Shown: positions 1 through 20,000 of the stretch, piece after piece
Numbering within the stretch: position 1 is the first letter of the stretch
How the letters are laid out: each line of letters starts with the position of its first letter
IMG/VR virus record: IMGVR_UViG_3300010885_047555
Direction: 5' to 3' (one strand)
Origin: an uncultured virus (IMG/VR IMGVR_UViG_3300010885_047555)
Lineage: Duplodnaviria > Heunggongvirae > Uroviricota > Caudoviricetes
DNA: 20,000 nt
The notes under the pieces: model-generated
Told to the model about the DNA's origin: nothing
Database searches by the model: none
Seen by the model: only the letters and a program-made list of their open reading frames with translations
Made by a program: the position numbers and the translations under genes

Positions 1-1
1 T

Positions 2-628
2 AATTTAACGTCTTTTCTCAAGGCGGTAAAATCCTCTAATTCAGACATTGGGGATGCCGGCGGAGTAATTGCTGGATACAAATCTCGCGTACAAGAAATG
101 TCAGTTGAAAAAGGTATGAACGAAAACGATTTTGCGTGGTTATGGGAAGCAATCGAAGGTTTTGCGGCATACGGATTTAATCAAGCACATTCGGTTGCGT
201 ATGGACTTACTGCTTATAGATGCGCATATCTAGCGCAAAACCATCCAATTGAGTTTTTTGCCGCGGTTTTATCCGTGGCCGCCGGAACCGATAAAGAGCA
301 AAACTACATTGCCGCTGCTAGAAAGTATGGAGTAAGAATTTTATCCTCTGACGTTCAATATTCTGGCGTCACATACACAGTGGACAAAAAAAGAAAATCA
401 ATCAGAAAAGGTTTATTATCAATTAAAGGAGTAGGCGAAAAGGCAGCGATAGAAATTATTAATGCCAGGCCAGATGGTGGATGGAAAAATAAAGAAGATT
501 TCGCCAGTACTGTTAGCCACAGAAAAGTTACTGGAATTAAAGCCTTAAAAGAAGGAGATTCAACAGTGGGAACAATTGGCAAACTGCACGAATCTGGAGC
601 GTTAGAGAGTTTGTATGAAGCCGTTTGA
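2..628 (+). CDS. dnaE: DNA polymerase III alpha subunit (DnaE-like), C-terminal part; 5'-truncated by the window edge
   Basis: The frame is open from position 2 (NLTSFLKAVKSS...). It contains FAAYGFNQAHSVAYGLTAYRCAYLAQNHPIEFFAAVL, matching the DnaE F..YGFNKSH..AY..AY.K.H.P.EF.AALL motif, and the HhH motif GLLSIKGVGEKAA. Confidence 0.93.
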   Translation, partial: NLTSFLKAVKSSNSDIGDAGGVIAGYKSRVQEMSVEKGMNENDFAWLWEAIEGFAAYGFNQAHSVAYGLTAYRCAYLAQNHPIEFFAAVLSVAAGTDKEQNYIAAARKYGVRILSSDVQYSGVTYTVDKKRKSIRKGLLSIKGVGEKAAIEIINARPDGGWKNKEDFASTVSHRKVTGIKALKEGDSTVGTIGKLHESGALESLYEAV

Positions 629-968
629 CAGGGTAAAACTACGTTCTGAGGGCAAGTGCGAAGCCATGGTGTTCATTGAAGTAACTGGTGTTTGGACTAG
701 ATGCTGGAAGCAACCAGTTGAAGTTCACCACATGCTTACCAGGGGGCGTGGGGGAGCCGTGTTGGATAAAGCTGGGGAAATATACCATTTAATTGCTTTA
801 TGTCCGCGGTGTCACGCTGCAAGCGATGGGGGAGAGGCATATGAGGGGGACTTACTTATAGATGGATATGTAATAACAAATGAACTAGAAGAGCCAAAAT
901 ATTTAGGATCAGACAAATATCTAAGAAGAAAGTATGGAGATGACAAACCCACTAAAAAAGATAATTAA
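615..968 (+). CDS. HNH endonuclease family protein
   Basis: R..GKCE...C...EVHH...RGRGG...LIALCPRCH is a Zn-binding HNH pattern; overlaps the dnaE stop. Confidence 0.85.
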   Translation: MKPFDRVKLRSEGKCEAMVFIEVTGVWTRCWKQPVEVHHMLTRGRGGAVLDKAGEIYHLIALCPRCHAASDGGEAYEGDLLIDGYVITNELEEPKYLGSDKYLRRKYGDDKPTKKDN

Positions 969-1704
969 TGCCGCTAGCCTTCCGGTTACCGTTAGACATT
1001 CTCGTTGGTTAGAACTAAACAGCAACACCAAATACAACGAAAAGGCACTTAAGTTTGCCGCCGATGCACTTGCTCAAGATGTTGGTGGAAATAGAAAGCG
1101 CGCAAAGCGTTTATTTAGGTCTTCCGCCATGGGGCAGTGTGATAGAAAGCGCGTCATGGCCTACGTTGGCGCTCCTGAACAAATTGTAGAAAACGCAGAT
1201 CTTGCTAATATTTTTCATACGGGAAACTTCTTGCACCTGAAATGGCAAATGGCTGGTTTAACCGAAGGGTGGTTAGCTGAAGCAGAAGTTCCGGCAGAAA
1301 GCCCAACCATGTTACTAGGCGGAACTATGGACGGAATTCTTTACAACGGACACGGCCTAGAATTCAAAACTATTAACTCAAATGGGTTTAGATATGTCAT
1401 GGATAGGGGTCCAGATAAAAAGCACATACTTCAAGTACATTCATACATGGCAATGACGGATATAGAACAATTTTCTATTATTTACGAAAACAAAGATACT
1501 GGCGTATGGAGAGAATTTGGAGTAAAAAAAGATGATAACATTATTAGCGAAGTTGTTAATAAAATTGATGAACTCACACAAGCTCTCGAAAGAGAGGAAT
1601 TACCACCGATGCTCCCCCTCTGTCAAACCAAAGAAGGAACAGAATTCAGATACTGTCAATTTAGCGATATCTGTGGGACATCCAAGTACTCAGACTTTAA
1701 GTGA
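934..1704 (+). CDS. Cas4-like PD-(D/E)XK exonuclease (solo, phage type)
   Basis: N-terminal SSAMGQCDRK, catalytic GTMDG...LEFKT, QVHSYM (QxxxY), and C-terminal C-x9-C-x5-C. The 1+3 Cys layout fits the Cas4/AddB Fe-S staple. Start could be 934 or 940. Confidence 0.85.
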   Translation: MEMTNPLKKIINAASLPVTVRHSRWLELNSNTKYNEKALKFAADALAQDVGGNRKRAKRLFRSSAMGQCDRKRVMAYVGAPEQIVENADLANIFHTGNFLHLKWQMAGLTEGWLAEAEVPAESPTMLLGGTMDGILYNGHGLEFKTINSNGFRYVMDRGPDKKHILQVHSYMAMTDIEQFSIIYENKDTGVWREFGVKKDDNIISEVVNKIDELTQALEREELPPMLPLCQTKEGTEFRYCQFSDICGTSKYSDFK

Positions 1705-1870
1705 GAATTTAGATGATATTGAGTATCCCGAAAGATATATACAGGAAGATGGAGAAATTGTCTGTCACCATTGCGGAAAAATCTGGAAAATTGAAGAGCT
1801 CAGAGTCCATTGTGGATCACCATCCTGCGATTGGTTTAAGTGTGACTGTAAAAACTTCTTCAGAATATGA
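1700..1870 (+). CDS. Possible small Cys-rich (zinc-finger-like) protein, start uncertain
   Basis: The 3' part of ORF 1532..1870 lies in the gap after cas4 and reads SENLDDIEYPERYIQEDGEIVCHHCGK...HCGSPSCDWFKCDCK. No canonical in-frame start near 1700. Confidence 0.45.
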   Translation, partial: SENLDDIEYPERYIQEDGEIVCHHCGKIWKIEELRVHCGSPSCDWFKCDCKNFFRI

Positions 1871-1871
1871 A

Positions 1872-1964
1872 GCGACGCCGGCTCAACCTATCCTAAAGGA
1901 AGGGAGCCGACGCCGCGCCGCCCGCATTTCAGATAACTAATCGCTGGACGGCACCTAAAAGTGC
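1872..1964 (-). ncRNA. Candidate structured RNA or terminator-like element on the minus strand (three stems)
   Basis: Inverted repeats 1872-1884/1904-1916, 1918-1923/1946-1951 and 1951-1955/1960-1964. All four opposed mismatches are A-C on the + strand, i.e. G-U pairs on the - strand. Confidence 0.5.
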
Positions 1965-2006
1965 TATCTATAAAATAACATACTTTTCAAACCACTAGGA
2001 CTATAT

Positions 2007-2405
2007 ATGGCTGTAAAAATTAAAAAGGGAGAAGAAAAACACATCCAGCTGTCCAGCAGACTCATGGATGTTCCACTCAGTCTTGGATTGCCATCGGTAG
2101 AAGATTTATGGATAGAAATATCTACTTATGTCGACATTTTATTGGGCAGAGAAGAATCTCCCATAGACTCGCCGTACTTAGCCTTGGCAGAATGCGCTAC
2201 GGCATACTATTCTCGCGCACAAGAAATAGATATGTTAATACATTCAGCGGAGCGAGAAGGAGCGGTTATGAGAGGATCTAGTTACTATAAATTCAGAACT
2301 GGTGAACTGCGTTCGTTTATTGAATTGGCAAAGAAATGTGCTGAACTTGGCTCCAGAAGATTAACCCAAGAACAGCTTCTGCAACAACAAAGATTTGAGG
2401 AATAA
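2007..2405 (+). CDS. Hypothetical helical phage protein
   Basis: 132 aa ORF with AGGA upstream of the ATG; its stop overlaps the next start (TAATG). Confidence 0.75.
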   Translation: MAVKIKKGEEKHIQLSSRLMDVPLSLGLPSVEDLWIEISTYVDILLGREESPIDSPYLALAECATAYYSRAQEIDMLIHSAEREGAVMRGSSYYKFRTGELRSFIELAKKCAELGSRRLTQEQLLQQQRFEE

Positions 2406-2590
2406 TGAAAACTGTTTATTTTTGTGTAGCGATTTCAATAGGATTAGTTATTGTTGCTATAACTCAAACAATGCCGACTAAATCAGTTCCTTCTGTAACG
2501 CAAACACCAACTGTATCTTCTACGCAGACACTTAACATCCCAACACCTGGTCCAAAACCGGCTGGCGACGATGGTGAAAGCAATGGCTAA
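2405..2590 (+). CDS. Small membrane-anchored or secreted protein with Thr/Pro-rich tail
   Basis: N-terminal hydrophobic segment VYFCVAISIGLVIVAI, then a T/P/S-rich stretch; GAGG upstream and TAATG coupling. Confidence 0.65.
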   Translation: MKTVYFCVAISIGLVIVAITQTMPTKSVPSVTQTPTVSSTQTLNIPTPGPKPAGDDGESNG

Positions 2591-2597
2591 AGGGACA

Positions 2598-2948
2598 ATG
2601 GACGCTACAATAATTTCAGCAATTTCAGTAACATGTTTTATTTTTGGTTTTTCTTTAAGTGCCTATATGTCGTATTTATCTAAAAAAATAGAAAATAAAA
2701 CTAGTGAAGAATTTGAAGTTGGAATAAGAAAAAAAGCCGCCATGGAGTTATCAATGCACGCATATTTTCAGCTTGGAGAAGTTGTAGATAAAGAACTTCT
2801 GCAAGAAATGTCATCAGAATTAATTGGCTTTAACTTAGGCTTGCACACAGCAGGTTTAATTATCAACAGCGAGCCAGGCTCACGACTATTGATAGTAGAA
2901 AAAGTAAGCGATGATGGAGAAATTGTCTACGACGTGGAGAAAACGTGA
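2598..2948 (+). CDS. Hypothetical protein with N-terminal transmembrane helix
   Basis: IISAISVTCFIFGFSLSAYM hydrophobic helix. ATG at 2598 follows AAGGGA (alternative starts 2571, 2583); GTGA overlap with the next gene. Confidence 0.65.
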   Translation: MDATIISAISVTCFIFGFSLSAYMSYLSKKIENKTSEEFEVGIRKKAAMELSMHAYFQLGEVVDKELLQEMSSELIGFNLGLHTAGLIINSEPGSRLLIVEKVSDDGEIVYDVEKT

Positions 2949-3523
2949 CTACAATAATTGCAGTACAAGGCACTGGCTGGGCAAGCATGGGATACGATTC
3001 AGCCGTGACAGAAGCTCATAAAAAATCAATAGTAAAAAATTCTAAATATTTTAAGCGCGGTGAGTTTCACGTTGTATTTGCTGGAGACTTAAGAGCGGGA
3101 CAGATTATTTCAAATGAACTAATTTTACCGTCATCTAAAAGTATTGTCACCTACGAAGAATTTGATAAATATATTTATTCTGATTTCATTGGTTCATTAA
3201 TCAATGTATTAAAGGATAATGATGTAGAACTGACAGAAGAAAAAGGGTGGCCAATTGAAATGCTTGTCATGTGGAATGGAATTGTATGTGAAGTAAGTTC
3301 CGATCTATCTTTTGGTAGAGAAGACAGAGGAATGTACGCTCTAGGAACGGGCCAGGGATATGGCTTGGGAGCGTTATCCGCGTTGTACAGCGGAGGAACA
3401 CAAAAAAGCGCTAATGAAGCAATTAAACAAGCGCTTACAATCGCATCTGAATATGATGCTTATACAGGGCTACCAGCCAATGTAATATCAACAAAATTAA
3501 AATCCAATTGGAAGGATATATAA
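2945..3523 (+). CDS. Ntn-hydrolase, proteasome beta-subunit/HslV-like threonine protease
   Basis: After Met removal: Thr1 (TTIIAV), Asp17 (GYDS), Lys33, then FAGD, ALGTG (GSG equivalent) and C-terminal DAYTG. These positions match the 20S-beta/HslV catalytic set. Confidence 0.85.
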   Translation: MTTIIAVQGTGWASMGYDSAVTEAHKKSIVKNSKYFKRGEFHVVFAGDLRAGQIISNELILPSSKSIVTYEEFDKYIYSDFIGSLINVLKDNDVELTEEKGWPIEMLVMWNGIVCEVSSDLSFGREDRGMYALGTGQGYGLGALSALYSGGTQKSANEAIKQALTIASEYDAYTGLPANVISTKLKSNWKDI

Positions 3524-3524
3524 A

Positions 3525-4046
3525 ATGGCACTACCAATTAAAAACGGAAAGATAACTAATCCGTACGGAATTAAAGGTAACCTTTGGTCTTCGGGTCGTC
3601 ACCAAGGAGCAGATTTTGCTACTCCCACCGGCACTCCACTTCTATCTGTTTCTGACGGAACAGTTGTCGGTGTTGGCCAATGCTGGGGCCCAGCTTTTGG
3701 AAATCATCAAGTAATCGTTCATTATGTAGTTAACAAGCTTAACTACTGGGCCATTTATGCGCATTGTTCGGCAGATTTTGTAAAAGTTGGTCAAAAAGTG
3801 AAGATGGGCGACAAGATTGCTCTTAGTGGGGCAGAAGGAAACGTAACTGGTCCTCACCTGCATTTTGAAGTTCACACTGTTGACCGGTGGGACAAGAAAA
3901 CAGACATCAACCCACAGTTTTTGTTTGACTTAAAATCAGCTTCAAAAGAAGTCGCATTGAAGAAGGCGGCAACCGCTAAAAAGGTCACACCCACGGTAAG
4001 AGAAATAACTTCTGCTTTAAAGTCTAAAAATATTAAAAGTGAATAG
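3525..4046 (+). CDS. M23 family zinc metallopeptidase, probable endolysin
   Basis: HQGADF (HxxxD), YAH, VKVGQKV and GNVTGPHLHFE (HxH) are classic M23 motifs; Lys/Ala-rich C-terminal tail. Confidence 0.92.
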   Translation: MALPIKNGKITNPYGIKGNLWSSGRHQGADFATPTGTPLLSVSDGTVVGVGQCWGPAFGNHQVIVHYVVNKLNYWAIYAHCSADFVKVGQKVKMGDKIALSGAEGNVTGPHLHFEVHTVDRWDKKTDINPQFLFDLKSASKEVALKKAATAKKVTPTVREITSALKSKNIKSE

Positions 4047-4103
4047 GAAGGTTTAGTAATCTTTATGTAGCCAAGCTCACAAAACTACGTAGAGAGAGCA
4101 CTA

Positions 4104-4400
4104 ATGCAATTCACACTCGACCAGATTCTTGGTTTTTTTGGAGTTCTTCTAGCTTTCTTTTATGGAATGTATAATCGCCGTGTGAGAAAGCTAGAAGATT
4201 CCATTGAAGAAATTAAAGACATTACAATCGAAATTAGACTGGAAACTAAAAATAATCACGGTAGCTCACTGCGTGATCAAACTGACAGAATTGAAGAAAG
4301 TCAAGAAAAAACAAATGAGAGACTTAACGGAATCTCAATAGTTTTGGCGAAACTTCAAGGCAGATTTGAACAGCACATGGAGCATACCGAGAAGGGATAA
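4104..4400 (+). CDS. Single-TM coiled-coil membrane protein, actinophage lysis-associated (DUF2746-like)
   Basis: TM segment ILGFFGVLLAFFYGMY, coiled-coil-like region and the motif NHGSSLRDQTDRIE; adjacent to the M23 gene. Family name is from recall. Confidence 0.65.
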   Translation: MQFTLDQILGFFGVLLAFFYGMYNRRVRKLEDSIEEIKDITIEIRLETKNNHGSSLRDQTDRIEESQEKTNERLNGISIVLAKLQGRFEQHMEHTEKG

Positions 4401-4402
4401 CC

Positions 4403-4651
4403 ATGAGTATTGCCGAGAGACTCTCTGAAGTAAGAGAGGACGGTCCGCCTTGGCAAACATGTTCCGTCCACTGGGTAAAAGAAAAACTGGCAAAAGAAGA
4501 GCAAACGGCGCTTGAAACGTTAATTTTTGAAAGAACAGTATCTTTTCATGCAGTAGCTAAAATCATAAAAGAAGAAGTCGGAGTAAGCGTCAGCCCCAAC
4601 GCAATTTCTAGACACTGTCGCTCCCTATGCAAATGCGAGGTGTCAAAATGA
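4403..4651 (+). CDS. Small HTH-like protein with Cys/His ligands
   Basis: TCSV ... SFHAVAKIIKEEVGVSVSPNAISRHCRSLCKC; ATGA overlap with the metallophosphoesterase start. Confidence 0.65.
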   Translation: MSIAERLSEVREDGPPWQTCSVHWVKEKLAKEEQTALETLIFERTVSFHAVAKIIKEEVGVSVSPNAISRHCRSLCKCEVSK

Positions 4652-5838
4652 GTTTTGCCGAAAAATTGAACGATTTACGTTCTCCAGGCAACCAGCCAGA
4701 TCCTAAAAAGAGCGCTCCATCTGGCTGGGAACCTGGAATTAAATACGAACCAAATGGCGAATGGACCGTCACCACAACTCCACAGCCATCTCTAAGCGAT
4801 CCAGAATCATGGAAAGCGGCCGTTGAATCGCTTGGTATTGAGGTACCAGAGGGTTGGTCTGTAAGGCTTGTAGAAGCCAGATACGATCCAGCAGCGTGGC
4901 ATAGAGACGAACCAGGTGAAGATGCTTACACAAAAGCAATTTGGCGTTACAAGTTCTCAGTTCATCCATCGGTAAATATTGCCAATGTTGATGAGCTTTT
5001 GTTGTTTTTGGACAAAAGAAAAGACATAAAGCCTTTAGTGCAAACCAAAGACGATACCTATGTAGTCACCATCTCAGACATGCAATGGGGAAAGGTTGAT
5101 GGGGGCGGTTCACAAGAGATTTTAGAGAATTTAATGACTTCACACGTAAAGTCACTAGAGAGATTTAAAAAACTCCGCAAAGACGAGAAAATCGACAAAG
5201 TGCTGATTCTTTTACCTGGTGACTGCATCGAGGGAACACAAAGCGGCGGCGGTATGAGGCTCTCACGTTTAGATTTGACTCTTACTGAAATGCTAAGGCT
5301 ATATCGCAGAACCACGCTCGCAATCGTGCAGGATTATTGCAACACCGCGTCATCGGTCACTGTTGTAGTGGTACCGGGAAACCATGACGAAGCAATTAGA
5401 ACCGGCAACAGCCTTAACACGACATATGACGATAGCCATGCGGTAGAGGGAGCTTCAATCGTAGCCGATACGCTTGACGCCGCTGGATATAAAAATGTGC
5501 ATTTCATATTCCCACAAAAAGACGAGCTTACTTGTGTGGTGGAAACATCTGGGGTAACCGTGGGACTCGTTCACGGACACCAAACACGAGGAAAAATGCA
5601 AAACTATCTTGCTAACCAAGCGCTTGGTAGACAATCCATTGGAACTGCAGACATTGTTGTGTCTGGGCACTATCACCATTTCCACGCTCAACAACTTGGA
5701 CCAACATGTTGGTTACAGGCCCCTGCACTTGATGGCGGTAGTACGTGGTTTAGGCATTCAAACGGAGTAGAAGCACCAAAAGGCATGCTTACATTTGTAG
5801 TTGGCGGCGGATACTGGCGAGGTTTGGAAATTTTGTGA
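4648..5838 (+). CDS. Calcineurin-like metallophosphoesterase (Mre11/SbcD superfamily)
   Basis: Motifs SDMQWGK, GDCIEG, GNHD, HGH and GHYH. The start at ATG 4648 overlaps the upstream stop. Confidence 0.9.
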   Translation: MSFAEKLNDLRSPGNQPDPKKSAPSGWEPGIKYEPNGEWTVTTTPQPSLSDPESWKAAVESLGIEVPEGWSVRLVEARYDPAAWHRDEPGEDAYTKAIWRYKFSVHPSVNIANVDELLLFLDKRKDIKPLVQTKDDTYVVTISDMQWGKVDGGGSQEILENLMTSHVKSLERFKKLRKDEKIDKVLILLPGDCIEGTQSGGGMRLSRLDLTLTEMLRLYRRTTLAIVQDYCNTASSVTVVVVPGNHDEAIRTGNSLNTTYDDSHAVEGASIVADTLDAAGYKNVHFIFPQKDELTCVVETSGVTVGLVHGHQTRGKMQNYLANQALGRQSIGTADIVVSGHYHHFHAQQLGPTCWLQAPALDGGSTWFRHSNGVEAPKGMLTFVVGGGYWRGLEIL

Positions 5839-6296
5839 TTGTCTGGGGAGCAGATTTGGGAGTCAGATCAGTTTACCTGTGTAAATGGGAAGACGGAAAG
5901 GTCGACCACACCTTTTACAATATCAAAAAACCAAAAGATAGATGGAAAGAACTTCAAGAAATTACTCTAATGATTAAAAATACAATCAAAGGAGATTTAT
6001 TATTTGTTGAAGAACCTGTGGTCGCTGGAGTAAGAAACTTAAGAACTTCACTAAAAATTGCGCAAAACGCTGGCGCGGTGTTTGCTGGAAGCGGTATTCC
6101 TGCTACATTTGTCCCAGTTTCCTCTTGGAAAAAAGAAATAGTCGGAAAAGGTAACGCTAAAAAAGAAGAAATAGCAGAGTTCTTAAAAATAAAACATAAT
6201 GAAATGTGGGCAAATTGCAATGAAGACCAAAATCTTATCGACGCCACTTGCGTTGCCTTATACGGAGTCAGTGAATGCCAGAAAAAAGATGGGTAA
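5835..6296 (+). CDS. ruvC: RuvC-like Holliday junction resolvase
   Basis: VWGADLG, LFVEEP, PVSSWKK..VGKGNAKKE and NLIDA..VA match the RuvC acidic-residue layout. Confidence 0.85.
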   Translation: MIVWGADLGVRSVYLCKWEDGKVDHTFYNIKKPKDRWKELQEITLMIKNTIKGDLLFVEEPVVAGVRNLRTSLKIAQNAGAVFAGSGIPATFVPVSSWKKEIVGKGNAKKEEIAEFLKIKHNEMWANCNEDQNLIDATCVALYGVSECQKKDG

Positions 6297-6766
6297 ACGC
6301 AGAGGAGTTTCTGCGCAATACCAGCGATGACGATTCTGACTTTTTTGAGCCAGAAGACACGGTTGACCGAGAAGAACTCAAAGATGTCTTAACGCGATAT
6401 TTAGAGCTTTTAACTCCGGAATGGCACAAAAAAGCCGCATGCGTTGGAATGGACGACAGCATATTTTTTGGCAATAAAGACATCGAAGTAAGACCAGCGC
6501 TTACTGTTTCAGAAATTAGATACGCAAAATCAATTTGCCTTAGTTGCGAAGCAATTTCTGATTGCTTTAATCACGCTATCACGTCTCGAGAGCGTTATGG
6601 TATTTGGGCTGGAATATCCGGTAGAACGAGAGCTAGAATTTTTGCGCTAATTGATTCGGGACAAATTACTGAAAAAGAAATCCTTAAAGAATTTAAAGAT
6701 GGAAAAATAGATAAATACGAAAAGGTAAAAACTTCAATAGTGGACATATATGACGAAGAAGAATAA
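6275..6766 (+). CDS. whiB: WhiB family Fe-S transcriptional regulator
   Basis: W.KKAAC...IFF...AKSICLSC.....C...YGIWAG has four Cys plus a G[VI]WGG-like turn. Confidence 0.92.
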   Translation: MPEKRWVNAEEFLRNTSDDDSDFFEPEDTVDREELKDVLTRYLELLTPEWHKKAACVGMDDSIFFGNKDIEVRPALTVSEIRYAKSICLSCEAISDCFNHAITSRERYGIWAGISGRTRARIFALIDSGQITEKEILKEFKDGKIDKYEKVKTSIVDIYDEEE

Positions 6767-7208
6767 TGACGCTGAAATGGTTCCAATGTCAGAGGAGCCT
6801 ACCGATCTTGAACGATCATTAGTCGCTCATAAACTACGGCTTTCTGGAATGACCTGGCAAGAAGTAGCCGATAAAGCTGGATATCCTAGCGATGCAGCAG
6901 CAAGGGTAGATGTTAGAGCATTCCTGCAAAAAGCTTCCATGGAAATGGAACGTTCAAGCAGAATTGAGGCTTTACAATATGAAGTTGACAGACTAGATCA
7001 ACTTCAAAGCGCAATTTGGGGCGCCGCAATAACTGGAGACTTGAAGACAATAGAAACTATATTAAAAATTATTTCTCTTAGATCTAAACTGATGGGACTT
7101 GATACTGCATTCGACGACCATTCTGGCAAAACAACCACTATCGTTGTTCCAATGGATGCAGCATCATACGTAAAGACGTTAAAAAGTATCTCGGGCTATC
7201 CTGAATAG
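6750..7208 (+). CDS. terS: Probable terminase small subunit (N-terminal HTH)
   Basis: AHKLRLSGMTWQEVADKAGY HTH, RLDQLQ..IW..A..GD...I..ILKI...RSKLMGLD; lies upstream of the large terminase. Confidence 0.7.
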   Translation: MTKKNNDAEMVPMSEEPTDLERSLVAHKLRLSGMTWQEVADKAGYPSDAAARVDVRAFLQKASMEMERSSRIEALQYEVDRLDQLQSAIWGAAITGDLKTIETILKIISLRSKLMGLDTAFDDHSGKTTTIVVPMDAASYVKTLKSISGYPE

Positions 7209-7230
7209 TCACATAAAGAATAATAGAGTT

Positions 7231-7274
7231 GGTTAGGTCTGGCTCTTGTGGGCAAAGTCAGGCCTAACCCTTTT
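7231..7274 (+). terminator. Intrinsic terminator-like hairpin followed by a short U tract
   Basis: GGTTAGGTCTGGCT (7231-7244) pairs with AGTCAGGCCTAACC (7256-7269): 14 bp with two G-U pairs on the + strand. CTTTT follows, then the AGGAG RBS. Confidence 0.6.
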
Positions 7275-7284
7275 AGGAGTATAA

Positions 7285-7977
7285 ATGCCGAGCAATAGTA
7301 CGCCTCGTATCGGCCAGCGCCCAAGCACTTCAGGCATTAGCCTTCCTGCCGGCGTTATCACATTCGTAGATGCAACAAATAATACTATTAATTTTATTAC
7401 GCAAAATGGGCAATATATTTCTGGTGTAAAAGTCCTAGGAAGCAATGTCCCATATGTTATTGGACAACACATTGTCTATGCGAACGATACTGCTGGAAAT
7501 ACCGTTGTGCTTGGAACGTGGGACTCACAACAAAAAATAAATACTCAGTTATACGCATCCGTCTATAGAGGCACTGGAGCTACAGCACAAAACACCACTA
7601 CTTCGGGTTCTGGTACTACAGTTAACTTCAATCTAGTTACCTCTGACGCATATTCCATGTGGAGCACAGCAAATAATGAATTTACCGTTCCAGTAACTGG
7701 TATTTATAATTTAAATTGTTGCGTAGCCTTCGATAGTGCTGTTAACTCAACTGGATATAGAGCGGTATATATCAATGTATCTGGAAGCAATCAGGCGCTC
7801 AATAGAGTTGCAACTGCGCCAGCGGTTGATACATATATGAATTTATCTACAACATGCAAAATGTTGGCTGGGGAAAAAGCGCATGTGTCGGCCGTAAGTT
7901 CAACGGCAGTGGTAATTCCTATCCCAACAGGCGGAAACTTAGTAAACTTCACTATCAGTTACATCGGGCCCGCATAA
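7285..7977 (+). CDS. Virion-type protein with C-terminal C1q/TNF-like beta-jelly-roll domain
   Basis: TVNFNLV.SDAYSMW....NEFTVPVTGIYNL...V ... LAGEKAHV ... NFTISYIG fits the C1q F.F...FT.P..G.Y...L..GD.V..F pattern; AGGAG RBS at 7275-7279. Confidence 0.75.
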   Translation: MPSNSTPRIGQRPSTSGISLPAGVITFVDATNNTINFITQNGQYISGVKVLGSNVPYVIGQHIVYANDTAGNTVVLGTWDSQQKINTQLYASVYRGTGATAQNTTTSGSGTTVNFNLVTSDAYSMWSTANNEFTVPVTGIYNLNCCVAFDSAVNSTGYRAVYINVSGSNQALNRVATAPAVDTYMNLSTTCKMLAGEKAHVSAVSSTAVVIPIPTGGNLVNFTISYIGPA

Positions 7978-9488
7978 TGGCTAAGTTCGTTCTCTCGCGC
8001 CTACCAGAGACGGACGACGAGCTTTGGCACGTTGTTCACGCAATGTGGGGTGTCACAATCCCGAGACATAAGGTTTGTCCAGATCATGTAGCTCCCTTTG
8101 ATGCCTTTGCGGATGCTTACTTCGGCAGGGACGGAACCATTAGCTTGTGGCACGGCAGCCGAGGACTATCCGGAAAATCATTTACTCTATCAATTCTTGG
8201 ACTAACAAAAGCCTTTTTATTGGGAGCTGACTGTAACCTACTGGGAGGGTCATTAGCTCAATCTGCCAACATTCACAACGCCATGCGTGATGCGCTTGAC
8301 TCAGAAAATGCCCCTAGAGACATGCTTACAATGGAATCTAAAACTGAGGTTAAGGTTACCAACGGGGCAAAGATTAGACCGCTAACTGCTTCACAAAAGA
8401 CAGTGCGTGGCCCTCACCCTCCATTTCTGCTTCTAGATGAAATAGACGAAATGGATATTTCAATCCTCGATGCCGCTTTGGGCCAGCCAATGCCTCAAAA
8501 GAACTATCTCGGGGAAATCATTCAACCGTACACCGTTCTATGTTCAACTTGGCAGAATCCTGTAGGAACGTTCACAGAGATAAAGAGACGCTTTGAAGAG
8601 CGTGGATTACCTGCCAAAACGTGGTGCTGGCGGGAATCAGCTAATCCCATTGATGGATGGCTCTCAATGGAAACAGTAGAACAAAAACGTCGGGAAATCC
8701 CTGCAGAAATGTGGAGAGTTGAATACGAATTAGGTGAACCATCTATTGGTAACCGTGCATTTGATTCTGACGCCATCGAAAAGACATTCTGTTTGCCACT
8801 TGAGCCTATTTACGAAAAAACAGCCAAAGACTTCGAGGAGTACACCTTCGAAGGGCCAATGCCAGGTGGTGAGTATGTTGCAGGTGCTGACTGGGCAAAA
8901 GAGCGAGACTATACAGTCATTGCTGTCATGCGTATAGATGTTCAACCATATCGTCTTGTTTACTATATGCGAGTAAACCGAAGACCGTATCCAATGATGG
9001 TGGGGTGGTTCAATACAGCCATTCAGATTTATAATGCTGACGCTATCCATGATGGCACTGGTCTTGGAAACGTAGTAAACGACTATCTAGATTTAAGAGC
9101 CAGATCATTCCTGATGACAGGTAAAAATAGAGATGACATGCTGTCCGAGTATGTTTCAGCAATTGAGCGTGGCGAGTTTGAGCTACCAAAGGTTCTTACC
9201 CTGTACACTGCACACAAATACGCTCAGGTTGGAGATCTTTATCGTGGAGGACAATCATTCCATTTACCAGACGAAGTGTGTGCTCTAGCATTATGTAACA
9301 GATTGATAACTAAAAGAATTCCGGCAGTTACAATTCTTGGTGTTCCTAAAAATGGAGAGCCGAGTAAGTATGCAAAAGATTTAGATCCACCAAAAAATAA
9401 TCAAAGTGATGGAATTATTAGCATGGGTGAAGGTGAAGTTCGAGTTAAAACAGATAGAGACGGAAACAGTTTCACCCTAATGGTATGA
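7977..9488 (+). CDS. terL: Terminase large subunit
   Basis: Walker A-like GSRGLSGKS, VRG plus Walker B LLLDEIDE, motif III CST, and nuclease GADWAKERDYT. Start at ATG 7977 is coupled to the upstream TAA. Confidence 0.92.
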   Translation: MAKFVLSRLPETDDELWHVVHAMWGVTIPRHKVCPDHVAPFDAFADAYFGRDGTISLWHGSRGLSGKSFTLSILGLTKAFLLGADCNLLGGSLAQSANIHNAMRDALDSENAPRDMLTMESKTEVKVTNGAKIRPLTASQKTVRGPHPPFLLLDEIDEMDISILDAALGQPMPQKNYLGEIIQPYTVLCSTWQNPVGTFTEIKRRFEERGLPAKTWCWRESANPIDGWLSMETVEQKRREIPAEMWRVEYELGEPSIGNRAFDSDAIEKTFCLPLEPIYEKTAKDFEEYTFEGPMPGGEYVAGADWAKERDYTVIAVMRIDVQPYRLVYYMRVNRRPYPMMVGWFNTAIQIYNADAIHDGTGLGNVVNDYLDLRARSFLMTGKNRDDMLSEYVSAIERGEFELPKVLTLYTAHKYAQVGDLYRGGQSFHLPDEVCALALCNRLITKRIPAVTILGVPKNGEPSKYAKDLDPPKNNQSDGIISMGEGEVRVKTDRDGNSFTLMV

Positions 9489-9537
9489 CACATCGTGGAT
9501 AATAAGTATGAGAATGCTATGCCTATAGGAGTATTAA

Positions 9538-11172
9538 ATGTCCGTTAGCGGAGAATTTCTTGCCAATATCACGGACACAGCTCTGCCTGGAGACGGTATC
9601 CCACAGAACGTCAATCCAATGGCCGAACTCGGTATCACGGGTCTTAGACGCTTTTCCGGTTATGTTGATGAAGAATTCCTACCACAACTGCGTGGTCGTA
9701 AAGCCGTACAGGTTTACAAAGAAATGGCAGACAACGACCCAATCGTGGGAGCGTTGTTATTTGCTATTGATCGCCTTGTACGTCAAGTAGAGTGGCGCGT
9801 AGAGCCGGCATCTGGCTCCGTGGAGGCTAAAGCAGCAGCCAAGTTCGTTGAAGAGTGCATGGAAGATATGTCTCATACTTGGGACGACTTTATTGCCGAA
9901 GTAGCTACCATGAACATTTATGGTTGGTCATGGCACGAAATCGTATATAAGCGCCGTGTAGGTATGTGGGAAACAGACCCCAAGAAGCGTTCAAGATTCT
10001 CAGATAACAAAATTGGCTGGCGCAAGATGCCTATCCGCGCACAAGAAACGTGGCTGCGCTGGGTATTTGATGAATCTGGTGGCGTAAAAGCGTTAGTACA
10101 GCTTGCCCCACCGCACTACAAATTGGTAGTTATCCCAATCGAGAAGTCTCTTTTGTTCCGTACTACGGTAACAAAGAACAACCCAGAGGGCAGATCCCTA
10201 CTGCGTAACGCTTACCGCCCGTGGTACATGAAGAAACGCCTTGAGGAAATTGAAGGTATTGGTGTAGAACGTGACCTTGCCGGTCTTCCAGTAGCAAAGG
10301 TTCCTGCCGCGTATTTGAATGCCAAACCAGGTTCTGACCAAGCAAAGATGGTTGATGCATTTCGGAAGATGGTTCGCTCTGTACGTAGAGATGAACAAGA
10401 AGGCATCATCCTCCCACAAGCATTTGACCAAGACACCAACCAGCCGTTATTTGGATTTGAGCTCCTGACCTCGGGTGGCGGGCGCTCATTTAATACTAAC
10501 GAGATTATCCAAAGATATGAGCAAAGAATGCTTATGTCTGTATTGGCCGACTTCATCATGGTAGGCCATTCGGGCACTGGTTCATATGCCCTCCATACGG
10601 ACAAGACAGGCCTTTTCAGGGCCTCAATGAACTCCATCACCCGTTCTATTGCCAACACCCTAAATAGACACGCTATACCACGTCTATTCGCCATTAACGG
10701 GTGGAAGACTGACGAGCTACCTAAGTTTGTACCTGGAGACATCGATCCACCAGATTTGGGTCAATTGTCGCAGTTTATGACCTCTATGACTTCAGCCGGA
10801 GCGAACTGGTTCCCAGATGAGCAACTAGAGAAGTTCTTGCGCAATGCTGCACGCCTACCAGAGATGGGCTCGGACGAAGAAAAGGTCAAGGAAGAGATGA
10901 CCCGACAGAGTCTCATTATTCAGCAGGCAAAGCAGCAGCTTGAAGCCCTACAACTACAGCAACAAGCACAACAGGGAATCATGTCTACCCAGACACAAGA
11001 ACTCGGTCTGCAACAACAACAGCAGGCAGCCGCACAAACACCAGAACAACGGGCAAATCAAGCGGCAAAAGATGACGAAAACCATTCTTTGCAGTCACAA
11101 AAGCAGCAACTAGATATTGAAGCACAGAAGAAGGAAATGTCTAAGACCGCCCCTAGCGACAAGAAGAAGTAA
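9538..11172 (+). CDS. Portal protein (DUF935-like) with Gln-rich C-terminal tail
   Basis: Follows terL; YGWSWHEIVY, NPEGRSLLRNAYRPW and ERDLAGLP motifs of DUF935-type portals; AGGAG RBS. Confidence 0.88.
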   Translation: MSVSGEFLANITDTALPGDGIPQNVNPMAELGITGLRRFSGYVDEEFLPQLRGRKAVQVYKEMADNDPIVGALLFAIDRLVRQVEWRVEPASGSVEAKAAAKFVEECMEDMSHTWDDFIAEVATMNIYGWSWHEIVYKRRVGMWETDPKKRSRFSDNKIGWRKMPIRAQETWLRWVFDESGGVKALVQLAPPHYKLVVIPIEKSLLFRTTVTKNNPEGRSLLRNAYRPWYMKKRLEEIEGIGVERDLAGLPVAKVPAAYLNAKPGSDQAKMVDAFRKMVRSVRRDEQEGIILPQAFDQDTNQPLFGFELLTSGGGRSFNTNEIIQRYEQRMLMSVLADFIMVGHSGTGSYALHTDKTGLFRASMNSITRSIANTLNRHAIPRLFAINGWKTDELPKFVPGDIDPPDLGQLSQFMTSMTSAGANWFPDEQLEKFLRNAARLPEMGSDEEKVKEEMTRQSLIIQQAKQQLEALQLQQQAQQGIMSTQTQELGLQQQQQAAAQTPEQRANQAAKDDENHSLQSQKQQLDIEAQKKEMSKTAPSDKKK

Positions 11173-12387
11173 ATGATTAGTGCCTTTGGGATAGAACATG
11201 GCGTAGCAATTGTAAAGGCTGAGCGTTATGACCCTAAAAAACATAAAGTACTGAAGCCTGGTTATCATTTAATGGTCGAAGATCATGGGGCCAACAAAGG
11301 GGCTAGACGCACTAAAACTGTTTTAGCGGATAATGAATTACGCAATTACAACTTAAACAGGGCCGTTAGCACTTATGAGCAAAAAATACAGCGTAAGGTT
11401 ACTAAGCCTGAATTTGAAATGCTAAGACGCGAACAAATAAAGGGAATTTGGCGCCCAAATCATCATACCTCTAGGAACAGTTCTTCTACAGGTATAGACA
11501 GAGAAAACGTAAACGGAATTAATGACACTAGCAGCAATTACGACACTAAACGTTTTTGGACCGACAAAGAAAGAATTGATAGGGATCAAAAGCTAAGAGC
11601 GGCACTTAAAACACGTCGTAAAAAGATTGTAAAGTCGTTTTTATCTGTAAACGGTCCAGACATGGGAACTTCTAAGCCAATTACGTCAATGTCTACAAAC
11701 GAGCGCGCTAACTTGCGTTCGAGCCTTATAAGACAAACGGATGCACGTAAACAGAAGAAAATCTTTACCGGTCCGTTGAAAAGGCCATTTGACGCGTCTA
11801 AACGACCTAATGAAGTATCTGAACAATTTAAAAATCGTTCGCGGGTAAAACGTACAGAGGCAAGAGAACTGCATTTGTCACAAAAACCAGCAGAAGCCGT
11901 AGAGGTTCTACAAAGAGCTAAGTTTGCACCATCAAAAAGTCAAATGCTTAAAATTGGTTTGAGTTCTGCTATTGCTAGCGGAGCGGCAAGAGAACTAAAA
12001 AGGCGTCACAGCGTTTCTAAGGCTATGAACAAGAATAGAAGAGTAGACGCTGGTATCGGAGCTGCTGGAGGCGCAAGCGCCATGGTGGCGGCAAATGAAG
12101 TAGGCGGATGGGCAGCAAAACGCTCAATTGAGTCCTATAGACATAAGAACTGGGACAACAAGGTACATAATCCAATCTGGTCAGAACACAGAAAGAAATA
12201 CGGTGTTGAACAGGCAAAAAGTGGAAAAGTTCCGCTGGAGTTTTTTGAGAAGTATCCAAAGGCATTGCCTGGCAGTAAGGCAACGAGAATTCTAGCAATT
12301 AAAAACAGACCGAGCGTAGCCACTGCAAGTATCACAAGCGCTGCAGCACTAGGAGCAGCGTTAGCTTCGAGGAGAAAAACCAAATGA
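11173..12387 (+). CDS. Basic modular protein, putative internal virion (cargo) polyprotein
   Basis: Abuts the portal stop. Leader MISAFGIEHGVAIVK|A, internal IVK|S and VSK|A sites; K/R-rich with Gly/Ala hydrophobic segments. Confidence 0.7.
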   Translation: MISAFGIEHGVAIVKAERYDPKKHKVLKPGYHLMVEDHGANKGARRTKTVLADNELRNYNLNRAVSTYEQKIQRKVTKPEFEMLRREQIKGIWRPNHHTSRNSSSTGIDRENVNGINDTSSNYDTKRFWTDKERIDRDQKLRAALKTRRKKIVKSFLSVNGPDMGTSKPITSMSTNERANLRSSLIRQTDARKQKKIFTGPLKRPFDASKRPNEVSEQFKNRSRVKRTEARELHLSQKPAEAVEVLQRAKFAPSKSQMLKIGLSSAIASGAARELKRRHSVSKAMNKNRRVDAGIGAAGGASAMVAANEVGGWAAKRSIESYRHKNWDNKVHNPIWSEHRKKYGVEQAKSGKVPLEFFEKYPKALPGSKATRILAIKNRPSVATASITSAAALGAALASRRKTK

Positions 12388-12980
12388 TTAGTCCGTTTGG
12401 GGTAGAACACGGTGGAATATATAAAGCCAAAGATCCATGCTGGGACGGTTACAAACAAGAAGGCATGAAGAATAAGGGCGGAAGATTAGTCCCCAATTGC
12501 ATTCCAAAAACAAAGAAGGTTTCTAAATCCTGGCAAACTAAGGATGGCAAGAACCCAAAAGGTGGTCTCAACGAAAAGGGTCGCAAGTCGTACGAGCGAG
12601 AGAACCCGGGTTCAAACCTAAAGCCACCAGTAAAGGCCGGAAACAATCCTAGAAGGTCCTCATTCCTTGCCCGTATGGGTAACATGCCGGGACCAGAACA
12701 TAAACCTAATGGTGAGCCTACGAGACTCCTATTATCGTTGCAGGCATGGGGAGCTTCGTCTAAAGCAGATGCAAAAAGAAAAGCAGCAGCAATATCCAAA
12801 GGTTTTATTCCACCAGAACCAATAAGAAAATTACCTACGCACGCAATTGTCAATGGACGTAAATTCAGAGTTTCTCACATAGAAAACGATTGGGTGTATG
12901 TACATGACGAAAATGGAGTAATGGGGCATCATAGAAGCCGCGTTATATTTCCTAAAACAAGAAAGCCAAAACAGCCTTAA
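12384..12980 (+). CDS. Modular protein with CWDGY...VPNC module and DUF6321-like module, putative internal virion polyprotein
   Basis: Leader MISPFGVEHGGIYK|A; modules DPCWDGY...VPNCIP and WQTKDGKNPKGGLNEKGR...RRSSFLARM...SLQAWG; ATGA overlap with the previous gene. Confidence 0.75.
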   Translation: MISPFGVEHGGIYKAKDPCWDGYKQEGMKNKGGRLVPNCIPKTKKVSKSWQTKDGKNPKGGLNEKGRKSYERENPGSNLKPPVKAGNNPRRSSFLARMGNMPGPEHKPNGEPTRLLLSLQAWGASSKADAKRKAAAISKGFIPPEPIRKLPTHAIVNGRKFRVSHIENDWVYVHDENGVMGHHRSRVIFPKTRKPKQP

Positions 12981-13033
12981 CCTGGCTAGTATTATTTGAG
13001 ACAATTAGACAATAGTTGCCCATAGGAGCAGAT

Positions 13034-16000
13034 GTGACATTCAATCCAATTTCAAGAGCTAAACTCGGCGTAGCTGCAGACGACCCATTTTTTGATGATG
13101 ATGCAGCGGCAAAGATGTACCACGAGATTAGCAAAATGGATCAAGATGAAGCCACTGTTTTGCTGCAGATGGCTGCTTTTCACGTTGCAGCAAGAGACCT
13201 TACCCGCTACGGCGAAGTCATTGAGGCTGGATACAACAAAGAGATTGCCAAGCGCGCAGAACGCGTAAAAGGCACACTTACTCGCAATCTAATTTCAAAG
13301 GGAAAAGACCCCGCACCATATCTTGCCTATTTAGACGAAATCTCCAAAGCCGTTGATCCAATCACTGATTGGGATATATCTAATAGAGTAAAGCGACAGT
13401 TGCGCGATCCAGGTGGACGTTTCCGCGTCATGACTCACAAAATTGAGCCAAATATTCTTGATAAACCCATCAGAGCGGGAGAAGCGCAAAAACTTGGTAT
13501 CCCAAAGCCATCTAGGGCTGGAGGAACTGATAAAGGTGTGCGTCTAGACGATGCTGCCAATAAGAAGTTTCAAGGCGATTACTATCAAGTATCTAATCTT
13601 TTAAAAACCATCCAAAATGATCCAATTACAGCTAAGGGCGCAGTCGTAACCCTTAATTACACGGATGGTACGACTGATCAATTCCTGACTACTGAGGGAC
13701 AAGACAAATTAAAAGATAAGTTTGCGGGAGAGAAATACGCAACCGGCAATCGTGTAGCCTCTGTAGACTTAAGTTTCTTGCGAGAAGATAACCCTCAAAT
13801 CGACCTCATGTCAGCAATGGGAGTTCCCGGTGGCGGTATGAGAAATCAAGCTATTAATTACATGTCAAACGTCAACGGTCAAGATAAAGCTTTGGTTGAT
13901 TACGGCACTAGCATGAATTCATATAGAGACACAGACGTATTAAACCCAGCAGACCGTGCCTACAGAAGACTTGGTGCGACGGCAAATCTTCTTTCTAACA
14001 TACTTCCGGACTCTGCAATTAAGACTCAACTTGCTCTTAACGCTGCCAAATGGGCAGGATTTAACGCCACTGAGGTTGAACGTGTTATAGGACCGGGAGC
14101 ACGTAAAGTGGCTTACCGATACCGAGGCATCGAAAAAGCTCCTAATCCTGGGCTACAAAAAACTATTGACGCCTATATTGCTGGAACCAAGGGTAATAAG
14201 GACAAGGCTAGAGATATTCTCATTAACGGTTCCAATGTTGAAATGGCCACAAACAATGGAGTTCGTCAAGAATTCAAGGAAAGCCCAATCATTCAGTACT
14301 TGGTTAAAGATCTTCCAAAGAAAGAATTGGTAAACCTTCAGACTAAATCGGGAGCGATGCCACCCTCACGTGGATATATTATTGATCGCAACGGAAAGAT
14401 TATTACTGAAGCTGCCGGCTACGGAGATGACCATTATCTTCCGTTTAACCTAAAAAACATCTCAAAGCTAAAAGGCGGAGAATACGTACGTACGCGTACG
14501 CTAGGTGGACCTACTACAGAAGACATCTACGCAGGCCTCATTTCTGGTGCTCGTAGCGTCACCGTTGTATCGCGCTCAGGTATCTACACCGTAGAGTTTG
14601 ATGAAGCTTTCCGTGGATCGCGTCGCTATAACGATAAGGCCGCTCGTATGGTTGGCCGTTATGGAATGATTCTTGATGCCGTTAAGAGCGGAGATGTAAC
14701 TCTCGAAACGGTACCTGGCGACAGAATCGAAGAACTCAAATCTGAGGCATTCCGACTATACCCAGACGAAACCAGCGAAGGCTATGCGAGAGAACTTAAT
14801 AGATTAAAGAAAGTTGAAGAATCTAATCCTCGCATGTCGCAGACGCGTTTGGACGAGACCGCCAGAGAATTCCTTCGCACAGTAGCTTCGCGCCAGAAGA
14901 CCAGAGATGGCTCTGAAATGACCTATGACGAAATGGTTGCAGGTCTTATCAATAGAGACGTAGCAACACAGGTCGCGGAAGACACAGCATGGCTGGGTGG
15001 CATTCAAGGGGCACCTACTGGAACCATTGAAGCTAACGCTAGAGAAATGATTGCTACCAAATACAAGAACCCAGAAGCAATTATTAATACCATTGGTCTA
15101 GACGACGAATATAACAAATTCTTTGAAACCCAGATGAAAACCTATAAGGCTTCGCAAGCACCATTGCGCCTAGACGGTCCGGGATATGCTTTTGCACTTG
15201 ACGCAATGAAAGAACAATTCCCTTATTACATTAAGAGCATCAAATATCGCCAGCTTAATCAGTCGGACGCTGATACTCGCAGGGACGTTGGTTATGTTAA
15301 ACCTAATTTCACGCGTCCAGAAGGTGTTCAGGCTGGATACTACGATGCTTCAATTAATGGATCAAAGAAGATTAGCGCTGACCGTCTTAACTATCAAAAC
15401 CTAAGAGTGGTGGGAACTTACGATAGATCTGGCGGACAACAGCCCGTAGATTACAATCCCCCTGCAAATCGTAGAGCAGAAACGAACAACGGTAATGAGG
15501 ACAAAAACGTTGGATTTGGGGATACCAGAACACCAAACAGTAATCCGGAAACAAAAAAGAATTCAGCAAAAGACGTAAGAGAAATGTTCCAAAAACGTAC
15601 TGCTACCGACAGAAACTATAATTCTCCTAAATTTGGCGTGGTTGCTAGCGGGTCAGAACTCGATGTGCACTTCAAAGCAGCTTTTCCATTTACCTTTGGC
15701 ATGACTCCTACAGAATTTGATGAAGCTTGGGACGACAATCCAGACATGGTTGAAGCTTCAATGAAAAGAGAAATTGCTCAGTTGAGAGAGTTCTTCACTC
15801 TAGGAAACAGCGAATCTGCCAAGTTATTTGCCTTTAACAATGGTGGAAATGTGCCAATCATGAAATATGACAGACTAAACCCACCGTTGTCTGAAATTCT
15901 AAAAGGATCAAAATTTGACTTTGGCGACCCTCTGTTTATGCCTGGAATTGAATCCGACAGAATTAAAGCAAAACTTGAAACTGATCCAAATCTAGCTGGC

Positions 16001-16432
16001 GCCAAGGCTAAAATTGTAGGAGCACTAGAAGCGGCTAAAATGCCTAAAGAGATGCTTACCGAGCCAACACCAGAATTGGTAAGGGCGATTAAAGAAATAG
16101 TGAACCAACAGGTAAAAAATGTTCAAGCAATCAAAACAGACCAGGAGAGCACTGGTATGAAAGTTTACGGCCCAGAACGTTTAACGCAAGAAGCAAATTC
16201 CTTGGCCGATTTAACCAAAGTATGGCAACTTACGGACAATTATGTCCAGTCTGTAATAACAGAGGCCAAAACTGCTCGTGAGCGTCAAATGATTGAGTCT
16301 GGGGCGGGTTCCGGTCCGCGGGTTATTGGCTTGAATGTAAATGACGAAGATGCTATGAATAAAATTATTGAAGCCTTTGGACTTCCTAAGAATAAGGTTA
16401 TTGACGAAAACGGAAACTACGTAGATGTCTGA
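13034..16432 (+). CDS. Large (about 1130 aa) putative internal head/ejection protein with a degenerate JAB/MPN-like domain
   Basis: AGGAG at 13024-13028 favours the GTG start at 13034. N-terminal IxK sites, an RDPGGRF motif, and a JAB-like segment at about 14360-14600. Confidence 0.7.
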   Translation: MTFNPISRAKLGVAADDPFFDDDAAAKMYHEISKMDQDEATVLLQMAAFHVAARDLTRYGEVIEAGYNKEIAKRAERVKGTLTRNLISKGKDPAPYLAYLDEISKAVDPITDWDISNRVKRQLRDPGGRFRVMTHKIEPNILDKPIRAGEAQKLGIPKPSRAGGTDKGVRLDDAANKKFQGDYYQVSNLLKTIQNDPITAKGAVVTLNYTDGTTDQFLTTEGQDKLKDKFAGEKYATGNRVASVDLSFLREDNPQIDLMSAMGVPGGGMRNQAINYMSNVNGQDKALVDYGTSMNSYRDTDVLNPADRAYRRLGATANLLSNILPDSAIKTQLALNAAKWAGFNATEVERVIGPGARKVAYRYRGIEKAPNPGLQKTIDAYIAGTKGNKDKARDILINGSNVEMATNNGVRQEFKESPIIQYLVKDLPKKELVNLQTKSGAMPPSRGYIIDRNGKIITEAAGYGDDHYLPFNLKNISKLKGGEYVRTRTLGGPTTEDIYAGLISGARSVTVVSRSGIYTVEFDEAFRGSRRYNDKAARMVGRYGMILDAVKSGDVTLETVPGDRIEELKSEAFRLYPDETSEGYARELNRLKKVEESNPRMSQTRLDETAREFLRTVASRQKTRDGSEMTYDEMVAGLINRDVATQVAEDTAWLGGIQGAPTGTIEANAREMIATKYKNPEAIINTIGLDDEYNKFFETQMKTYKASQAPLRLDGPGYAFALDAMKEQFPYYIKSIKYRQLNQSDADTRRDVGYVKPNFTRPEGVQAGYYDASINGSKKISADRLNYQNLRVVGTYDRSGGQQPVDYNPPANRRAETNNGNEDKNVGFGDTRTPNSNPETKKNSAKDVREMFQKRTATDRNYNSPKFGVVASGSELDVHFKAAFPFTFGMTPTEFDEAWDDNPDMVEASMKREIAQLREFFTLGNSESAKLFAFNNGGNVPIMKYDRLNPPLSEILKGSKFDFGDPLFMPGIESDRIKAKLETDPNLAGAKAKIVGALEAAKMPKEMLTEPTPELVRAIKEIVNQQVKNVQAIKTDQESTGMKVYGPERLTQEANSLADLTKVWQLTDNYVQSVITEAKTARERQMIESGAGSGPRVIGLNVNDEDAMNKIIEAFGLPKNKVIDENGNYVDV

Positions 16433-16784
16433 TATTAAGGTATATAACGTTAGATTCGCTAAAGGTGCTACTTGGAAGCTTGCCTTTACATGGTATGACA
16501 AAAACGCAACAACTGGGGTAAAGACGGCAAAGAACCTAACTGGATACACTGCAAAACTGCAAATTAGACGTTCTGGTACAGCCATTTTAACGACCAGTAC
16601 AGCGCTTAACACTATTACCCTAGGTGGAACTGCTGGAACGGTAGTTTCAATCGCTTCAGCAACCCTTACAGGGGCTTGTGACGCAGGTTCTGCGGAGTGG
16701 GCTATTGAACTAACCTCCAGCGGAGGTGAAGTTACAGAGGTGCTTCGTGGTCAAGCAATGATTGAACCGGAGATTGTAGTTTGA
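16425..16784 (+). CDS. Virion structural adaptor (BppU N-terminal-like beta protein)
   Basis: KGATW...NLTGYTAKLQIR...GTV...WAIEL....GEV..VLRG is a pattern common in phage proteins that precede fibre genes. Confidence 0.7.
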   Translation: MSDIKVYNVRFAKGATWKLAFTWYDKNATTGVKTAKNLTGYTAKLQIRRSGTAILTTSTALNTITLGGTAGTVVSIASATLTGACDAGSAEWAIELTSSGGEVTEVLRGQAMIEPEIVV

Positions 16785-18703
16785 TTGAAGTAATCGAGAT
16801 TGAGGTAAACCCTACTGTCGTAGAGGTAATAGGAACAAATTCTTCTGTAGAGATTACAGAAGAGATGTTTGTAATCGAGACCTCTGGTGTTGGCATTCAG
16901 GGTATTGATGGACCACAGGGTGCAACGGGTTCGTCAGGTCCTGCTAACACTTTATCTGTTGGTACCGTCACTGTGGGTGCGGCGGCGGCAAGTATTACTG
17001 GCACTGCTCCGACACAAACTTTAAATCTTGTTTTGCAGACTGGTCCGCAAGGAACTAATGGTTCTCAGGGTGCACAAGGCGCACAGGGCGCACAAGGTGC
17101 ACAGGGCGCAACAGGTTCAACAGGTGCAACAGGTGTTGGATATTCTGGGGTTGTTTCAACTAGCGCAATCACCATTGGAACGGGAATCAAAACTTTCAGC
17201 TTGACGGGTGGAAATGCTGGCGCGTTCATTACTGGCCAACGAATCCGCGCGATTCATAGTGAGACACCAACTTATTGGATGGAAGGTTACGCCAATTACA
17301 TTGGTGGTGGAACTTTAATTCTGACAGTTGATGTGATTGCAGGTAGTGGTTCACACAACAACTGGAACTTTGGCATCGCTGGCCAGGTTGGTTCACAAGG
17401 TGCAACTGGGCCACAAGGTGCACAAGGTGCACAGGGTAGTCAGGGTGCGGCTTCTACTGTTGCAGGTCCACAGGGTGCACAGGGTTCCGCTGGCGCACAA
17501 GGTGCTGCTGGAACGAACGGCACTAATGGTTCTCAAGGTGCACAAGGTGCACAGGGCTCTGCGGGCACTAACGGAACTAACGGTTCTCAAGGTTTCCAAG
17601 GTGCTCAAGGGTCTCAAGGTAATCAAGGCGCACAAGGCGCACAAGGTGCTACTCCTGCTCTAGGTTCCGCTACACCATTGGCTGTCAGCACAGCCGCCGT
17701 TGGTACTGCAACAAATGCTTCGCATGAAGACCACATTCACCCAACAACTAACTTGGCGCTACTTAACGCGGCTAATGCGTTCACTGTTGGCGGTCATGTA
17801 ATCCCTGCGGAAAATACTTCAACAGTGAACTTGATTTTGAAACTCAACGGCGCAGTTGGCAGTGGCATTGACCCGCTTCGGATTCAAACTAGCGGTGGAA
17901 CAACACTTGGTTACATCAACAACTATGGTGGTTTTTACGGAGCAGCATTTGGACCCGCTAATCAAACTGGCGGATTCATTACAACTGCCAACTCGTCAAC
18001 CGTTTCCATAGCAACAAATGTGACAACCACTGTTCCGCTTACCGTCAAGGGTGCAGCGTCTCAGACAGCCAATTTGCAATCTTGGACAAACTCCGCGGGA
18101 ACAGTTCTTGCCTACATTGACTCGGCTGGCAACACAAACTTCAGCGGCTCAGGTTCATGGGTTCAATCATCCACAGGTAAAGCCGCTTTTATTGTAAACT
18201 CTGCCACAGCAATTCCTCTCACCGCCAAAGGTGCGTCTGGTCAATCCGCCAACTTGCAAGAATGGCAAAATAGTGCTGGAACAGTGCTGGCTTATATTGA
18301 CTCGGCTGGTGTTCAATATGTTCAATCAGGTTTGTATGTTGGTTTGTATCCCGCTGGAACCCGCGCCGCTATCACTACTGGTTCGGCAGCAACCATCGGA
18401 CTCATAGTTCGTGGTGTTGTGTCCCAGACGGCTAACTTGCAAGAATGGCAAAACTCTAGCGGAACTGTGCTTACCTCTGTAAATGCTTACGGTTCCGTAG
18501 GTATTGTTGGAACCGCGTTTACATCTAGCGCACAGTTATTTATTCGTACTGGAGCAGCGTCATATGTTGGTGCTGCTATTAGAGGTGAAGTCTCTCAAAC
18601 AGGCGACTTGCAACAATGGCAAAATAGTGGTGGAACTGTGTTGGCAAAGGTAGACTCTGCGGGTGCTTTTCAAGCAGTAACCATTGACGGCGGAAGCGCC
18701 TAA
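16781..18703 (+). CDS. Collagen-repeat fibre protein with repeated C-terminal modules
   Basis: Gly-X-Y blocks (GAQ, GSQ, GTN), ASHEDHIHP motif, four QxxNLQxWxNSxGTVL repeats, terminal IDGGSA; TTGA overlap start. Confidence 0.88.
   Translation: MIEVIEIEVNPTVVEVIGTNSSVEITEEMFVIETSGVGIQGIDGPQGATGSSGPANTLSVGTVTVGAAAASITGTAPTQTLNLVLQTGPQGTNGSQGAQGAQGAQGAQGATGSTGATGVGYSGVVSTSAITIGTGIKTFSLTGGNAGAFITGQRIRAIHSETPTYWMEGYANYIGGGTLILTVDVIAGSGSHNNWNFGIAGQVGSQGATGPQGAQGAQGSQGAASTVAGPQGAQGSAGAQGAAGTNGTNGSQGAQGAQGSAGTNGTNGSQGFQGAQGSQGNQGAQGAQGATPALGSATPLAVSTAAVGTATNASHEDHIHPTTNLALLNAANAFTVGGHVIPAENTSTVNLILKLNGAVGSGIDPLRIQTSGGTTLGYINNYGGFYGAAFGPANQTGGFITTANSSTVSIATNVTTTVPLTVKGAASQTANLQSWTNSAGTVLAYIDSAGNTNFSGSGSWVQSSTGKAAFIVNSATAIPLTAKGASGQSANLQEWQNSAGTVLAYIDSAGVQYVQSGLYVGLYPAGTRAAITTGSAATIGLIVRGVVSQTANLQEWQNSSGTVLTSVNAYGSVGIVGTAFTSSAQLFIRTGAASYVGAAIRGEVSQTGDLQQWQNSGGTVLAKVDSAGAFQAVTIDGGSA
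17042..17650 (+). repeat. Collagen-coding 9-nt tandem repeats (CAAGGTGCA-like) in two blocks
   Basis: Blocks at about 17042-17140 and 17381-17650 encode (GAQ/GSQ/GTN)n and flank a globular insert. Confidence 0.85.
18030..18665 (+). repeat. Four approximately 60-codon repeats in the fibre C-terminus
   Basis: Repeat cores begin at about 18062, 18242, 18425 and 18596, e.g. GCCAACTTGCAAGAATGGCAAAA. Confidence 0.85.
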
Positions 18704-18721
18704 TAACCTTAAGGAAAAATA

Positions 18722-18949
18722 ATGGCAATTGATTTCTCAACCCTATTAACAACTGAGCAAAAGCGTTCCGTACTTACTGCCCGTGTAGAGCAGTTTGCTA
18801 ATGAAGGCTACCAGCACACCCTCAACAAACAAATCTCTGAATCTGTTGGAGATGCCGAAGGTGTGGCTGCTTCTGACGCCGCTATTGCAACCATCTCAGC
18901 AGCGATTGAAATCCATCAGGCAGAACTCGCTGCCCTACCAGCGGAGTAA
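18722..18949 (+). CDS. Small acidic helical protein between fibre genes (possible fibre chaperone or accessory)
   Basis: AAGGA RBS; 75 aa, Ala/Glu-rich; function inferred only from position. Confidence 0.7.
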   Translation: MAIDFSTLLTTEQKRSVLTARVEQFANEGYQHTLNKQISESVGDAEGVAASDAAIATISAAIEIHQAELAALPAE

Positions 18950-18953
18950 TTAA

Positions 18954-20000
18954 ATGGCAGTCAAGACGACCATCCAGACACGTAGAGATACCGCTGCCAA
19001 CTGGACTTCAACCAACCCCACATTAGCGGCTGGTGAAATTGGCTACGAGACAGATACCCACACTTTTAAGATCGGTACTGGCTCTACGGCGTGGACTTCT
19101 TTGGCTTATCAAAATACGACTGGTGCTCAAGGTCCACAGGGTTATCAGGGTGCTACTGGTGCTCAAGGACCACAAGGCTATCAAGGTTCTATTGGAAATC
19201 AAGGTTCTCAGGGATTTCAAGGCTACCAAGGTTCGACCGGCACCAATGGTGCACAAGGTTCACAAGGTTCACAAGGTGCACAAGGCGCACAGGGTTTTCA
19301 AGGTGCTCAAGGTTTTCAAGGTTCAACAGGAACTGGATCACAGGGCGCACAAGGCGCACAAGGTTCAGCTGGTACCAACGGAACCAACGGAACCAACGGA
19401 ACCAATGGTGCGCAAGGTGCACAAGGTTCTCAAGGTTCTCAAGGTTCTCAAGGTTACAAATCAGGCTTGCGTTATGCTTGGCAAACGCAAGCAGACTACA
19501 GTTCAAACGCTGGTGTTTATGCTGGTGGGTACATTGCTCCGAGTAGTGATGCCAGTTGGGCTGCAATCACAAGCCTTCTTATTGGTCGAGAAGACCAGTT
19601 TGCAAACAATCAAGCCGCTTACATTCAACTTTTCAACAGTGTTGTCGGTCCCAAAAAGGGACAGATTGTTCTCAAAGGTGATTCAAACTCCAGCACATCG
19701 TGGGCTTCGTTCAATGTCACTGGAACAATAACTCAAGACTCAGATGGCTATGTGATTTGGTATGTAGTACCTGTCACCTATGTCAGTTCAGGATCAACTT
19801 TCTCGTCAGCCAACAAAGTTCAAATAGATTTCATGCTGGCTGGCGACAATGGCGCAAGTCTTCTTTACGCCAATAGGTCGCAGCGTTACTACCCTGTACA
19901 AAACTGGGGTGCTCTTGCAGGTTCAACTCAGGCTCTTGCCGCTGACCGAATGGTCGCTGTTCCGTTCTTGACAGGAAACGCATCACTAAGCATTGACAGA
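18954..20000 (+). CDS. Second collagen-repeat fibre protein with Mtd_N/hyaluronidase-N-like domain; 3'-truncated and absent from the ORF track
   Basis: ATG 18954 reads MAVKTTIQTRRDTAANWTSTNPTLAAGEIGYETDTHTFKIGTGSTAWTSLAY, then (GAQ/GSQ/GTN)n at about 19121-19456. The frame stays open to the window end. Confidence 0.9.
   Translation, partial: MAVKTTIQTRRDTAANWTSTNPTLAAGEIGYETDTHTFKIGTGSTAWTSLAYQNTTGAQGPQGYQGATGAQGPQGYQGSIGNQGSQGFQGYQGSTGTNGAQGSQGSQGAQGAQGFQGAQGFQGSTGTGSQGAQGAQGSAGTNGTNGTNGTNGAQGAQGSQGSQGSQGYKSGLRYAWQTQADYSSNAGVYAGGYIAPSSDASWAAITSLLIGREDQFANNQAAYIQLFNSVVGPKKGQIVLKGDSNSSTSWASFNVTGTITQDSDGYVIWYVVPVTYVSSGSTFSSANKVQIDFMLAGDNGASLLYANRSQRYYPVQNWGALAGSTQALAADRMVAVPFLTGNASLSIDR

Follow-up and report, generated by a model that had tools for sequence, protein, structure and literature searches.

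Bacteriophage T4, with its internal proteins, is the textbook example of capsid targeting by a short tag, and Lys-specific head maturation is known from HK97 and from SPO1-like phages. The T4 prohead protease gp21 cleaves after Leu/Ile-x-Glu, according to the accessible part of PMC9026906, and most head proteins of SPN3US and phiKZ are left uncut in the accessible parts of PMC10052503 and PMC9026906. Syn9 gp114, of cyanophage family T4-GC119, is termed a hypothetical protein, with no processing described, in the accessible text of PMC3037559, where a mark in supplement file 2, row 119, indicates virion proteomic data for the family. Our literature searches returned nothing on DUF6321, a domain of the locus analyzed here, or on cyanophage gp114 proteomics, and no description of the SAFG tag outlined below.

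We analyzed a 20,000-nucleotide stretch of DNA from an uncultured tailed phage (the window). A sequence-only reading had proposed that consecutive genes behind the portal gene encode capsid cargo, with a shared leader and recurring Lys processing sites, in a system analogous to the T4 internal proteins and yet distinct from them. This comparison holds, in that the putative system would work alike but differs in tag, P1 residue, and protease.

The locus and its relatives

The window is part of a 35-kb contig, an actinophage-like genome that is 44% complete. An overlapping 20-kb contig extends it by only ~1.4 kb, a 65-kb metagenome contig derives from the same phage (99.8% identity across 10 kb), and no overlapping viral contig was found for the left end. 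Protease, scaffold, and capsid genes were not found in this 44% complete contig. With the capsid and protease genes absent from it, the mechanism proposed below rests on relatives. The window portal matches that of Arthrobacter phage Shrooms at ~47% and is placed by a quick tree as sister of the G001 group (SH-aLRT 95), which carries the XkdF gene (PF14550) missing from the contig (0/1). Relatives combine this PF14550 protease with a Mu-type portal and a phrog_1005 capsid. In the phage collection, neither a tagged protein nor ORF3 nor the scaffold found a match (tblastn being insensitive to tags as short as 7 residues), and the searches turned up no cultured member of the clade.

Table 1. Features of the head-operon segment, with positions numbered along the window; a slash marks the predicted cut
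Feature	Coordinates	Strand	Description	Matches and remarks
Portal protein, head-operon start	9538..11172	+		PF06074 E=2e-34, phrog_113
ORF1	11173..12387	+	404 aa	starts MISAFGIEHGVAIVK/A
ORF1 leader	11173..11217	+	SAFG tag, 15 aa, ends IVK	~219 tag instances in relatives
ORF1 module a	11218..11634	+	139 aa, pI 10.3	no secure homologue (one weak match, E=0.66)
ORF1 module b	11635..12021	+	129 aa, pI 11.4, IVK joint to VSK joint	homologues behind Lys sites
ORF1 module c	12022..12387	+	121 aa, pI 10.6, basic, Gly/Ala-rich ends	homologues near [IVF]xK
ORF2	12384..12980	+	198 aa	starts MISPFGVEHGGIYK/A
ORF2 leader	12384..12425	+	SPFG tag variant, 14 aa, ends IYK	DPFG/DAFG/NAFG variants in relatives
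ORF2 module A	12426..12527	+	34 aa, CWxGY...PNC	phrog_727 and others; common to T4-like cyanophage proteins
ORF2 module B (DUF6321)	12528..12800	+	91 aa, pI 10.7, VSK joint to ISK joint	PF19846 E=8e-25
ORF2 module C	12801..12980	+	59 aa, pI 10.6, small, beta-rich looking	no homologue in profile search
ORF3 N-terminal domain	13034..13348	+	105 aa, pI 5.6, four Lys sites	predicted propeptide
ORF3 body	13349..16432	+	1027 aa, RDxxGRF-type motif near start	conserved across clade

Leaders and Lys sites in the window

Both leaders lie where the sequence-only reading had placed them (Table 1), and so do its eight internal sites, whose P1' codons start at 11635, 12022, 12528, 12801, 13136, 13253, 13301, and 13349. 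Among the plus-strand ORFs of the contig, FG[IV][ED]H is confined to ORF1 and ORF2, and a six-frame scan with the looser [SND][AP]F[GF] yielded 10 matches, those at gene starts again being ORF1 and ORF2 only. The reading further expected the Lys motif to exceed its background. Indeed, [IV]xK[ASG], a motif picked post hoc before enrichment was tested on the same contig, accounts for 6 of 72 Lys in ORF1 and ORF2 versus 11 of 504 in other genes (Fisher p=0.012), for 8 of 82 once ORF3 residues 1-130 are added (p=0.002), and for 8 occurrences versus 2.05 expected from residue shuffles (p=0.0016). On the contig alone, [IV][SEA]K is unenriched in ORF1 and ORF2 (3/72 versus 22/504 Lys, p=0.63). A strictly small P1' residue, as first suggested, could not be upheld: EISK/M and EIAK/R, two of the four ORF3 sites, break the rule, and Ala, Gly, or Ser follows in just 120 of 185 leaders. 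A small residue after Lys is a preference only, and the putative cut-site rule is loose at P1'. Given the post hoc motif, the two ORF3 misfits, and the unenriched [IV][SEA]K, the window alone is modest evidence; the strong evidence is in the relatives, beyond the window.

The tag in related phages

The tag, [SND]-[AP]-F-G-[IV]-x-H, is found on many unrelated basic proteins of relatives. We collected 219 distinct instances (loci L004-L266), of which 185 are N-terminal, 16 C-terminal, and 18 elsewhere, including internal positions. The expectation that related phages would share the leader is thus borne out, widely and at the protein level; its description as N-terminal fits most copies, but the C-terminal and other ones show that this position is not strict. 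The first Lys after the tag has Ile or Val at P3 in 168 of the 185 N-terminal cases, compared with 11.9% of Lys in other genes, although the search pattern contained no Lys. Leaders of relatives end in [IVF]xK, and those on 22 genes of genomes G001-G005 are 12-19 residues long. Synonymous codons of the tag vary fully (Ser is AGY in 131 and TCN in 87 of 220), which together with the C-terminal copies rules out an origin at the DNA level or as a ribosome-binding site. In the complete genomes G004 and G005, tagged genes stand among those for portal, ORF3 homologue, MuF, XkdF, scaffold, capsid, and neck, and all 28 tagged genes of G001-G005 are on the structural-gene strand. Many cargo-like genes of tagged phages carry no tag, and some internal joints retain the full tag. 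One subclade, represented by partial loci, lacks it in 28/28 rows but retains Lys joints, and has its modules fused into the scaffold instead (a single evolutionary event). Of 19 aligned scaffolds, 12 have a related SAFF following a Lys site. SAF repeats are present in one MuF protein.

We lean toward prohead targeting as the function of the tag. It could alternatively recruit the protease or mediate self-association, with cutting real but loading brought about by the basic modules or by co-translation within the head operon. The scatter of tags over both termini and internal positions, the untagged cargo-like genes, and the SAFF and SAF copies would suit such a motif. We nevertheless regard this as unlikely, because the C-terminal tags are followed by no Lys site that they could assist, the first cut would remove the tag, as with the T4 capsid-targeting sequences (CTSs), and the tagless subclade carries scaffold-fused modules in its place.

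Modules and their joints

We found no shorter ORF1 homologue among 2222 candidates, and no meaningful Pfam or PHROG match for ORF1. Homologues of its module b begin after VEK (L041, L042), VAK (P0002), or a leader VSK (P0003). Those of module c start near [IVF]xK in 10 of 13 non-redundant cases, against a background of 0.20; in L009 the homologue immediately follows the tag, and in L041 and L042 the b-c junction has no canonical site. ORF2 matches families of unknown function only. Among these, DUF6321 reaches 87.8 bits over residues 55-122 (curated cut-off 28.5); it is strongly conserved among phages whose hosts are unrelated, and is a stand-alone gene with neither tag nor joint in 80 of the 80 best loci. 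ISK/G at 12801 might merely descend from the end of DUF6321 itself (AIS[AKE]R in stand-alone genes), an explanation that we rejected, since 7/7 fused relatives and P0002 close the module with hydrophobic-x-K. By eye, module C is similar to the one after DUF6321 in L023.

The Lys sites of ORF2 were said to fall at module borders, and comparison supports Lys sites as module joints. The database relative P0002 rearranges four window modules at the four internal joints, reading A, b, B, c, and includes a block 88% identical to module B. Its joints VAK84, VNK219, and ISK310 are three of the only four [IV]xK among its 57 Lys. T4-like cyanophages have modules A and B in the same order with Glu joints, and Glu precedes DUF6321 in 8/8 cyanophages. 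Module turnover and shuffling are high among relatives; in L055, a Lys joint links a cargo module to a Dps/ferritin domain.

ORF3 most likely starts at GTG 13034, after AGGAG, which gives 1132 residues and makes K105 its last site. Among 20 homologues, K34 is kept in 10, K73 in 9, K89 in 11, and K105 in 18. The body has no Pfam, PHROG, or phage-collection match. Its center (~14249-14610) has a possible JAB/MPN-deaminase-like fold, with a middling best Z of 6.7 (5ld9, rmsd 3.0, 93 aligned; the deaminase 9k3e ties with it); Foldseek gave no match at E<=0.001, and an Atlas search with residues 400-620 returned nothing. An invariant R-x-R is found at the place of the JAB H-x-H motif, R81, R83, and D92 are invariant in 48 sequences, and no conserved His that could serve as an H-x-H zinc ligand occurs in the invariant or near-invariant columns.

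The six pieces predicted from ORF1 and ORF2 are all strongly basic (pI 9.8-11.4). Packed and cut in the same way, they could be ejected as effectors that act on the host, against its defenses or in its takeover, which is the last step of the sequence-only reading. T4 IPI would be the parallel: it is small and basic and inhibits restriction, and many T4 internal proteins are ejected, as the accessible part of PMC9026906 reports. The high turnover and shuffling of modules, the Dps/ferritin fusion, and the possible JAB/deaminase-like fold within ORF3 are in line with this alternative, which we consider possible but rather doubtful: neither ORF1 nor ORF2 matches a family of known function, DNA binding accounts for the basic pieces equally well, and the conservation of DUF6321 across the phages of unrelated hosts is not that of a host-specific effector.

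Scaffold, capsid, and protease

We compared motif counts in G001-G005 with shuffle controls. The scaffolds, where the same site was to be looked for, are packed with [IV]xK (33 versus 6.4 expected in four scaffolds), as are the ORF3-type N-domains (29 versus 9.3), and the motif is avoided in ORF3-type bodies (5 versus 28.4); in tagged cargo it occurs 20 times versus 34.9 expected. The same counts for Arg and Glu gave no such pattern. The window ORF3 body is not clearly depleted (5/75 Lys; Ile plus Val share 11%). In 10 further scaffolds, [IVLF]xK comprises 92 of 133 Lys; all 10 genomes carry XkdF, and in 7 of them a basic module is seen by eye within the scaffold, between two Lys sites. The scaffold bias is present in 7/7 cultured bacterial phages with the same capsid type (p<=0.003 each; with related sequences, p-values in this analysis overstate independence) and extends to phages of both Actinobacteria and Proteobacteria; the XkdF-fused scaffold of halovirus HHTV-2 has none (4/23).

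These patterns suggest that the cargo proteins very probably undergo prohead processing. Lys motifs could in principle be linker remnants of fusions at shared leader DNA, with helix periodicity behind the scaffold bias and no proteolysis at all: if a tagged gene were fused behind another, [IV]SK would remain, and the full tag is kept at some internal joints. Such a scenario is very improbable, as it leaves unexplained the avoidance in ORF3-type bodies, a scaffold bias restricted to Lys, the T4-like Glu joints of the same modules, and the free synonymous variation of the tag. The cut site looked for at the capsid N terminus is absent: the 27 capsid sequences listed begin at or beside a conserved N terminus, which leaves the relatives' major capsid protein without a leader to be cleaved off.

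A prohead protease had been expected as well. An XkdF-type gene is present in the same operon of relatives, namely in the head operon of 15/15 larger relatives examined, but none was seen in the window's own contig. His-65 and Ser-126 are invariant in 35 relatives and are presumably the catalytic residues, judging from the S78 family. All capsid relatives tested carry an XkdF-like gene; Shrooms, Ottawa, and ValentiniPuff were discarded as a non-XkdF control, having weak XkdF matches (E 4e-4, 2e-5, and 0.011). The XkdF profile found nothing below E 0.65 among PDB sequences, and DUF6321 and Peptidase_S78 co-occur in 24% of one Atlas cluster. We found no paper giving a cleavage specificity for XkdF, and no Lys-specific rule in the accessible parts of PMC3601020, PMC12282133, PMC4351075, PMC3706429, PMC6409932, and PMC10713586. 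Hydrophobic-x-K is the predicted substrate rule of XkdF, which we think quite probably is the cutting enzyme. Cutting might instead be ascribed to a trypsin-like enzyme of the host or to a different phage enzyme, given the 44% complete contig with no protease gene and the possible JAB-like fold in ORF3. This is most improbable in view of the consistent head-operon position of XkdF and its invariant His and Ser, of a scaffold bias shared by phages of two bacterial phyla, and of an ORF3 fold that has no His pair.

Discussion

We favor a prohead-core cargo explanation, which as a whole appears likely. ORF1, ORF2, and ORF3 would belong to the prohead core in a clade of long-tailed actinophages and be assembled into the procapsid together with the scaffold. 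A prohead protease of the XkdF family (Peptidase_S78_2) would then cleave after Lys in hydrophobic-x-K, mostly [IV]-[SAE]-K, thereby shredding the scaffold and the ORF3 N-domain, taking off the 14-15-residue tag, and releasing from ORF1 and ORF2 six basic pieces of 4-17 kDa to be retained in the head with the DNA. Their main role may be that of core proteins that bind DNA or balance charge. Some may be ejected, although a role of ejected pieces as host-acting effectors seems doubtful. The SAFG tag may be a portable peptide that docks its carrier onto the prohead core, and one loading route among several, others being fusion of a same-type module to the scaffold, the protease, or a tagged chain. 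A broader scheme is conceivable, if slightly less probable than its opposite: SAFG[IV]xH would be a second capsid-loading code of independent origin, directing any protein, whatever the tag's position, to the proheads of actinobacterial siphoviruses, with release by XkdF at hydrophobic-x-K. A common pool of small basic modules would pass between unrelated phage families, rewriting its joints to suit the resident protease (Glu for gp21, Lys for XkdF), and would furnish a swappable kit of proteins delivered with the DNA.

A non-homologous tag and a different protease in siphoviruses would, if true, mean that this design arose more than once. Hydrophobic-x-K is a testable cutting rule for XkdF, and the cultured phages CRP-6, RDJL Phi 1, KPP23, and Shrooms, with the same capsid and protease, are suited to testing it. 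A head role is proposed for DUF6321 and for the tiny basic proteins related to it, which are abundant in aquatic phages. If the 7-residue tag indeed directs loading, it could become a tool for delivering protein into actinobacteria.

We compared the locus with the known systems, as far as the accessible parts of the cited papers describe them. As with the CTSs of T4 IPI-III and Alt (PMC9026906), a short shared propeptide sits on unrelated small basic proteins in a late head-operon context, and it ends in a three-residue hydrophobic-x-P1 site that is repeated through the scaffold. The leaders of G001-G005 fall within the 10-19 residues of the T4 propeptides. The tag has no sequence likeness to a CTS, however, and P1 is Lys rather than Glu: Leu/Ile-x-Glu is replaced by [IVF]xK, and Glu counts are flat in scaffolds and N-domains. 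Relatives carry XkdF/S78_2 where T4 has gp21/S77, their head genes are not of the T4 type, and the genome is of siphovirus type (~70-80 kb). The shuffled polyprotein cargo, the C-terminal and internal tags, and a capsid protein without propeptide are further differences from T4. T4-GC119/Syn9 gp114 (PMC3037559) likewise consists of chained small basic modules, with module A and DUF6321 in the same order, but the cyanophage joints end in Glu and lack the SAFG tag. The ejection proteins of SPN3US and phiKZ (PMC10052503, PMC9026906) have propeptides of ~110-250 residues with several cut sites, comparable to the 105-residue N-domain of ORF3, yet these giant myoviruses use A-x-E and a gp21-like protease. 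The domain in the relatives' head operon, with its invariant His and Ser, resembles PBSX XkdF, a putative prohead protease (PF14550; PMC7824862). Finally, MuF-fused and polyvalent proteins (PMC5512222) are also modular, head-associated, and proposed to be co-delivered with DNA, and a MuF gene and a possible JAB-like fold occur in the operon; they carry enzymatic domains, whereas the modules described here are tiny and basic, share a tag, and are joined at regular Lys sites.

Leader peptides and lysine sites in the window

The two adjacent genes behind the portal, ORF1 and ORF2, begin almost identically, as a sequence-only reading had noticed. Its eight internal sites are also correctly placed, each coordinate (11635, 12022, 12528 and 12801; 13136, 13253, 13301 and 13349 in the giant gene ORF3) being the codon after the lysine. 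On the 35-kb contig G000, [IV]xK[ASG] accounts for 6 of the 72 lysines in ORF1 and ORF2 versus 11 of 504 elsewhere (p=0.012), and for 8 of 82 once the start of ORF3 is added (p=0.002; residue shuffles expect 2.05). The proposed enrichment over the lysine background thus holds for this motif but not for [IV][SEA]K (3/72 versus 22/504). The site pattern is real, yet the window by itself is modest evidence.

Coordinates of features in the window and in related loci (L numbers) or genomes (G numbers)
Feature	Coordinates	Description
ORF1	11173-12387	404 aa; starts MISAFGIEHGVAIVK
ORF2	12384-12980	198 aa; starts MISPFGVEHGGIYK
ORF3 start	13034	GTG, most likely
RDxxG[RQ]F-type motif	~13403-13426	after ORF3 N-terminal domain
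ORF3 centre	14249-14758	predicted fold
Fibre genes	16425-20000	collagen-like; directly after ORF3
Proteasome beta-subunit-like gene	2945-3523	Ntn-fold; weak Pfam match, E=0.004; M23 peptidase endolysin downstream
CRP-6 gp55	L352:9686-10375	cultured Roseobacter phage; XkdF gene with basic module between two Lys sites
Scaffold	L133:12265-13077	example with SAFF (alignment A3)
Dps/ferritin fusion	L055:19446-20366	domain fused to basic cargo module by VSK joint
Terminase	L013:22-1725	split by intein-like insertion overlapping opposite-strand HNH-like ORF (by eye)
MuF, L013	L013:8022-10130	low-complexity runs of SAF or NPL motifs
MuF, L261	G002 15769-17526	low-complexity runs of SAF or NPL motifs

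The tag in related phages

Nine loci among the first 83 examined carried the shared peptide SAFG[IV]xH, here called the tag; one of the nine belongs to the window's own phage. Searching the DNA for Met-x-S-A-F-G-[IV]-[DE]-H, a pattern without lysine, gave at least 177 matching stretches. The tag was expected in other genes and relatives, and we indeed found 219 distinct instances (185 N-terminal, 16 C-terminal, 18 other), with a search pattern that favours N-terminal tags. Synonymous codons of the tag vary freely, and selection therefore acts on the peptide. Relatives carry the variants NAFG, DAFG, SPFG and DPF(G); no tag was found in one 28-row subclade, within the DNA available for those rows, which included seven genomes read over 20 kb around the capsid gene. 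The SAF/NPL repeats of two MuF proteins resemble tag variants of the same phages. The literature searched, which leaves out most subscription papers, held no earlier description of the tag.

At the first lysine after N-terminal tags, the residue two before (P3) is Ile or Val in 168/185 and Phe in 13/185, and P2 is Ser in 128/185. The following residue (P1') is Ala, Gly or Ser in 120/185 and Leu, Arg, Phe, Val, Lys or another in 65/185. Of the suggested [IV]-x-K|small rule, the P3 part stands, and a small P1' is limited to those 120.

Lysine sites as module joints

At the sequence level, our strongest single result is P0002, a related protein and one of two non-self matches among 8000 scored candidates. 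In it, ORF2 module A comes first, then ORF1 module b, ORF2 DUF6321 (module B) and ORF1 module c. The joints are VAK84, VNK219 and ISK310, which make up three of the protein's four [IV]xK sites (57 lysines in total). This arrangement involves all four internal sites of ORF1 and ORF2, and for the two in ORF2 agrees with their earlier placement at module borders. A further protein, P0003, opens with a DPFG leader, after which come b, c and another c-like copy. Module c homologues start near [IVF]xK in 14/19 rows; once the self row, a fragment and four duplicates are removed the figure is 10/13, compared with 0.20 for windows of 20 residues drawn at random. No such site separates b from c in L041 and L042, where the two are joined. 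As for DUF6321, the best 80 of 599 viral loci all have it as a stand-alone gene, whose start corresponds to the end of the VSK joint in the window; a hydrophobic-x-K site closes the domain in seven portal-relative rows.

For modules A and B of ORF2 there were 518 matching phage records, T4-like cyanophages for the most part. By eye, the residue before DUF6321 is Glu in 8/8 cyanophage records (four strict hydrophobic-x-E, four V-x-N-E); among these related sequences hydrophobic-x-K occurs in 0/8, and among the likewise related window, L023, L029, L034, L046 and P0002 it precedes the domain in each. T4 gp21 cuts after L/I-x-E, according to a passage in PMC9026906. For the cyanophage family T4-GC119, the entry on virion proteomic data reads 'YES', in a row naming no phage or peptides (PMC3037559, supplement file 2, row 119). 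The basic module of CRP-6 gp55, by eye, also forms the end of a Glu-jointed protein in T4-like phage Melnitz (L358).

A probable footprint of the putative protease

In the five larger relative genomes (G001-G005), [IV]xK accounts for 410/3445 lysines in other genes and is found in 21/22 leaders. The scaffold, where the sequence-only reading had proposed looking for the motif, is strongly enriched (33/53 lysines in four scaffolds versus 6.4 expected by shuffles), as are ORF3-type N-terminal domains (29/73 versus 9.3, the border in G004 and G005 being fixed at 200 by default). ORF3-type bodies (5/313 versus 28.4) and tagged cargo (20/391 versus 34.9) are depleted, and the same count with Arg or Glu in place of Lys is flat or slightly raised. 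Ten further scaffolds have [IVLF]xK at 92/133 lysines, with XkdF in 10/10 of those genomes. The scaffold bias is seen in 7/7 cultured bacterial phages with the same capsid type, and is absent from the halovirus HHTV-2 scaffold. In these sequences the lysine sites behave like a protease footprint, dense in proteins presumably to be destroyed in the prohead and avoided by those meant to survive. In the window's ORF3, the four lysines are kept in 10, 9, 11 and 18 of 20 homologues, and the body shows no clear depletion (5/75).

SAFF lies directly behind a lysine site, at the same position, in 12/19 aligned scaffolds and is missing from 7/19, G001 and G002 among them, a hint that tag and scaffold may have one binding site in common. 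In the tagless subclade (L367-L372, L375), an inserted basic module occupies the scaffold slot of SAFF.

Predicted cargo and ORF3

The predicted pieces span 34-139 aa with pI 9.8-11.4, and no known enzyme family was found among them. By eye, 7/10 further genomes have a similar basic Gly/Ala-rich module inside the scaffold between two lysine sites. Modules of this kind also stand ahead of the catalytic domain in protease genes; these arrangements tie basic modules to the prohead interior, with no need of the tag. The pieces may condense DNA inside the head or act in the host, and we regard an effector role in the host as rather doubtful.

The ORF3 centre has a predicted fold (pLDDT 84) like JAB/MPN or deaminase (middling Z of 6.7), with an invariant R-x-R...D instead of the zinc-binding His pair. 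Conservation of ORF3 extends throughout the clade; Pfam, PHROGs and the cultured-phage collection gave no match to it. The motif after its N-terminal domain is seen again at many related loci, in relatives' MuF proteins and cargo modules.

Head-gene order

G000 is 44% complete and encodes WhiB, a terminase and a Mu-type portal ~47% identical to that of Arthrobacter phage Shrooms, from which we infer an actinobacterial host. A portal scan gave 106 relatives, of which 80 were retained; a quick tree of 76 portals placed the window as sister to L005/L006/L007/L055 (SH-aLRT 95). In the complete 81-kb relatives G004 and G005, the order is portal, ORF3 homologue, MuF, XkdF protease, scaffold, decoration-type gene, capsid, neck, tail tube and tape measure (1980 residues), with tagged genes scattered among them. 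The relatives' protease scores as PF14550 (Peptidase_S78_2), with His and Ser invariant in 35 sequences. A candidate for the anticipated prohead protease is present in relatives' head operons; neither it nor a capsid gene was found within the 35 kb of G000. The window's fibre genes occupy the MuF and protease position of relatives, and its gene order after ORF3 is unlike that of the sister group. L361, a 65-kb metagenome contig of the same phage, reaches ~30 kb past the left end of G000 and may carry tail or capsid genes there.

Comparison with known systems

The ORF1, ORF2 and ORF3 proteins would most likely be built into the prohead core. There, XkdF would cut after hydrophobic-x-K, a cleavage that we consider quite probable in itself, and the tag would act as a docking peptide, a role that we somewhat favour. 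Lys-specific head maturation occurs in HK97 and SPO1-like phages. The T4 internal-protein system, to which the sequence-only reading had likened this one as analogous but distinct, works alike, with cut, binding and ejection being predictions here; its defining site and protease were not encountered, and the present system is therefore not a member. PMC7824862 names XkdF a likely head-processing peptidase, in a passage that gives no substrate rule. The SPN3US propeptides with several sites, as described in a section of PMC10052503, parallel the ORF3 N-terminal domain.
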